The position numbers and the translations under genes are program-made. 64,000 bases of DNA from the NCBI GenBank assembly GCA_049297775.1, contig JBAQUX010000017.1:21337-85336 (forward strand), written 5' to 3'. This document shows positions 1 to 64,000 of this stretch, in pieces. This DNA comes from Minisyncoccia bacterium. Lineage in GTDB: Bacteria; Patescibacteriota; Minisyncoccia; Phycocordibacterales; UBA2100. How positions within the stretch are numbered: position 1 is the stretch's first letter; each line of letters starts with the position of its first letter. Below the pieces are notes generated by a model. That model saw nothing but the letters and a program-made list of their open reading frames with translations. It was not told the DNA's origin and did no database searches.

Positions 1-1
1 G

Positions 2-1105
2 CGAGTTCCTACAGTAGCGATTATTGTCCCCTGCTACAACGAAGAAAAGACTGTTGCCGGGACCATACAGTCACTACTACACCTTGAATACCCAAAGGAT
101 AAGCTCTCTATCTTAGTTGTGGACGATGGTTCGAAAGACACCACATTTAGCGTTGCGTCACAATTTTGTAATCAAGCGCAGGTACAGGTGTTCCATAAAG
201 AGAATGGCGGAAAACACAGCGCAATGAACTTTGCATTACATAAAACAAACGCAGAGATAATTGGCTGTCTTGACGCAGACTCATTTGTCGAAAAAAATGC
301 ACTTCGCGCAAGCATTAAACAAATGATTGAAAGTAACGCTGACGCAGTAACTCCTGCGATTGTGGTACATGAACCTAAAAATATGCTCCAGCTCATTCAA
401 AAGGCTGAATATTCTTTGGGAGTCTTTATACGCCGTGCTTTTTCAGCGGCAGGTGCCATCTTTATTACTCCAGGTCCATTATCACTCTTTAAGCGTGACG
501 TCATTATTACACTTGGTGGCTGGAAACATGCGCACGGCACCGAGGATTTGGAAATGGGATTACGGTTACAGAACAATTTTTATAAAATTACTAACACTCC
601 CCGTTCTCATGTCCAAACAAAATCCCCTGACACAATTGTAAAGCTCTACAAACAACGCGTACGATGGACGTATGGGTTCATTATGAATGCCCTTGATTAC
701 CGTCATATGTTCTTTAACAGAAAGTACGGCTCACTTGGTATGGTGCTACTCCCTGCAGCATTCTTTTCTATTTTTACTGTTATTTACTTTACCATCACCA
801 TTGGTTCACATCTTATCTCTAATGGCTACAACACGTTGGTGAAGTACAGCATTCTTGGTGTGCACATGCCTTCGCTGTCGAACTTTGATATCTTCTTTGT
901 GAACACTTCTTCTATTGCGCTCCTCGCCTATGTCCTCTTCTCAATCGCGCTCACGCTTATGTGTATCGGGAAACGACTCTCTGGAGGCAGAATATTCGCT
1001 CTCGATGTACCTCTATACCTCACGTTTTACGGATTCCTAGCACCACTATGGATTGTAGGCGCCGTAGCACGTGCTATTACTCGCACGCAAGCTCCATGGA
1101 GATAA
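2..1105 (+). CDS. Processive family-2 glycosyltransferase (cellulose/chitin-synthase-like), 5' end truncated by window start
   Basis: Frame continues open to position 2 (..IIVPCYNEEKTVAG..); DDGSKD and DADS D-x-D motifs; QRVRW (QxxRW) processive motif; C-terminal TM helices. Confidence 0.8.
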   Translation, partial: RVPTVAIIVPCYNEEKTVAGTIQSLLHLEYPKDKLSILVVDDGSKDTTFSVASQFCNQAQVQVFHKENGGKHSAMNFALHKTNAEIIGCLDADSFVEKNALRASIKQMIESNADAVTPAIVVHEPKNMLQLIQKAEYSLGVFIRRAFSAAGAIFITPGPLSLFKRDVIITLGGWKHAHGTEDLEMGLRLQNNFYKITNTPRSHVQTKSPDTIVKLYKQRVRWTYGFIMNALDYRHMFFNRKYGSLGMVLLPAAFFSIFTVIYFTITIGSHLISNGYNTLVKYSILGVHMPSLSNFDIFFVNTSSIALLAYVLFSIALTLMCIGKRLSGGRIFALDVPLYLTFYGFLAPLWIVGAVARAITRTQAPWR

Positions 1106-1113
1106 TATAAACT

Positions 1114-1794
1114 ATGCATATTCAACGATACATAATGGCCTTTTTACTTACGAGCTTTCTCTTTGGGACAGCGCTTTTCGTAAGTAACTATTTCAACGAG
1201 CGCCGTGTACAAAACGTAAGAACAATTCAAGAGAATATGGCGATTGATATTCTTTCGCTTGAAACTCAATTCCAACTCCTGCAAGAACTATCTTGTAAAG
1301 ACATAAAGGAAAACTCTGTACTCTCGCGTGAGGTTGCAAATCTGTCTGCACGACTTTCGTACACAGAAGGTCAGCTCGGTTCCGACAATGAGGAGGTGTT
1401 ACGCCTAAAACGCCAATATTCACTTCTGCAGATAAAGGACATGCTACTCATGAAGCGTGTTTCTCAAAAATGTAAACTCGAACCAGTCTTCATCCTTTAT
1501 TTCTACTCCAATAAAAAGGATTGCCCAGAGTGCGTAAGACAAGGATTGGTACTCACCGCCCTTTCAGAAAAGTATCCTCGATTGCGCATCTACTCATTTG
1601 ATTACAACCTTGATGTACCTGCGTTGAACACGCTTATAAAAATTAGTGATGTTACTGGCGAACTTCCTGTCCTTGTTATAAACGAAAAAGTAGTGAACGG
1701 CTTCCAGTCAGTTGCAGATGTTGAGAAACTCATTCCAGAAATACAAACGCTCGTAGAGAAAGTTGAGCCTGAAAATACACCTAAGAAAAAATAA
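1114..1794 (+). CDS. Membrane-anchored coiled-coil protein with C-terminal thioredoxin-like CPEC (CxxC) domain
   Basis: N-terminal TM helix, central heptad-rich segment, C-terminal CPEC motif in Trx-like context; ATG at 1114. Confidence 0.6.
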   Translation: MHIQRYIMAFLLTSFLFGTALFVSNYFNERRVQNVRTIQENMAIDILSLETQFQLLQELSCKDIKENSVLSREVANLSARLSYTEGQLGSDNEEVLRLKRQYSLLQIKDMLLMKRVSQKCKLEPVFILYFYSNKKDCPECVRQGLVLTALSEKYPRLRIYSFDYNLDVPALNTLIKISDVTGELPVLVINEKVVNGFQSVADVEKLIPEIQTLVEKVEPENTPKKK

Positions 1795-1809
1795 CCTGCT
1801 CGCGTTACG

Positions 1810-1844
1810 TATTCAAAAGCATCCATAAAGGATGCTTTTGAATA
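1810..1844. terminator. Hairpin (attcaaaagcatcc...ggatgcttttgaat) downstream of the 1114..1794 CDS
   Basis: 14-bp perfect inverted repeat with 5-nt loop. Confidence 0.45.
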
Positions 1845-1936
1845 TCCGTCCAACTTAATGCAGCCGCTCAGACTAAACTGATGTACATGTGACCGCATTG
1901 CACTACTGCTGAACCTATCTACGCACTATATTTTCT

Positions 1937-2012
1937 TGGAGCCGCCTGTCAGATTTGAACTGACGACCTACTCATTACAAGTGAGTTGCTCTACCAACTG
2001 AGCTAAGGCGGC
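1937..2012 (-). tRNA. tRNA-Thr (anticodon TGT), CCA encoded
   Basis: Reverse complement folds as cloverleaf: acceptor GCCGCCT/AGGCGGC, D arm GCTC..GAGC, anticodon stem ACTCA/TGAGT loop CTTGTAA, T arm GTCAG TTCAAAT CTGAC, 3' TCCA. Confidence 0.85.
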
Positions 2013-2026
2013 ATTATGTCTGAACA

Positions 2027-2416
2027 TTACTGTTCCGACGCGGTATTATTACCTTTTTTTATACTCCTGTCTAGTGCCTCATCCTTAACATCTTCTAAGT
2101 AATGCGCCTGTTTGCGCACACGACGCGCTGTACGGTGCACAACTGTGCGTGCCCGATATTCGAGCATATGAGCAAAACGAGCCATAAGGCGGGCACCGTG
2201 GTGCGTTATATATGTTGCTATATGTTGACCATGTTGCAATAGTTTTTCAGGAGTGACATTTTCTTCGAGCCATGTCTGCAGTCGGGCAACATGTACATCT
2301 GCCCGCGCACGTATCGATTCAAAGTAGCGCTCACCGCGAGTAAGTTCGCGATGCCACACATAAAATAATATACCGAGTACTCCTGCAGATAGTACAAAGA
2401 GGTATATAAAAAACAT
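2027..2416 (-). CDS. Hypothetical membrane protein (N-terminal TM helix, basic/His-rich C-terminal part)
   Basis: 129-codon ORF with hydrophobic N-terminus; no recognisable family. Confidence 0.45.
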   Translation of the reverse strand: MFFIYLFVLSAGVLGILFYVWHRELTRGERYFESIRARADVHVARLQTWLEENVTPEKLLQHGQHIATYITHHGARLMARFAHMLEYRARTVVHRTARRVRKQAHYLEDVKDEALDRSIKKGNNTASEQ

Positions 2417-2427
2417 AGTATGCTCTC

Positions 2428-3006
2428 CTAGAGGGCAACGCGCTCTGCTCGAACGACCTCAACTTTTTCTCCAAACTTCTGCACTGCTTCTTCGATGAGT
2501 TGCTTTATAGTGTGTGAACCGTCTTTAACGAAAGTTTGCTCAAGAAGTACTTTCTCTTTCAAGTATGAGTCTACTTTTCCTGCAACTATTTTTTCGCGCA
2601 TCTCTGCTGGCTTTCCTGCTGCCTCTTCTTCAAAGACTGCCTTAGCCGCAACGACATCTGCATCAGATACTGATTCACGAGTAATGAATTGAGGTGCCAT
2701 CGCTGCTACGTGCATGGCTATGTCATACGCAAGCTTTACGAAATCTGGGTTACGCGCAACGAAATCCGTCTCACATGCGAGGGCAACAATTGCTGCTACG
2801 GTGTTATTACTGTGTACGTACGCCTGAATTGCACCTGCGCCAAGCACTCTATCGGCTTTTTTTGCAGCGGCTTGTGCACTGATTTTTCGCAATATAACTT
2901 TTGCCTTCTCTAAATCACCACCCGTTTCTTCAAGTGCTTTTTTGCACTGCATAACTGCGACACCTGTTTCATCTCGAAGTTGTTTAACAACATTCATGTC
3001 TACCAT
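2428..3006 (-). CDS. tsf: Elongation factor Ts (short form)
   Basis: N-terminal UBA-like region MVDMNVVKQLRDETGVAVMQCKKALEETGGDLEKA typical of EF-Ts; immediately downstream of rpsB as in the conserved rpsB-tsf operon. Confidence 0.9.
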   Translation of the reverse strand: MVDMNVVKQLRDETGVAVMQCKKALEETGGDLEKAKVILRKISAQAAAKKADRVLGAGAIQAYVHSNNTVAAIVALACETDFVARNPDFVKLAYDIAMHVAAMAPQFITRESVSDADVVAAKAVFEEEAAGKPAEMREKIVAGKVDSYLKEKVLLEQTFVKDGSHTIKQLIEEAVQKFGEKVEVVRAERVAL

Positions 3007-3065
3007 AAGAAAATATTTAAGATTATAAATTATGCAGAAAAGTGGTACAAAACCACAGTCCGCTA

Positions 3066-3755
3066 TTATTTCACACTTGCGTTCAACGCGCGTGCGATTG
3101 ACTGTGTCACGTGTGCAATACTCTTGTTTGTTGCGTCGTTTCCAGGGATTGGGTATTGGATTTTTGAGAAATCACAGTCAGAGTTTGCAAGTGCAATAAC
3201 AGGAATGCCAAGATCGTTTGCTTCAAGTACTGCATCCTCTTCAAATTTTGTATCAACGATGAATACTGCTTGTGGGCGCTCCTTCATAGACATGATGCCA
3301 CCAAACTTTTCAGTGAGCTTATCAATCTCGCGATCAATCATAAGACGTTCACGTTTTGTGTACTTTACCAGTGCACCAGACTCCTTGTCAGCCAAATGCT
3401 TCTCAAGTCTGTCCACACGCTTTTTTATTTCTTTAAAGTTTGTGAGCGTACCTCCTATCCAGCGACCTGACACATACGGCATTGCGCATGACTCAGCTGC
3501 AGAGCGTACGATTTCTCGCGCTTCGTTCTTACCACCGATGAAAAGTACCTTACCGCCATTCTTGTAGACATGAGTGACAAACTCAAGAGCCGCCTTAAGG
3601 TGCTCTGCTGTTCGTTCGAGCTCAAAAATATCGTTTCTGTTCTTCTGACTGTAAATAAATTTTTGTGCGCTTGGGTGTCTGCGTGTACGTGAATACCCGT
3701 AGTGAAGTCCCGCGTCAAAAAGTGCTTGTATTTCCGGCTGTACGTGTGTAACCAT
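3066..3755 (-). CDS. rpsB: 30S ribosomal protein S2
   Basis: MVTHVQPEIQALFDAGLHYGYSRTRRHP matches S2 N-terminus; start chosen at conserved MVT (ATG 3753-3755) although the ORF is open to 3797. Confidence 0.88.
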   Translation of the reverse strand: MVTHVQPEIQALFDAGLHYGYSRTRRHPSAQKFIYSQKNRNDIFELERTAEHLKAALEFVTHVYKNGGKVLFIGGKNEAREIVRSAAESCAMPYVSGRWIGGTLTNFKEIKKRVDRLEKHLADKESGALVKYTKRERLMIDREIDKLTEKFGGIMSMKERPQAVFIVDTKFEEDAVLEANDLGIPVIALANSDCDFSKIQYPIPGNDATNKSIAHVTQSIARALNASVK

Positions 3756-3797
3756 ATTGGGCAGGATAATATCAAATATACGTGAGGAAAGCAACAC

Positions 3798-4421
3798 TTA
3801 GGCACCTGGAACGACTGCGACAACCCTAATAGGACCAGCATCAGCCTCAAGCTTCATGGGAAGTGCCACAATTTGAAACGACTCTTCAGCAGTGAGCAGG
3901 CTCAGATTCGTGAGATTTTCAACTATGAGCACGTCATTTTTAAGTAGAATCTTATGAGTTGCAAAAGGCTGAGCGTCTGGGCTTGGTGTGTCCATACCTA
4001 TAATCAAAACTTCTGTATCAACTAAATATTCAGCACAATCTTCCGTAATATACGGATAGTTTGCAAAATAGGCTTCTGTGCCAAAGTGCGCACTGTGTCC
4101 GGTCATAAAAAGCACTATGTCTCCCTTCTGTATGCGAGCACCAACAATGGTCTCTTTTGAAATTTCATGTAGCCCGCGTGCGTCTACAAGCACACCTCGT
4201 CCAAAAAACTTTTTAACTTCAAACTCTGAGAGGCTCTTCCCTCCGCTAATCATATGCAGTGGCGCATCGATGTGTGTACCAACATGCATTGAGGTATGCA
4301 AGGTATGGTCGGTAAATCCGTCTACATCAATCGTTGCACTCTGGTGCAATTCGGTCTGTGGATCACCTGGATATACGGGCATGACGGATGAAAACGTGTG
4401 TGTGAGGTCAATGTATTTCAT
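3798..4421 (-). CDS. Cyclase-family protein (kynurenine formamidase-like metal hydrolase)
   Basis: HxGTHxDAPxH motif (HVGTHIDAPLH) and overall cyclase-family pattern; start at MKYIDL (ATG 4419-4421) inside a longer ORF. Confidence 0.75.
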   Translation of the reverse strand: MKYIDLTHTFSSVMPVYPGDPQTELHQSATIDVDGFTDHTLHTSMHVGTHIDAPLHMISGGKSLSEFEVKKFFGRGVLVDARGLHEISKETIVGARIQKGDIVLFMTGHSAHFGTEAYFANYPYITEDCAEYLVDTEVLIIGMDTPSPDAQPFATHKILLKNDVLIVENLTNLSLLTAEESFQIVALPMKLEADAGPIRVVAVVPGA

Positions 4422-4456
4422 GCGTAAACTGTAACACAGAATGAATTTGATACTGA

Positions 4457-4485
4457 AAACACCAATGCTACGCATTGGTGTTTTT
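4457..4485 (-). terminator. Intrinsic terminator hairpin (aaaacaccaatgc..gcattggtgttttt); a second GC hairpin lies at 4501..4525
   Basis: 13-bp stem followed by T-run on the minus strand, directly after the stop of the 4542..4940 gene. Confidence 0.55.
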
Positions 4486-4541
4486 AACAGGTAAAAGTTC
4501 GGGTCGCGGTGATGAAGCGCGACCCAGGCAAGGCGCATGGC

Positions 4542-4940
4542 TTAGCGCATAAGCAACCTTGGTCCAATCGTCATCGCAATGACGACAAGTGACAAGATTG
4601 TGACGCTTACGCCGAAAACCACCGCACCAGGCCTTTGAAGAGCAGGCCATCTACCGTCCGCCAACATCATGGCAGCACCAAACAAGGCAATGCAAACGCC
4701 GAACACGATAATGCCACTACTCAGGTACTTGGGGATGGGTCCCTTCCAGTGGTTCAACACAATCATCGCTCCGCCGATTAAGGCAAACACGATGCACTCC
4801 ATCGCAACATGCGCCCAAAACGAACCTTGCTCCCATATAGTAAATGTGAGAACAACGTAGCCGTAGGCGACTGCGAGGCAAATAAAAAGCAGGACCAGTA
4901 CCGCACGCACAGAATCACTCATGGCCATCTCCGGAACCAT
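4542..4940 (-). CDS. Hypothetical 4-TM membrane protein
   Basis: 132 codons, four hydrophobic helices, ATG start, own terminator. Confidence 0.5.
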   Translation of the reverse strand: MVPEMAMSDSVRAVLVLLFICLAVAYGYVVLTFTIWEQGSFWAHVAMECIVFALIGGAMIVLNHWKGPIPKYLSSGIIVFGVCIALFGAAMMLADGRWPALQRPGAVVFGVSVTILSLVVIAMTIGPRLLMR

Positions 4941-5001
4941 GTACGTGCCGACCCTCTGTCGGACACTAAAAATATTATAACACTAAATTTAAAAAAATCA
5001 A

Positions 5002-6933
5002 TTATAGAAGCACGCCCTTGATTCTGCGAATTCCAGCGGCTACCGCCTCCTCTTTCTGAATTTTAAATGTACCACCCTGCTCTATCTCTGAAGTATTCGT
5101 TACGTGTGGCCCACCACAGAACTCAATAGAAAATGCCTTATCGAACTGAGGGTTCTCAAGCGTTGCGCCAACAGGACCGAGTGAGTACACCGAAACAGTG
5201 TCAGGATATTTTGCACCGAACTCGTGTTCTGCATTCAACTTCTCTGCTTCTTCTTTTTGCATCGTTGAACGAGTCATTGGAAGATGTAACGTTATTTGTT
5301 CGTTCACGATATCCTCAACTCGCTTCTTCTCGTCGTCAGTCATTTTTGCCGTGTGTGAAAAGTCGATTCTGAGGCGCTCACCAGTGATATTACTTCCTCG
5401 CTGTTTTACCTGGGGGCCAAGGACTATCTGCAATGCCTTCAACAATAAGTGGTGCGTCGTGTGGAGACGTGTCGTTGCCTCAGACTGGTCTGCAAGTCCC
5501 CCTTTAAACTTTTGTTCTGCACCGGCACGTGATGCATCCTTATGGGCCTCCATTTCTTTCTTAAAGCCCTCTATGTCAACGGTAAGGCCTCGCTCGTGAG
5601 CAATCTCTTGTGTAACCTCAAATGGGAATCCGTGAGTCGTAAAGAGCACGTAGGCATCATGACCTGAGATGACCTTCCCTTCCGTTACTGCAGTTTTCTC
5701 AAACTCTTTCAATCCACGGGCAAGTGTCGCGCGGAATTTTGCTTCTTCATCAGAAACTGCTTTTTCAATATCTGCCGACTTCTCTGCAATTTCTGGATAG
5801 GCGTCTTTGTACATGTCAGAAATACTGCCAACAATCGCCGCAAACGCTTCATGCTTAACACTCAACTTATCTGCATGCATGACTGAGCGTCGAATGAGAC
5901 GACGAACGAAGTATCCTTGGTCAGCATTCGCTGGCAACACCCCATCAGCAATGAGAAACACCGCTGCCTTCATGTGGTCACAGATGATTCTGAAACTCTT
6001 TGTGTCTTGGTCGTTCTGTAAATAGACCTTTCCAGATAAATATTCGATGTAATTGATAACCGGCTTGTGGTTACACACAAAGACGTCCTTTGAATTTGTT
6101 GCGGCCATAACTATGCGCTCAAGTCCACCACCGAAGTCAACGTTCTGCTTAGGCAATAAGGCAAACGAGCCATCTGGCTGTTTCAAATACTGCATGAAGA
6201 CAGAGTTTCCGATTTCAACAAAACGTCCACAGTCACAGTTTGGATGACAGTGCTCGCCCCAAACTGGGTCATGCGGTGTGCCAAAATCATAGAAGACTTC
6301 TGAATCTGGTCCTCCTGGCTCACCTGCTGGCATATTTTCTGGGACACCTGCACGTGACCACCAGTTCTTTTTTGCATCGTAGGCAAAAATACGGTATTCA
6401 CTTCCATCACTAGCAATCATTCCTTTTTTGTACCCCTCTGCTTCACTTCCTATCTCTACATCATTTGCGATAATGTTTTTATTTGCAAATAACTCTTTCC
6501 AGACAGCAATTGATTCCGTATCTTTCGGCGTTCCGTTTTTCTCATCTCCGATGAAAGTGGTGACGTACAATTTTTTAGGATCGAGTCCGACACCATCTAC
6601 GGTGTCCGTAAGGAAATGGAAAAAGAATGGAAGTTGCTCTTTCTTAAAGTAATCACCGAGTGACCAGTTACCGAGCATCTCGAAAAAAGTTGTGTGACGG
6701 TTATCACCCACCTCTTCTATGTCACCTGAACGAAAGCACTTCTGTGAGTCACTGATACGAACACCTTCTGGGTGTGGAGCTCCCAAGAGATACGGCATGA
6801 ACGGTTGCATACCAGAACCAGTAAAGAGTGTTGTTGGGTCATTTGCAGGAACGAGCGATGCTGACGGCACAATAGCGTGACCGTTTTTTCTCATAAATTG
6901 TAAATACTTGGTGCGTACTTCGTTTGGGGTCAT
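5002..6933 (-). CDS. alaS: Alanine--tRNA ligase (short form; catalytic plus editing-type HxxxH domain)
   Basis: Class-II core SLVPANDPTTLFTGSGMQPF; later HTTHHLLLKALQIVLG HxxxH motif; alternative ATG at 6951. Confidence 0.85.
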   Translation of the reverse strand: MTPNEVRTKYLQFMRKNGHAIVPSASLVPANDPTTLFTGSGMQPFMPYLLGAPHPEGVRISDSQKCFRSGDIEEVGDNRHTTFFEMLGNWSLGDYFKKEQLPFFFHFLTDTVDGVGLDPKKLYVTTFIGDEKNGTPKDTESIAVWKELFANKNIIANDVEIGSEAEGYKKGMIASDGSEYRIFAYDAKKNWWSRAGVPENMPAGEPGGPDSEVFYDFGTPHDPVWGEHCHPNCDCGRFVEIGNSVFMQYLKQPDGSFALLPKQNVDFGGGLERIVMAATNSKDVFVCNHKPVINYIEYLSGKVYLQNDQDTKSFRIICDHMKAAVFLIADGVLPANADQGYFVRRLIRRSVMHADKLSVKHEAFAAIVGSISDMYKDAYPEIAEKSADIEKAVSDEEAKFRATLARGLKEFEKTAVTEGKVISGHDAYVLFTTHGFPFEVTQEIAHERGLTVDIEGFKKEMEAHKDASRAGAEQKFKGGLADQSEATTRLHTTHHLLLKALQIVLGPQVKQRGSNITGERLRIDFSHTAKMTDDEKKRVEDIVNEQITLHLPMTRSTMQKEEAEKLNAEHEFGAKYPDTVSVYSLGPVGATLENPQFDKAFSIEFCGGPHVTNTSEIEQGGTFKIQKEEAVAAGIRRIKGVLL

Positions 6934-6994
6934 AGTAGACACAGTATACATAACTACATATTTTTTTCACTATGTTCTTGTTGTACCATAGGGT

Positions 6995-7495
6995 ATGTCT
7001 AAAAAATCAGAAAAACTGGACACTGAGCCGTGCACAGCTCTACTCTACGACCCCACAATAGTATCGTGGGAAACAATTCGACATGACATTCTCAACATTG
7101 AACATGCGACATTCCCAAGCAAGCCGTTTGATGAGAAAGATTTAGAGGCTTTCTTCAAGAACAAAAGTTCTGTAATTGTCTTTCTAAAGGCGGGTACATC
7201 AATAGTAGGATATACATTAGGACACCCAGACCAAGAGCACTATAAATCCCTCTATATCTTTACTACGGGCATTGAGGAACGTTTTCAAGGCAAAGGTCAT
7301 GTAGCGGAACTGATGCGCACTCTTGAACATGAAGCGAAAAAGCGTGGGTTCACACATATAACGAGAGATGCACGAATAGATAATGGATACGCAGATGCAA
7401 TCAGTAGGCATTACGGTTCTCGGATTGATTCATTGCAGACGAGTGAACATGACTCTCCATGGGGTAGACAGCGTTTTTTTAAGATTGCTTTGTAA
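6995..7495 (+). CDS. GNAT family N-acetyltransferase
   Basis: Acetyl-CoA motif RFQGKGHVAELMRTLEHEAKKRG (Q/RxxGxG/A). Confidence 0.75.
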   Translation: MSKKSEKLDTEPCTALLYDPTIVSWETIRHDILNIEHATFPSKPFDEKDLEAFFKNKSSVIVFLKAGTSIVGYTLGHPDQEHYKSLYIFTTGIEERFQGKGHVAELMRTLEHEAKKRGFTHITRDARIDNGYADAISRHYGSRIDSLQTSEHDSPWGRQRFFKIAL

Positions 7496-9257
7496 CCAGT
7501 GCTTCAAATTCTGCAACATCTCTCTCCACCGCACGAATACCTTCTGTAAAGAAATCTTGCTTTGATACGTCAATGCCAATTGCTTTAAATATGTCTGCAG
7601 GACGAGCTGAACTTCCAGCGGAAAGGAATTTTTTTACCTTTTCAATATATGCTGGATCTTTCTCTACGCGAGCATACAGCGCACGCGCAACAATACTCCC
7701 AAAGGCATATGAGTAAAGATAATATCTGAGACGGAAATGTGAAATGTAAATAATACGATTACCATCCTCAGGGTACAGAGTAAGTGCGTCACCGCCAAAC
7801 TTTTTATTCTCGTCGACAAAGATGTCGCACATTTCACTAAATGGTACGAATCCCTTTGCGTACACGCTTTGATAGAAGCGGTGTTCGACGTTAAAATCTG
7901 CTACCGCATGAAAGATGTTATTCATATCTTCGAAAAGCACCTTCATGCGTAACGCTACCTGCTCATCGTGAGTAAGGGTAGGTAGTATATGCGCATAGTA
8001 CACCCTCTCGGTGAAGCGACTTGCGACTTCCGCTGCTGCAGTCGAGTAATCTTGATAGAGCGGTTTTTGGTTTTCTTCAGAAAGTGAGGAATGCACTAGA
8101 TGTCCCATTTCGTGGGCCAACGTAAATGCAGAGCGAAAATCGGGTACGTAGTTGAGCAAAATCACTCCTGGATTACCTAGTGTCTTAGAATGAAACCCAC
8201 CACCTGACTTTCCTTGTCGTGCGTACACATCAACATGCCCCTCTGCGAATGCACGGTCGAATATGCGAAGAAAGTCACTATCAAAGTTTTTTAGTGCCTC
8301 GCGTACTGTTCGATACCCTTCTTCAAACGGCATTGCTTTTTGTTTGTCGTTAAACGGCGCATTCAAATCTGAAATACGCATCTCGTTTATACCAAGCAAT
8401 TTTTTCTTAAGCGCAAAAAACTTTTGAGCAACATGCATGTGTGCATTGACTGCATCAACAAGAGCAAATACTGTTTTTGCATCCATTTCATGACTCTTGA
8501 GTGTTGCGTCATATGGATTTTTGTACCCGCGAAGTTCGTCAGAAATCTTCTTTGTTGTATAAAAGGCGTTAAGCTCAGACTCTGTAAAATCTTTGAGCGT
8601 ATCTAGTTCGGCAGAAATTCCCTTCCAGAGTGCATCTCTATCATCTTTTGATGCCAAGGTAGGCATTTTTGGTATAGCTTCATTTATTGGTATCTGCTCA
8701 CCCTTAAACGAGACCACTCTCTTGTTCAATGCGCGATCAACACCATCAACCCACATTCCATCCGTTTGACCCTTCAGGCTGAGTATTCGTTCTTCAGGCT
8801 CACTTAATGTGTACTTGCCGGAATCGAAAGTATTTTTAAGCATCTGTCTATAAAATGCGAGTTTTTTACTGGCAAGATATTTTTTTTGCAGAGGGAGAGG
8901 AGTTTTACTGAGCTGTATATCAAAGAAGAGTAGCTTATTTCCTGCTTTCGTCATACGCTCACCAAGTTGCGCAATCTGCGCAGAGACATACGCATCTGAT
9001 GAGTTCAATGCCTGCTGATAGTAAAAATATACTAACGGTTTTGCACCGCTCACCAACACATGCAATTTTTCAAATGTTTGAAGTGCCTCAAAGAGTGTCT
9101 TCTCGTTTTTTGTGAATTGCGTGCCACGGTATTTCTTTTCAAAGGTTGCGCATACGCGCTCAAGTGACTGCATATCCTTTTCAATCTGAGGATCTTTAGT
9201 GTTTGTATAGAACAACGTGAGGTCCCAAGCGGTCTGAATGTCTTTCTGCATATACAA
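7479..9257 (-). CDS. pepF: Oligoendopeptidase F (M3 family zinc metallopeptidase)
   Basis: HEMGH zinc-binding motif (TLAHEMGHLVHS) in M3B context, ~590 aa. Confidence 0.85.
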   Translation of the reverse strand: MYMQKDIQTAWDLTLFYTNTKDPQIEKDMQSLERVCATFEKKYRGTQFTKNEKTLFEALQTFEKLHVLVSGAKPLVYFYYQQALNSSDAYVSAQIAQLGERMTKAGNKLLFFDIQLSKTPLPLQKKYLASKKLAFYRQMLKNTFDSGKYTLSEPEERILSLKGQTDGMWVDGVDRALNKRVVSFKGEQIPINEAIPKMPTLASKDDRDALWKGISAELDTLKDFTESELNAFYTTKKISDELRGYKNPYDATLKSHEMDAKTVFALVDAVNAHMHVAQKFFALKKKLLGINEMRISDLNAPFNDKQKAMPFEEGYRTVREALKNFDSDFLRIFDRAFAEGHVDVYARQGKSGGGFHSKTLGNPGVILLNYVPDFRSAFTLAHEMGHLVHSSLSEENQKPLYQDYSTAAAEVASRFTERVYYAHILPTLTHDEQVALRMKVLFEDMNNIFHAVADFNVEHRFYQSVYAKGFVPFSEMCDIFVDENKKFGGDALTLYPEDGNRIIYISHFRLRYYLYSYAFGSIVARALYARVEKDPAYIEKVKKFLSAGSSARPADIFKAIGIDVSKQDFFTEGIRAVERDVAEFEALVTKQS

Positions 9258-9310
9258 TTAATTATCGAGTAAACGACTCTTGGGTTGGCCCGAGAGTATT
9301 GATACACATT

Positions 9311-10639
9311 CTAACTTTTTTCTTGTAACATTTCACGCACTTCTCGCACCAGATACAGTGAGCCACAGACACAGACAAGCGTACGTGGATCGCTCCCTAT
9401 GCACGCAGTATCAAGTGCCTGCGGTGTACTCGCCTGTACAGAAACAGAGGCGTATATATGCGCCGCAACGTTTTCTAGAACTGAGAGAGAAAGTCCTCGT
9501 GTATGCTCTATTTCTGTAATGACTATTGTTTCAGAAACAGCATGTAACTCACGTAACATCTCTTCAAATGGCTTTCCCGCGAGCGCGCTAAACAACAGCG
9601 TAACGTGTGATTCTAGCTCATGCTTTTTTATGTACGCGACAAGTGTACGTATACCATCAAGATTATGTGCGCCGTCTAATAATACGGGCGTATTTTTATA
9701 CATGCTGTACTCGAGGCGCCCAGGCCACTGCACACTTGCAAGCCCTGCACTATACGCATCAATCGGAATGGTAAGTCCACTATCAACAAGACGTTCTACC
9801 AGCATAATCGCGAGACATGCGTTCTGAACCTGATGCTCACCATGCATTTTGAGAACAATAGGATATGTGCCCTTCTCTGAAACGTAGGTAAACGCATAGG
9901 CACCATTACTATTGGTAACAGCTCGTACACTGTCTTGCATCGAGAGAAAGACTGGCACACCACCACGAGCAGTTATTTCGGTGTTCAGTACTTCGGTGCA
10001 CTCACCGTGTGGTTGGTATCCGATAATGAGTGGAATATTCTCTTTTGCGATTCCTGCTTTTTCTACAGCAATTTCAGTAATGGTGTCACCAAGAAAATCT
10101 TGGTGGTCATACCCAAGTGCAGCTATAGCGCACACGGTGGGCACACATACATTTGTTGCGTCGAGCCTTCCGCCGAGTCCTACCTCAAGAATCGCCACAT
10201 CTACTTGTAACTCGTTGAAATACCAAAACGCAAGGATGGTCATTTTCTCAAAAAAACTTAACTCATCGAGCAGACGCTCATCCGAAGCGAGTATTTCACA
10301 AGTCTCTTTAATACGCATTATTCCCCGACAAAAATCGTCATTTGAAATTGAAACGCCGGAAACTTGGATACGTTCATTAACGGATGAAATGTGTGGCGAT
10401 GTATATAATCCTGTCGCATACCCCGCAGAACGCACGATACTCTCTGTCATCGCAGAGGTTGAACCTTTACCATTTGTACCTGCTACATGCACTACGCGAT
10501 AGCCGTAATGCGGGTTCTGTAAGGCAGTAAGTACCATACGCACCCTTTCTAACCCAGGTTTCATTTTTGTTACCTCATCTCCAGCTTGTGAGAGATATGC
10601 GACTGCTTCATCATATGTCATGTGCCTCAACTCTATCAT
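9311..10639 (-). CDS. folC: Folylpolyglutamate synthase / dihydrofolate synthase (Mur ligase family)
   Basis: P-loop VVHVAGTNGKGST and Mur-ligase middle/C-terminal pattern. Confidence 0.82.
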   Translation of the reverse strand: MIELRHMTYDEAVAYLSQAGDEVTKMKPGLERVRMVLTALQNPHYGYRVVHVAGTNGKGSTSAMTESIVRSAGYATGLYTSPHISSVNERIQVSGVSISNDDFCRGIMRIKETCEILASDERLLDELSFFEKMTILAFWYFNELQVDVAILEVGLGGRLDATNVCVPTVCAIAALGYDHQDFLGDTITEIAVEKAGIAKENIPLIIGYQPHGECTEVLNTEITARGGVPVFLSMQDSVRAVTNSNGAYAFTYVSEKGTYPIVLKMHGEHQVQNACLAIMLVERLVDSGLTIPIDAYSAGLASVQWPGRLEYSMYKNTPVLLDGAHNLDGIRTLVAYIKKHELESHVTLLFSALAGKPFEEMLRELHAVSETIVITEIEHTRGLSLSVLENVAAHIYASVSVQASTPQALDTACIGSDPRTLVCVCGSLYLVREVREMLQEKS

Positions 10640-10663
10640 AGAGCTCGGCGCTGACGAGATTTT

Positions 10664-10686
10664 AAAAAATCCCCTTTCGGGGATTT
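10664..10686 (-). terminator. Intrinsic terminator (aatcccctttcggggatt followed by T-run on the minus strand) after rplU
   Basis: 7-bp GC-containing stem, 4-nt loop, TTTTTT on minus strand. Confidence 0.6.
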
Positions 10687-10688
10687 AA

Positions 10689-11045
10689 TTACGCTACTTT
10701 TTCAACGATAACTTTCATAAATGGCTGGCGATGACCATTCTTTTTGAAGTATCTACTTTTTTGGCGATATCTGATAACAACAACCTTCTTTGCGCGCCCT
10801 TCTACAGCAACCTTTCCTGTAACCTTTACACCTGAGAGGTATGGAGTACCTACTTTTTGAGTTGTCCCGTCGTCCACGAGGAGCACCTTATCAAAAGTGA
10901 CAGTACCACCCTCTTCTGCGCCGAAAATAGATTCAACAGTAATTGTAGTACCTTCATGCACAATGTATTGCTTGCCACCCGTCTCAACAATAGCCATTGT
11001 AGTTCCGAGCTTTTTTGTTTCTTTTTTAGCTGTTTTTTCTGACAT
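10689..11045 (-). CDS. rplU: 50S ribosomal protein L21 with basic N-terminal extension
   Basis: MAIVETGGKQYIVHEGTTI matches the L21 N-terminus; a K-rich extension precedes it, so the start is uncertain (alternative ATG 10997; ORF open to 11081). Confidence 0.75.
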   Translation of the reverse strand: MSEKTAKKETKKLGTTMAIVETGGKQYIVHEGTTITVESIFGAEEGGTVTFDKVLLVDDGTTQKVGTPYLSGVKVTGKVAVEGRAKKVVVIRYRQKSRYFKKNGHRQPFMKVIVEKVA

Positions 11046-11125
11046 GGGCGCTATACTAGCTGAAACTACTCGTAAATGCAAGGCTCCTAGCCCACCAGGC
11101 TTGTCGTGTTGCCTTGTTTTAACCT

Positions 11126-12277
11126 CTATTTGATAGCCTTCGCGACTGCTTTTGCTACACGTGGATCAAACGTCTTCGGAAGAATTTGCTTTGCGGTAGG
11201 TTTTGCAACGAGTTTTGCCAATGCCTCAGCAGCACGAACAAGCATACTATCAGTGATGTTGCGCACTTTATTATCGAGTGCGCCTCTAAATATTCCTGGG
11301 AATCCCAGTGAATTATTTACTTGATTTGGAAAATCAGACCGTCCAGTCGCAATAACAACTGCCCCGCCTCTTTTTGCCTCTTCAGGCATTATTTCAGGAA
11401 TTGGATTTGCCATGGCAAACACAATAGCGTTTTTATTCATAAGCTGTATCATTTCAGCAGTGACGGTGTTCCCTTTTGAAACACCAATAAAAACATCTGC
11501 TCCTAAGAGTGCATCAATGAGAGTGCCCACAACCAAATGCTTATTAGTTCGCTCAGCAAGAGATTTTTTATATCCGGTGAGGGTGATATCTGAAAGTGCG
11601 AGCACGCCCTTACTATCTACAACGAGCACATCGTGTATTCCGTACCCTAAAAGCATTTCTGTAATTGCAGCACCAGCGGCGCCAGCTCCAGCAACCACAA
11701 CCTTCACTGATTCTTTTTTCTTTTTTACAACTTTTAGCGCATTAATAAGCCCGGCAAGTACTACCATTGCAGTACCGTGTTGGTCATCATGCATTACTGG
11801 GATATCGAGCATTTCCTTGAGTCGTTTCTCGATTTCAAAACAACGAGGTGCCGCGATATCTTCAAGATTAATTCCGGCAAACGATGGTGCGATGTTTTTT
11901 ATTGTGGCAATGATTTCTTCAGTATCATGGGTTCCAAGGACGACAGGCACAGCATCAACATTTGCAAGTGCCTTAAAGAGATACGACTTCCCTTCCATCA
12001 CAGGAAGAGCACCTTCAGGACCAATATTACCCAACCCAAGCACTGCAGACCCATCTGAAACTACAGCAACAGTATTTCCGCGCCATGTGTAAGTATTTGT
12101 GTCTGCCTTGTTTTTTGCTACATGTGATGAGACAGCAGCAACACCAGGAGTGTACGCGAGGCGGAGCACTTCTTGCGTGAGTTTTGTCTTTGGCTTAATT
12201 TCAATTTTACCTCTATTTTTTTTATGAAATTCAAGCGCTAATATCTCAACTGATTTTTTATTTATTTTTTTCTTCAT
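11126..12277 (-). CDS. NAD(P)-dependent malic enzyme (short, MaeB-type catalytic domains)
   Basis: YTPGVAAVSSHVA motif and dinucleotide fold VVAGAGAAGAA. Confidence 0.85.
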   Translation of the reverse strand: MKKKINKKSVEILALEFHKKNRGKIEIKPKTKLTQEVLRLAYTPGVAAVSSHVAKNKADTNTYTWRGNTVAVVSDGSAVLGLGNIGPEGALPVMEGKSYLFKALANVDAVPVVLGTHDTEEIIATIKNIAPSFAGINLEDIAAPRCFEIEKRLKEMLDIPVMHDDQHGTAMVVLAGLINALKVVKKKKESVKVVVAGAGAAGAAITEMLLGYGIHDVLVVDSKGVLALSDITLTGYKKSLAERTNKHLVVGTLIDALLGADVFIGVSKGNTVTAEMIQLMNKNAIVFAMANPIPEIMPEEAKRGGAVVIATGRSDFPNQVNNSLGFPGIFRGALDNKVRNITDSMLVRAAEALAKLVAKPTAKQILPKTFDPRVAKAVAKAIK

Positions 12278-12497
12278 TGTTTTATCCTAGCACAAAAAAA
12301 GGGCCGTACTCTACACATACCGACCCACTACGCACTACGCTACTGACCTAAGATCCAAGTCGCAACTCCCAAAAGTGGACCACCTACCGCAGCAGCGACG
12401 ATGATCATGGCATTTTGAGCGAAGTAACCCATCGGGGTCTCCATCAGCTATACGCGCGCACAGATTAATACTATACAATAAATTTTTAAAAAAGCAA

Positions 12498-13556
12498 CTA
12501 ATCCTCCATCGGCTTATCAATGGTAAGTGGCGTTACGCCAATAGATTCCCCAGAAATTTTCAGTACATCTTTCTCAATTTTACCAAGCTCTTTATAGCCA
12601 GCATTGTAATGATTTACCGATGTTGAGAGTGTCGCCCCAAGTTTTTTATAATACTCTTCCCACTTCCCTATATGCTTCCCGAGATCTTCCACTCGCGCAC
12701 GTATCTCCTTTGCTGATTCCTCAATTTGCATAGCTTTCAGACCCTGAAGGACCGTTTGAAGATACGCTAAAAATGATGTTGGTGAAACAATGATTACTTT
12801 TCGCGCAAATGCATACTTAATAAGATCTTGTGCTGAAATGGCGGAACCAGTACCAATGAGTATGTCGTAGTACACACCCTCTGATGGTATGAACATAAAA
12901 GCGAAGTCCATCGTATTTTCATTCGGACGTACATATTTACTTGTTTCATCAATACGCATTTTAAGGTCTTGTTTGAACAACTTTTCGAACTGAGCTTTCT
13001 CATCCGCATTTTGTGCTTGTATAAAACGGTTGTAATTTTCAAGTGAAAACTTCGAGTCAACGGGTATGACTTTATCCTTTACAAATATTGCCGCATCAAC
13101 AATCTCGCCATTTTCAAAACCATACTGCATAACAAATGATTTTGGAGGAAGTACATTTTGCAAAACCGCTTCGAGATAGTACTCACCGAGGACTCCACGT
13201 TGTTTAGGGTTTTTGAGCACGTCCGAAAGTTGTTTTAACTGCTCGGCGAAAGAAACTACTTGTTTATTTGTCTCACCAAGCTTGGTCAGTCCTTCTGTTA
13301 CCTCTCGTACTATCTTTACAGATTCAGACAATTGCTTTTGCACAGAGGTATTTATGTCCCTCGATGCTTCGCCGATGCGCGTGTCAACTGAGCGGCGTAC
13401 GTCTTGGACATCACGCTGAAGAAATGACAGTGCATCAGTAAGTGCTGTGTCTGGAACCTTGGGTTTATTCTCTTTAAGTAAGAACCAGAGCATAAACGCC
13501 ACGTTTAATACGACGAGCAGTACTAGAAAAATGATTAGGATAAGAAATTCACTCAT
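12498..13556 (-). CDS. rmuC: DNA recombination protein RmuC
   Basis: N-terminal TM helix, long coiled coil, C-terminal RmuC domain (RGVLGEYYLEAVLQNVLP..). Confidence 0.8.
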   Translation of the reverse strand: MSEFLILIIFLVLLVVLNVAFMLWFLLKENKPKVPDTALTDALSFLQRDVQDVRRSVDTRIGEASRDINTSVQKQLSESVKIVREVTEGLTKLGETNKQVVSFAEQLKQLSDVLKNPKQRGVLGEYYLEAVLQNVLPPKSFVMQYGFENGEIVDAAIFVKDKVIPVDSKFSLENYNRFIQAQNADEKAQFEKLFKQDLKMRIDETSKYVRPNENTMDFAFMFIPSEGVYYDILIGTGSAISAQDLIKYAFARKVIIVSPTSFLAYLQTVLQGLKAMQIEESAKEIRARVEDLGKHIGKWEEYYKKLGATLSTSVNHYNAGYKELGKIEKDVLKISGESIGVTPLTIDKPMED

Positions 13557-13565
13557 ATATGCACA

Positions 13566-16217
13566 TTATACCTGATGGTGCAGTGTCCCACATGCTAATT
13601 TAGATGACTCTACAAAAAGAACACGAGCAAGCGCAAAGCTGAATGCAATAACGACGTATTCATAGCGAATCGGCACCAGGGAGAGAACCTCACGCAACCA
13701 CGGAATAGCAAAGACGCCAGCAAACAGAATGATACTAAACCCAAAACTTACAATTATCGTCCTATTCAGATTGGTCATATTCGTGAGCACTGTTTCCTGA
13801 ATATCTCTAAAGCAAAATGCGGAGAGTATTGCACTGAGAGAAAGACTCATAAAAATGATTGTTTTAATCTCAGCCTGATCTGTTAACATAAACGAAAGAA
13901 ACACATAGAGCAGAAGCAGAAGGACACCCGTTCCCACACTTGTAATCGAAACAAGCTTCATCAGTTGTGGTGTCAGGATATTTGTAATTGCAGGCTCTCT
14001 TCCAATCATGCTGTCTTTCCGAGCCGGATTAAGTGCAAACGGAAAACTCATAAACCCTTCCTGGACAATATTTGCCCATAAAATTTGTACTGGCACGAGC
14101 GGTAGCGCAAGCCCACTGATAAGCGAGCCAGTGATGAGCACGACTTCCCCAAGACTCACTGAGAGTAGATACACGAGTACCGTCCGAATATTTTGCAGGG
14201 CCCGCCGTCCTTCTTGTATCGCATCAATAATTACTTTAAAGTTATCTTGCAGAAGGACCATATCACTTGCCTCTTTTGCAATATCAGTAGCAGAAGATAA
14301 CGAGACGCCAATATTCGCAGCAGTGAGTGCAGGTGCATCATTTATACCATCTCCGGTCATTGCGACTATCTCTCCCGATTCTTGCAGTAAATGTACAATA
14401 CGCAATTTATGTTCAGGAAGAACGCGTGCAAATATCTTGTGCGTCTTTAGTGCTTCGTGCAATTCATTATCAGTCATCTTTTCAACCGCTTCACCAAGAA
14501 GTACGTTCTTATACTCTGGACCTGTAAGCCCAATTTGTTCAGCGATATACAGTGCCGTTCCCGGGTGGTCACCGGTCGCGATGCAGATCTGAATATGCGC
14601 CTTCTCGGCAGTTTGCACTAATTCACGGACGCCATCACGTAACGTATCAGAAAAGAAAACGAGTCCTAAAAAAACAAACCCGAGGCGCTCACCGTGTTGT
14701 GGAACTTTTACATCCTCGGAAATAAAACGTTCAGTTGAAGCACGATACGCAACAGCAATAAACCGTTTTCCTTCTGCTGCTGCAAGCTTTTCTTCGATCA
14801 AAAAATGATTCGTCACTGCATCGGTAACAGGCTCAACTCCAGATGCCGTGGCGTACTTGGAGCATACCGCAAGAATGTGCTCGGGAGAGCCAGTCAAATA
14901 CATGCGCGCACCATCTTCTGGATGCTCGTTTAAGGTAATCGCGAAACGGCGAGTTGGCTCAAATTGCACAAGTTCTTTTTGTTCATGTCCAAGTTCCTTT
15001 AGTGCACGCTTATCAATGCCATGATCTAACCCGGCTCGCACTATCGCAATTTCAATAGGCCTTCCGTGCACCTGTAATGCACCATGCTCGTCAACCTCAA
15101 TAAAGGCGTCAGAGGCACGCACTGCCGTGCTCAGTATTTCAATTCCAAGAGCGCTCAAGGCATCCTTTTTCTCAGGACCAATCCCTGTAGAAACGCCTGA
15201 GAAGTGCATCTCTCCTGTTGTAAGTGTTCCAGTCTTATCTGTAAGAATTGTAGAAACTGAACCAAACGTTTCAGCAGAGTAGAGTCGCTTAATTAAGCCA
15301 CCACTAGCATGCACAGATTGCATTGCGGAAGAGAGCACGACGGTCATAACCGCTGGCAATCCTTCAGGCATAGCAGCGATTGATACGGCAAGGGCAACGA
15401 GCAACATCGTATACAAGTCCTCACCTCGTAGTGTTCCAGTGGCAATTATAAGTACTGCAACTGCAAGAATGAAGTACACAATGTGATACGACAATGACTG
15501 TAAGTTTTTCTGTAAAGGAGTCTCATCTTCAAAGGAAGAGAGGACGCTCGACGCGATTGAGCCAAATCGTGTTGCCGTGCCCACAGACGTTACAAGCATT
15601 TTCCCGTAGCCTGATGAGATATACGAACTCCCCCATGCCATATTTGTCATATCTTGAGCACCAACATCACTACGAAGTGACGCAGTGGTCTTTGCTTGGG
15701 GTTTCCACTCTCCAGTTAATGCAGATTCATTTATTGCCAATTCATTTACTTCAATAAGTCTTCCATCTGCTGGTACTCGCACACCACCAGTAAGCAATAC
15801 GATATCACCGACGACAACATCTTCTGCTTGGATGTTTTTCTCCACACCATCACGAAGTACCACAGTCATGTGATGCACAGTTCCTTGTAAGGTTTCAAAT
15901 ATTTTTGACGACTGGCGTTCTTGATAGACACTCACTGAAACATTTATAAACACAACAAAAGCTATCACTGCACAGTCAACATAGGCACCTAAGAAAAAGG
16001 TTACGAGGAGTGCACCGAAAAGCACGAGCGCGAGTGGCTCTTTACATGCACGGAATACGGAACGTAGAAACGAGAACCCAAGCGCATTAGGTAGTATATT
16101 CTTTCCAAATTGTTTTGCGCGCAGCCCAAGCTCAGCATCTGGAACGCCTTGTAAAAGGTCAATATTAAACCTTGCTCCTATTTCAGAAACTGGCACATCA
16201 TGAAAGGTATTACTCAT
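13566..16217 (-). CDS. P-type cation-transporting ATPase (P2-type, Ca2+/Mg2+-like)
   Basis: PEGLP, DKTGTLT, TGDHPGTA and GDGINDAPAL motifs; about 10 TM segments; start taken at MSNTF (ATG 16215-16217), alternative 16235. Confidence 0.85.
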   Translation of the reverse strand: MSNTFHDVPVSEIGARFNIDLLQGVPDAELGLRAKQFGKNILPNALGFSFLRSVFRACKEPLALVLFGALLVTFFLGAYVDCAVIAFVVFINVSVSVYQERQSSKIFETLQGTVHHMTVVLRDGVEKNIQAEDVVVGDIVLLTGGVRVPADGRLIEVNELAINESALTGEWKPQAKTTASLRSDVGAQDMTNMAWGSSYISSGYGKMLVTSVGTATRFGSIASSVLSSFEDETPLQKNLQSLSYHIVYFILAVAVLIIATGTLRGEDLYTMLLVALAVSIAAMPEGLPAVMTVVLSSAMQSVHASGGLIKRLYSAETFGSVSTILTDKTGTLTTGEMHFSGVSTGIGPEKKDALSALGIEILSTAVRASDAFIEVDEHGALQVHGRPIEIAIVRAGLDHGIDKRALKELGHEQKELVQFEPTRRFAITLNEHPEDGARMYLTGSPEHILAVCSKYATASGVEPVTDAVTNHFLIEEKLAAAEGKRFIAVAYRASTERFISEDVKVPQHGERLGFVFLGLVFFSDTLRDGVRELVQTAEKAHIQICIATGDHPGTALYIAEQIGLTGPEYKNVLLGEAVEKMTDNELHEALKTHKIFARVLPEHKLRIVHLLQESGEIVAMTGDGINDAPALTAANIGVSLSSATDIAKEASDMVLLQDNFKVIIDAIQEGRRALQNIRTVLVYLLSVSLGEVVLITGSLISGLALPLVPVQILWANIVQEGFMSFPFALNPARKDSMIGREPAITNILTPQLMKLVSITSVGTGVLLLLLYVFLSFMLTDQAEIKTIIFMSLSLSAILSAFCFRDIQETVLTNMTNLNRTIIVSFGFSIILFAGVFAIPWLREVLSLVPIRYEYVVIAFSFALARVLFVESSKLACGTLHHQV

Positions 16218-16252
16218 TGCACGAAAGTATAGCATCCCGTAGAATAGAGCTC

Positions 16253-16711
16253 ATGATTAGTACACAACTTATTCGAGAAAAAATGAAGGATGCAATGCGC
16301 GCAAAAGACGCCCTTGCAACGGAAGTATTACGAGGAATGATGGCCGCGAGTACAAACGAACTTATTACACTGGGGAGAAAACCGAGTGATACACTTTCAG
16401 AACCTGAACTTGTTGCAGTAGTAAAACGAATGCTCAAACAACGTAAAGACGCTGCAGAACAATTCACTAATGGTGGCCGTGAAGATCTGGCATCAAAAGA
16501 GATTGCTGAACAAAAAATTATTGAACAATTCCTTCCCACACAAGCCTCTGAGGCAGAGATTGAGGTCGTCGTTCGAGAAAAAATTGCCGAATCAGGAGTT
16601 TCCGATAAAGCAGGCGCAGGAAAACTTATGGGAGCAGTTATAAAACATTTTGCCGGAAATGCAGACGGATCACTGGTCAAATCTGTTGTAGAACGCATAC
16701 TTGCCGCATAA
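16253..16711 (+). CDS. GatB/YqeY domain protein
   Basis: Full-length similarity pattern to YqeY; start at MISTQ (ATG 16253) inside a longer ORF. Confidence 0.7.
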   Translation: MISTQLIREKMKDAMRAKDALATEVLRGMMAASTNELITLGRKPSDTLSEPELVAVVKRMLKQRKDAAEQFTNGGREDLASKEIAEQKIIEQFLPTQASEAEIEVVVREKIAESGVSDKAGAGKLMGAVIKHFAGNADGSLVKSVVERILAA

Positions 16712-16714
16712 TCT

Positions 16715-17308
16715 ATGTCATTCACTGGTGAAGGCACATCCCCTTTCACTCACGAAGTGCCCGCACGCATCCCTTTTGAATTGGAGAGTCACAAAGAAGT
16801 TTTAGGTATCAAAAAAGATACCATCAAGTTCAAAGCGGCTAATCGTATACTTGAGGAACTCGCCAAAAGCGCAGAGACACTTTTACCTCCCCAGGTGGTA
16901 CGTCATGTTCAGGCGCGCACCGCATCGCTTTCAGAATATTTTACATACCCATTAATGTATGTAGATGTTTTTGCGAATAACCACACCGCGCGACGCGCCT
17001 GGAGGCAGTCCCTCGCACAAAACGATCCGCCAGCATTTACCCTCTACGAGCGGCAGCGAATAAAAAATAATGAACGTCAACGCCTTGGGGACATGGTATT
17101 TCTTATCATGCTTTTCAGTTCTCAATCTGAACAAGCGACCTCCTTACTGAATGAGGCGAACGAATTTCAAGATTCCTTACTTACTGCGGAAGCATACGGA
17201 CAACTCACCTCGGACGAAAAAATCGCATATGTCGATGAATTCGATAGAAATATTGTAAGATACATTAAGGGGCTCGGAGTCTGCGTTGGGTTGAAAATAG
17301 AGACGTAA
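16715..17308 (+). CDS. Hypothetical protein
   Basis: 197-codon ORF, co-directional and tightly spaced with neighbours; no recognisable family. Confidence 0.5.
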   Translation: MSFTGEGTSPFTHEVPARIPFELESHKEVLGIKKDTIKFKAANRILEELAKSAETLLPPQVVRHVQARTASLSEYFTYPLMYVDVFANNHTARRAWRQSLAQNDPPAFTLYERQRIKNNERQRLGDMVFLIMLFSSQSEQATSLLNEANEFQDSLLTAEAYGQLTSDEKIAYVDEFDRNIVRYIKGLGVCVGLKIET

Positions 17309-17340
17309 GTAGCATCGCTTCTGTGGTACATTAGTGACCT

Positions 17341-19098
17341 ATGGACCAGATACGCATAGTCTACCGTCAGTACGTACCTCATTTGCGCAATAATAAGCGG
17401 TATATAACGCTCACGCTGATAGGATTTGGAACAGCAACGATTGTTTCAGCTATCTTCTCTCCGCTCATCCTAAAAAGCATCATTGACACGGTATCAACTG
17501 GCACTCCAACTCCAGCAACCGCAACTACACTGTACTGGCTTTTTTTGGGACTCATTGCGACACGCACAATTACGTGGGCTTCGTACCGTATTGGCGATTA
17601 CTACACAACGTATTTTCAAGTTAATGTAATGCGAGATTTGTCGCATGCAATATTTACGCGCCTCACAAAGCACTCATACGAATTCTTTACACATCAATTT
17701 ACTGGATCACTGGTGTCGCACACCAATAAGCTCGTGCGTGCATTTGAGCAACTTGCAGACTTTATAACCTTCAACTTGTTCTCAGAAGGTATGCGTCTAG
17801 TAATTTCAGTAGCAGTACTCACATATATTGCTCCAATCCTTGGACTACTCTTTTTTGTACTCGTATCTATTTACTTTATAATTTATGCATACTACTTTAA
17901 GGAATCGTATGCCCTTAAAGAAGAATTAAGCACCACAGAGTCAAAAACTACCGGTGTTCTTGCTGACGCACTATCAAATATACTTTCGATAAAAATGTTT
18001 GCTCAAACAGAAGCTGAGTGGGCGCGCTTTAAGGACACTGTTTCCTACGAGAGTGACCGGCGACTAGCATCGTGGACATTTCAAGCAAAGCAAGGAACTA
18101 TTCAGCGCGCGAGCATGCTGCTCTTTGAGCTCCTAGCAATGGGGACAGCGCTTTACCTATGGGCTCATGCACAGATAACCGCGGGAACGATTGTGCTCTT
18201 GCAAATATATATCTTTGCAGCTCTCGATATCGTTTATAATGTCACCCGTAACCTCTCACGAGCACTTGGGTCTCTTGCAGACGCAACCCTCATGGCAACT
18301 GTTCTCGAAACTCCGGAATCCGTGCAAGACCCAAAAATACCGGAAGTGTTAAAAATCAAAGATGGTGAAATACGTATTAACAATATACATTTTAAATACG
18401 AGAAAAGCTCGGAGGTTTTTACAGACTTTTCTCTTGCCATTGGCGTAAAGGAAAAAGTAGGCTTAGTAGGTCATTCGGGTTCAGGAAAAACAACGATCAC
18501 CAAGCTCTTACTTAGATTTGCTGACGTCCAGTCAGGCTCCATAACGATTGATGGTCAAGATATACGAAACATAACGCAAGAAGACCTGCGATCTCAAATT
18601 GCGTATGTCCCTCAAGACCCACTTTTATTCCACAGAAGCATAAAAGAAAACATTCGATATGGGCGACCCACAGCGACTGATGAAGAAGTAATTGCGGTTG
18701 CAAAGAGAGCGCATGCGCATGATTTTATATCGTCACTCCCCCATGGATACGACACCCTTGTTGGCGAACGTGGCATTCGTCTCTCCGGTGGTGAGCGCCA
18801 GCGCGTCGCAATTGCGCGGGCAATGATTAAGAACGCACCAATACTTATTCTCGATGAGGCAACTAGTGCGCTTGATTCAATGAGTGAGCGCAATATTCAG
18901 CACGCATTTAAAGAGCTTATGTATGGAAAGACAGTTATCGTTATTGCACACAGACTTTCTACGATTCAAGAAATGGATCGCATTGTGGTCTTTGATTCAG
19001 GAGCAATTATAGAAGAAGGGACTCACAGTAAACTTGTTGAGAAAAACGGCGTCTACGCCGAGTTCTGGAAGGAGCAGACCAGTGCGTATATTGATTAA
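17341..19098 (+). CDS. ABC transporter, fused permease/ATP-binding protein (exporter type)
   Basis: 6-TM N-terminal domain; Walker A GHSGSGKTT, signature LSGGERQRVAIARA, Walker B ILILDEATSALD. Confidence 0.88.
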   Translation: MDQIRIVYRQYVPHLRNNKRYITLTLIGFGTATIVSAIFSPLILKSIIDTVSTGTPTPATATTLYWLFLGLIATRTITWASYRIGDYYTTYFQVNVMRDLSHAIFTRLTKHSYEFFTHQFTGSLVSHTNKLVRAFEQLADFITFNLFSEGMRLVISVAVLTYIAPILGLLFFVLVSIYFIIYAYYFKESYALKEELSTTESKTTGVLADALSNILSIKMFAQTEAEWARFKDTVSYESDRRLASWTFQAKQGTIQRASMLLFELLAMGTALYLWAHAQITAGTIVLLQIYIFAALDIVYNVTRNLSRALGSLADATLMATVLETPESVQDPKIPEVLKIKDGEIRINNIHFKYEKSSEVFTDFSLAIGVKEKVGLVGHSGSGKTTITKLLLRFADVQSGSITIDGQDIRNITQEDLRSQIAYVPQDPLLFHRSIKENIRYGRPTATDEEVIAVAKRAHAHDFISSLPHGYDTLVGERGIRLSGGERQRVAIARAMIKNAPILILDEATSALDSMSERNIQHAFKELMYGKTVIVIAHRLSTIQEMDRIVVFDSGAIIEEGTHSKLVEKNGVYAEFWKEQTSAYID

Positions 19099-19102
19099 AT
19101 CT

Positions 19103-20320
19103 CTAGCGAGAAAGGTAGACAGTAAAATGTCTTTTAAAAACAATAAGAAACAGGGTCACGAGCGCGGCACAAATAAAGACGCTGCGCATGGTGAAATATG
19201 TAAGTAACACTCCACAAACAAAGAACATGAGTATTTTACCCGTTTGATACGAAATTTCTGCAATTGTTGTGTACTCGTCTATGTAATGTCCGCTATCTGC
19301 TGCACCACTAAACCCCGTCACATTTCTTGAAAGTCGAGCAACAGAATCGCCAAATTTATGATATGTATCAACAATGTACACTTCAAATGGAGTGCCCACA
19401 AAAGCTTTGAGGAGCCAACCAGACATTGAGAGCAAGACACCGACACCCATCACCTTTTCTACTCCATACTTATCAATATAGCGACCAAGAAGGATGTTAA
19501 GTAATAAGATTGAAATGAGTGAGAGTGTGGTAACGATACCCACGGCAATATATTTTTCATTGAGCACCTCGAAAAGAAAGATAGGCCAAAGCACCGTTGC
19601 TACACCCAACTGCGCACCATCAGCTCCGTAACCAATCAATAACTTTCTATTTTTTTTGTGGAATAAACGACGAAAAGTTTCTAGGTATGTCCACGAAAAT
19701 CGCTCATATGTTTCATGTATGAAAAGCACTGGGAGAAGTGCGGTAAAACACAACAAAGAGACGAAGAGGAGCGTGTCATTAAAACCAGTAACAACGATTA
19801 AAATCGCACCTATAAGCGGAGTAGCGATTGAGACAAGTTCAAGCAAATCTTCGTACCATCCAAGAGTTACTCCTCTGTTTTGCTTTCCGAGTGCCTCCGC
19901 AAAATTCACATGATACGGCACCCAATACAGTGAGTGATGAATACCGAACAAAATCGCAAACAACATGGCTGCGGCTACTGGTGAAATATCAAAAAAAGAA
20001 AGCGCCCACACAGACATTGCCGCAAATGGTACCGAGAGAGCGATGAGTTTTCGTACGCCTACCTGTGCGAGCAATCGTGCAGATATCGGCGTACATATAA
20101 TTATTATTAATGATATAAGAATATATACCCCTAAAATTCTAATACCGAACAGCTGATACAAAAGTACTGGAACAAACACATTTACGAACCCAAATGCCAT
20201 TTTCAAAATCATTCTGTTTACCAAAAGAGCACCTGCGTGCTTTGAGAATGACGCGATAGCGCTTGAAGTGGTCTTAATCGCAGTATGAGGAGATTTTCTG
20301 CCACGAGTTCTATAAGTCAT
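19103..20320 (-). CDS. MFS-type transporter
   Basis: About 12 hydrophobic helices in a 6+6 arrangement. Confidence 0.65.
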   Translation of the reverse strand: MTYRTRGRKSPHTAIKTTSSAIASFSKHAGALLVNRMILKMAFGFVNVFVPVLLYQLFGIRILGVYILISLIIIICTPISARLLAQVGVRKLIALSVPFAAMSVWALSFFDISPVAAAMLFAILFGIHHSLYWVPYHVNFAEALGKQNRGVTLGWYEDLLELVSIATPLIGAILIVVTGFNDTLLFVSLLCFTALLPVLFIHETYERFSWTYLETFRRLFHKKNRKLLIGYGADGAQLGVATVLWPIFLFEVLNEKYIAVGIVTTLSLISILLLNILLGRYIDKYGVEKVMGVGVLLSMSGWLLKAFVGTPFEVYIVDTYHKFGDSVARLSRNVTGFSGAADSGHYIDEYTTIAEISYQTGKILMFFVCGVLLTYFTMRSVFICAALVTLFLIVFKRHFTVYLSR

Positions 20321-20391
20321 CTGCGCATTTTAGCGTAGATATTGCAAAAGCTCTTCGTTCGGCGGAGCGGAGCTGTGGACTACGTAGTATT

Positions 20392-20925
20392 TTATCTTAA
20401 AAATTTTATTAACGTTGAAGGGGACGCATCACACACACCTCCCTCAATGCAGATATCGATACCTTCCGGAAACTGTAGAAGTACTTCTTTTGTCGTAGTT
20501 GCTGGTGACTTCCCTTTCATGTTTGCTGATGTTGAAATAATAGGACCGACACGCTGTATCCACTTAATTAAGTCAGGGTGTTGCGGGAGTCGGCATGCAA
20601 GCGTTCCGTCTGAAGACAAATGATTCCATGTGTCAGAAATTCCTGAAAAAATAATTGAGACTGGCCCAGGCCACACTTGAGAAAGTACGTGCAACTGCCC
20701 TTCCGTAGGTACAATACCAAACATCTGTAGGTCATCTACTGAACCAATAAGGACAATGAGGTGCTTCTCGCTGTTTTCCCCTCGAGACTTCAATTGCTGA
20801 ATTTTAGCAATGGCACTCACGTCTGTAACAGCGCACGAAAGGCCATACACGGTATCAGTGGGACATGCAATTACTAGCCCTGCGGGCATAACGTGCACAT
20901 CATCGAATGATACAGTCTTAGTCAT
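20392..20925 (-). CDS. tsaC: L-threonylcarbamoyladenylate synthase (YrdC/TsaC family)
   Basis: YrdC fold signature LVIACPTDTVYGLSCAVTD; start at MTKTV (ORF open to 20955). Confidence 0.78.
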   Translation of the reverse strand: MTKTVSFDDVHVMPAGLVIACPTDTVYGLSCAVTDVSAIAKIQQLKSRGENSEKHLIVLIGSVDDLQMFGIVPTEGQLHVLSQVWPGPVSIIFSGISDTWNHLSSDGTLACRLPQHPDLIKWIQRVGPIISTSANMKGKSPATTTKEVLLQFPEGIDICIEGGVCDASPSTLIKFLR

Positions 20926-21913
20926 CGTCTTCTGCGTCTTCAACGTCACTATCACCCATCTCAGGAATTCGTGCCATTGCGGTTAACAACTTTCCTATAT
21001 CCCCCTCCATCATGAGATCTACACCAGAGAATGATTCTTTGAGTCGGTGGTCCGTAACTCTATCTTGTGGAAAATTATACGTGCGAATCTTCGCTGAACG
21101 ATCTGTCTTTCCCACTTGCTGCTTTCTGTTTTCTGAACGCTCAGCTGCTTCTGTTTCATCCTTTAATTCTTGAAGGCGCGACATAAGTAACAACATTGCC
21201 TTTTCACGGTTTTGTTGTTGGCTACGTTCTGAAGTACAACGCACGTCAAGACCTGTCGGCTTGTGAATAATGCGCACAGCACTTTCGACTTTGTTCACAT
21301 TTTGGCCACCTTTTCCACCAGCACGAGAAAACTCTATTTCGAAATCTGTTGGTGCGACGACAATGTTTGTCTTTTTGTAGATTGGCAATATCGCTACTGA
21401 TGATGTGGATGTGTGTACCCGGCCCATTTTTTCTGTTGCTGGGATTCTCTGCACACGATGCACACCTGTCTCAAAGCGCATTTTTTTGTAACAGTCCTTT
21501 CCATGTATCTCAAATGTTGCCTCCTTGTAACCGCCGAGCGCAGCACGTGATTCGTAAAGTATTTTCCACTGCCATCCAGAATTATCTGCGAAACGTAAGT
21601 ACATTCGCGCGAGCTCTTCAGCAAAAAGTGCCGCCTCTTCACCTCCTGCACCTGGCCGAACTTCAAGCACAATTTCATTTGGGTACTCCTTAGCAGGATT
21701 ACTACTCACGGCAATTTTTTCAATTTGCATTACGAGCGCTTCTTTCTGAGTACCAATGTCCTCAAGCTCCTTCTCAACAAGTTCTCGCATAGTAGGGTCA
21801 ACTTCAAGTAATTCTTCTGCTTCTTTTTCGCTTGCGCTCAGACGCTTCCATTCTTCCACAAAGTACATGACTCGAGGGTCTTGTGCATACTTTTCTGGAT
21901 TAAACGTTGCCAT
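20918..21913 (-). CDS. prfA: Peptide chain release factor 1 with acidic C-terminal extension
   Basis: GGQ motif (SRAGGKGGQNVN) and PAT tripeptide (RIPATEKMGRVHTS) typical of RF1, not the SPF of RF2; start at MATFNPEKY. Confidence 0.85.
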   Translation of the reverse strand: MATFNPEKYAQDPRVMYFVEEWKRLSASEKEAEELLEVDPTMRELVEKELEDIGTQKEALVMQIEKIAVSSNPAKEYPNEIVLEVRPGAGGEEAALFAEELARMYLRFADNSGWQWKILYESRAALGGYKEATFEIHGKDCYKKMRFETGVHRVQRIPATEKMGRVHTSTSSVAILPIYKKTNIVVAPTDFEIEFSRAGGKGGQNVNKVESAVRIIHKPTGLDVRCTSERSQQQNREKAMLLLMSRLQELKDETEAAERSENRKQQVGKTDRSAKIRTYNFPQDRVTDHRLKESFSGVDLMMEGDIGKLLTAMARIPEMGDSDVEDAEDDD

Positions 21914-21936
21914 AGATGTGTATATATTATAATTAC

Positions 21937-21993
21937 AAAAAAGCACTCAACGGAATATGGCACTACTGTACCACAAACCTATGAGTGCTTTTA
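21937..21993 (-). terminator. Hairpin (aaaagcactca...tgagtgctttt) with T-run on the minus strand after rpmE
   Basis: 11-bp stem with a large loop followed by TTTTTT on the minus strand. Confidence 0.4.
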
Positions 21994-22000
21994 TAGAAAG

Positions 22001-22258
22001 CTATTTCTTCTTTGAAGCTGCTGCACGCGTCTTAAATTTCTCAACACGTCCTGCGGTGTCAACCATTGTAGATTTACCTGTGTAGAATGGGTGCGATGCT
22101 GAAGAAATTTCAACATAGAAAACTGGGTACTCTTTGCCGTCTGTCCAAGCAGCTGTCTGACTTGTCTTAACTGTAGAAGATATCAAAAAGCGTTCTCCTG
22201 AAGTGTTATCGTGAAAAATCACGAGCTTATAGTCTTGTGGGTGTATGTCTGTTTTCAT
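22001..22258 (-). CDS. rpmE2: 50S ribosomal protein L31, type B (no CxxC zinc ribbon)
   Basis: [17 protein letters not shown]...SHPFYTG matches L31; Cys pairs absent, as in the type-B (YkgM-like) form. Confidence 0.8.
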
Positions 22259-22304
22259 GGACGATACTATACAGGATTACCCGAAAAATGCAAAATTACG
22301 CCAC

Positions 22305-23606
22305 TTATTGTCCGCGTACTGTTTTTATCTCTCTCTCGTATCGCTCAACATGTGCCATAACCTCATTTCCATAAAATTGATATGCGGGCTTTGTCGCATT
22401 TGCCCAACCAGCGAGATATCGCTGTGCGGCAAGGCGTTCAGCAGAGCGTGTTTGTGCTTTTGCGCCTGCATCCTTTAAGTAGAGTGCTGTTGCGAACACG
22501 GCAGTACGTGGATTCCAAGGATTTGGTGGATTTTCACCTGTTACTGACGCAACACGAGAACGTATCCCCTTCCATGTAGAAGGAATGAATTGCCCAGGAC
22601 CCATGGCCCCTCCATAGCCATACCACACCTTCTTTGAAACAGGCATCTTGTCTGGGTCGAGCCCAAGCTCAGCACAAATTTCTTTAAATACTGGCCTATC
22701 ACGTGTCGGGTGCATGTCTACAGTCCATGTGCCCTTACCTACATTTTTTCCAAGATTTGATTCAGTTGTTAAAATACCAAGTATCAGTTCTGCTCGAACA
22801 CCAGTAACCGCCTGTGCCTCATCTGCATACTTAAGCATCGTGCCGAAGGATACGGGACCGGTTGTAGAATCACGAAGAGAGAAAAGTGCATTTTTTATTT
22901 GTGACGCAGTTTTTTCCTGTTGCTTAATATAAGTTTCGTAATTCTTTTCTTGACCTTTTGTTACCTTCAAAATCTCTGCCTTCTCTCGTTCGCGAGCTTC
23001 TGCAACTTTTTTTTCTTGCTCCTGTACTAATCGCAGTTGCTCATGCTCTTCTTGCTTTTCTTCAAGTTCTGTTTTCTTAGCTCCAAGTGCACGCTTTGAG
23101 TGCTCAATCTCATCATATGCTTCACTCAGAGACTCTTGTACTGTGGCGACATTATCTGAGTCGGTAATCATTCCCGTGATAGATTCCCCGCGCAAAATAA
23201 CCTCGACAAGTGTTTGGTCATCACGTGTTCTCTTCTGCCGTATCATTTGTGCTAGCGATGCACGAGCACGCGTTGTTCTATCGCTAAGAGCACTGATTTG
23301 CTTTTCTGTGTGTTGAATATCTGAAACCACCCCACTGATCACCAAGTCTCTTCGTTTAAGTGAAAGCTTTGCTTCCTTAACCTTCCCATCAAGTATCGCG
23401 ATGTCCCGTTCGATACTTTTTCTTTCTTGCTTTTTTGAATCAAGCTGACCTTTATTTGTTTCAATATCCTTTTCGAGAATTTTAAGTTGTTGCTCCAGCT
23501 GTTCACGTGTAAGCCCTTCAATAGCTGTTTGAGCAGATACGAACGGCACATACATCAATATGCACAAGAAAAGACTTACAGACACGGAAGCAAGTTTCAT
23601 ATCCAT
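22305..23606 (-). CDS. Secreted coiled-coil protein with C-terminal MltB-like lytic transglycosylase domain
   Basis: Signal peptide, about 230 aa of heptad-rich coiled coil, C-terminal YGYGGAMGPGQFIPSTW motif characteristic of family-3 lytic transglycosylases. Confidence 0.7.
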   Translation of the reverse strand: MDMKLASVSVSLFLCILMYVPFVSAQTAIEGLTREQLEQQLKILEKDIETNKGQLDSKKQERKSIERDIAILDGKVKEAKLSLKRRDLVISGVVSDIQHTEKQISALSDRTTRARASLAQMIRQKRTRDDQTLVEVILRGESITGMITDSDNVATVQESLSEAYDEIEHSKRALGAKKTELEEKQEEHEQLRLVQEQEKKVAEAREREKAEILKVTKGQEKNYETYIKQQEKTASQIKNALFSLRDSTTGPVSFGTMLKYADEAQAVTGVRAELILGILTTESNLGKNVGKGTWTVDMHPTRDRPVFKEICAELGLDPDKMPVSKKVWYGYGGAMGPGQFIPSTWKGIRSRVASVTGENPPNPWNPRTAVFATALYLKDAGAKAQTRSAERLAAQRYLAGWANATKPAYQFYGNEVMAHVERYEREIKTVRGQ

Positions 23607-23662
23607 GAAGAGTAATGATAAAAGTGCCTGAGCGCAAGCGAGATTCCTTGTATAGTATGTAT

Positions 23663-23690
23663 AAAAAATGGACCCATTGGTCCATTTTTT
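23663..23690 (-). terminator. Intrinsic terminator (aaaaatggaccc attg ggtccatttttt) after rplY
   Basis: Perfect stem flanked by A-run and T-run, so bidirectional in principle. Confidence 0.6.
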
Positions 23691-23692
23691 AA

Positions 23693-24352
23693 TTAATCTG
23701 ATTTCTTTTTATCCTTGTCTGGGGCTTTTGCTGCTGCGGCTGCGGCTGCTGCAGCTTGAGCTTCAGCAACTGCAGGAATTACATCTGGAGCAAGGTTAGA
23801 TACAACTTCCTCAACTGCCTCTGATGCGAGTGCAATGATTTCATCCTGAGAAAGCTCAGCTTCAGCACTTGGTGGAAGTGGAAGGTCAGCAACAGTAATG
23901 TGATCACCCATCTTTGCAAGCTTAGCAAGATCTACATCAACATGTGACGGAAGCTCATTTGGCAAAACTTCAATAGTTATTTCGTGAAGCACTTTAACAA
24001 TAACCGCTCCTGATTTTTCAGCAGCTGACATACCGATAAAATGAAGTGGGATTGTCGCCGTGAGCTTTTTAGACTTGTCGAAAGCATAAAAGTCTACGTG
24101 GAGCGCGTCACCTGAAAGTGGATGTACCTGCACGTCATGGACGAGAACATCCATTGAAGTACCGAGGCCAGCAATTGATATAATTGTTGACTCACCAGCT
24201 TTCTTCCAGACCTTAGTAAATTCTTTTGTATTAAGAGTTATAGATTTCGCAGGAGTCTGTGGTCCATACACAACAGCCGGGACCATTCCTTGGTCTCGTA
24301 ATTGTGTTACTGACACACCATCTGTGCGCTCTGTTGCGGTTACGGTAAGCAT
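23693..24352 (-). CDS. rplY: 50S ribosomal protein L25 / general stress protein Ctc, with Ala/Lys-rich C-terminal tail
   Basis: L25 N-terminal domain (VTQLRDQGMVPAVVYG), Ctc-type C-terminal domain, tail AAAAAAAAKAPDKDKKKSD. Confidence 0.82.
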   Translation of the reverse strand: MLTVTATERTDGVSVTQLRDQGMVPAVVYGPQTPAKSITLNTKEFTKVWKKAGESTIISIAGLGTSMDVLVHDVQVHPLSGDALHVDFYAFDKSKKLTATIPLHFIGMSAAEKSGAVIVKVLHEITIEVLPNELPSHVDVDLAKLAKMGDHITVADLPLPPSAEAELSQDEIIALASEAVEEVVSNLAPDVIPAVAEAQAAAAAAAAAKAPDKDKKKSD

Positions 24353-24419
24353 GGGCGCTAGTATACCTATTTTTCCCTCCTCTGCAACATGCGACGCATG
24401 CTAACGTAAGAAAACACTA

Positions 24420-24447
24420 TTGACGCATACCTACACTACTATATACT
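24420..24447 (+). promoter_or_regulatory. Sigma-70-like promoter (TTGACG - 16 nt - TATACT)
   Basis: Near-consensus -35 and -10 hexamers about 130 nt upstream of the 24590 start. Confidence 0.5.
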
Positions 24448-24468
24448 CACTCTATGAAACAGTTTTTT

Positions 24469-24554
24469 GGTGCACGTCGTACAACAACCTCAGCCCTCGG
24501 CTAAGTTGTTTGTGTGCACCTCTCATATGAACACCCTAGCCGGACAGGCTGAGG
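24469..24554 (+). ncRNA. Structured 5' leader with alternative pairings (possible riboswitch or attenuator)
   Basis: Long imperfect hairpin ggtgcacgtcgtacaacaac[..]gttgtttgtgtgcacc encloses cctcagcc. That segment can pair locally with ggct or with ggctgagg 45 nt downstream, so the two structures are mutually exclusive. GGAGG SD follows at 24580-24584. Confidence 0.35.
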
Positions 24555-24589
24555 TGGTCTTTGCCTGACGGGAGCATATGGAGGCGAGC

Positions 24590-25060
24590 ATGCACAACAT
24601 GCGGAAAAGTGCGTTTGTGAAAGTGAGCGGTGACCTAGTTTTACATCGAAAGGTGCTGAAATGGGTACGTCGACTTGCTGGGCAGTTTCATGTTGTAATT
24701 TGCACCGGCGGAGGTACTCAGATTAACGAGGCCCTCATAGCTGCAGGTTATGAATTACGGAAACATGGCCCGCTCGGACGCGAACTCGGTACATTCGAGG
24801 AGCGTCAACTTGCACGAAACGTACTTGAGATGAACAAGGCGCAACTTGAAGATCGGCTTGCGATGGAGAACATCCATGCGCATGTCGTGATTCCAGTTTT
24901 GGAAGTCGGAGGTGTGCTCTGTCATGTGAATGGTGATACATTCCTTGAAACAGCATATATTGGATTTGATTTATTGTTCGTGGTAACTACAAAGGAACGC
25001 GAACAAAATAAGTCAGATACATTTAGACATCTTCCGAAAGTCCGAGTGCGTTCGTTCTAA
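24590..25060 (+). CDS. Short amino-acid-kinase-fold protein (UMP kinase / carbamate-kinase-like motifs)
   Basis: VKVSGDL and VVICTGGGTQI resemble the N-terminal AAK nucleotide/phosphate loops; GDTFLETAYIGFDLLFVVT resembles the AAK C-terminal motif; only about 156 aa. Start taken at the second ATG with GGAGG 5 nt upstream (ORF open from 24578). Confidence 0.55.
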   Translation: MHNMRKSAFVKVSGDLVLHRKVLKWVRRLAGQFHVVICTGGGTQINEALIAAGYELRKHGPLGRELGTFEERQLARNVLEMNKAQLEDRLAMENIHAHVVIPVLEVGGVLCHVNGDTFLETAYIGFDLLFVVTTKEREQNKSDTFRHLPKVRVRSF

Positions 25061-25072
25061 CCCCATACGACG

Positions 25073-25101
25073 ATACCCTGACGCTTCACACGTCAGGGTA
25101 T
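25073..25101 (+). terminator. Intrinsic terminator (ataccctgacg..cgtcagggtat then T-rich) after the 24590..25060 gene
   Basis: 11-bp perfect stem, T-rich 3' flank. Confidence 0.55.
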
Positions 25102-25154
25102 TCTTATTCATTATATTTTAAAAAAGAAAAATATATTACTTACTAACAAAAAAT

Positions 25155-25179
25155 CTCCCAGAGGGAGATTTTTTGAGAA
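25155..25179. terminator. Bidirectional terminator hairpin (aaaaatctccc aga gggagattttttg)
   Basis: 7-bp stem flanked by A-run and T-run; ends immediately 3' of the minus-strand micro-ORF at 25182. Confidence 0.5.
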
Positions 25180-25181
25180 GC

Positions 25182-25253
25182 TTATTTCTTCTTCTTAGCT
25201 GCTGCCTTTTTCTTAGCAGGAGCCTTTTTTGCTACCTTTTTCTTTGCTGCCAT
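25182..25253 (-). CDS. 23-codon Lys/Ala-rich micro-ORF (MAAKKKVAKKAPAKKKAAAKKKK)
   Basis: ATG..TAA open frame; own bidirectional terminator 3 nt downstream; AT-rich promoter-like region upstream; coding status unproven. Confidence 0.3.
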   Translation of the reverse strand: MAAKKKVAKKAPAKKKAAAKKKK

Positions 25254-25395
25254 AGTGCGGAGTTATCTTTGTAAATTTAGAGCTCGACCTCTACACATAA
25301 GTATACGTTCGATTGCGCATGAGAGAAATATTTTTTCATGCAAGGTGTGAATAACTTTTATAAAACAAAAGTACAAAAAATATTTTTATATTTTT

Positions 25396-26433
25396 TTATA
25401 CTGATAATATTTTTTGTATACCTTTTATTTTTCGCATTGATTGCAACATCTGTATTTTAAATTTTTCATCAGTAGATATTTTCTTAAGTATCATGTCATA
25501 TGCGCTATGCACATCTTTCGGGAACAGCGCAATGTCTGCTCCTGCGACGAGTGCATCTAGTGGTGCAGTAGATATATTTGAAACTGCTCCCATGTTAAGC
25601 GCATCGGTAATTACAATTCCAGAATAGTGCAATGTATTTTTTAAAAGCTTCGTCATAATAATAGGACTCAGTGATGCAGGGAGATGCTTACTATCCCACT
25701 CTCCACCTTTCACAACCAAATGACCCACCATCATAAATGGTACAGCATCAGCGATTGCCGCTTTAAACTGCGGCAGTTCTAAGAGTGTGCCGGGAATTGT
25801 TTGCAAGCTTGTGTGTGTATCACCAAGAGCCATACCATGACCAGGAAAATGCTTTGCTGTGGCGTACACACCTGCATCATGCGTACCACGTACATACGCG
25901 CGAGTTAAAGAAATGATGCTTTTGCTATCGCTACCGAATGAGCGTGTTCCTATTACTGCCTTATTCTTATTTGAATCGTACACAGGTGCAAAAGTAACCG
26001 TTACGCCTGAATCATGTAGTTTTTTTGCGATTTTTTGCGCCATTGCATATGCCTTTTTTTCCGTCGTTAGAGTTGAGGTTTTTTGTGCCACAAGTGTCGG
26101 CATTCTGCTTTTTAATAGTGATGGCTCTGCATCAATAGCAACAATGAGTAACCCACTTCCCTGTCCACAAAGTGCATCGTGCTCACTTTGGATAGTATCT
26201 ATCATTTTTTTATTCCAGTCAGGGCGTAAGAGCATGTAGCTTATTGCATGTACTTCGCACAGAGTCTGCGCAAACTTTTTTGGATCTACATTCTTTTCAA
26301 GCGCGGGCATAATCACTGCTCCAGCAATTTCAGCATTTGTGATTGTTGCTTGCGCAATACTCGGGTCAATTTGAGTAACTGCAGTGGCATGGTGTGCGAA
26401 AAACAATAGAGCTGTAACGAAAAAATATATCAT
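25396..26433 (-). CDS. Glycoside hydrolase family 3 beta-N-acetylhexosaminidase (NagZ-like), secreted
   Basis: KHFPGHGMALGDTHT motif (KHFPGHG..D.H) of the GH3 N-terminal domain; N-terminal signal peptide. Confidence 0.8.
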   Translation of the reverse strand: MIYFFVTALLFFAHHATAVTQIDPSIAQATITNAEIAGAVIMPALEKNVDPKKFAQTLCEVHAISYMLLRPDWNKKMIDTIQSEHDALCGQGSGLLIVAIDAEPSLLKSRMPTLVAQKTSTLTTEKKAYAMAQKIAKKLHDSGVTVTFAPVYDSNKNKAVIGTRSFGSDSKSIISLTRAYVRGTHDAGVYATAKHFPGHGMALGDTHTSLQTIPGTLLELPQFKAAIADAVPFMMVGHLVVKGGEWDSKHLPASLSPIIMTKLLKNTLHYSGIVITDALNMGAVSNISTAPLDALVAGADIALFPKDVHSAYDMILKKISTDEKFKIQMLQSMRKIKGIQKILSV

Positions 26434-26437
26434 ATAA

Positions 26438-28150
26438 CTACGATAACATACTCACGAGCCGCAACTCATCGTATGTATACGCACCCTTAAAGTGATCGAA
26501 CACAGGTTGTAGTTTTGAATCGTCTGTATCCTTAATAACTTTAATAATCTGCGGAAGCGCATCTTGCACTCGTTCTGGGAGAAGTGCGAGCACAGTATCG
26601 CGTTCAATTTTTTGTTGCATGTATAAATCAAACACATGTGAACAGATGGTGCCAACAGTAAGACCTCGCTCAGCTGAAATCTCTGCAAGTGACATCCCCT
26701 TCTGTATGCGTGCAAGTGTTTCATCTTTTGTGGTAACTGCACTTTTTTTCACTCCCTTTTTTTTCTTTATCTGAACCCCACCTTCCGGCTTTCCACCGCA
26801 CGCACGCACAAAGGCATCGACGAGTTTCGTGTGCTCATCATTATTCATTCCTTCAAATAACACGCGCGCTTCGGCTGAAAGCAGTTTAAATTGTGTGTCT
26901 TGCGCATACATATCTGCATGCAACAAAAGTGCCTGTTCGTTTATACCAATAATGTACAACTGGGAGAGTGATGTGACACGCGATAACGCAACGTATCCTT
27001 GCCCATATTCAAAAGTTCGCGACAAATCTATTACTGCTCCGGAGAGTGTCATGCCCTGGCTTTTGTGTATCGTAATTGCCCATGCAAGTCGTAGTGGGAT
27101 TTGTGTTATGCGTGCCAAAACTTTTCCGCCATCAGATAGTGTCCACTCTACAGGCACCGCAGTAATCGTTGTTCCACCAACAGTTTTGACTTCGGGATAC
27201 CCATGCGCATTAAATCCAGTTACCTCACCGGTAGTGCCATTTACATACGCACCATCGAGGTCATTTTTTGTAAACATAACACGTGCCCCTACCTTGAGTG
27301 TCAGCACTTCAGGTGAGAGGCACCCTTTCTTAAGAGATAACACGAGAGCATCGCTTCCTCTATCTGTCATTAAGAACGACTCTGATTGTTCAGTGATTTT
27401 TGCAAGCCGTGCGTTATTTACAGAATCTACAGAATCGTTGTGTGTATACAAATGAGGAACATCTGTTGGCACTGCATCACCACTCACCATTCTTGTCTGA
27501 AGAATTTCTAACGCAGCATCTGTTGATGCGCTCTTTCTTAAATTACGCAGTAGTGTAAATAATTCTGTATCACTTTGTCTATGTTGTTCGTGCAAATAAC
27601 ACACGATTGGATTCAACTCTGTCCACGATTTTGATCTAAAGGCAAAGGGTATTTTTGGTTCGTCATCATATTCCATATCAACACCGTCTTCAATTGATTC
27701 GTACGAACGACGCACGATGGGTGGTAATTGAAAAAAGTCGCCAACAAGCACAATTTGTATACCTCCAAATGGAATTTCGCGCTGTTTAACCGCACGGCAC
27801 ACAGTATCAACCATGGTAAGCGTTGCATCAGACAGCATGGATATCTCATCAATAACGAGCACATGCGTTTCTGCGATACGTCTGAATACTTTTTCTCGTG
27901 TAAGAATGGCTTCAATATCATATTCGGTAAGAAATTTTCTTATACCGATACCACTCCATGCGTGTATAGTCATTCCCCCGACGTGTGTTGCCGCAATTCC
28001 GGTTGATGCAGTAATTGCTGGCTCGATGCCGTGCGCACGCAACCATGCAATATACTGATTTACCACAAATGTCTTTCCACTTCCTGGCTCTCCAGTCAAA
28101 AAAACATGGGCACCTGTTTGGAGTACCTGTAGTGCAGTTGTCTGTAACAT
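26438..28150 (-). CDS. Pif1/RecD-family ATP-dependent DNA helicase with C-terminal HTH domain
   Basis: Walker A GEPGSGKT, Walker B VLVIDEISM, Pif1-type motifs (VLVGDFFQLPPI), C-terminal helix-turn-helix (SLAEISAERGLTVGTICSHV). Confidence 0.8.
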   Translation of the reverse strand: MLQTTALQVLQTGAHVFLTGEPGSGKTFVVNQYIAWLRAHGIEPAITASTGIAATHVGGMTIHAWSGIGIRKFLTEYDIEAILTREKVFRRIAETHVLVIDEISMLSDATLTMVDTVCRAVKQREIPFGGIQIVLVGDFFQLPPIVRRSYESIEDGVDMEYDDEPKIPFAFRSKSWTELNPIVCYLHEQHRQSDTELFTLLRNLRKSASTDAALEILQTRMVSGDAVPTDVPHLYTHNDSVDSVNNARLAKITEQSESFLMTDRGSDALVLSLKKGCLSPEVLTLKVGARVMFTKNDLDGAYVNGTTGEVTGFNAHGYPEVKTVGGTTITAVPVEWTLSDGGKVLARITQIPLRLAWAITIHKSQGMTLSGAVIDLSRTFEYGQGYVALSRVTSLSQLYIIGINEQALLLHADMYAQDTQFKLLSAEARVLFEGMNNDEHTKLVDAFVRACGGKPEGGVQIKKKKGVKKSAVTTKDETLARIQKGMSLAEISAERGLTVGTICSHVFDLYMQQKIERDTVLALLPERVQDALPQIIKVIKDTDDSKLQPVFDHFKGAYTYDELRLVSMLS

Positions 28151-28180
28151 GTGCGGAGTATAGCAGACTGCGCTTATGAC

Positions 28181-28906
28181 TTATTCAAGCAAATACACAG
28201 CGCGCACAGTAAGCATAACGTCTTTCTCACGAGTAGAAGTATCGTATTCACCATAATCGGAAACTGCGGTTGCGTTTGGCGCGAGTACTTGCACGACGCC
28301 ACTTGATGCACTTTTCATTTTACCCACCTTTTGTTCCATAGAGCCAGCAAGTTCTTGAGCTCGTTTTTGAGCATCTTTTACTGCCTCGCCAATAAGTCGA
28401 ATACGCATCTCAGGAAGTGTAGAGATAAGATACTCCGGAGTTCGTGCTGTAAAACGTATTCCCTCTTGCGCAAGTACAAGCGTGTTTTGGGAAACTGTTT
28501 CGACACGTGCAACATCTTTCGTTTCTATAGTAACAGTTTGCCGAACTGATGTTTTTCGTATTTGGTTTTCTCCAGAACCAGTATAGTAGTCACTGGTACT
28601 AATTGGCGACGTGGTAATCTCTTCTGGTTTAAATCCATTGAGCGCAGAGTATTTCTTTACTTTAGCAGTGTCTTCGGCAACCCCTTCATAGCCCTTAACT
28701 ACAGCACCTTCTTCAACAATACGTTCTACATCAATACTCCACTTCGCGCTATCAGACATGACGCGCTCCTTTGTAGATCCGGTCACACTCAGTGTGTTAT
28801 CGAGCGCATGTACAGAGTAAAACGCATATGCACCAACACAAGACGCAAGTAGTATCGAGATGCCTATGATAAAAGCTGAAAGTGGCTGCTGAACGTTAGT
28901 ATTCAT
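28181..28906 (-). CDS. SIMPL-domain (BP26/OMP28-like, DUF541) protein
   Basis: N-terminal TM/signal and overall SIMPL-family pattern. Confidence 0.65.
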   Translation of the reverse strand: MNTNVQQPLSAFIIGISILLASCVGAYAFYSVHALDNTLSVTGSTKERVMSDSAKWSIDVERIVEEGAVVKGYEGVAEDTAKVKKYSALNGFKPEEITTSPISTSDYYTGSGENQIRKTSVRQTVTIETKDVARVETVSQNTLVLAQEGIRFTARTPEYLISTLPEMRIRLIGEAVKDAQKRAQELAGSMEQKVGKMKSASSGVVQVLAPNATAVSDYGEYDTSTREKDVMLTVRAVYLLE

Positions 28907-28930
28907 ATATAAAGTATATCACTACTACAT

Positions 28931-30058
28931 TTAGTGTGCATGGCTATGCGCATGTCCGTGCCCCGCATGATTTCCTGATTTTCTTCCTTTAAGGAAATAG
29001 ACCGCAAGCGCGGTAGTAACCGGTACCGCCACAATAAGCCCGAGAGACCCGACGACTGAACGAACAATTTCCGTAGCAAACACTTCCATATTTATGATGT
29101 TGAGTGTAGCGAGTCCGCCTTGGAAGAAAAGGAGCAGTAGTGGTAACGATGCGCCGGTATACGCAAGCACAAGCGTATTCACTAGAGCGGCGACGTGTGC
29201 GCGTCCTACAGTAAGTGCGCGTGAATATACAGCCCTACGAGATAGTGATGGGTCAGTTGCATACAGCTCCTCCACCACAGCAACCTGTGTGGCGGCGATA
29301 TCGTCGAGCACACCGAGAGAGCCAATAATAAATCCTGCGAGGAGCAAACCAAACATATCGAGTTGACCCATTGAGCCCAAATTCAGGTACGCAGCTTCTT
29401 CTGAAGCCATGCCGGTTAATCGAGTACTATATGCAAACGCATACGAAAGTACTCCCGTAAACATAACGGCAATACTCGTACCAGCAAACGCAATACATGA
29501 CGACATGCGGATACCGTACGTAGCAAAAATTGCTACGAACAAAATTCCAGAAGCAACTGCAGTACTCGTCAGTATTGGCGAATATCCCGCAAGAAGCATT
29601 GGGATAAGCACAAAAACAATTGCAAGAAGACTTACGAGAAGTGCTATAAGTGAACGTAATCCTTGCATGCCACCAAAAGCAACAACGATTATGGCAAATA
29701 TCCCGAGTAAGAAGTAAATTGATGTACGTCTGTTATAGTCAAAAACGTTATACAATTTCTTTCCTGAAATATCTTGCAAACTATTTATAAAGAACGTATC
29801 ACCGGCACGAAGTTGAATGTAATCATTTTTAAACTGGACCTCCTCACCAGCCTCTGGCCCAGACATGATGCGCACTTTTAGTTCCTGCGTGGGGTACCCC
29901 GTACCATCTATGAGTGCGGTCGTGTCTGATGAAACTACCTCGAGCACTTTTGCGCTCCATGTTCCCTGCACATCATCATGCAATTCCTGCGCTGATGCGG
30001 GCGTGACCCAGAGACTCAGAAAAGCAAACGTAATGATTAGCGAGCGCATTTTGTACAT
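28931..30058 (-). CDS. YibE/F-family membrane protein with His-rich C-terminal tail (GNHAGHGHAHSHAH)
   Basis: Signal peptide, extracytoplasmic domain, then about 7 TM helices typical of YibE/F; metal-binding His tail. Confidence 0.7.
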   Translation of the reverse strand: MYKMRSLIITFAFLSLWVTPASAQELHDDVQGTWSAKVLEVVSSDTTALIDGTGYPTQELKVRIMSGPEAGEEVQFKNDYIQLRAGDTFFINSLQDISGKKLYNVFDYNRRTSIYFLLGIFAIIVVAFGGMQGLRSLIALLVSLLAIVFVLIPMLLAGYSPILTSTAVASGILFVAIFATYGIRMSSCIAFAGTSIAVMFTGVLSYAFAYSTRLTGMASEEAAYLNLGSMGQLDMFGLLLAGFIIGSLGVLDDIAATQVAVVEELYATDPSLSRRAVYSRALTVGRAHVAALVNTLVLAYTGASLPLLLLFFQGGLATLNIINMEVFATEIVRSVVGSLGLIVAVPVTTALAVYFLKGRKSGNHAGHGHAHSHAH

Positions 30059-30453
30059 AGGCCAAAAAATTCTAATGAGTGACTAGTAATAACTTTGAAC
30101 TTTTGCGATTCAATTCGGGCTTTCTTTAATACTGTTTCTGAGATGCACGAATCCACTTCTTCTCGCACACCACAGCCACTGCACGTCACATGATGATGGT
30201 GATGAGTCTGATACTCAAAAAAGGCTTTACCTTGTCTAAAATCTGCTTGGTAAACGATACCTTTTTCTACTAATTGTTTTAAAACTCGATACAGGGTTAC
30301 GTAATTTGCCTGTGAACCTACTTTTTTTTCAATACTATCAATTGAGCATGGACCATGTGTATCCATAAGTACACAAAGAACCGCGAGTCTACTTTTCGTC
30401 ACCGAAAGACCTGCGCGCGAAAGTATTATTTCTGCTTGTTCGGATGAATTCAT
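30037..30453 (-). CDS. zur: Fur-family metalloregulator, probably Zur
   Basis: Winged-helix N-terminus, HHHHH and CxxC..CxxC metal sites; zinc-transporter neighbours and palindromic boxes in the upstream region. Confidence 0.78.
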   Translation of the reverse strand: MNSSEQAEIILSRAGLSVTKSRLAVLCVLMDTHGPCSIDSIEKKVGSQANYVTLYRVLKQLVEKGIVYQADFRQGKAFFEYQTHHHHHVTCSGCGVREEVDSCISETVLKKARIESQKFKVITSHSLEFFGLCTKCAR

Positions 30454-30495
30454 AGGAAAAGTGTACCATATTAATATACTACATTTTTTTCTAAA

Positions 30496-30510
30496 TGCAA
30501 TTTAGTTGCA
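30496..30510. promoter_or_regulatory. Candidate Zur/Fur box 1 (TGCAAtttagTTGCA)
   Basis: Inverted repeat in the divergent zur / 30569 intergenic region. Confidence 0.45.
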
Positions 30511-30532
30511 AATAAATACGATATATGTAATT

Positions 30533-30549
30533 ATGCAACTTAATTGCAT
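30533..30549. promoter_or_regulatory. Candidate Zur/Fur box 2 (ATGCAActtaaTTGCAT)
   Basis: 6-bp inverted repeat ATGCAA/TTGCAT with 5-nt spacer, 20 nt upstream of the 30569 start. Confidence 0.5.
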
Positions 30550-30568
30550 TATTAATTAATAAAAAAGC

Positions 30569-31930
30569 ATGCGTTCATTAATTTTCTTGTTTGCGTTAGG
30601 TATATATTTATTTACTGCAGACCATGTATCTGCGCAAACTACATGCAACTACACAAGTAACAGAACATTGGGGCTAGGGTCACGTGGAGTCGATGTATCT
30701 GTACTGCAAAATATACTTAACGATTCTTTAAGTGATGGCGCTTCACCTCTTGCGGTTTCCGGGTATTATGGCTCAAAAACTCGACTGAGAGTAATTGAGT
30801 ACCAGAAAAAATTTCTTGGCATTTCTGTCTCAAACAGTTATGGCATTGTAGGTCCTAGAACAAGAGATCACTTGAAGAAATCCTGTGCATTAGCGGCGAC
30901 ATCAGTACAACTCAAAAATAGTTCATCTGGTGCTCAGGGTGAAACACCACACGGGGTCCGAGTGACGCAACAACATATTTCTGAAGGATTACTTCCCCCT
31001 GGAGCTTTGAGAGTCCCCTTTAACAAGGTTGCAATTACTTCAACAAATGAAGCCGTATCGGTTTCAAAAATTAAAATTGTACGCGCAGGGGTTGCAGCAG
31101 ACGGCATCTTTGAAAGTATTGTCATCCTCGATCATGAAGGCAACCCAATTTCAGACGAGAAAATCTTAACCGCAAATCATGATGCTGTCATACCGGTTGA
31201 CCTAACAATTAACGCTGGCAGTGAGGTAATAGTGATGGTTGCTGGGAACATTTCAAGTGAACTCACGGATTTTAGAGGTCAAAGACCAGAGTTGCATATA
31301 CAATCCATAGAAAGTACATCACAGATAGATACTCCATTCCCGCTACTTGGTACCACACATCTTGTTGTTGACTCCTTGAGCATCGGATCTCTTGACGCAT
31401 CACTTGCGGGAGAAGACCCTTCTTCTGACAGAACGATGTACATACATGACCCTAGAACAATATTCTCTGCCATACGTCTCACTGCTCGCAGTGCAGAGGA
31501 TATAATTCTAACGTCAATTTCGTGGGAGCAGAATGGTACCGCGAGCAGTGAAGATATTACAGACGTGGAAATTGTCATTGAGGGGCAAAATTTTGCAACT
31601 ACAAAAAATGGCAGGGAGTATTCTGCCGACGTTGGAGAAATTAAAATACAAAAAGGTCGTTCTATAGTGGCACAGATTCGAGGCGCTTTTACAGGAACCG
31701 GATCTGCGAGAACGGTAAAATTTGATATTGCAGGAAGTGATGCTATCGTTGCACGAGGATCGAGCTATAAGTTCCTTGTGCCCACACAGGCCTCAAGTAA
31801 TACAAGCACTTCAGGAAACTCAGTATTTCTTACTTCAGATGGCACAAGTGACGGCGACGCTCTCGAGCCGTTTTTTAGTGGCTCGCTGGTCACAATCAAT
31901 CCTGGCTCATTTAATTCAATATCAAAATAA
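30569..31930 (+). CDS. Secreted protein with N-terminal peptidoglycan-binding (PG_binding_1-like) domain and large beta-rich C-terminal part
   Basis: Signal peptide; GSRGVDVSVLQNILN...GYYGSKTRLRVIEYQKKFLGIS..GIVGPRT matches the PGBD repeat pattern; sits behind the Zur boxes. Confidence 0.65.
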   Translation: MRSLIFLFALGIYLFTADHVSAQTTCNYTSNRTLGLGSRGVDVSVLQNILNDSLSDGASPLAVSGYYGSKTRLRVIEYQKKFLGISVSNSYGIVGPRTRDHLKKSCALAATSVQLKNSSSGAQGETPHGVRVTQQHISEGLLPPGALRVPFNKVAITSTNEAVSVSKIKIVRAGVAADGIFESIVILDHEGNPISDEKILTANHDAVIPVDLTINAGSEVIVMVAGNISSELTDFRGQRPELHIQSIESTSQIDTPFPLLGTTHLVVDSLSIGSLDASLAGEDPSSDRTMYIHDPRTIFSAIRLTARSAEDIILTSISWEQNGTASSEDITDVEIVIEGQNFATTKNGREYSADVGEIKIQKGRSIVAQIRGAFTGTGSARTVKFDIAGSDAIVARGSSYKFLVPTQASSNTSTSGNSVFLTSDGTSDGDALEPFFSGSLVTINPGSFNSISK

Positions 31931-31940
31931 AAAATATCAT

Positions 31941-32762
31941 ATGACTGAATTTCTAACTACGTACGGATACGTACTACTCGCCGGACTTGTTCTGTTAGCC
32001 CCGACACTGGTCGGAGTACTATTTGGCAGTGCGCGAATTCAGAAATTTTTGCAAAGCCGAACACACACAATACTCGCCTTTTCTGTGGGCGTATATAGCG
32101 TTGTTGCATGGGGACTATTTTCAGAAGCATACGAACATATGCCGCTTCTACATGTACTTGGAGCAAGCTTAGGTGCTTTTCTCTTTTTAGAAATTCTTAT
32201 GCGCCTGTTAAGTAACACCCACCATCACCACCACAGCGACGGACACGACCACGAGCACGGCCCTGTAGATGCACGCGCAATGCTCATCTCCGACTCAGTA
32301 CATAATGTTACTGACGGACTATTGCTCGTACCTGCATTTGCCGTAAGTCCAATACTCGGTATTGCAACAACATTTAGTATATTTGCTCACGAATCAGTTC
32401 TCGAAACCGCAAAATACTTTGTACTTCGTGAAAGCGGGTACACACATGCACAGGCAATTGCTCGTGGGTTTTTTGCAGGATGCACCGTATTTATTGGTAT
32501 TGCGCTCGCGCTCTTTATTTCAGGGAGCGATACACTTGAACCATGGCTTCTCGCTGCGGCAACTGGTTCAATTGTATATGTATTACTACGCGACCTACTT
32601 CCAGACGTCTTCTTTCATACCTCAGAGGAAGAATCCTACACGAAAACACTCATAGCACTCATTCTAGGCGTAGTAACATTACTTGCAGTGCAAAGCATGC
32701 TCCCGCACGAACACGAATCTGAACATGCAGAGACAGGTGAAGCAGTGCACTTACTTGAGTAA
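31941..32762 (+). CDS. zupT: ZIP-family zinc transporter (ZupT-like)
   Basis: 8-TM ZIP topology, His-rich loop HHHHHSDGHDHEHG, conserved HESVLE motif; start at MTEFL (ATG 31941); the longer ORF from 31722 overlaps the upstream gene. Confidence 0.8.
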   Translation: MTEFLTTYGYVLLAGLVLLAPTLVGVLFGSARIQKFLQSRTHTILAFSVGVYSVVAWGLFSEAYEHMPLLHVLGASLGAFLFLEILMRLLSNTHHHHHSDGHDHEHGPVDARAMLISDSVHNVTDGLLLVPAFAVSPILGIATTFSIFAHESVLETAKYFVLRESGYTHAQAIARGFFAGCTVFIGIALALFISGSDTLEPWLLAAATGSIVYVLLRDLLPDVFFHTSEEESYTKTLIALILGVVTLLAVQSMLPHEHESEHAETGEAVHLLE

Positions 32763-33818
32763 GAAAGCGCAAATCTTTTTTATATCTGAAAGTGAGTGTT
32801 GTGGAAAATTCGCGATACGAATTTTTGTATCTTTATCTTTATTGTAACCAGATGCGATAAGAATACCTTTTGCTTTAATTGCCTCAATAATTGTTTTTGA
32901 GCCAGTAGGTGTAAGTGCAACAATGACTGTTTCTGAGCGCCACGCTGGATTTGAAATTGCTGGCGTCGCAATTTTTGATTTTGCGAGTGTTGCATAAACC
33001 AACTTAGCCTTCTCTTTCTGCTCCTTTCGCATACGTGTAACACCGAGCTTAAGCATCATTTTTATATCTTCATTGAGGAGATGCATGAAGAGCACATTAG
33101 GTGTTTCCAAGGTTTTACATTCACGGCCCTGCTTTACTAATGATGGAAACGAGTGAAATAAACCATTGTAGGTTCCTTCTGCAAAAAGACTTGCAGAATA
33201 TGCAATTGCACGTGGTGACAAAATCCCTACCCCAATACCAGCCGGTAACCCCATTCCCTTTTGGACAGAAAAGAACGTACAATCCATGAGTGCAGTAGGA
33301 ATATCTGCAGTCGGCGCAGATGACACAATATCAATTGCGATAAGCGCATCAGGAAATTTGCTTCGAATTGATTCAATAAACTTTCTTGGAAGCTGACTAC
33401 CGACACTAGTCTCAGAGTGAGTGAGAAATAATAGCTGAGGTCGTGACGATGCAGGGATATCATCAAGCGAGAAGGAGCCATCAGCCCGCGCATCAATACG
33501 CACAGCGTTTCTACCAGCAGTTTTGGCAAAAATATATGCTCGTTCACCAAAGTTACCGGAAACCAAGTGCAATGTTTCTGTGGTAGACATATTCTGAACG
33601 GTGCGTTCCATAAATTCAGTTGCAGACCCGAGAAATACTGTCTCAAAGTCCTTAGGTGCTTTAAATAATTTCTTTGTGTTCTCACAGAGTTCACGGTACA
33701 TGGTTGTAAAATATGCACTACGGTGAGATACAGAAGGTACATCTTTTTTAAGTGCCTCATCAAGATGCTTTTTAAAATACGCGTGAGTTTGTGAAGGGCC
33801 GACAGTAAAATATTTCAT
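32751..33818 (-). CDS. serC: Phosphoserine aminotransferase (class-V aminotransferase)
   Basis: FTVGPS...VSHRS N-terminal pattern and PLP-lysine context FFSVQKGMGLPAGIG; directly downstream of serA. Confidence 0.75.
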   Translation of the reverse strand: MKYFTVGPSQTHAYFKKHLDEALKKDVPSVSHRSAYFTTMYRELCENTKKLFKAPKDFETVFLGSATEFMERTVQNMSTTETLHLVSGNFGERAYIFAKTAGRNAVRIDARADGSFSLDDIPASSRPQLLFLTHSETSVGSQLPRKFIESIRSKFPDALIAIDIVSSAPTADIPTALMDCTFFSVQKGMGLPAGIGVGILSPRAIAYSASLFAEGTYNGLFHSFPSLVKQGRECKTLETPNVLFMHLLNEDIKMMLKLGVTRMRKEQKEKAKLVYATLAKSKIATPAISNPAWRSETVIVALTPTGSKTIIEAIKAKGILIASGYNKDKDTKIRIANFPQHSLSDIKKICAFLLK

Positions 33819-33819
33819 G

Positions 33820-35052
33820 TTAGTTGCAATGTATTACCCGAATGGTGCCTTTAATGTTTGATAAATCAGCAAGTAATTCTGGAGTGCATTTCCCTACAAA
33901 ATCAACAACTGCATACCCTACTTTTTCATTGGTACGCAATGATTGTCCGACGACGTTAATTTTCCTTTCTGCGAGCACTTCGTTGATTTGTGCAAGCATA
34001 CCCGGCACGTTTGCATGTATATGCACCAAACGAGCTGTCTTTTCTTGCTGAGGCATATTAGTTTGAGGAAAATTCACCGACAGCATGGAATCCCCAGTAG
34101 TACAGAAAGAAACGAGCTTGGCACTGACATACTGACCGATAGCGAGCTGTGCCTCCTCAGTACTCCCACCCACGTGTGGTGTAAGAATAACGTTTGGAAT
34201 GCCTTGTAATGGCGACAGAAACCTCTCGTCATTTCCCTTTGGTTCATGAGGAAAAACGTCTACCGATGCGCCAGCAAGTGCTCCGCTTCTAAGCGCCGCC
34301 GCGAGCGCATCGACAACAACAACGTGCCCACGACTCAGATTTAATAAATATGCACCCTTTTTCATAGACTTTAATTCTGGCGCATCAATTAAATCTGCAT
34401 TCTCTACTCGCCCATCAACATGCAGTGTTACCACATCAGCCCATGCAAGGAGTTCTTTTTGAGTTTTCATTTTTCTTGCGTTACCTAAGGCGAGCTTTTC
34501 TTGTATATCAAAAAATGCTACCTGCATGCCAAGCCCTTCTGCTACAACGGAAAGCTGTGAACCAATATTTCCATACCCAATGATGCCGAGTTTCTTGCCC
34601 CGAATCTCATAACTGCCTTTAGAAGATTTGTCCCAACCGCCTGCATGCGCTTCGATACTCTGAGAGAAAGTGCGACGCATCAGCATGATAATTTCTCCAA
34701 TCGCTAATTCGACTACCGAACGAGTGTTAGAGTATGGTGCATTAAAAACAGCAATTCCTTTTGCGGTACAGGTAGGAATATCAATCTGATTCGTGCCAAT
34801 ACAAAATGCACCAATCGCTCGTAACTGTGGTGCTGCAGAAATTACTGCCTGAGTAACTTTTGTCTTTGAACGAATACCCAAAAGTGCGACACCAGGAATT
34901 GCGGCAATGAGCTCTTGCTCACTGAGAGCCTTTGCGTGTGTCACAACCTGATATCCTGCATCTTCGAAGGTCTTTACTGCGTCACTGTTAATATTTTCTA
35001 GGAGAAGAACTTTTTGCTTAGTAAGCTTTTTTTGTTTCTTTACTGTAGACAT
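33820..35052 (-). CDS. serA: D-3-phosphoglycerate dehydrogenase with C-terminal ACT domain
   Basis: 2-hydroxyacid dehydrogenase fold, NAD motif GIIGYGNIGSQ, catalytic region, C-terminal ACT-like segment. Confidence 0.82.
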   Translation of the reverse strand: MSTVKKQKKLTKQKVLLLENINSDAVKTFEDAGYQVVTHAKALSEQELIAAIPGVALLGIRSKTKVTQAVISAAPQLRAIGAFCIGTNQIDIPTCTAKGIAVFNAPYSNTRSVVELAIGEIIMLMRRTFSQSIEAHAGGWDKSSKGSYEIRGKKLGIIGYGNIGSQLSVVAEGLGMQVAFFDIQEKLALGNARKMKTQKELLAWADVVTLHVDGRVENADLIDAPELKSMKKGAYLLNLSRGHVVVVDALAAALRSGALAGASVDVFPHEPKGNDERFLSPLQGIPNVILTPHVGGSTEEAQLAIGQYVSAKLVSFCTTGDSMLSVNFPQTNMPQQEKTARLVHIHANVPGMLAQINEVLAERKINVVGQSLRTNEKVGYAVVDFVGKCTPELLADLSNIKGTIRVIHCN

Positions 35053-35132
35053 CGGTATATCCTACCGCGCATAAGAACGCACCACAATACCAGCTTGATA
35101 TAAAGCTCTGCACATACTTGTGTGTGCTAGTA

Positions 35133-35618
35133 CTAAGAGTTTCGAAGGGCACAGACCACCTCAGGCTCAGATGCACGTAACGCAATGAGTCGCTCGCCAG
35201 CAGTAATAAATGTACGCATTTCAGATTGCATAAGTAGACGCTGTTCTGGAGATGCCTCGGAAAATTTCTGTGCAAGCTGATGTGAAGTTGCATAGTTATC
35301 ATCCTCGAGAAACGGCGCCACTACGGTCTTCGCGAGCTTTTCTGCCTCAATATAGGCAGGGTACTTTTGCGCCACGGTAACAGAGAGAACATTTTTTCCA
35401 TAACACGCTTTGTCCCACCCACCAAGAACTTCGTTTACGACACGTGCAACTTTTCTCATTAAGAGCTGTGGTGTCTCCTTTTGGCTTGATGGTGCACCTT
35501 CCTCCGTTGGAGAATTTGCGTACACACCTGCGGTAGGGACTCCCAACATCCATGCAGCAAGAAAGCCAGCACGAAATATTTTTCCTAACGTTGTTCCAGC
35601 TTTTTTTCGCTCAATCAT
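35133..35618 (-). CDS. Hypothetical secreted protein
   Basis: 161 codons, N-terminal signal-like segment, 4-nt overlap with the upstream gene (operon). Confidence 0.5.
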   Translation of the reverse strand: MIERKKAGTTLGKIFRAGFLAAWMLGVPTAGVYANSPTEEGAPSSQKETPQLLMRKVARVVNEVLGGWDKACYGKNVLSVTVAQKYPAYIEAEKLAKTVVAPFLEDDNYATSHQLAQKFSEASPEQRLLMQSEMRTFITAGERLIALRASEPEVVCALRNS

Positions 35619-36598
35619 TTTTGTAATTTAAATTGTTGTAGGTAGTATGATGAACGTGTAGGCTCAAATCCTCGCACGTAGTCTGTTCTCCCCTCCTTAT
35701 ATGTTGAAAACTCAGGGACATACGTTGGAGTAAATGTAACTTTTCCAGTACCAACTTCTTCTGTAATACCAATTGCATTCGCAGCTGCGGGCGACAAGTC
35801 GTAATTTCTCCCAAAACGATCGTAAAATGCACCGCTATTATTAACTACTATTGGAATTTCCTGACCATTTGGACCTTTCATAACACCAACAGTACCATCA
35901 GGATAGTGCTGACTGGCCATGTGATACAAATCGTCATCACGAATTGCTCCAGAGGCAGTCACTATACTACCTGCCATTTTGTCGCCCGGATCACCATAGC
36001 GCGATGCGATACCACTCTCCGGAACTCCAATCTTTTTTTCTGCTTCATCATTAGTAAGATATCGTCCATTGGTATTCCTTCGTCCCTCTTGTTTACCAAG
36101 GACGTCATCGAGAGCACTTCTTTTTTCCTCTTGTCGGCACATAACAATGTACCCATTCGTAGCTGTATCATCACACACTTCAGTACGTTTACTTGCTGCC
36201 GCAATACCCTGGGCTTGTGACTTTTTGTCACTACCAAAAAAACCTCGTGACATGACCGCAACTCCCTTCGTGCAATTTTTCTGACATTTTTCACCATAAT
36301 TATGTTTAATGTCTGTCTCTTTCATACAGCGTCTATGTTCAACTTTTCCAGTTTTATTTTTTATGACTAATTCAACACCTTCAAGTCGTGCATCCTCATG
36401 GCATTTTTTTAACTCCGCACCTTTGAGACGACGTTCATTACAGTCACTAATTCTTAGTTTTTCTTTTGCCTCGCATTGCGGATCCAGTGTGTCTGCCTTC
36501 TTTGTGTTTTGGGGCGCTGCCTTCTTTGTTTGTGCAAGAGCAAGCGAGCCAGAACAAAGAATGAGTACGAGACTGCACGCAAATAAAATTCTTTTCAT
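35615..36598 (-). CDS. RlpA-like lipoprotein with double-psi beta-barrel domain; Cys/Lys-rich N-terminal region
   Basis: Signal peptide from MKRILFACSLVLILCSGSLA; C-terminal GIASRYG..GSIVTASGA..DPBB pattern; start at ATG 36596-36598 (ORF open to 36745). Confidence 0.7.
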   Translation of the reverse strand: MKRILFACSLVLILCSGSLALAQTKKAAPQNTKKADTLDPQCEAKEKLRISDCNERRLKGAELKKCHEDARLEGVELVIKNKTGKVEHRRCMKETDIKHNYGEKCQKNCTKGVAVMSRGFFGSDKKSQAQGIAAASKRTEVCDDTATNGYIVMCRQEEKRSALDDVLGKQEGRRNTNGRYLTNDEAEKKIGVPESGIASRYGDPGDKMAGSIVTASGAIRDDDLYHMASQHYPDGTVGVMKGPNGQEIPIVVNNSGAFYDRFGRNYDLSPAAANAIGITEEVGTGKVTFTPTYVPEFSTYKEGRTDYVRGFEPTRSSYYLQQFKLQK

Positions 36599-36638
36599 GG
36601 GTGAAGTATAACAGAAGCACAGTAATGCAAAAGCAGTG

Positions 36639-37295
36639 CTAGAGTAATTTGAGCAACTGAGCAAAGTCAGTAATTTCATGGTCGGCAACTGCGACGACTG
36701 GCTCTCTTCGAGCGTGTTCAGTGTAGGCGATAAATGTACTAGCAACTCCTTGCCTCTTTACATCGTAATCAGTCATACCATCTCCTACCATATATATCTT
36801 TCCCGTAAGTCCGAGGGAGCGAATTTGTTCTGCTTTCCCTCCTTTCTGCGATGCTGGACGCATCGTATCTACGCCAACCACCCTACCCTCTGTATCGTAG
36901 ACAAAATTATTTGCAAATACATGTGACCGAGGAATAGACAACACGTCAGTGACGGGAAAAATAAGATCGTCAAAACCACCTGATACTACATATATAGTAT
37001 CTGCGTGCTGAGTAAAAAAATCTACATGTTCGCTAAATGAACGGGTCACGTACTTTGTCATGGTCGGCGCAAAAGCATGTACATCACTCACTGTCAGAGA
37101 CAAAAGCGGCATGCGACGCGAAAGTGATTCCTCATAGGGAATGGTCCCGTCCATACCCAAATTAGTAATTTCTTTCATTTTTTTGAGAATATCTTCTTTC
37201 TCTGAATTATTTCTGAGTGCGTATTCCGCGAGAACTTCAAGTGATTCTACGCTTGCAATAGTGCTATCAAAATCGAAAACAAGAATGGGATTCAT
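36639..37295 (-). CDS. serB: HAD-IB phosphoserine phosphatase-like hydrolase
   Basis: DFDST motif I, GDGMTD motif IV; in the same operon as serA/serC. Confidence 0.65.
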   Translation of the reverse strand: MNPILVFDFDSTIASVESLEVLAEYALRNNSEKEDILKKMKEITNLGMDGTIPYEESLSRRMPLLSLTVSDVHAFAPTMTKYVTRSFSEHVDFFTQHADTIYVVSGGFDDLIFPVTDVLSIPRSHVFANNFVYDTEGRVVGVDTMRPASQKGGKAEQIRSLGLTGKIYMVGDGMTDYDVKRQGVASTFIAYTEHARREPVVAVADHEITDFAQLLKLL

Positions 37296-37303
37296 ACGGT
37301 ACG

Positions 37304-38878
37304 TTACGAACGAATGATGTATTTCTCAATATGGGCTACAGTTCCACCTATTTTTTTTGAAGGATTAAAAATATTTTCTGCGTCGAATAGAGTTTTTATT
37401 GCACCGAAGACTCCATACGTCTCACTGCCATAAAATTTATCAAGAAATGGTGTACGAATAATGCCATCGCCATGGTCTGCGCTCATGTGCCCGTCCATTT
37501 CATTAACCAGAGCAAAAGTCACATCACAGAGCTCAACAATTTTTTGTGCCACATCGGGCAAAGACATATCGAACACGGGAATAATACGTAACGCCCCATC
37601 GCCAATATGCCCATGGAATCCATATGTTATGTGGCGGTCTTCAAGAATCTTTACGAGCTGAGGGACGAACTCATCAAACTTCTCTATAGGCACAATGATA
37701 TCTTCGATGCACGGCACGGCATGATGCGCCCCCTCATGACTATCACGCATTACTTTGAAGCTTGAACGACGTATTTTCCATAAGTTATCAGCAAGTACTG
37801 GGTCTGCAACTACATGCGATTCAATGCGTTTACGCGCTAACTCAGACATGCATCCCCATGCTTGTAAACTAGTCGCGTTTGCATTCTTTTCACTAAACTG
37901 CGCGAGAATCATTAAGTGTGCACCCGACATTAAGTCTGCGGTTGCGGCTGTTTCAGTGGGGAGTAATTGTTTTGCGTATTCATACGTATGTATATCAAAT
38001 GTCTCACACCCTTCTGGATTATGCGCCATAACAGTTAGGAGTACTTCCGGGAGATGCAGGAGGTCGAGCACAGGAATAGCGAGTAGCTGTGGATGCTGTG
38101 GAATTGGCACCAGTGTCAGTTGTGCGCGAGTAATAATGCCCAATGTCCCTTGTGAGCCGACAAAGAGTTTTGCCATATTTACTGTTCCATCTTTTTGGTT
38201 ATAGATACGCTCTATGCGGTACCCTGATGCGCACTTGGTCACGGGACGGTTTAGCGTGCGAAGTGCACCAGCACTGCCAAACAATATGTGTGCAATTTCT
38301 CTATATATTTCACCCTCAAAGCTTTCAAGTCCCTGCTTTTCTTGAAACTGCTCTGGGCTGAGCTGACCAAACTCGTACTCAACACCGTCTGAAAGAACCA
38401 CCCACACACGCTCAACGTTATCTATGGTTGCACCAAACCGCACACTTTTTTCACCAGACGCATTGTTACCAATCATGCCACCAATACCACAGACGTCTTT
38501 AGATGATGTATACGGTGCAAACATAAGACCATGAGGGAGTGCGATATGTTCAATATCTCTATAATACGCACCCATGTCTACGATTGCGCGTTTTTTTTCT
38601 ACATCTATCACCACTTGGTGCATGTACTTCTTCAAATCAACAATGAGCCCTTCAGTTAGCGAACCCCCAGACATACAAGTCCCTCCTGCGCGCGGTGAGA
38701 GCGTAAAGTTACCCGGAGCATTCTTCACCAAGAGGCCAAGCTCCTCGACCATGCGTGGATACACCACAGCACACGGAGGAACTACGAAAACACTTGAATC
38801 CTTTGAAGCAATTTTTATATCATCCGCATCCACTGAGAAATCAAAATTATTCTCCTCTAAAAATTGTACTGCGTTCAT
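37304..38878 (-). CDS. FAD-linked oxidase (PCMH-type FAD-binding domain plus FAD-oxidase C-terminal domain; GlcD/D-lactate dehydrogenase-like)
   Basis: FAD_binding_4 pattern (RAGGTCMSGGSLTEGLIVDL..CGIGGMIGNNASG), about 520 aa; start at MNAVQ. Confidence 0.75.
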   Translation of the reverse strand: MNAVQFLEENNFDFSVDADDIKIASKDSSVFVVPPCAVVYPRMVEELGLLVKNAPGNFTLSPRAGGTCMSGGSLTEGLIVDLKKYMHQVVIDVEKKRAIVDMGAYYRDIEHIALPHGLMFAPYTSSKDVCGIGGMIGNNASGEKSVRFGATIDNVERVWVVLSDGVEYEFGQLSPEQFQEKQGLESFEGEIYREIAHILFGSAGALRTLNRPVTKCASGYRIERIYNQKDGTVNMAKLFVGSQGTLGIITRAQLTLVPIPQHPQLLAIPVLDLLHLPEVLLTVMAHNPEGCETFDIHTYEYAKQLLPTETAATADLMSGAHLMILAQFSEKNANATSLQAWGCMSELARKRIESHVVADPVLADNLWKIRRSSFKVMRDSHEGAHHAVPCIEDIIVPIEKFDEFVPQLVKILEDRHITYGFHGHIGDGALRIIPVFDMSLPDVAQKIVELCDVTFALVNEMDGHMSADHGDGIIRTPFLDKFYGSETYGVFGAIKTLFDAENIFNPSKKIGGTVAHIEKYIIRS

Positions 38879-38961
38879 ATAGAAACATAGTAGCATTTAA
38901 TACATAAAGTTACAGACGCACAGCCTGGAAAATATATGGCTTCTGTGAGAATATACTGCTC

Positions 38962-40281
38962 ATGAACGAACAACTCGCGCGCATAGGTATATATGCTTTT
39001 TTTATCGGTAACGTCTGTACAATTATTTTTTTGTGGTGGAGCGGTTCAAGCTCACTTTTTCTTGCAGATACACCTGGAGCCCTAGTCTCACTCGGACGAC
39101 TGACGGGACTCATGGCACAAGCATGTCTCCTACTCCAAATTATATTGATTGCACGTGTAAAGTTTATTGAGCGTTTTTTTGGAAACGACAAAATGAATAC
39201 AGTACATCGCTGGCTCGGCTTTTCTCTCTTAGGATTTTTTCTTGCACATCCATTCTTCCTGGTACTTGGGTACGCATATAAAAATGAAGCTACGCTGGCG
39301 CATCAGTTTGTAGAGTTCCTCACTGACTGGCATGACGTTGCAAATGCGCTCCTTGCTGTAATTATTTTTATAATTGTTGGCATAAGTTCGCTTAAAATCA
39401 TCCGAAGTCGTGTACGTTACGAAACATGGTATCTAACTCATTTTCTTACCTATCTTGCTATTTTTCTTGCATTTGATCACCAGACTAAATTTGGTACGGT
39501 AAGTGATGGCGCACCACTCTACTACTGGCTCACACTTAACTTTGGCATTGGTGGCCTCTTCTTACTCTACCGATGGATTCGTCCGCTCTACCGCGGGTGG
39601 TACCACAAATTTTCTATTTCAAAAATCGTAAAGGAGAACGATACCATTACGTCAGTACATATTACCGGAAACGATCTCGCTTCATTCACGTTCGAAGCAG
39701 GACAATATGCAACGCTTCGCTTTCACCAAAAAGGGTTCTTCTTCCCCCACCCTTTTTCTTTTTCAAAGGCATATGACGGAACAGAGCTTCGTTTCTCTAT
39801 AAAAAATCTTGGCGACTTCACCAGTAAAATTCCAACACTTGCTGTTGGTACTCGAGTCACACTTGGAGGACCGCTTGGAAAATTTACGCGTGCATCTCGT
39901 AAAAAAAATAAAATTCTCTTAATCGCTGGCGGTGTTGGGATAACACCTATTCGCGCACTTGCTGAAGACTGTTCAAAAAATGGCGATGATGTGGTGGTTC
40001 TCTACTCGGCGCGAACTAAGGCAGACCTAGCGCTCAGCGCAGAGATGCGTGCCATGCCTCTACGCTTAGTATGTTTTTGTAGCGATGCAACACCAGAAGA
40101 TGGCGCAGGGTTTGTAAATGGCTTCCTTGACGGAAATGCTATAGAGAAGGCAGTACCAGACTTTTTGGAACGTGATGCATTTGTATGTGGCCCAGGACCA
40201 ATGATGGAAGCCATGATAACAGCTCTAAAAGACCGCGGAGTACACAAAGAGAACATTCACTTCGAGCGCTTTGCTTACTAG
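38962..40281 (+). CDS. NOX/ferric-reductase-family membrane flavocytochrome (bis-heme TM domain plus FAD/NAD(P)H domain)
   Basis: Two His pairs spaced 13-14 residues apart in TM helices (HRWLGFSLLGFFLAH; HFLTYLAIFLAFDH); HPFS FAD motif; GGVGITP NAD(P)H motif; CGPGPM. Confidence 0.8.
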   Translation: MNEQLARIGIYAFFIGNVCTIIFLWWSGSSSLFLADTPGALVSLGRLTGLMAQACLLLQIILIARVKFIERFFGNDKMNTVHRWLGFSLLGFFLAHPFFLVLGYAYKNEATLAHQFVEFLTDWHDVANALLAVIIFIIVGISSLKIIRSRVRYETWYLTHFLTYLAIFLAFDHQTKFGTVSDGAPLYYWLTLNFGIGGLFLLYRWIRPLYRGWYHKFSISKIVKENDTITSVHITGNDLASFTFEAGQYATLRFHQKGFFFPHPFSFSKAYDGTELRFSIKNLGDFTSKIPTLAVGTRVTLGGPLGKFTRASRKKNKILLIAGGVGITPIRALAEDCSKNGDDVVVLYSARTKADLALSAEMRAMPLRLVCFCSDATPEDGAGFVNGFLDGNAIEKAVPDFLERDAFVCGPGPMMEAMITALKDRGVHKENIHFERFAY

Positions 40282-40287
40282 CGCCAA

Positions 40288-41943
40288 TTAGACTCTCCTG
40301 TCTATATGCTTTAAAGATTCTTCCCAGGTGCCACCTACCTTCTTCCCTGGGTTAAAAATACCGAGAGGGTCAAATATAGATTTTGTTTCTTTGAATAGTT
40401 CAATCATCTGAGAGCTAAACATCATATGTAGAAATGGTGTACGTACTAATCCGTCATTGTGCTCACCTGAGATTGAACCATTAAATTCATGGATGAGTTC
40501 ATACACTTTTTCTGACAGTTCCTTGATGGTCTGAATTGAAACATCATCATGCAATTTCATAAGTGGTATGACATGTAAATTTCCATCACCTACGTGTCCT
40601 GCAATCGTGTAGATAAGCTTGTACGAATCGAGTAATTTTTCAAAACGAGGCATAAATGCTGGAAAATCCTTTGCATGTATAACCACATCTTCAATAAATG
40701 GTGCCGTGCGTAAACCCTTGAGCTTTGAGCGCAGTAAGTTGAAGCTCTCTCGTCTGAATGTCCAGTATTTTTGTGCTTCCCGTTCTGTGGTGATGCGTCG
40801 TACTGAAACACCTGGGTGTGTTTTCTTAAGTTCAGAAAGCGCGCTATATGCAGCGGATACTTCTGCTTCTACCTCAGCTTCGGTGGTTCCCGTAAATTCT
40901 GCGAGGAGTACCACTTTTGGTATACCACCGGTGAGAACCATGAGAAACTCTGGAATAAATTGTATACCCAGAGAAATAATATTTCCTCCCATACGCTTTG
41001 CAATATCGAAAAAGAAACGCATCGCGATTTTAAAGGTGTGGTCATCAAATAACTCAAAACTTTCTGGTGTATGTGCAAGCACTGCTTCGGTTACGGCAGG
41101 AATGAGAGATACGTCTTTCACCATCACTACCATCATCTTTGAAACAGGAGTAACTGGCACGAGTCCAATTTTCATTTTCGTGACCATACCCAAGGTCCCC
41201 TGTGCTCCACAAATGAGCTTTGATAGATCGAGTGTATCCGTAGCTTTGTCATACACTTCCCACAAATAATATCCCGACGAGTTCTTGCTTACGGTTGGGC
41301 GAGCATGTTCAATTTCTTCCGCATGCTTCTGTATCAATGCGTAGATTGCACGATGGATATCGCCAAAAAAGGTCGTGTCATTTTCTAAAATATTTTTTAA
41401 TTCGATACCAGAAAAAGCCTTAAATAGGTACTCATTCCCATCTGCGCATACCATTGAGACTTCACGCACATAGTTAAGTGTTTTACCATAACGCAATGTT
41501 TTTTCACCGCCGGAGTTATTATTTAAAATACCACCGAGCGCACATAATTCGCGCGATGCTGGATAACTTGCAAATATAAGTCCTTTTTTTAATGTTTCTT
41601 TTTCTAGGTCTCGGTAATAACAGCCCGGCTCAACAACTGCATAGTCTGGACCGATTTCATGAATCGCATGTAAATATTTTGTGCACGAAAGTACTACTGA
41701 GTCGGTAAGTGGTCCCCCAGACATATCTGTTCCTGCTGAGCGAGCGGTAAGCGATATTTTTGCGTCTCCCGCGATGCGTTCACTTCTCACCGCACGGACA
41801 ACGGCACAGACATCAGCGCTATTTTTTGGCTCTATAACCTCTGCGGGCGTAATTTCAAAAATACTTGCATCATGCGCAAATTGCGCAAGCACTTCGGGTG
41901 CACTACTTCGCGTACCTTCTAAAGTTAGATTTTTTAATGACAT
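40288..41943 (-). CDS. FAD-linked oxidase, second paralogue (PCMH-type)
   Basis: FAD_binding_4 pattern (RSAGTDMSGGPLT..CALGGILNNNSGG); start at MSLKNL (ORF open to 42015). Confidence 0.72.
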   Translation of the reverse strand: MSLKNLTLEGTRSSAPEVLAQFAHDASIFEITPAEVIEPKNSADVCAVVRAVRSERIAGDAKISLTARSAGTDMSGGPLTDSVVLSCTKYLHAIHEIGPDYAVVEPGCYYRDLEKETLKKGLIFASYPASRELCALGGILNNNSGGEKTLRYGKTLNYVREVSMVCADGNEYLFKAFSGIELKNILENDTTFFGDIHRAIYALIQKHAEEIEHARPTVSKNSSGYYLWEVYDKATDTLDLSKLICGAQGTLGMVTKMKIGLVPVTPVSKMMVVMVKDVSLIPAVTEAVLAHTPESFELFDDHTFKIAMRFFFDIAKRMGGNIISLGIQFIPEFLMVLTGGIPKVVLLAEFTGTTEAEVEAEVSAAYSALSELKKTHPGVSVRRITTEREAQKYWTFRRESFNLLRSKLKGLRTAPFIEDVVIHAKDFPAFMPRFEKLLDSYKLIYTIAGHVGDGNLHVIPLMKLHDDVSIQTIKELSEKVYELIHEFNGSISGEHNDGLVRTPFLHMMFSSQMIELFKETKSIFDPLGIFNPGKKVGGTWEESLKHIDRRV

Positions 41944-42070
41944 ATAGATTATTTTATCATGTGTTTTGCGCATTACTCTACGATAAATGTAGATACTGAA
42001 ATACGAATGCGCCACGCCTTTGTCCCTGAGTAGCGCAAGTGGGCTCAGATACGTATACTAACGACACGCT

Positions 42071-43378
42071 ATGTCACTCACTCACAGTACAAAAATTTGG
42101 GATGTAATCGTTATAGGTGGTGGACCAGCCGGGATGACGGCCGCTGCAGAAGCTGCCGCACTGGGCGCATCTGTGCTCTTACTTGAGAAGAACCCAAAGT
42201 TGGGTAAAAAACTACTCATTACCGGTGGCGGTCGTTGCAATGTCACCAATGCAGAGACAGACACACGTACATTACTCTCAAAATATAAAGACGCTCATAA
42301 ATTTCTCTACTCACCCTTTTCACAATGGAACGTTACTGATACCCTCACGTATTTTACTTCTCGTGGAATGGCAATTAAGGAAGAGAACGAAAAGCGTATC
42401 TTCCCTGTAAGTGACACTGCACAATCAGTATGGGACGTACTTGTGGCACACATGAAAGAAACAGGAGTGCGCATTCGACATACTGGAGTAAAGCAATTAA
42501 AAATAGTTCGAGGAAAGGTTACCGCAGTGCAGTTGGTGAACGGTGAGGAAATTCAAGCCCGCACCTATATTATTGCAACGGGCGGAACTTCACATCCAGA
42601 AACTGGGTCAACCGGTGACGCATATGCGTGGTTACAAAAACTCGGACATACGGTACATACACCATCACTAGCACTCGTACCTGTAGCACTCAAAGATGCA
42701 TGGATAAAAAAGTTACAGGGTACGACACTTTCGTCAATACGCATCTCTGTACTTCAAAACGGAAAGGTGTACCACAAAAAGGATGGGCGTGTCTTACTCA
42801 CCCACTTTGGTATTACTGGGCCAACTATTTTAAATCTCAGTAGCGATATCGGAGAACTTTTAAAATATGGCAGTGTCGAACTTGCCCTCGATTTGTTCCC
42901 GACCGAAGACTATGAATCTTTTGATAAACGCGTGATGGGAATAATACGAACAGACGCAAATAAAAAATTAAAAAATGTTCTCGCCACGCTCATTCCTTCA
43001 GGCGCCACTACCGCATTCATGGGACTCGCAAATATTCCAGAGGATAGTGTCTGTAATTCAGTCACCAGAGATGAACGGAGACGACTCACCCACATTTTAA
43101 AAAAAATACCTTTAACCGTTTCAGGACTACTGGGTACTGACAAGGCTGTCGTTTCAAATGGCGGCCTTGATTTGCACGAGGTAGACACTCGTACGATGCA
43201 ATCGCGTCATCATCCGACCGTCTTTGTAATTGGTGACATGCTCAATATCGATAGACCTTCTGGTGGATACAGCCTTCAATTGTGTTGGACTACTGGAGTT
43301 GTTGCTGGTCGCGCTGCTGCACAGCTTTCTTTGCATCCTGAATCTCATCAAACAGACGCACCAAAAACCAAAGCGTAA
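42071..43378 (+). CDS. HI0933/BaiN-family NAD(P)/FAD-dependent flavoprotein
   Basis: VIVIGGGPAGMTAA dinucleotide motif and TGGGRCNVTN signature of the HI0933 family. Confidence 0.8.
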   Translation: MSLTHSTKIWDVIVIGGGPAGMTAAAEAAALGASVLLLEKNPKLGKKLLITGGGRCNVTNAETDTRTLLSKYKDAHKFLYSPFSQWNVTDTLTYFTSRGMAIKEENEKRIFPVSDTAQSVWDVLVAHMKETGVRIRHTGVKQLKIVRGKVTAVQLVNGEEIQARTYIIATGGTSHPETGSTGDAYAWLQKLGHTVHTPSLALVPVALKDAWIKKLQGTTLSSIRISVLQNGKVYHKKDGRVLLTHFGITGPTILNLSSDIGELLKYGSVELALDLFPTEDYESFDKRVMGIIRTDANKKLKNVLATLIPSGATTAFMGLANIPEDSVCNSVTRDERRRLTHILKKIPLTVSGLLGTDKAVVSNGGLDLHEVDTRTMQSRHHPTVFVIGDMLNIDRPSGGYSLQLCWTTGVVAGRAAAQLSLHPESHQTDAPKTKA

Positions 43379-44024
43379 GCGCCGACAGAACAAAAGTCCA
43401 TGAAAACATAAGCGGTATTGCGCGTTCACCTAAAAGAGATACCACTACTCCCCAAAAGCTACACCATGCAACAGTAGCCATGAGCCCAATACTTAAAAAA
43501 CGAATTGTGGGCATCTGTAAAATTCCTGCAGCAGTTGCAGTAAATGAACCAAGACCAGGATTCCAAAAACTCAGAAACAGCGCGCGCTCACCACGCTGTT
43601 CAAGATTCTTCTTCGCATCATCTAATTGTTGTCGTAACCCCAATTTCAGAAAAATGGTATACCATCCATATTTACCCAACAAAAAACTGCAGATGTACCC
43701 CATATATAAACCGACAGCAACGACGCATACAGATATAACAGCAACGAGTGTTGTAGGCGCAGTGATGACAGATATAAAAATCAAAAAACTTCCTGGAAAG
43801 TACCAGCCGATAACAAGTAGTGCCTCGAAGAACGAACCTACAAGTATTAACGGTAGACCATACTGCTGTATGTACTTTGTAAGCATCGCTATCTCTCCAC
43901 TTTGCTCAGGCATACCGAGCAATAGCCATACTACACGGAGTGAAATAACTACAAGCAGTGCATATACAGGCAATCGTACCGCGCTCAAGACTCTTTCTTT
44001 CGTTATAAATTGTAAATAGTGCAT
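43290..44024 (-). CDS. DedA/TVP38-family membrane protein
   Basis: DedA signature region (GSFFEALLVIGWYFPGSFLIF); convergent 89-nt overlap with the 3' end of 42071..43378. Confidence 0.65.
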   Translation of the reverse strand: MHYLQFITKERVLSAVRLPVYALLVVISLRVVWLLLGMPEQSGEIAMLTKYIQQYGLPLILVGSFFEALLVIGWYFPGSFLIFISVITAPTTLVAVISVCVVAVGLYMGYICSFLLGKYGWYTIFLKLGLRQQLDDAKKNLEQRGERALFLSFWNPGLGSFTATAAGILQMPTIRFLSIGLMATVAWCSFWGVVVSLLGERAIPLMFSWTFVLSALTLWFLVRLFDEIQDAKKAVQQRDQQQLQ

Positions 44025-44025
44025 G

Positions 44026-44715
44026 TTATTTCTTTATTTTCTCTGTCCGCTCTACAATCTTTTTTTTCTGCGCAATGGGAGCTGTATCAAGTGACCGCCA
44101 TAAATACAACGCAGCGACACTCCGATAGGGTGCAAATGGAAGTCCTGCTTTCATAAACATTTTCTCTTTCTTCTTTCCTTTGAGTCGTTTACTTTTTTTC
44201 TCCACTTCTGGGTAATGCATCTCTAATGCACGCTGAATACCTAAATCCCCCGTTGGCCAAATATCCGGCATTTCCAAATGAAACAATGCAAACATGTGTA
44301 TGGTCCAATGACCGATACCAGGAACAGCAATAAGCGCCGTATGAATCTCATCAAATGTATGTGTGGCAAAATAACTGTCTGAAATATGTGCATCAATGAA
44401 CCATTGCGCGAGCGCTTTACAGTAGGTTGTTTTTTGTGCGGAGAGACCAGCACTTCGTAAGGTAGTGGTATCTAAGGCAGCAACACATTCTGGTGTTACC
44501 TCACCACCACACACCTCTCCTACCCTTTTCCAGACACTTGCAGCTGCAGATGTAGAAATTTGCTGACCAACGATTGAGCGCGTGAGCGCCTGGAAGGAAG
44601 TTCTTTGCTCTCGTTCTTCTATTTCAATTTTTGAACTGAGTATCTTGGCAAATACTGCATCACTTTTTTTTAGATGTTGTAGTGCGTCGTTCCAATAGTC
44701 TTTACGAGAGTGCAT
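44026..44715 (-). CDS. HhH-GPD DNA glycosylase (AlkA-like 3-methyladenine glycosylase II)
   Basis: Helix-hairpin-helix GPD motif (VPGIGHWTIHMF..D) with catalytic Asp; start at MHSRKDY. Confidence 0.75.
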   Translation of the reverse strand: MHSRKDYWNDALQHLKKSDAVFAKILSSKIEIEEREQRTSFQALTRSIVGQQISTSAAASVWKRVGEVCGGEVTPECVAALDTTTLRSAGLSAQKTTYCKALAQWFIDAHISDSYFATHTFDEIHTALIAVPGIGHWTIHMFALFHLEMPDIWPTGDLGIQRALEMHYPEVEKKSKRLKGKKKEKMFMKAGLPFAPYRSVAALYLWRSLDTAPIAQKKKIVERTEKIKK

Positions 44716-44716
44716 A

Positions 44717-45496
44717 TTATTTTTTAGGGAACCACGGAACAAACATGCTTGTCCGAGCGGCATACACCTCCCACTCTGGCACTCCTTTAAAATGCGCCTC
44801 GAGCAGTGGTACTCCAGAAACTTTGAGCAAGAGAGTGGTAATAAGCATAGGACTAATAAACACTACGTACGAAAATATGCCGAGAGGAGAAACCGCCCAG
44901 GCAGCAAGAGCCATGCCCCACCATATAAGTGATTCTCCAAAATAATTTGGGTGTCGTGAGTACTTCCACAAACCAGTAGTGAGTATTTTCTCCGTGCGAT
45001 TCTTTGTGCTTAAAAATACATCGAGCTGGTAGTCAGCCACAACTTCACAGATGTATCCGCAAATAACACCTGCAACACCAACAAAAAAGAGTACTGGCAG
45101 TGTGTCACTGAATACGGTCAGATTAGTCATGATGAGTGGCAATGATACAAGGCTGATGACGACACCTTGCAACATATAAATCTGAAAAAAGCTTCGCAGT
45201 GCAAAATTTCTTCCCCATGCCTCTCGCCATGCACGGTAGCGAAAGTCTTCAGTCTTTCCTCTATTTTTTAAGTAAATTCTTGCAGAGAGTCGCACTCCCC
45301 AAAAAATTGATAGCACCGTGAGTATGCATGCAGGTTCGTACTGGAAGCCAAAAAAGTGCGTGGATATCGCGAGTAGCACCACGCCTCCGCCATATGCGAT
45401 GTCTGCCACACCATTATCGGACCGTACCAGTGATACTACATATGCACCACACATATAGATACAAAGAATGGTGCCGGCAATCAGTGCTGAAGTCAT
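44717..45496 (-). CDS. DUF1295 / steroid-5-alpha-reductase-like membrane protein
   Basis: [15 protein letters not shown] motif characteristic of the DUF1295/ICMT-like family; multiple TM helices. Confidence 0.65.
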
Positions 45497-45499
45497 AGA

Positions 45500-45910
45500 T
45501 TACAAATGAAGAAAGTTCTTCCCAATGAGAAAGCTTACGGATGCGACGGTTCCTGAAAGGACCATACCCCAGAGTATGTCTATGACAGTGATGGTAAGTG
45601 GCCAATCACGCAGTGTCGCTAAGTTGGTAAGGTCGTATGTTGCATACGTAAAAAAACCAAATAACGCTCCATATATAATGGCGCTCTTCAGAGAACCCTC
45701 ATGCAACGCTGGAATGACCGCGAAATATAAAAGCCCAACTAAGAAAATGAAGTAAAAGAGAAACGCTGCGCTCCAAAGAATTGGCGTGCGCATTAAGTGC
45801 CCAAGGTATTGTACATATGTTGTCCGTGCAACTACCCCAAGCCACAGCATATCTACTGCAAAAAAGACCGGCACCGTTGCGAGATATAAATATATATATG
45901 AGAGAGTCAT
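45500..45910 (-). CDS. Hypothetical 4-TM membrane protein (DUF2177-like)
   Basis: 136 codons, four hydrophobic helices, in an operon with neighbours. Confidence 0.5.
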   Translation of the reverse strand: MTLSYIYLYLATVPVFFAVDMLWLGVVARTTYVQYLGHLMRTPILWSAAFLFYFIFLVGLLYFAVIPALHEGSLKSAIIYGALFGFFTYATYDLTNLATLRDWPLTITVIDILWGMVLSGTVASVSFLIGKNFLHL

Positions 45911-46596
45911 TACATCTTTGTAACAGTCAGTGAGTCTATATGCAAGAGAGAGCCATCTTGACCGAGATTGATGAATACTACTTTTGTAGGATTATGGGCA
46001 AAAACTTGGAAAAATCGTTGTCCATTCGCAGAAACGCCATATTCACCACATTCATCTTCTGGGACTTCTGCACGCTCGTTTGATGCCTCCATGCGAGCCT
46101 GGCGTGCACCAGTTGGTACAATTTCAAACACATCAAACAGCGCTGACGATTGCGCCACATTTTTTTCCATCACACATTCTGTCGCTGGTACACCAAGTAC
46201 CTGTAGTCGTGCAAGGATAGAATCCATGTCCTCATCTACCCCTTTAGTAAACACTTCAAGCTCACGAGAAAAAACTTTTTTATTGTTCGTCAGATTAAAC
46301 CCAGCAAATGTTCCCTGTTCATGATCCCAGATATCTGCACCATAAATACATTTTTCTGCCCAGATACCAACGCCAGAGATTTCTTTCCAGACCCATGTAC
46401 ATCGCTCATCAGAGTTAAAGACAGGCTGTGGAGGCCGTACCAGTCCCATTACCTCAGGAGACTCTATCTGTGGGGTCACGGTTGTTGGTGACTCAGTTTT
46501 TTCTTGACTTAAACTACGCACGAGAGTAATGCCAAGTGCGATAACCACTAATGCACCTGCGATAATAACTGAGTACGATACTTTGTTGAGATTCAT
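45910..46596 (-). CDS. Hypothetical secreted/membrane-anchored protein
   Basis: N-terminal TM/signal segment, 228 codons. Confidence 0.5.
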   Translation of the reverse strand: MNLNKVSYSVIIAGALVVIALGITLVRSLSQEKTESPTTVTPQIESPEVMGLVRPPQPVFNSDERCTWVWKEISGVGIWAEKCIYGADIWDHEQGTFAGFNLTNNKKVFSRELEVFTKGVDEDMDSILARLQVLGVPATECVMEKNVAQSSALFDVFEIVPTGARQARMEASNERAEVPEDECGEYGVSANGQRFFQVFAHNPTKVVFINLGQDGSLLHIDSLTVTKM

Positions 46597-46654
46597 GATA
46601 CGTAAAGTATATCATGTACGTGCAGACAGCAATGTAACACTGTAGAATACGCGC

Positions 46655-47308
46655 ATGTTTCATTCTATAACCACACTTTTATTTGATATTGACGGCACCT
46701 TGCTTGATACGAGCGAATTTATTATCCAAGCATACGAACATACGTTTAAAGCACACGGGCTACCGGCACCTTCGCGAGATGTGATACGAAAAAGCATCGG
46801 AAAACCTTTGACAGAGTGCTACCAGTCCTTCGTTCCAGAACAGAAAAAAGATGCGCAAGTGTTTGCAGAAACGCATAGACAATTCCAACTCAACAACTTA
46901 CAGCTTTCACAGCCATTCCCTCACACGCACGCGACACTTACACAGTTACGCGACGCCGGATTTAAAATGTCTGCCTGTACTACACGTTCGAAAACTACTG
47001 CCCTAGACACGTTGCGAAATGCCGGACTTTTAGAATATTTTGAGGTGGTTCTTTGTCTTGAGGATACATCCCTTTTAAAACCACACCCCGAACCGTTATT
47101 AAAAGCGCTCGCCCATATGCACAAAAAAACAACTGACGCGGTCATGATTGGCGATTCGCATGTTGATGTGGTCGCAGGAAAAAATGCAGGTACAAAAACT
47201 ATTCGTGCACTCTACGGCGTAAACCAAGAACATCTGCACAACCCAGAACCAGATGCGAGTATTCACGATATCAGTGAGTTGGTTGCACTACTTCCTGCGC
47301 GTATATAA
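46655..47308 (+). CDS. HAD-family hydrolase (phosphoglycolate phosphatase / PpaX-like)
   Basis: LLFDIDGTLLDT motif I, conserved Thr/Ser motif II, GDSHVDVVAG motif IV. Confidence 0.75.
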   Translation: MFHSITTLLFDIDGTLLDTSEFIIQAYEHTFKAHGLPAPSRDVIRKSIGKPLTECYQSFVPEQKKDAQVFAETHRQFQLNNLQLSQPFPHTHATLTQLRDAGFKMSACTTRSKTTALDTLRNAGLLEYFEVVLCLEDTSLLKPHPEPLLKALAHMHKKTTDAVMIGDSHVDVVAGKNAGTKTIRALYGVNQEHLHNPEPDASIHDISELVALLPARI

Positions 47309-47450
47309 AAGATGGCTCCTCAAGTCGCGATGACGAGAGGAGCCGAGAGACGGAACGAGGGGAACCGGGTAGTCGACGAGCGAAGCTACGATCGGGTAAC
47401 CACGTTACGCGCCAACTAAAAGCCTAGCATTGAGAACTACAAAGTCAAAC

Positions 47451-49436
47451 CTACTCCTCTTCTGTAATTCCTCCGTCCCAATCAGGGTTATAAACTATTT
47501 CCTGTACGTTTTCAGGCCACGGTGGCAAGTTCATTGCAGGGGCGGCTCTGTTGTAGTGACGCTTTGGAGTCTCGGGCTCAAGGATGAGCGACTCTATGAG
47601 TAAGAGTGTTTTCTTTGGATCATCGCTCGGGAATCGGTTGGCACTTGCTCTAATGCTTAACAACTTCATAAATGTTGCCGCCTGTTGTTCAAGGAAAAAT
47701 TCAACATTGTAGTTTGTACGATATGAATCACCAAAGCGCTCACGGACAAAATAATCTACGAGGAGTCTTCCCTGCTCTATGTGCTGTTCAGTATTAATGC
47801 CACTACCGAACAATGCATAGTAGAGACCAAAAACAGAATCGGAAGCTTCTGCCTTTTTTATGATTACTTCAATATCCTCATGCGTCGCCTCTGTCTCACC
47901 TTTCGTTATATCTGGCTGTGTCCGTTCGAGCTTGCCATAAACACGCTTAATTCTATCAAATCGCTTTTTTTCATTGTTAATGTATCTATTGATACGATTT
48001 TCCTTTTTTTCACTTTGCGTCGGATTACTTCCTTTTCGCGGATTTTCTTCAATAAGGCGCCTCAGGAGTCTCCGTCGTGCACCTACTGAAAGTGCTACTC
48101 CTTTCTCCTTTGCCTTATCGAGTGCCTCCTCTAATTGCGCTCGCGCATCGTTCAAAATACGCTCATGTAGTTTTTCTGGTCTGCGCACCACCATATTAAA
48201 AATTACTGACTGCAATTCATAGGTTTCAAAAAGTGGCTTGTCGGTATTACCACATAACTGCTCTGTGCACGGCTCAGTCGCAATCAATGCTTCTGCTTTA
48301 GTATTAAATTTTGAGAGTGCCTTTTCAAACCCATCTGGACTTGAACAACATTCACGCACGATAACATCATGAGGAATATAAGGATACCGCTGTGACAAGT
48401 CGTCGAAATGAACCTTTGTCATAGCGAGCCCCTCCACCACACTATGAGGATACATAAATATCAAATCGCGGAGACGCTCTTCGCTCGTCATCCATGGCAT
48501 CCGCTTACGCTCAGCTTCGTCTTCAGGACAGTATGTCGCTTTTAAATGTTGCCACACGTCTTTATACACTTCAAAGCGCACAAGTACCTGACTTGGATAG
48601 TATTTGAGTACGTGGGAAATTGTGCGCGGATCAAGTGGGTTCGGCTCCCCTTCCATTTTCTTAAATACATCTGCGCCAAAGCCGTATGCATGCGATGCAA
48701 TATTTGCCACATCTTCGATGGGTAAATTCCTCTGCATTGATGCGGTGACCAAAGGAAAAAACTCTGTGGCAAATAGGCGCAACTGTTCAACTGCGTACGC
48801 TTCTTTTGCTTGAGAGAGTTGTGCTGGTGAAAGTTGTGCTGTTTCTGTCTCAGCAATGCCATATTTTTTTGCAGCTCCACCTAACAGCTTTTTATGCAGT
48901 AACTCATGAGGCGTTGGCTGTTCGTCACGATAGAGAATCATGCGCCCGGTCTGGGAGTCCTTTGCTCGCTTTTGTGGATTTTGCACCCATTTTTTCTGCT
49001 CCTCGTTAAGACCGTAGCGATATCTAAATTTCAAAAAGAGCCCGAACCCGAACCAAAAGGCATCACCAATTTTCTTCTCAAATTCTGAGTGAGAAAGATG
49101 TTTTCCATTATATTCATGCTGTACCGTCACTGCCCCTTCTCCATCTCGTACAAAACACTGTTCGTTATAAATGGTTCGTATCGCACGGGTAAATGCCTTC
49201 TTGTAACGTAACCGCAATGCACCAATTTCTGAGTCTCTTCCGGTGTCAGGTGCCGCACGATGACTTTCAATTTTGCCCAAAAGCTCATCGAGAAATGGTC
49301 CGGGCTCTGCTTTTACCACCACCGGGTCCGAATTGCGTCGAGAGCTATCTTCACGCTCAGCGCGCATCACTGCCCTATCTCTCAAAATTGCATGTATTCC
49401 TGGCTTTTCTGCGGTCATTGCATACGAGTATACCAA
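47451..49436 (-). CDS. Hypothetical 661-aa protein (charged, helix-rich; no recognisable family)
   Basis: Long uninterrupted ORF; sits between the core genes and the tRNA-Gln/integrase junction. Confidence 0.55.
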   Translation of the reverse strand: MVYSYAMTAEKPGIHAILRDRAVMRAEREDSSRRNSDPVVVKAEPGPFLDELLGKIESHRAAPDTGRDSEIGALRLRYKKAFTRAIRTIYNEQCFVRDGEGAVTVQHEYNGKHLSHSEFEKKIGDAFWFGFGLFLKFRYRYGLNEEQKKWVQNPQKRAKDSQTGRMILYRDEQPTPHELLHKKLLGGAAKKYGIAETETAQLSPAQLSQAKEAYAVEQLRLFATEFFPLVTASMQRNLPIEDVANIASHAYGFGADVFKKMEGEPNPLDPRTISHVLKYYPSQVLVRFEVYKDVWQHLKATYCPEDEAERKRMPWMTSEERLRDLIFMYPHSVVEGLAMTKVHFDDLSQRYPYIPHDVIVRECCSSPDGFEKALSKFNTKAEALIATEPCTEQLCGNTDKPLFETYELQSVIFNMVVRRPEKLHERILNDARAQLEEALDKAKEKGVALSVGARRRLLRRLIEENPRKGSNPTQSEKKENRINRYINNEKKRFDRIKRVYGKLERTQPDITKGETEATHEDIEVIIKKAEASDSVFGLYYALFGSGINTEQHIEQGRLLVDYFVRERFGDSYRTNYNVEFFLEQQAATFMKLLSIRASANRFPSDDPKKTLLLIESLILEPETPKRHYNRAAPAMNLPPWPENVQEIVYNPDWDGGITEEE

Positions 49437-49527
49437 ATAATGAAGGCTCGTCAGCGTAAAAATTTCTGCGAACGTGGAATAGTATACAGATTGGCATCTG
49501 CATTTTTTTTTGCTATTCTACCCGTAT

Positions 49528-49598
49528 TGCTAGATCGTCTAATGGTAGGACAGCGCCCTCTGAAGGCGTTTATCTTGGTTCGAGTCCAAGTCTGGCAG
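49528..49598 (+). tRNA. tRNA-Gln (anticodon CTG), CCA not encoded
   Basis: Acceptor TGCTAGA/TCTGGCA with U1-A72, D arm GTCT..GGAC, anticodon stem GCGCC/GGCGT with loop CTCTGAA, T arm CTTGG TTCGAGT CCAAG, discriminator G. Confidence 0.75.
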
Positions 49599-51275
49599 CA
49601 AAGTAAACGAGTGAGCATCTAAACTGCTCTCACAGGCTTGTATAGAGCCAATTCTTTGTGGTTCTAACCTCGCATTAAGCGATTCTGCTACATTTGATAC
49701 GTTTTTAATGCCCAGTAGTGCTGCGGGCAAGCAAATACTGAGTTTTTTATCCTTGAGCGTGAGGTTCGAGCCAAGACCTTCAAGAACTTCTTTTTTAGCT
49801 TGCGGGTCGTTACTCGTAAGTTTCTCTTTTGCGTGTGTTGCAAAGTCTAAATATCCATTCGCAATGCCGGCCCAGTCGATTGCACGTTCGTGTACTTGTT
49901 GTGATGTATAGCGCACGTTGTTTAACTCCTTCTCTACTACACCTCGAGTTGCCAGTAGTTGCTCTGAACTAATCTCACCACTTGCTCGCATCATAACGAG
50001 GTTGTCCAGCTTTTTCATAAGTTCTGTCTCGCGCTTGCGGTTCTGCTGCACGATATGCTCTTGGTCATCAATTTCATTTCTGTGCAGATACTTTATTCCC
50101 TCGATTGCCCATTCATAGAAATCCTTCTCAATATGAATCTTTTGAACTTCCGCGAGTATCTGTGCTTCTAACTCTGCGGACTCCATGTACGGCTGCGCAC
50201 AGGCACCTCGCTTTTGCGTACAACGGTAATATGTTTTGTCTACAACCTTTAAACCTTTCATATCACTCGCATCGGTCCCACAGCGCGGGCACGCTGTAGA
50301 AATACGCATCGAAAACTTTTCTTTGCATTTGGGGCATCGAGCGTGCACTTTTCGTTCTGCCGTAATTGAACAGCCACATTCGCCGCAGTGTATATTTCCC
50401 CTAAATGGAAAAGTGTAAGTATTTATTTTTGTCGGCTTTCCACGCCTTCCAAGGAGTCTCTGGACCGTATTGAACTCGTATTCAGACACCATCACTTCAT
50501 GCTTCCCAATAAATTGGCCCTTATTGCCCTCTTCATCGTTCCACTCGAAATGCCCATAGTAGAAAGGGTTTGTGAAGATGTTGTAATAGCTTGCACGCGA
50601 ATAGATTTGACCACTCTTGTTCTTTAAGCCCAAAGCATCTCCCTCGCGCTTAATATCTGGCACAGAATACTGCCCAGAAATCATCTTCTTCCAAAGAACT
50701 TTCACAATTCCAAACGAATCAGACCGAACAATCTGATCTCCAAGCTTACCTTTGCCGCGGTGCGCGTAGCCTGGCGGCAATACAGACGCAGGGAACCATC
50801 CAAGTGAGGCTTTATATCTCTGACTGCGCTTTACGTCCGTACTTAAATCTTTTACATATTGATTCGACATGCCAAGCTCTACTGCCATCATCATGATATT
50901 GTCTGCAGGCTTGTAGACCCCAGAATGTGTTTGTATGTAAGCAATTTTTCCACTCTGCAACATGTGAATGATCTTCCCGCCATCTACAAAGTTTCGCGCG
51001 AGGCGATTTATCTTCCAACAGATAATCCCATTTGCCTCACCCTTTTCAATCCTTTTCAACATTGCATTAAAGGCGGGCCGTGCCTCTGGCTCTTTAGCGG
51101 ACTTGCTTTCCAAAATAACGTCGAGGATGTTTATCCCTAGTTTTAAAGCTAGGGACTTCATTTCACTTACTTGGTTATCAAGCGACAGGACCTGCTTATC
51201 CTCAGTGTCCGTAGACTTTCTTCCATACAGAAAGCACTTTATATCTCTACTTTTCAGGGGGTTAAAGTTGTTCAT
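49539..51275 (-). CDS. Large serine recombinase (integrase), 3' end overlapping tRNA-Gln
   Basis: N-terminal resolvase-type catalytic domain (FLYGRKSTDTEDKQ with catalytic Ser; ICWKINRLARN), recombinase domain, Cys-rich zinc-ribbon (CGECGC..CPKC..CPRCG), C-terminal coiled coil. Confidence 0.85.
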   Translation of the reverse strand: MNNFNPLKSRDIKCFLYGRKSTDTEDKQVLSLDNQVSEMKSLALKLGINILDVILESKSAKEPEARPAFNAMLKRIEKGEANGIICWKINRLARNFVDGGKIIHMLQSGKIAYIQTHSGVYKPADNIMMMAVELGMSNQYVKDLSTDVKRSQRYKASLGWFPASVLPPGYAHRGKGKLGDQIVRSDSFGIVKVLWKKMISGQYSVPDIKREGDALGLKNKSGQIYSRASYYNIFTNPFYYGHFEWNDEEGNKGQFIGKHEVMVSEYEFNTVQRLLGRRGKPTKINTYTFPFRGNIHCGECGCSITAERKVHARCPKCKEKFSMRISTACPRCGTDASDMKGLKVVDKTYYRCTQKRGACAQPYMESAELEAQILAEVQKIHIEKDFYEWAIEGIKYLHRNEIDDQEHIVQQNRKRETELMKKLDNLVMMRASGEISSEQLLATRGVVEKELNNVRYTSQQVHERAIDWAGIANGYLDFATHAKEKLTSNDPQAKKEVLEGLGSNLTLKDKKLSICLPAALLGIKNVSNVAESLNARLEPQRIGSIQACESSLDAHSFTLLPDLDSNQDKRLQRALSYH

Positions 51276-51328
51276 GGTTTTTGACTAGGTTGTTAAAGTA
51301 TACAAGAAAGTTTTGACTGGCGAAAATA

Positions 51329-51550
51329 TTACAATTTCCCCGAAACATTTTTCACAGAACTTATAAAGCGCATTAACCTCAATCCCTCTTCCTGAGCACA
51401 TTCATAGGATATATCTACACCAAAGTGTAACTTGTATAAACTCATGTATTTGAGTATATGTTCCTTTGGTAATACCATGTTTGTTTTGAAAACTTCTCCC
51501 TGCTTCTGGAGTATCAAAGGAATACGGTGAGGGAAGCTGTGTGTGGGCAC
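51329..51550 (-). CDS. Hypothetical small protein (73 aa)
   Basis: Only ORF between integrase start and a 340-nt ORF-free stretch; weak support. Confidence 0.25.
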   Translation of the reverse strand: MPTHSFPHRIPLILQKQGEVFKTNMVLPKEHILKYMSLYKLHFGVDISYECAQEEGLRLMRFISSVKNVSGKL

Positions 51551-51889
51551 AGATTCTCTTGTGTTGTCATTTTCTTCTCCCTGCCCCTGGATACACCATT
51601 AGGTTTCCGGCGATTTAGAAGACATATCAGCATTGTCTCCGTTGGGAAGTTTCTCTGTTTATGCCGCGTGTCAGTTTGGATTATATGCTGTGTTTATGGC
51701 GGGCATACGAGTACCACAAACACCAAACTGATCTATTTTAAAGTGCTCATCCCTCGGTCCAAGCACTTACGATGTTGACAACATCACGTATATTTCACTC
51801 GCTACACACACATCGCGTAGTAATGCGAGGTCCTTTAGCCTTACTCCTGCAAGGCATGGTCAAAGAATATATTTTGCTAGGTTAAAAAA

Positions 51890-51925
51890 ATATGCAAAAT
51901 AAGGTCGCGACCTTATTTTGCATAT
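51890..51925 (-). terminator. Perfect 36-nt palindrome (atatgcaaaataaggtcgc|gcgaccttattttgcatat) overlapping the stop of 51913..52665; T-run on the minus strand
   Basis: 18-bp perfect stem without loop spacer, followed by TTTTTTT on the minus strand. Confidence 0.55.
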
Positions 51926-52665
51926 TTCCTTATTTCGTCCCTTATTTCCTTGCGTATTCTTAATATATGAGCCTGCTCATACTTTTTCCCAAACTTTGAT
52001 TTCACGCTGTCACTAAGTTTACCGATACCCAACTCGACATTCTTCCGAATATGCTCCCTCAACTCTTGGGATGATTCCTTTGGCCTTCGTGCTATTCCGA
52101 GTTTCACCTTAGGATTTTTGTGATATTTTTGCATCGGCAAAATCTCTCTCTGGTACTGATTCTTTACAAAACTAAGAATATCTTCCTTTGACACATATGG
52201 TGAAATGAGAATGGCGACAGGGTGATTTTGTACATTATGGCGAAGACCGTCTTCAAAAACTTGCTTCTCCTCTTTGTCCCAGTGCGGACCATTCAACTCT
52301 AACTGTATATTTACAGTTTGGATAAGTCCGTGCATTTGCAAATCTAGAGAGCCGCTCGGAAGCCAATCGTTGTAACATACATAATAAGAAAAAGTTTCAA
52401 CCCATATTGGCTCGAGCTTGAGCTTTTCGAAAACAATCTTTTCTATATCCTGGTAGAATTGTTTAGGAAGCGATGGTGTAGTTATGTTTTTCTCCTTACC
52501 GGGGAATCCTTTAACGCGAGCAAATGTTTCGTACCCACCCAACGGGATACCGTACTTTTTTCTTATCTTCCTAATTGATTCTGAAAGAGGGCGTTTTTCA
52601 ACCGTACTCATTAAATAGCTCCACACTTTTTGGTTTGGGTCTTGCATACGGATTGTGTCACTCAC
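51913..52665 (-). CDS. Hypothetical protein (250 aa, Lys-rich C-terminus)
   Basis: Clean ORF with strong terminator; no recognisable family. Confidence 0.5.
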   Translation of the reverse strand: MSDTIRMQDPNQKVWSYLMSTVEKRPLSESIRKIRKKYGIPLGGYETFARVKGFPGKEKNITTPSLPKQFYQDIEKIVFEKLKLEPIWVETFSYYVCYNDWLPSGSLDLQMHGLIQTVNIQLELNGPHWDKEEKQVFEDGLRHNVQNHPVAILISPYVSKEDILSFVKNQYQREILPMQKYHKNPKVKLGIARRPKESSQELREHIRKNVELGIGKLSDSVKSKFGKKYEQAHILRIRKEIRDEIRKYAK

Positions 52666-52897
52666 AATTTTAGTCCCTATATGATAAAATAACCAGTACG
52701 CCCTGGAAGGGGTGGCACCTAACCCTATTCATCTCACGATGAGCAGGTATGGTGCACAGTCGCAAAAAGCATAGAAAACCCGTCATTGGGGTGCTTTTTG
52801 CGCCGTACAGGGAAACTTGTATGAGGGAGAAATCCCTACCTTCAGTGGCGGGTTTTTTGAGTGCCACGTTTTGCTTATCAATTTTCATTACAAAAAC

Positions 52898-53092
52898 ATG
52901 AATATAAAATGCGCACTCATTGCATTCATTGCCTACCTGGTACTCCTTATGATCGTAGTCACCTCTGGCATGGCGCATGGATCATCCGACATCGTAAGTA
53001 TGTTACTTGTTCTGGTTGCGATAGGAGTATATAAGCTGTGCGCAGTATACGAACCTAATGACAAGCAAGAGGAGAAAACAATCAAAGAATAA
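52898..53092 (+). CDS. Small 2-TM membrane protein
   Basis: MNIKCALIAFIAYLVLLMIVV.. start at ATG 52898 inside the ORF 52817..53092. Confidence 0.35.
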   Translation: MNIKCALIAFIAYLVLLMIVVTSGMAHGSSDIVSMLLVLVAIGVYKLCAVYEPNDKQEEKTIKE

Positions 53093-53094
53093 CT

Positions 53095-53478
53095 GTGAAA
53101 GACCCCGACTCGCTTTTATATGAATATTTGCAAGCATGCGCTGACCTATTACATGCGCAGTCTGTGAAAGATAAGTTCAAATGCAAACAGTATCTAGTCA
53201 TAACGACAATCCTCTTTTTTGCGGTCGCATGTATTGTGTTCGCAGTGGTTGACCGCTTATCATTCTGGGACCTAAGCATAATCATACTGCCCCTCTTATT
53301 TTTGGGCGCACCCCTTCCGTTCGAAGCTCACAGCAGCTATAGCCATAACAAATCCAATGCACTGGAAATTGAGGGTATATTGAGCAAATGGCAACGCAAA
53401 TATTCAGACGAAAGGATTACAGCAGAAATACATATCCTCAGGAAAGAAGCCGAGTCCATACTAAAAAAATATGAATAA
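53095..53478 (+). CDS. Hypothetical membrane protein (2 TM)
   Basis: 127 codons, 8-nt overlap with the next gene (operon). Confidence 0.45.
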   Translation: MKDPDSLLYEYLQACADLLHAQSVKDKFKCKQYLVITTILFFAVACIVFAVVDRLSFWDLSIIILPLLFLGAPLPFEAHSSYSHNKSNALEIEGILSKWQRKYSDERITAEIHILRKEAESILKKYE

Positions 53479-54211
53479 CGAATCCGGACTAGTGGCACTG
53501 ATGAAGTACGTTGAAGGCTCGGGCATGTGTCTCGAACACACCTGCACCACCTGCGGCAACCAAGACTTCCGCACCGCTCTCGCTTTTGTTGCCTATGGCC
53601 ACAGTCCCGCGAATAAACAAGACTGGACAGAGACAACGAAAAGCCATGACAGCACAGCGATACCGCTTTTGTATAGAGGTAACACGCAAACCCACCTACA
53701 AAACAAGCTGCTAGAGGCGATAAAAGGCACTCTCTGGCACGAAACTGTGCGTGTAGCACCAAAGTCCTGGTTCGATATGATGCGCATCATTCTGGACAGT
53801 TTTAGGGGTAATAAACGAGCAAAGGATGTCTCAATGGTTATCGCACGTGACATGCTGCAAGTTGCCGTACCCGGGACCGAACTGCATACACAGCTTGAGC
53901 GAGTCGCAGCAGTTGATACTGCTGATGTTCTCACAGGCACGCTACTGCTACTGTTTGCGCGAGAGGACAGAAGAAACGACACGCCGGAGAGCATGAATAG
54001 ACTCGAAGAGATAAACAAGCGCGCAGGCTCGCTATCACTTGCAGATGTAGAGATTCTCACCGATGCGGAGGTTTTGAGTATGTCGGTCCCACGCCCGGGG
54101 CACCCGACACATCGTGGTTTTATGCTCAATCCCAAGTATTTCAAAGACCAAGAGCACTTCTCGCAGATTACTCACACGCTCATGCAGCGACTAATGCGTA
54201 TCAAGCACTGA
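53471..54211 (+). CDS. Hypothetical protein with CxxC cluster (CLEHTCTTCGN)
   Basis: 246 codons, no recognisable family. Confidence 0.5.
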   Translation: MNNESGLVALMKYVEGSGMCLEHTCTTCGNQDFRTALAFVAYGHSPANKQDWTETTKSHDSTAIPLLYRGNTQTHLQNKLLEAIKGTLWHETVRVAPKSWFDMMRIILDSFRGNKRAKDVSMVIARDMLQVAVPGTELHTQLERVAAVDTADVLTGTLLLLFAREDRRNDTPESMNRLEEINKRAGSLSLADVEILTDAEVLSMSVPRPGHPTHRGFMLNPKYFKDQEHFSQITHTLMQRLMRIKH

Positions 54212-54440
54212 TTTTGTACGTAACCGTCACAACTCAGACAATTCCTTCAGGCCTGGTCTTTTCCGTCACTTTCCGTCATGACGGATTGCAACTTAACTTT
54301 TACACTTCTACGGCTTAAGTCTTGGAGGCTGGGTGACGGATTCTCCCACAAAACCTTCAGTCCTAGCGAATAATCTAAGCTGTATGTGCAGATTCGGCTC
54401 GTGTAGTTGTATCGTCTCGATTTAGGTCTATACTTGCCCT

Positions 54441-54659
54441 ATGTATATCCTCACACAGTACTTCATAACCTTCGGTTGGGCACTTACCGCCGCCCTCTCT
54501 ATGGCTGTTGCTATTAGCATTGGTCTTAAGATATTCACCTACCTTTCTCCTATTGATGAATGGGGAGAAATAAAGAATGGCAACATGGCTATGGCTGCAA
54601 TTCTTGTCGCCACCATTCTCGGTATGGCATACGTAGTAGCTGCTACCATTAACGCATAA
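54441..54659 (+). CDS. DUF350-like small 2-TM membrane protein
   Basis: 72 codons, two hydrophobic helices separated by EWGEIKNGN loop. Confidence 0.45.
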   Translation: MYILTQYFITFGWALTAALSMAVAISIGLKIFTYLSPIDEWGEIKNGNMAMAAILVATILGMAYVVAATINA

Positions 54660-54661
54660 CT

Positions 54662-54985
54662 ATGAAAGCTGTGGTGTGTCTCACTCTTGTACTTCTTGTC
54701 GCTCCCGCGGTTACATTTGCACACCCGGGTAGAACAGATGCTAGTGGGTGCCACACTAACAAGAAGACCGGTGAGTATCACTGTCACGGCACTACCCCAG
54801 ATGTTCGCACCGCCCGGACCGAGGCACGATCAGAAGCTCGTAATATCTATGACAAGGATTGCAAAGACTTCCATACACAACAAGAGGCGCAGGACTTCTT
54901 TATTTCACAGGGAGGTCCCACTTCAGACTCACATGACTTGGACCGAGATCATGATGGTGTGGCATGTGAAGACTTACGGAAATAG
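54662..54985 (+). CDS. Secreted protein with C-terminal Excalibur calcium-binding motif (DLDRDHDGVACE)
   Basis: Signal peptide; DxDxDGxxCE motif at C-terminus. Confidence 0.6.
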   Translation: MKAVVCLTLVLLVAPAVTFAHPGRTDASGCHTNKKTGEYHCHGTTPDVRTARTEARSEARNIYDKDCKDFHTQQEAQDFFISQGGPTSDSHDLDRDHDGVACEDLRK

Positions 54986-54987
54986 CC

Positions 54988-55497
54988 ATGAAGGGTATGT
55001 ACATAGTCGTAGGTGTTTTGGTATTGCTCGCAATGCTTTCCGGCGGCACGAACACTGTTGAAAAAGCCGGTGAAGCAGAGTCTGAGGCACATTCATTTGC
55101 AGTAAGCACACCTACCGCAACCCCGAGTACATATAACAACTACACGGGAGAGTACGATGAGCCCGAAGACATAACAATAGATCGTGTTGATGCAATATAT
55201 GATCATTGGGACGAGATCCGTGAGTATGTTAATGGCTCAGAGACAATAGAGGCATGTTCCTCCTCAAGTGGTAACTGTTATGACTTGGATGCTGATATAT
55301 CATCCGGCTCTATAGAGCAGATAGGCTTCGAGAATGGAGGATATCTCTACTTTTCAGCAGAGATTGATTCAGATGGAAATGCATCTGACACTGATGTGCG
55401 AGGTGACAGTTGGGATTTTACATTAGATATGGACTCTTCTATCGTTGATGATGCCGTACAGGAGTGGGCAGACTATGAAGGGTATGAGGTGGAGTAG
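54988..55497 (+). CDS. Secreted acidic (Asp/Glu/Ser-rich) protein
   Basis: Signal peptide, highly acidic low-complexity body. Confidence 0.5.
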   Translation: MKGMYIVVGVLVLLAMLSGGTNTVEKAGEAESEAHSFAVSTPTATPSTYNNYTGEYDEPEDITIDRVDAIYDHWDEIREYVNGSETIEACSSSSGNCYDLDADISSGSIEQIGFENGGYLYFSAEIDSDGNASDTDVRGDSWDFTLDMDSSIVDDAVQEWADYEGYEVE

Positions 55498-55499
55498 TC

Positions 55500-57791
55500 T
55501 CACATATTGTCAACCGTTGTCGCTTCATTTGCCAACGAGATACTCCCAGGACCTTCATCTGTTGAATCTTCCTTATCTAAAAAGAGCAACTCTCTTTCGT
55601 TCAATTTAGCTATGACTGGCTGTTTCAACTTCAATGCCTTTCCGATTATTATCGCATGTCTATCATCAAGTGTGGGAAGAATATTAGAGAAATCTGAACC
55701 GATATAGTTTTCTAGAAACTGTTTACCAGTGTCATCGAATACTCGCAAAGCGAATATTGTATTGCACTGATTCAAAATACTTTTACTTATATTTGCAGTG
55801 CGCTGAGTAACTACCATACTACCAAGACCGTACTTTCTTCCTTGCAATATAACTCTCGCCGTACCATTTGCAGCACTCTTGTCACCCTCATTTGCAACTG
55901 AGTTCCATTCTGGTATCAACGAATGAGCCTCTTCGTACACCAAAAATGCTTTTGCCTTTTCGGTTAAACCAGAGTCTCTACAGATTTCTAAAACTGTCTC
56001 GGACAATATCCGCGTAATCTCTGCAACAGACATCTCAGAGAATGGTGCGTACATCGACCAATTTTTCCCATCAAGTTGTCCGTTTTTTACATTCTCTTCT
56101 TGCTTCAGCGCAGTGATCTCCTCTGGATTTACTACTAAAACTCTTTTGGTGTTTTCTGTACTAAAAAATGCACCAAGCGCAGACCTCAGACATTCTTTGA
56201 GCAATTCAATGTCTCCACCGTCATGCTTAGAAACTTTTGGGATAGTTCTTGTTGTTTGCGTCGCAAGTTCGCTATTTAGTGTGGAAGTATCGAAAACCTA
56301 AAGTGCATCTTCTTGCAGGTATCGAGGTAAGCCGTGACTTTTATTCGCATACTGTCCTGTAATATCTATACATATTATTTTTGTCTCAGTTTTAGCACAA
56401 AGCTTTTGTATAAGTTCAAATGTTAAACATGACTTTCCTACACCAAGAATACCCAAAATAGCAGTATTATGTGTCACCAACGCATCGTAATCAGCAATTT
56501 GCATAACAAAATCTGTCCCCGGAAGTCTGCCGATACTATCTCCAGGTTTTATTTCCGCATGATTTTCCTGCGCGAATAGAGGCGCATACCCGTCCGGAAC
56601 CCATTTTGCCGTTAGTATTTCCTTTTTCTCTACGCTATATGTGCCAAGTTTTCTTGCGACACCCACAAGATATGAGTCGTTGTCGTGCCCAATGAGGTCA
56701 TCTCGTTTAGTAAATCCATCAAGTACTTGATATAGAACGTCTACGTTTCTAACCATAGAGCTCACAATCATCCCTTCTGTGATTTGAGAGCCCACATCGT
56801 TATTAAATATTCTAAACTGGACTTTATTAATATGTGAGTCTGGTAGAACATACCCTACGAGTGACTTACGGTTTTTGTATAACTCTGTGTTTTGTATGCG
56901 CCCCAGAGTTTCTGAATCAATATCCGCAGCATTCATTTTATATGCCTTATGGCTCGAGGTAATGTTTGTAGTTTCTGATTCAAAAACTTCACTGGTTAGC
57001 TCAGAAAGTACATGAACTAAAATCCAATTTTTGTCCAGTAGCATATTTTTTTGTACGACCACACCAAAACTCTTCTCCCCACGCTCATGAATCCTAACAA
57101 GGTCGCCCAAAGACACACTTTCTTGTGTATTCCTTGGATCTATTTCAACCTTAAATACGTATTTACTCTCATTACCAATTACTTTTCCTAAATATGTTTC
57201 TCGATCCCAAAGATTTCTCAAAAACTTAAATATGCCATCAATGACGTTTTCAACCAGGAAGCCTGAGATGAATACTACCCAAAAAGAAAAGAGTAAAATC
57301 TGGGCCACTTTATCTGATTGAAAATATGAGAATGTGGTGCTCAAGTAGATAACCGAATAAGCGACTTTTGATCTACCGAAATAAGTTAAGATGTTGCCGA
57401 AGATGTCAAAATATTTTGAATGTTCATATTTCCTAACAAGTAGTATGTAAAGGACGGAAAGTCCAACAAGCATTGAGGCGCACCCAATGAGAAAATCTCG
57501 CCCAATATATGCGTCAATGTCGTTTATGCCTAAGAGGAAGAGCAGGACACCAGTTGCATTAACCAGAACATCTGTAACTTTTGTAAAAAAAGGCTCGGCA
57601 ACATATGCGCCAAAAATAAGGAGTAGTCCGCCTGACACAAATATTTTGTTATACTGTGTTGAACTATCCAATATTGCCCAGAAATCTCCACCGGTTAGGT
57701 ACGTCAAGATTCCTAGTAGTACAAGTATATACACAACCACAACTAAAATCCTTTCTTTGAATCCCAGCTCTATTTTGGCTAGTGAAGACAT
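55500..57791 (-). pseudogene. Membrane-anchored HerA/FtsK-superfamily P-loop ATPase interrupted by a single in-frame TAG (56298-56300)
   Basis: N part (56298..57791): six TM helices, HAS-barrel-like segment, Walker A GILGVGKS. C part (55500..56204): Walker B FLVYEEAH and VVTQRTANISKS (TQRP-like) motif. Both parts are in the same frame; 31 sense codons lie between the TAG and the called TTG start. Confidence 0.7.
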
Positions 57792-57879
57792 GTCGAGAAG
57801 TATATCACTTTGCTTTATTTTTCGCCTTGGATGATTTTTCTACACTCATCCGTCCGAGAGAATAACGATCCTAACCTCC

Positions 57880-58284
57880 CTAAGGGTAGAGACTCGCGTA
57901 GTATTGTGCAATCTTCGTCATATCCGACTCAAAACGTTCCTTATCATCTTTGAATAAGCTCTGGGAACCAAACAGCGGTGAATCTGGCTCTGAAAAAACG
58001 TAAAAATCCCCCTGTACTGCTTCGCAGTGTGGGCATACATTTGCCCAATATTCACTATCACTCATTTGTGTGTAGCTTACTTTTACAGTTTTCGGTATTG
58101 GCTCAGGAGGTACTGATGGCTCATCTGCCCACTCATCTTCAGGCCACACGAACGCAACCATCTCCCCTTTACATTTCCAGCATTTATAGGGAGCGTAGCG
58201 GTATTTATATCCTTCAGGTAACGACACCTTAGTTGCCTCAGATATACGATTTATTACCAATAGAAACTGTTCGAGATTTTCCAT
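57880..58284 (-). CDS. Small zinc-ribbon protein (CWKC ... CPHC)
   Basis: 134 codons with two CxxC pairs; co-oriented between the 1011-aa gene and the ATPase. Confidence 0.55.
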   Translation of the reverse strand: MENLEQFLLVINRISEATKVSLPEGYKYRYAPYKCWKCKGEMVAFVWPEDEWADEPSVPPEPIPKTVKVSYTQMSDSEYWANVCPHCEAVQGDFYVFSEPDSPLFGSQSLFKDDKERFESDMTKIAQYYASLYP

Positions 58285-58333
58285 ATTTTATGATAGATCA
58301 CTGAAACTATTGCTTGCAAATAGATTTATTGCT

Positions 58334-61300
58334 CTAGTCTTTCTTAACAATATCGACCAGCGGCCAAAATGGCTCACTGCCTGCGGCGACTAAATCATTC
58401 ACAAGATCTCTCACAGCAGGCCTCAATTTTTCATTAGAGTAGAGGGCTGTAAACGCCTCTTCCCATGTTTCGTCAATATAGACCCACCGCAATTCATCGT
58501 TGCGTAACTTGTTATCACTTCCAAGGAAGTGTAGACGAATGATTGTAAGCGTATCTTCCGGTGCTGCGTTTGCCAGCAATGGGAGTGACTTGGTCATACC
58601 GTGATCCCAACTGAGGAGTCCCGAGGTCTTCTCCATAGTTGCTCTCAGGTGCTTTGCTAAATAAGGTAAGGATATCACACCCTCCTCCGCATCAACCCAA
58701 AGCCCAAACGACGAGAGTATTACTCGACTTTCAATATGCTCATTTGCCCAAGTCCAAAATGCGAGCAAACGTTCGAGGAAGAAGTGGTTGTTTTTTGTTT
58801 GTTCTTCTATCCATTTTTTGGCACCTGACCTTGAGAAGGCCTGCCCGCCAATAAACTTAATAAACTCTGAGAGTCTTTCTTCATTCTGTGTGTCAATAAA
58901 CCTCTTTAGAATCTCACTATTCTCCGGTGAAAAATTGTCGTAGTGCATGAACGCCAAACCGAAGTGCGTAGCAAGGCCTTCGTCTAGATCACGGAAGTAT
59001 TTGCGCTTCGTGTACCGATCTTTATTCAACTCCATTAGGTAAGAGTATTCGGGCTGCATTGCCGTGAACACGTCGTACCACAGACCAGACGTTAAATATC
59101 CCTCCATAGCGGCAAGGTACAAATCGTTATTATTTCTATCGAAAATCATCCCAAAATGCTCTTGCATCCATTTCGGGTCTCGTAGGTAAAATGTTGCGAG
59201 ATACTTACCAAACAAGAATCTAACCGCACGAGTCTTCTCATTCTGAGCTAGCAGTACGTAGATAGACTTCACATCATCGCTTAAACGTATTTCGTCAGTC
59301 TTCTTACCTTTCTTTTCCTGCAACTGCACGTCCTTATCCACAAACATTGCAAGTGCCTGAAAGGCACGGCCACGAACAGAGTTTATAGCCTTTGTAAAAG
59401 GATCTGACTCCGAATACTCCTCTTCACCATCGTACTTAGTTCTGAGCTTAGGAATCTCTTCCTCTGGCGTAGGATCACTACTGACAAGCAGATATGCAAG
59501 GGTCTCGATGAAAAATTGCCTATTCTTTTCAAAACTGACAGGCTCACCGTCATACCTAAGCAGGTGGTGCAATAAATCTGTCAATGCCACACAAACCCCA
59601 TCCCAGTCAGACAAAAAGAAATCCTGGTTATTCTTATCACGAGTAACCTTAGAAAAAGGATTCGATTTACCAGATTCAATTATTTTTTGAATAAAAGTTA
59701 TTACACTGCTCTGTTGGTCAGGAGTGAGCTTGCCGTCTTTTTTTAAGTAACCAATAACACCCCAAATATATTTGTATGTATAGCCGGGGTCGATACTTTC
59801 CCGATCAAAGAAGGATGCGGCATTGTCGAGGTATTCAGACGGTCTCTCCGCAAAATCCTCTTCAATTTCTGCCGCAACCCCAGAAGCACTAATTGGCCTC
59901 AGGAAGTTTTGACTTGTATCTTTAATATTTTCAGGCCTAAGACGAGTCTTAAGCAGCTCGATCACTTCGTTAAGTGGCTTACCCTTTACAGACTCTGGTG
60001 CCTGTGGAATAACAGTGCCACCTGTCACTCCACTCGACATTGGTGTAGGTATGTAGTTTGGGTCTAACTTCCAACCTAACCCTTGCATTTTTGCCTTCAG
60101 CTCTTCGTTTAAATGACTGTGAATACATGACGCAATGCGAGAGGCACGAATAAGCGAAAATCTTTTTTCGTCCTCTTTTTCATCAGCGGGAAAGAGCTTG
60201 AACAGGCCATCTATATATTCACTTTGTTGTTCATGAGACAGAAAGTTGAAATGTCGCTTTAGCAAAGTTGCATACTCAGCGCCATACATTAAGTCGTGCA
60301 GCTCTTCCTTATTCTTTACGTATAGTATTCGCTGAATTGCCTCCACGATTACATCCTTAAGTGCATCTGGAGTCAAAGACATCAGTGAGAGCTTTAGTCT
60401 CCATGTTGTCTCACTTTCAGTCAAAGCTCTTGGAAACTGTTCGTATACGTGCACAATATTTAGAGCAAAAGCATTCTCAACAGCCTTCTTATACAGCAAC
60501 TTGTAAACTGCAAAAAGACTTCTGATATCTTCCTGCGAGTAGCTCTCTATATTTAATACATCCAGTTCAAAAAAGTCTACATCGGAAAAATAAAGCCCAT
60601 CATCGAGTCCTGATTTTGATTCTTGAGGATACATTTCCATTGCGAGTTTTACTACACGGTTGAGTGCATCATGCACAATATTCAAGCTCTGCTCAGGTTC
60701 ATTTGTGGAGAGTAGTGCTTCCACAACTCCCGTTCGTTTAAGATCATCTACATAAAACCAGCGTCGTGAATACGAATGTTCAACGTCGCTATTCTTCTCG
60801 ACACCTTTTACCGTAAGGACAATTTGTGCCAACTTGTTGATGGTGGTATCGTCACCCGCACTCTTTAAAGTCTTAAACATTTCATCATACTCAAATCCCC
60901 AAGTTCTGTAAGCTGCAAGCCAGTGCACCCAATCTTCGGCAACCATTTTTTCAACAAACTTTGCAAGATTTTCTGGTGAAAACTTAGTGGCAATACTGCG
61001 GAAGCGAAGCGGGATATTCACATTTACATTTCCCTCTTTCAGAGGTAGCGATAGAATGTGCTTTGCAACCAAATCTTCATCAAACTCAACCATTCTTTCT
61101 AAAAAACGCATCTCGGGAGAGAAATATGTTTCTTTACCTATTGTATCAAGACTGAACTTTTCAATTGTCAGAAACTGATTTTCAATCAACCACAACAGCC
61201 ACTCTTTGCCAATTGTCGAAAAAATAAATCTTCTAGCATCTAAACTTGGGTTAGAAAGTTGAACAAACAATTTCGCGGCGGAGTTACTGTTAAAGTCGCC

Positions 61301-61369
61301 GTTCACGATCTTTGTAATCTCATTATGAATCTGAATTGGATCAGTTGCCATATTGGTTGTTTTCTTCAT
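58334..61369 (-). CDS. Large hypothetical protein (1011 aa, predominantly alpha-helical, no recognisable catalytic motif)
   Basis: Uninterrupted 3-kb ORF, 29-nt overlap with the upstream 250-aa gene. Confidence 0.6.
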   Translation of the reverse strand: MKKTTNMATDPIQIHNEITKIVNGDFNSNSAAKLFVQLSNPSLDARRFIFSTIGKEWLLWLIENQFLTIEKFSLDTIGKETYFSPEMRFLERMVEFDEDLVAKHILSLPLKEGNVNVNIPLRFRSIATKFSPENLAKFVEKMVAEDWVHWLAAYRTWGFEYDEMFKTLKSAGDDTTINKLAQIVLTVKGVEKNSDVEHSYSRRWFYVDDLKRTGVVEALLSTNEPEQSLNIVHDALNRVVKLAMEMYPQESKSGLDDGLYFSDVDFFELDVLNIESYSQEDIRSLFAVYKLLYKKAVENAFALNIVHVYEQFPRALTESETTWRLKLSLMSLTPDALKDVIVEAIQRILYVKNKEELHDLMYGAEYATLLKRHFNFLSHEQQSEYIDGLFKLFPADEKEDEKRFSLIRASRIASCIHSHLNEELKAKMQGLGWKLDPNYIPTPMSSGVTGGTVIPQAPESVKGKPLNEVIELLKTRLRPENIKDTSQNFLRPISASGVAAEIEEDFAERPSEYLDNAASFFDRESIDPGYTYKYIWGVIGYLKKDGKLTPDQQSSVITFIQKIIESGKSNPFSKVTRDKNNQDFFLSDWDGVCVALTDLLHHLLRYDGEPVSFEKNRQFFIETLAYLLVSSDPTPEEEIPKLRTKYDGEEEYSESDPFTKAINSVRGRAFQALAMFVDKDVQLQEKKGKKTDEIRLSDDVKSIYVLLAQNEKTRAVRFLFGKYLATFYLRDPKWMQEHFGMIFDRNNNDLYLAAMEGYLTSGLWYDVFTAMQPEYSYLMELNKDRYTKRKYFRDLDEGLATHFGLAFMHYDNFSPENSEILKRFIDTQNEERLSEFIKFIGGQAFSRSGAKKWIEEQTKNNHFFLERLLAFWTWANEHIESRVILSSFGLWVDAEEGVISLPYLAKHLRATMEKTSGLLSWDHGMTKSLPLLANAAPEDTLTIIRLHFLGSDNKLRNDELRWVYIDETWEEAFTALYSNEKLRPAVRDLVNDLVAAGSEPFWPLVDIVKKD

Positions 61370-62093
61370 GTTCTGATTCTAGTATCAAGGAGTACATTTG
61401 CTCGTCGATTTTATTGAAGACATGCTCAGTCAACTCCTTGTGACTTTCAAGCTTGTTATATCCATTGATCAAATCTTTAAACTTATTTAGACTCTCAGAG
61501 GTAGGGAGTAAGCATTCCTTTCTTGCAATTTCTCCTAGGAAACTTATTGCACTAACATAGTCCTTTCTATCTACACATCCACATGCACTCTTATATGATG
61601 TAATCGAGGAATTGTAACTGTAGATCTGTGGCATCTTTTCAATTATGTAGCTACGTCGCCCGCTTACTTTAAATGCTTCAGGCTCTGCACTTAGACTTCC
61701 AATACCACTTGACACAGGGCCGAAAAAAATACTTTCAATTGGGCCATTAACAACTGTTTGATGCACAGTCGATTGTTCGTTTGCAGAAGCGACTGCACTG
61801 GCCTTACTGAGGTCGGCATTGCCAGCTCCTATTGTATCTTCTCTTCTAAAAAAGCTCGTTGCGAGGCGATGAAAACCTGTGCCCATCAAGAACGTCGCGA
61901 ACAGCGTCATTGCGTATTGATAAGTAAAATCGTCTGCTTGAAAATCAGGGAAGAGAATATTATGTAGAAATGGGTATGCGATTGCAAAAGTCTGCCCGAA
62001 GACAAGTTCACCAGCACTAACAAGCCAGGGTGCAGAATCAACCGATTGATTCGCATCTGAGAACATTTTTTTAACTGATTCGAGTGCATTCAT
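61341..62093 (-). CDS. Hypothetical protein (250 aa, one hydrophobic segment)
   Basis: First gene of the minus-strand operon; preceded by a 380-nt AT-rich region with a palindrome. Confidence 0.5.
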   Translation of the reverse strand: MNALESVKKMFSDANQSVDSAPWLVSAGELVFGQTFAIAYPFLHNILFPDFQADDFTYQYAMTLFATFLMGTGFHRLATSFFRREDTIGAGNADLSKASAVASANEQSTVHQTVVNGPIESIFFGPVSSGIGSLSAEPEAFKVSGRRSYIIEKMPQIYSYNSSITSYKSACGCVDRKDYVSAISFLGEIARKECLLPTSESLNKFKDLINGYNKLESHKELTEHVFNKIDEQMYSLILESEHEENNQYGN

Positions 62094-62194
62094 CGATGGT
62101 CTGACTTAGATACACATTATACCACGCGCATAATACAGGTTCTAACCTTCCTAAGTTCTGCCAGCACATGAGCGGAGCGAAAGTGATGACAGAA

Positions 62195-62216
62195 GTTATC
62201 AAATAGTTTTGATAAC
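62195..62216. promoter_or_regulatory. Perfect 9-bp inverted repeat with 4-nt spacer (GTTATCAAA tagt TTTGATAAC), candidate operator
   Basis: In the intergenic region upstream of the 61341..62093 operon. Confidence 0.35.
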
Positions 62217-62270
62217 GCCTTGGACTCGAAGACCGGAGCGATGTTTTTGTTTGCAGTACTCTGCAAGGCA

Positions 62271-62292
62271 AAAACCGCGAGGTCCGGTTTTT
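62271..62292. terminator. Bidirectional terminator hairpin (aaaaccgcgaggtccggttttt)
   Basis: Stem aaaccg/cggttt flanked by A-run and T-run, downstream of the 62476 gene. Confidence 0.4.
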
Positions 62293-62475
62293 GGAAAAGT
62301 GAGTCAACACTTTTACCAAAAAGAGTCGAGTCTGGCAGCCAAGTTTAGTTAATAGAAGATAAAAAAAACGTTTATAAATAGTGTTTTTTATTAGAAAATT
62401 ATTTTTTCACTTTTACAATAATTTTTCATTACTGCCCAACTTTTGATACCCTGACAACAATTATCAATTTTATAA

Positions 62476-64000
62476 TTAATACTTGTTGTTAGCAGGAAAC
62501 AACTTTCTTGCTTCTGCCAAGTTAACTCTGAATTTATAGCCGTGCTTTTCTAGTAGCCCAAGTAGCTTTGCACCATCAAGCAATGTTATTGGTTTGTTTT
62601 GAACGAAAGCATAAGCATCTGCTCCAAAAGTACTAGTGGTAACAAGTATTCCTCTTGATGCACCTTCATGAGCGACAACTGCGACCAAGTCTCTTACAGC
62701 ACTCACATCTACAGTGTTTGTATATCTTTTAGCTTGAATTACATACTTACCACCCCTAATAGGGTCAGGATTAAAGACAATAGCATCGACGCCTTTATCA
62801 CGGCTCGATTGAGTTAATTTAATCTCTGTTCCTTCTTCAGAAAACTCTTTTTGGAAAAGCTCAGCAATAAGGTTTTCAAAATCCTGCCAATCCATTGATG
62901 CAAGGTTGGTTTGCGCATCTAGTGTTCCAATCACTTCCTTGGTCTTAATAAACCTCTTATCCTTTTTATCCAAAGACATTACAGGAGACACAGGAATAAT
63001 ATCTATCAATTTACCTGCAGACTTTCCTTTAAGACCTAAGAATGCCGACAACGGATCGAGCTTAGATAACTTAAGTTGAACTATTTGCTCTTTGGTTGTT
63101 GCAAGTGAAGCTGTATATGTACGAGTTAAATTACCTGTCGCAGGATCATCAAATTCTACCCAGCCATTAAGGACAAGGAGTTTAATTTTATCTGCATCAT
63201 CGTTGCGAAATATTTCATATGCAATTCGCAGCATAACAGAAGGATGTATATTCGGAATTAATTCCTTACCTTCTTTAATCGTGAGAGGTTTCTCAACTGT
63301 CTCCCTTTTGAGATGGACTTCCTTTAGGACTTGATTGTGTACAACATCAGGCAACTTTATTTCGACAATTGCAATACCCTCGTTAACGTCAAAGTCTATA
63401 TCCCAAACTTTAGGAATAGATGCTGGAACAGTGATGTTATCAATGACAAAGTTAAATCGTTTGATAACGTCTTCTTTTTCGCCTTTTTCATAACCACTTC
63501 TTATAGCTTTGAAGAAAGCTTTCGCTTCATTTCCTTCTTGAATATCCTTCTCGATTGTCTTATTAAACTCTGCTATTTCATTATTTAAGGCATAAATTGA
63601 AGCAAGGTTTGTAAGCTTGTTGCTCTCAACCTTTGAAGAAAACGACGGGAAAGGCTTGGTCTTATGCGGTTGTTTAACCAAATCTTTTTCAAGTTCATCC
63701 CAAGGGTGCAAATCGGCAGAAAGTATTAGAGGTATATCCTCAATACAAAGACTACCCTTCTCTTTTCTCTGTCGAGTTGATTTTAACTGTGAAGAATCTT
63801 TTCTTTCTGCTTTAACCTTGGCAAATTCTGCTCTATACCTTTTTACGTTACGCTCAACTTCTTTTATTGTTTCTTCCTGCTCCCATCTTTCCATTCTTAA
63901 TTTTCTTTCCTTTTCTGCTCGCTCATTATCCTCGGCTTGGTTTCGAGCTGTAATTATATCTTTTTCTGCTTGTAATTCTTTTTTTCTGTCAGCAAAGGCA
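62476..64000 (-). CDS. Mrr-cat (restriction-endonuclease-like) domain protein with long coiled-coil/charged N-terminal region; 5' end beyond window
   Basis: C-terminal MDWQDFENLIAELF...GVDAIVF...VIQAKRY...RGILVTTSTFGADA matches the Mrr N-terminal catalytic domain pattern. The reading frame stays open upstream of the called ATG (63894) to position 64000. Confidence 0.7.
   Translation of the reverse strand, partial: AFADRKKELQAEKDIITARNQAEDNERAEKERKLRMERWEQEETIKEVERNVKRYRAEFAKVKAERKDSSQLKSTRQRKEKGSLCIEDIPLILSADLHPWDELEKDLVKQPHKTKPFPSFSSKVESNKLTNLASIYALNNEIAEFNKTIEKDIQEGNEAKAFFKAIRSGYEKGEKEDVIKRFNFVIDNITVPASIPKVWDIDFDVNEGIAIVEIKLPDVVHNQVLKEVHLKRETVEKPLTIKEGKELIPNIHPSVMLRIAYEIFRNDDADKIKLLVLNGWVEFDDPATGNLTRTYTASLATTKEQIVQLKLSKLDPLSAFLGLKGKSAGKLIDIIPVSPVMSLDKKDKRFIKTKEVIGTLDAQTNLASMDWQDFENLIAELFQKEFSEEGTEIKLTQSSRDKGVDAIVFNPDPIRGGKYVIQAKRYTNTVDVSAVRDLVAVVAHEGASRGILVTTSTFGADAYAFVQNKPITLLDGAKLLGLLEKHGYKFRVNLAEARKLFPANNKY

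Follow-up and report, generated by a model that had tools for sequence, protein, structure and literature searches.

A predicted membrane-anchored Mrr-family nuclease encoded by a Minisyncoccia bacterium and its possible role against entering DNA

The DNA analyzed here (the window) is a stretch of 64,000 nucleotides from a Minisyncoccia bacterium, and the feature under study is an open reading frame on the minus strand that runs from the window edge to a TAA stop codon at 62476-62478. The first ATG of this frame inside the window is at 63894, and the open frame reaches base 63999/64000. An earlier reading made from the letters of the window (the sequence-only reading) had proposed that the true protein is longer, and this proved correct: a protein search returned a 100% identical full-length public protein of 649 aa, MFZ2593621.1 (also MFZ2707274.1; P0001 in the following), of which the window fragment is the part from residue 143 on. 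The true start codon lies about 425 bases past the window edge. Both entries carry the database label 'MAG: restriction endonuclease [Minisyncoccia bacterium]'; Minisyncoccia is a class of Minisyncoccota, a phylum of the candidate phyla radiation (CPR). The upstream sequence that the earlier reading had called for was obtained as a Logan contig of run SRR28011690 (locus L002), which holds the whole gene together with 10 kb upstream. An AF2 model of the 649-aa P0001, built on 58 homologues, had a mean pLDDT of 82, and the window coordinates of each protein part were checked by translation. The parts of the gene are as follows.

62476..64000, minus strand: ORF of the Mrr_cat nuclease, 3′ 507 codons, from the frame translation
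63781..63999, minus strand: long KE-rich helix, C-terminal two thirds (P0001 residues 143-215); AF2 helix 131-207, pLDDT about 90
63604..63780, minus strand: poorly structured connector (residues 216-274); mostly coil with short helices in AF2
63436..63603, minus strand: helical pair (residues 275-330); AF2 helices 275-314 and 317-329, pLDDT 89-95
63016..63435, minus strand: family-specific middle alpha/beta domain (residues 331-470); four strands, a long helix and a long beta hairpin
62905..63015, minus strand: conserved linker (about residues 471-507) with the motif IIPxxPxxxLxxxDxRF; AF2 pLDDT 44-61
62554..62904, minus strand: Mrr_cat PD-(D/E)xK domain (residues 508-624), Pfam PF04471
62875-62877, minus strand: codon of E517, verified
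62797-62799, minus strand: codon of D543, verified
62785-62787, minus strand: codon of D547, verified
62734-62736, minus strand: codon of Q564, verified
62728-62730, minus strand: codon of K566, verified
62476..62553, minus strand: C-terminal tail (residues 625-649) and the TAA stop, from translation
Outside the window: predicted membrane helix (residues 3-23), variable helical region (residues 25-130) and start codon

The Mrr catalytic pattern that the sequence-only reading had seen at the C-terminus is real, as the motif string is literally present and the catalytic residues are intact. Pfam PF04471 (Mrr_cat) matched fragment residues 366-482 of 507 with E=1.1e-31, covering 114 of the 115 profile positions, and its 109.8 bits, where the gathering score is 21, place the match far beyond chance. 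The motifs were read directly as WQDFENLIAELF...SSRDKGVDAIVF...YVIQAKRY...SRGILVTTSTF. Residues E517, D543, D547, Q564 and K566 were invariant in 58 close homologues, and E517, D543, D547 and Q564-A-K566 were kept in at least 97% of 94 representatives of clusters formed at 50% identity. Mrr-type nucleases are typified by acidic residues together with a QxK form of the (D/E)xK motif, and we take the conserved positions to be their counterparts. The AF2 model showed a restriction-endonuclease-like alpha/beta fold at residues 513-646, with a pLDDT of only 63-86 in the full model (helices 513-527 and 574-587; strands 534-538, 548-552, 559-566 and 591-596). A Foldseek search with the full model matched the nuclease folds of MspJI, AspBHI and AF1548 (entries 4f0q, 4oc8 and 1y88), with MspJI and AspBHI as the top matches at E=1e-7 to 7e-6. 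By its sequence, P0001 is probably an active DNA endonuclease of the Mrr family of PD-(D/E)xK enzymes.

The region before the nuclease domain is long, as had been noted, but the size given for it (more than 370 aa) falls short, since 507 residues precede Mrr_cat in the full protein. The KE-rich coiled coil described within it was predicted by AF2 as one continuous helix of 77 residues (131-207). The upstream sequence also revealed a predicted N-terminal membrane helix that lies outside the window. Of 111 close full-length homologues, 109 have a hydrophobic 19-mer that begins at about residue 1-3, by the criterion of a Kyte-Doolittle mean of 1.6 or more over 19 residues; this 19-mer had a Kyte-Doolittle value of 2.26, and AF2 placed a helix at residues 3-23 of P0001. 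In these 109 homologues the count of lysine and arginine residues was 0.13 before the 19-mer and 2.1 in the next 15 residues, which by the positive-inside rule corresponds to a C-in orientation. This simple count of hydrophobicity and charge thus suggests a single N-terminal transmembrane helix with an N-out/C-in topology and with the bulk of the protein in the cytoplasm. Among 93 diverse full-length representatives, 49 (53%) had the hydrophobic N-terminal helix; many of the remaining 44 start with a small domain that carries an 'H-x-G-L-N-K-Y' motif, followed by helices. With the membrane helix missing from about half of the members, anchoring is not essential to the core function.

The middle domain is specific to this family. 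Its core (residues 341-443) was modeled as a compact alpha/beta structure with pLDDT above 90 in the full AF2 model, a separate model of residues 268-472 had a pLDDT of 92.7 and a pTM of 0.80, and the helical pair at residues 275-330 packs on it. No Pfam family matched the region before Mrr_cat in five diverse members at relaxed thresholds, and PDB searches with a profile of the whole protein, with one of the middle domain and with the nuclease domain found no relative by sequence. In a fold search with the middle-domain model, SRA, winged-helix and restriction-endonuclease folds were absent from the top 60 matches; the long MspJI alignment of the full model therefore reflects the nuclease domain only. 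The statement of the sequence-only reading that no methyl-DNA reader is recognizable was borne out by these searches, as no known modified-DNA reader (Mrr_N winged helix, SRA-like, YTH and others) was found in the window protein. The case that had been named against the earlier reading, an N-terminal region from a housekeeping family together with a domain of Mrr_cat-like fold that lacks catalytic residues, was not what was found, since the upstream region matched no Pfam family and the catalytic residues are kept. The net charge of the middle domain is -2 in P0001, and no obvious basic DNA-binding surface was seen.

When the middle-domain profile was searched against 1.84 billion cluster representatives, it matched 1,584 clusters with a cut-off of E≤1e-3, of which 770 also passed E≤1e-10. 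Among the best 150 matches, all 106 that extend past the domain run into Mrr_cat, and the other 44 look truncated, ending within or shortly after the middle domain or the linker; no effector domain other than Mrr_cat was fused to the middle domain in these 150. Since every one of these continuing members has Mrr_cat, the middle domain, the linker and Mrr_cat form an obligate three-part core. Conservation falls in steps along the protein: across 94 representatives, the identity to P0001 was 64% for Mrr_cat, 39% for the linker, 33% for the middle domain and at most 14% for everything upstream. Linker residues P481, D489, R491 and N507 were kept in at least 97% of the 94 representatives despite the low pLDDT of this segment. 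Upstream of the core, the helical pair had an occupancy of 94% with 14% identity and the connector had a family identity of 7%, while the long KE-rich helix was the least conserved part, with 4-7% identity and 36% occupancy.

The three-part core was found in several CPR lineages, in Acidobacteriota (including the cultured Granulicella mallensis), Planctomycetota, Chloroflexota, Pseudomonadota and Bipolaricaulota, and in the archaeon Methanosarcina. Plasmid-borne members occur in Methylocystis, Methylobacterium, Agrobacterium, Xanthomonas, Clostridium felsineum and Streptomyces. No phage-encoded relative was found in 50,697 phage records by tblastn, and none was found in IMG/VR by a pattern scan of limited sensitivity. 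The PADLOC search proposed in the earlier reading returned the model PDLC03663 (mREase_IV) with E=2e-45 over profile positions 178-526 of 544, that is, over the middle domain and the nuclease, and the label agrees with the earlier wording 'type IV-like'. The same model covers a Methanosarcina relative without a transmembrane helix over profile positions 32-531 and covers the anchored form only over the core. The mREase_IV profile is a candidate type IV model, and its label rests on homology. The gene is a routine member of its family, whose proteins are labeled 'restriction endonuclease' at NCBI and candidate type IV enzyme in PADLOC. No experimental study of any member of this Mrr_cat family was found in the literature, and the architecture of the family (an anchor in half of the members, an obligate middle domain, no recognized reader and a SNIPE-like layout) was not found described in full-text literature.

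The genomic neighborhoods of the relatives point to mobile elements. In five close relatives (L003, L007, L008, L009 and L016), an intact HTH_17 gene lies 2-8 nt upstream of the nuclease gene, a conserved gene of about 385 aa lies further upstream, and a large serine recombinase gene lies downstream. The recombinase gene follows the nuclease gene directly in four of these loci; in L016 it begins about 0.6 kb from the nuclease gene and appears as two pieces. Four of the five loci (L003, L008, L009 and L016) have a tRNA-Asn gene where the recombinase region ends, and in three of them the two overlap. Similar surroundings were seen elsewhere: a complete Peregrinibacteria genome has an XRE-type HTH gene 4 nt upstream of the homologue, with a DUF2806 gene and an IS1595 fragment downstream; on the Methylocystis plasmid a resolvase gene overlaps the start of the nuclease gene; and on Clostridium felsineum p19 a recombinase gene comes after it. 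In Pseudochrobactrum the nuclease gene directly follows a Cro/CI-type (LexA/CI-family) repressor pair in a prophage-like region, and, as no relatives were found in phage records or IMG/VR, the prophage link rests on this one locus. A Pfam scan of 115 genes flanking 60 relatives showed only serine recombinases (4 genes) and HTH_17 (2 genes) to recur, with no conserved partner gene among them, and no methyltransferase was found among the neighbors of the nuclease gene.

In the window genome, the HTH_17 gene is present only as a frameshifted remnant outside the window (L002, 9819-9985), in which a run of seven A places the ATG out of frame with the HTH frame. Its conceptual product is 28-40% identical to the intact partners, the recognition-helix consensus is lost, and Pfam HTH_17 did not match it. 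No remnant of the 385-aa gene was found upstream of the nuclease gene, and the 850-bp gap upstream of the nuclease gene gave no Rfam or tRNA match. The idea that the window carries the same element with extra cargo was not borne out, as the serine recombinase of the window is only 22% identical to those adjoining the CPR relatives.

Four genes follow the nuclease gene downstream on the same strand; their products are an orphan of 250 aa, a protein of 1011 aa, a Zn-ribbon protein of 134 aa and a HerA-like ATPase. Over residues 436-843 the 1011-aa protein is similar to the C-terminal portion of Dsr1, with the SIR2 domain absent, and the HerA-like gene has an in-frame TAG. The features between and around these units are the following.

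62094..62475, no strand: AT-rich gap of 382 bp between the Mrr gene and the downstream operon, from the sequence
62329-62344: near-copy of the tRNA-Gln 3′ end, 16 nt with 15/16 bases; a weak match, E=0.5 within the window
49539-51275, minus strand: large serine recombinase gene, overlapping tRNA-Gln
49528-49599: tRNA-Gln gene, overlapped by the 3′ end of the large serine recombinase gene

The association with this ATPase operon that the sequence-only reading had suggested found no support. The two HerA halves and the three other operon proteins were compared by tblastn with 85 related loci, including flanks of up to 6-10 kb; matches were found only to the same sample's own contig, and none of the 85 loci has homologues of the operon. 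Unlike the SIR2-HerA and DUF4297-HerA systems, these loci show no conserved adjacency to a HerA gene. No consensus terminator was found in the 382-bp gap. The single copy of the tRNA-Gln 3′-end repeat sits inside this gap, which has the Mrr-like gene on one side and the 250-aa gene on the other, and two independent Logan contigs of SRR28011690 end at 62295 and 62314. As a lead, the repeat may mark an island boundary between the Mrr gene and the operon. Should the repeats be attachment sites, they would enclose an island of 12.7 kb that has a recombinase of its own and includes the HerA-type operon, with the Mrr-like gene just outside. For the window as such, this is an ordinary accessory nuclease whose gene sits in a variable region beside an integrative island.

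Four known systems come closest to P0001. Like EcoKMrr and the MspJI/AspBHI class, it has a C-terminal PD-(D/E)xK nuclease of the Mrr_cat type with the E, D and QxK residues and is a solitary gene with no methyltransferase. Unlike these enzymes, the P0001 family has neither an Mrr_N winged helix nor an SRA-like reader; in their place P0001 has the predicted membrane helix, a helical stalk and a domain without known relatives. A different resemblance is to SNIPE (Nature 2026), the one membrane-bound nuclease characterized so far that cleaves the DNA of a phage while it is being injected. This N-out/C-in protein crosses the membrane once and is made up of a variable N-terminal region, DUF4041 in the middle, a linker helix and a C-terminal GIY-YIG nuclease; its anchor is reported to protect the host DNA from cleavage (PMC13190303). 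Its conservation is highest in the nuclease, lower in the middle domain and lowest in the N-terminal region, one transmembrane helix is present in 59% of its homologues and two in 7%, and its DUF4041 has a basic surface (PMC13190303). P0001 has the same order of parts (predicted N-terminal transmembrane helix, variable helices, middle domain, linker and C-terminal nuclease) and the same conservation gradient, and its transmembrane helix likewise occurs in part of the members (53%, compared to 59% plus 7%). In contrast to SNIPE, the nuclease here is Mrr_cat rather than GIY-YIG, and the middle domain has the form of an alpha/beta sandwich and carries no net positive charge; DUF4041 was termed a coiled-coil domain in an earlier paper. 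SNIPE also has partners such as ManYZ and tape-measure proteins. Homology between the two families was considered and set aside, as Pfam DUF4041 gave no match in five members at relaxed E values and there was no match to the PADLOC PD-lambda or PD-T4 models. The parallel with SNIPE is therefore one of layout only.

Two other systems bring Mrr-type nucleases to the membrane. Epona, from a Vibrio integron cassette, combines Mrr_cat with a holin-like domain of two transmembrane helices and is reported to be anti-phage (10.1101/2024.07.02.601686). It has membrane segments and Mrr_cat in one protein, as P0001 is predicted to have, but its two helices are of the holin type and, going by its description, it has no large stalk or middle domain. 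ZorD of the Zorya system is an SNF2 helicase with a C-terminal Mrr-like nuclease that is recruited by the membrane ZorAB motor (PMC12904381). It too represents an Mrr-like nuclease at the membrane acting against entering DNA; in contrast to P0001, which is a single polypeptide with its own predicted anchor, ZorD is soluble, fused to a helicase and part of a four-gene system. A planctomycete member of the family gave a weak PADLOC ZorD match on the nuclease domain (E=5e-7).

A defense or exclusion nuclease is favored by the features that the family shares with SNIPE (its layout, its conservation gradient and a transmembrane helix in part of the members), by its carriage on mobile elements without conserved partner genes and by the Epona precedent. 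Our main reading, to which we assign a probability of about 0.5, is that P0001 is a stand-alone nuclease, borne by mobile elements, that acts on entering DNA at the membrane. The membrane anchor and the long helical stalk would hold the nuclease at the membrane and off the nucleoid, and the middle domain and linker would restrain it and recognize a cue, which may be modified DNA or part of the machinery through which DNA enters. When foreign DNA enters, the C-terminal nuclease would cut it near the membrane. A broader and more tentative proposal, which we regard as rather doubtful, is that the whole family, which spans bacteria and archaea with about 1,600 clusters, represents a second class of SNIPE-type defense that evolved independently. 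In such a class the nuclease would be tethered to the membrane or to another envelope-directed N-terminal module and would cut foreign DNA on its entry, Mrr_cat would replace GIY-YIG, and the alpha/beta middle domain with the linker would act as a sensor of either the entry machinery or the DNA that comes in.

Several other explanations were weighed against the defense or exclusion nuclease. In modification-dependent enzymes of type IV the target is recognized by a reader, such as the SRA-like domain of MspJI or the winged helix of EcoKMrr. P0001 could be a classical enzyme of this kind, with the middle domain as a new modified-base reader and the membrane helix as incidental; the span of the mREase_IV match over both domains, the rank of MspJI and AspBHI as top Foldseek matches of the full model and the solitary gene without a neighboring methyltransferase are all in keeping with this main rival, which we regard as a possible but not a likely explanation. 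The gene could also encode the toxic half of a two-gene module controlled by an upstream HTH protein, either as a toxin-antitoxin-like addiction system or as an abortive-infection effector that degrades host DNA. The closely spaced HTH_17 genes of the five relatives, the XRE-type gene of Peregrinibacteria and the LexA/CI-family repressor directly upstream in Pseudochrobactrum would fit such a module. However, the window genome keeps only a decayed HTH remnant beside an intact nuclease gene, which argues against the HTH protein as a required antitoxin, no such partner was seen in most lineages (Acidobacteria, Planctomycetes and Methanosarcina), and an HTH_17 gene beside a serine recombinase is more simply an excisionase-type gene of the element. 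We therefore consider the two-gene module unlikely.

The remaining two explanations are less probable still. CPR bacteria rely on imported building blocks, and a membrane nuclease would be well placed to turn imported DNA into nucleotides, so that P0001 might be a housekeeping or scavenging nuclease of a reduced genome; it might also be an inactive structural relic. Against the housekeeping role is the patchy occurrence of the family, which is scattered over unrelated phyla and archaea and is carried by plasmids and integrative elements, as would not be expected of a housekeeping gene. Against a relic are the retained catalytic residues and the much better match to the active Mrr_cat model (E=1e-31) than to NA-iREase1, its 'inactive' relative (E=4e-11). 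Both proposals are very improbable. No more can be said for P0001 as an effector of the neighboring HerA-type operon: its gene lies on the same strand and immediately upstream of the genes for the 250-aa, 1011-aa, Zn-ribbon and HerA-like proteins, but the four operon genes have no homologue in the 85 related loci, the 382-bp gap with its weak repeat and possible island boundary separates the two units, and the HerA-like gene carries the in-frame TAG.

The databases file the family as putative type IV on the nuclease domain alone. If the SNIPE-type reading is true, this label would be wrong, and self would be told from non-self by location and not by DNA modification. Should the parallel with SNIPE be functional, discrimination by location would be more general than one family and would reach CPR bacteria and archaea, where defense is poorly known; should it not be, the middle domain would become a candidate for a new DNA-modification reader. 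The family includes members from cultured sources, for example Granulicella mallensis, Methanosarcina, Methylocystis, Methylobacterium and the Clostridium felsineum plasmids.

Relatives of the Mrr-like gene, which encodes an Mrr_cat nuclease with a predicted membrane anchor, were found in a compact module of approximately 5 kb that is recurrent in CPR and other MAGs. In the module, a gene for a protein of approximately 385 aa with no Pfam match is joined by an HTH_17 gene and by the anchored Mrr-like gene. The remaining part is a large serine recombinase region, and an opposite-strand tRNA-Asn gene lies at or overlaps the end of this region. The ~385-aa gene was not seen in L009, where the contig stops just upstream. 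The module probably represents a small integrative element that targets tRNA genes and carries the nuclease as its sole cargo. These modules, and a locus with a homologue from Peregrinibacteria, are located as follows.

L003 6453-11525: module
L008 4468-9422: module
L009 178-3840: module
L016 4282-9778: module
L005 (CP065009.1) 9798-11175: Peregrinibacteria locus, where a DUF2806 gene and a fragment of an IS1595 transposase come after the homologue

In L005, an XRE HTH is found 5′ of the homologue, with a tRNA-Pro approximately 230 nt upstream of this HTH. Belisama, a reported defence protein, has DUF2806 as its domain.

The remnant of an HTH_17 gene was also found next to the Mrr-like gene itself, outside the window, on the Logan contig that holds the whole gene.

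L002 9819-9985: HTH_17 gene remnant, approximately 16-180 nt 5′ of the true start codon of the Mrr-like gene

In the remnant, a run of seven A residues shifts the ATG out of the HTH frame. The conceptual product shares 28-40% identity with the intact partners found in close relatives. The 850-bp stretch that contains the remnant holds no convincing gene.

The membrane helix is missing in approximately 47% of the family representatives. Many of these helix-less members (for example, L054 5356-7026 and L060 5248-7059) have a small N-terminal domain with an 'H-x-G-L-N-K-Y...G' motif that is followed by helices; in the two members examined, this domain matched no Pfam family.

The window itself also has a tRNA gene, a large serine recombinase gene and the operon downstream of the Mrr-like gene.

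49528-49599, plus strand: tRNA-Gln
49539-51275, minus strand: large serine recombinase gene, 3′ end overlapping tRNA-Gln
55500-57791, minus strand: HerA-like ATPase gene, one reading frame broken by a single in-frame TAG
57880-62093, minus strand: three genes 5′ of the HerA-like gene, for a 250-aa orphan, a 1011-aa protein and a 134-aa double Zn-ribbon protein

A repeat is shared between the tRNA-Gln region at 49528-49604 and positions 62329-62344, where a 15/16-nt copy of the tRNA-Gln 3′ end sits in the gap separating the Mrr-like gene from the 250-aa gene. Statistical support for this match is weak (E=0.5), and the two copies may be the attachment repeats of a 12.7-kb island. Two independent Logan contigs (run SRR28011690) end at window positions 62295-62314, where they overlap by approximately 20 nt. 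This suggests an assembly-graph branch, possibly from population heterogeneity, where the Mrr-like gene meets the operon downstream of it.

The 250-aa, 1011-aa, Zn-ribbon and HerA-like genes together resemble a candidate defence module of HerA type not described before. In the 1011-aa protein, residues 436-843 align to PADLOC Dsr1 over the C-terminal part of that profile (E=7e-21), and no SIR2 domain is present. Judged by eye, the N-terminal ~200 residues of the HerA-like protein include several apparent hydrophobic membrane segments, and its stretch from Walker A to the C-terminal region appears to be approximately 100 residues shorter than in the PADLOC HerA profiles. The in-frame TAG lies at 56298-56300 (...RYLQEDAL*VFDTST...); the interruption may mark a pseudogene, arise from a sequencing error or be read through.

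GC content is 0.37-0.43 across 56000-64000 compared to 0.41-0.47 elsewhere in the window, and this drop is consistent with acquired DNA. An inverted repeat at 51883-51932, located just 5′ of the minus-strand ORF 51913-52665, consists of two adjoining 25-nt arms that are 92% complementary, with no spacer.
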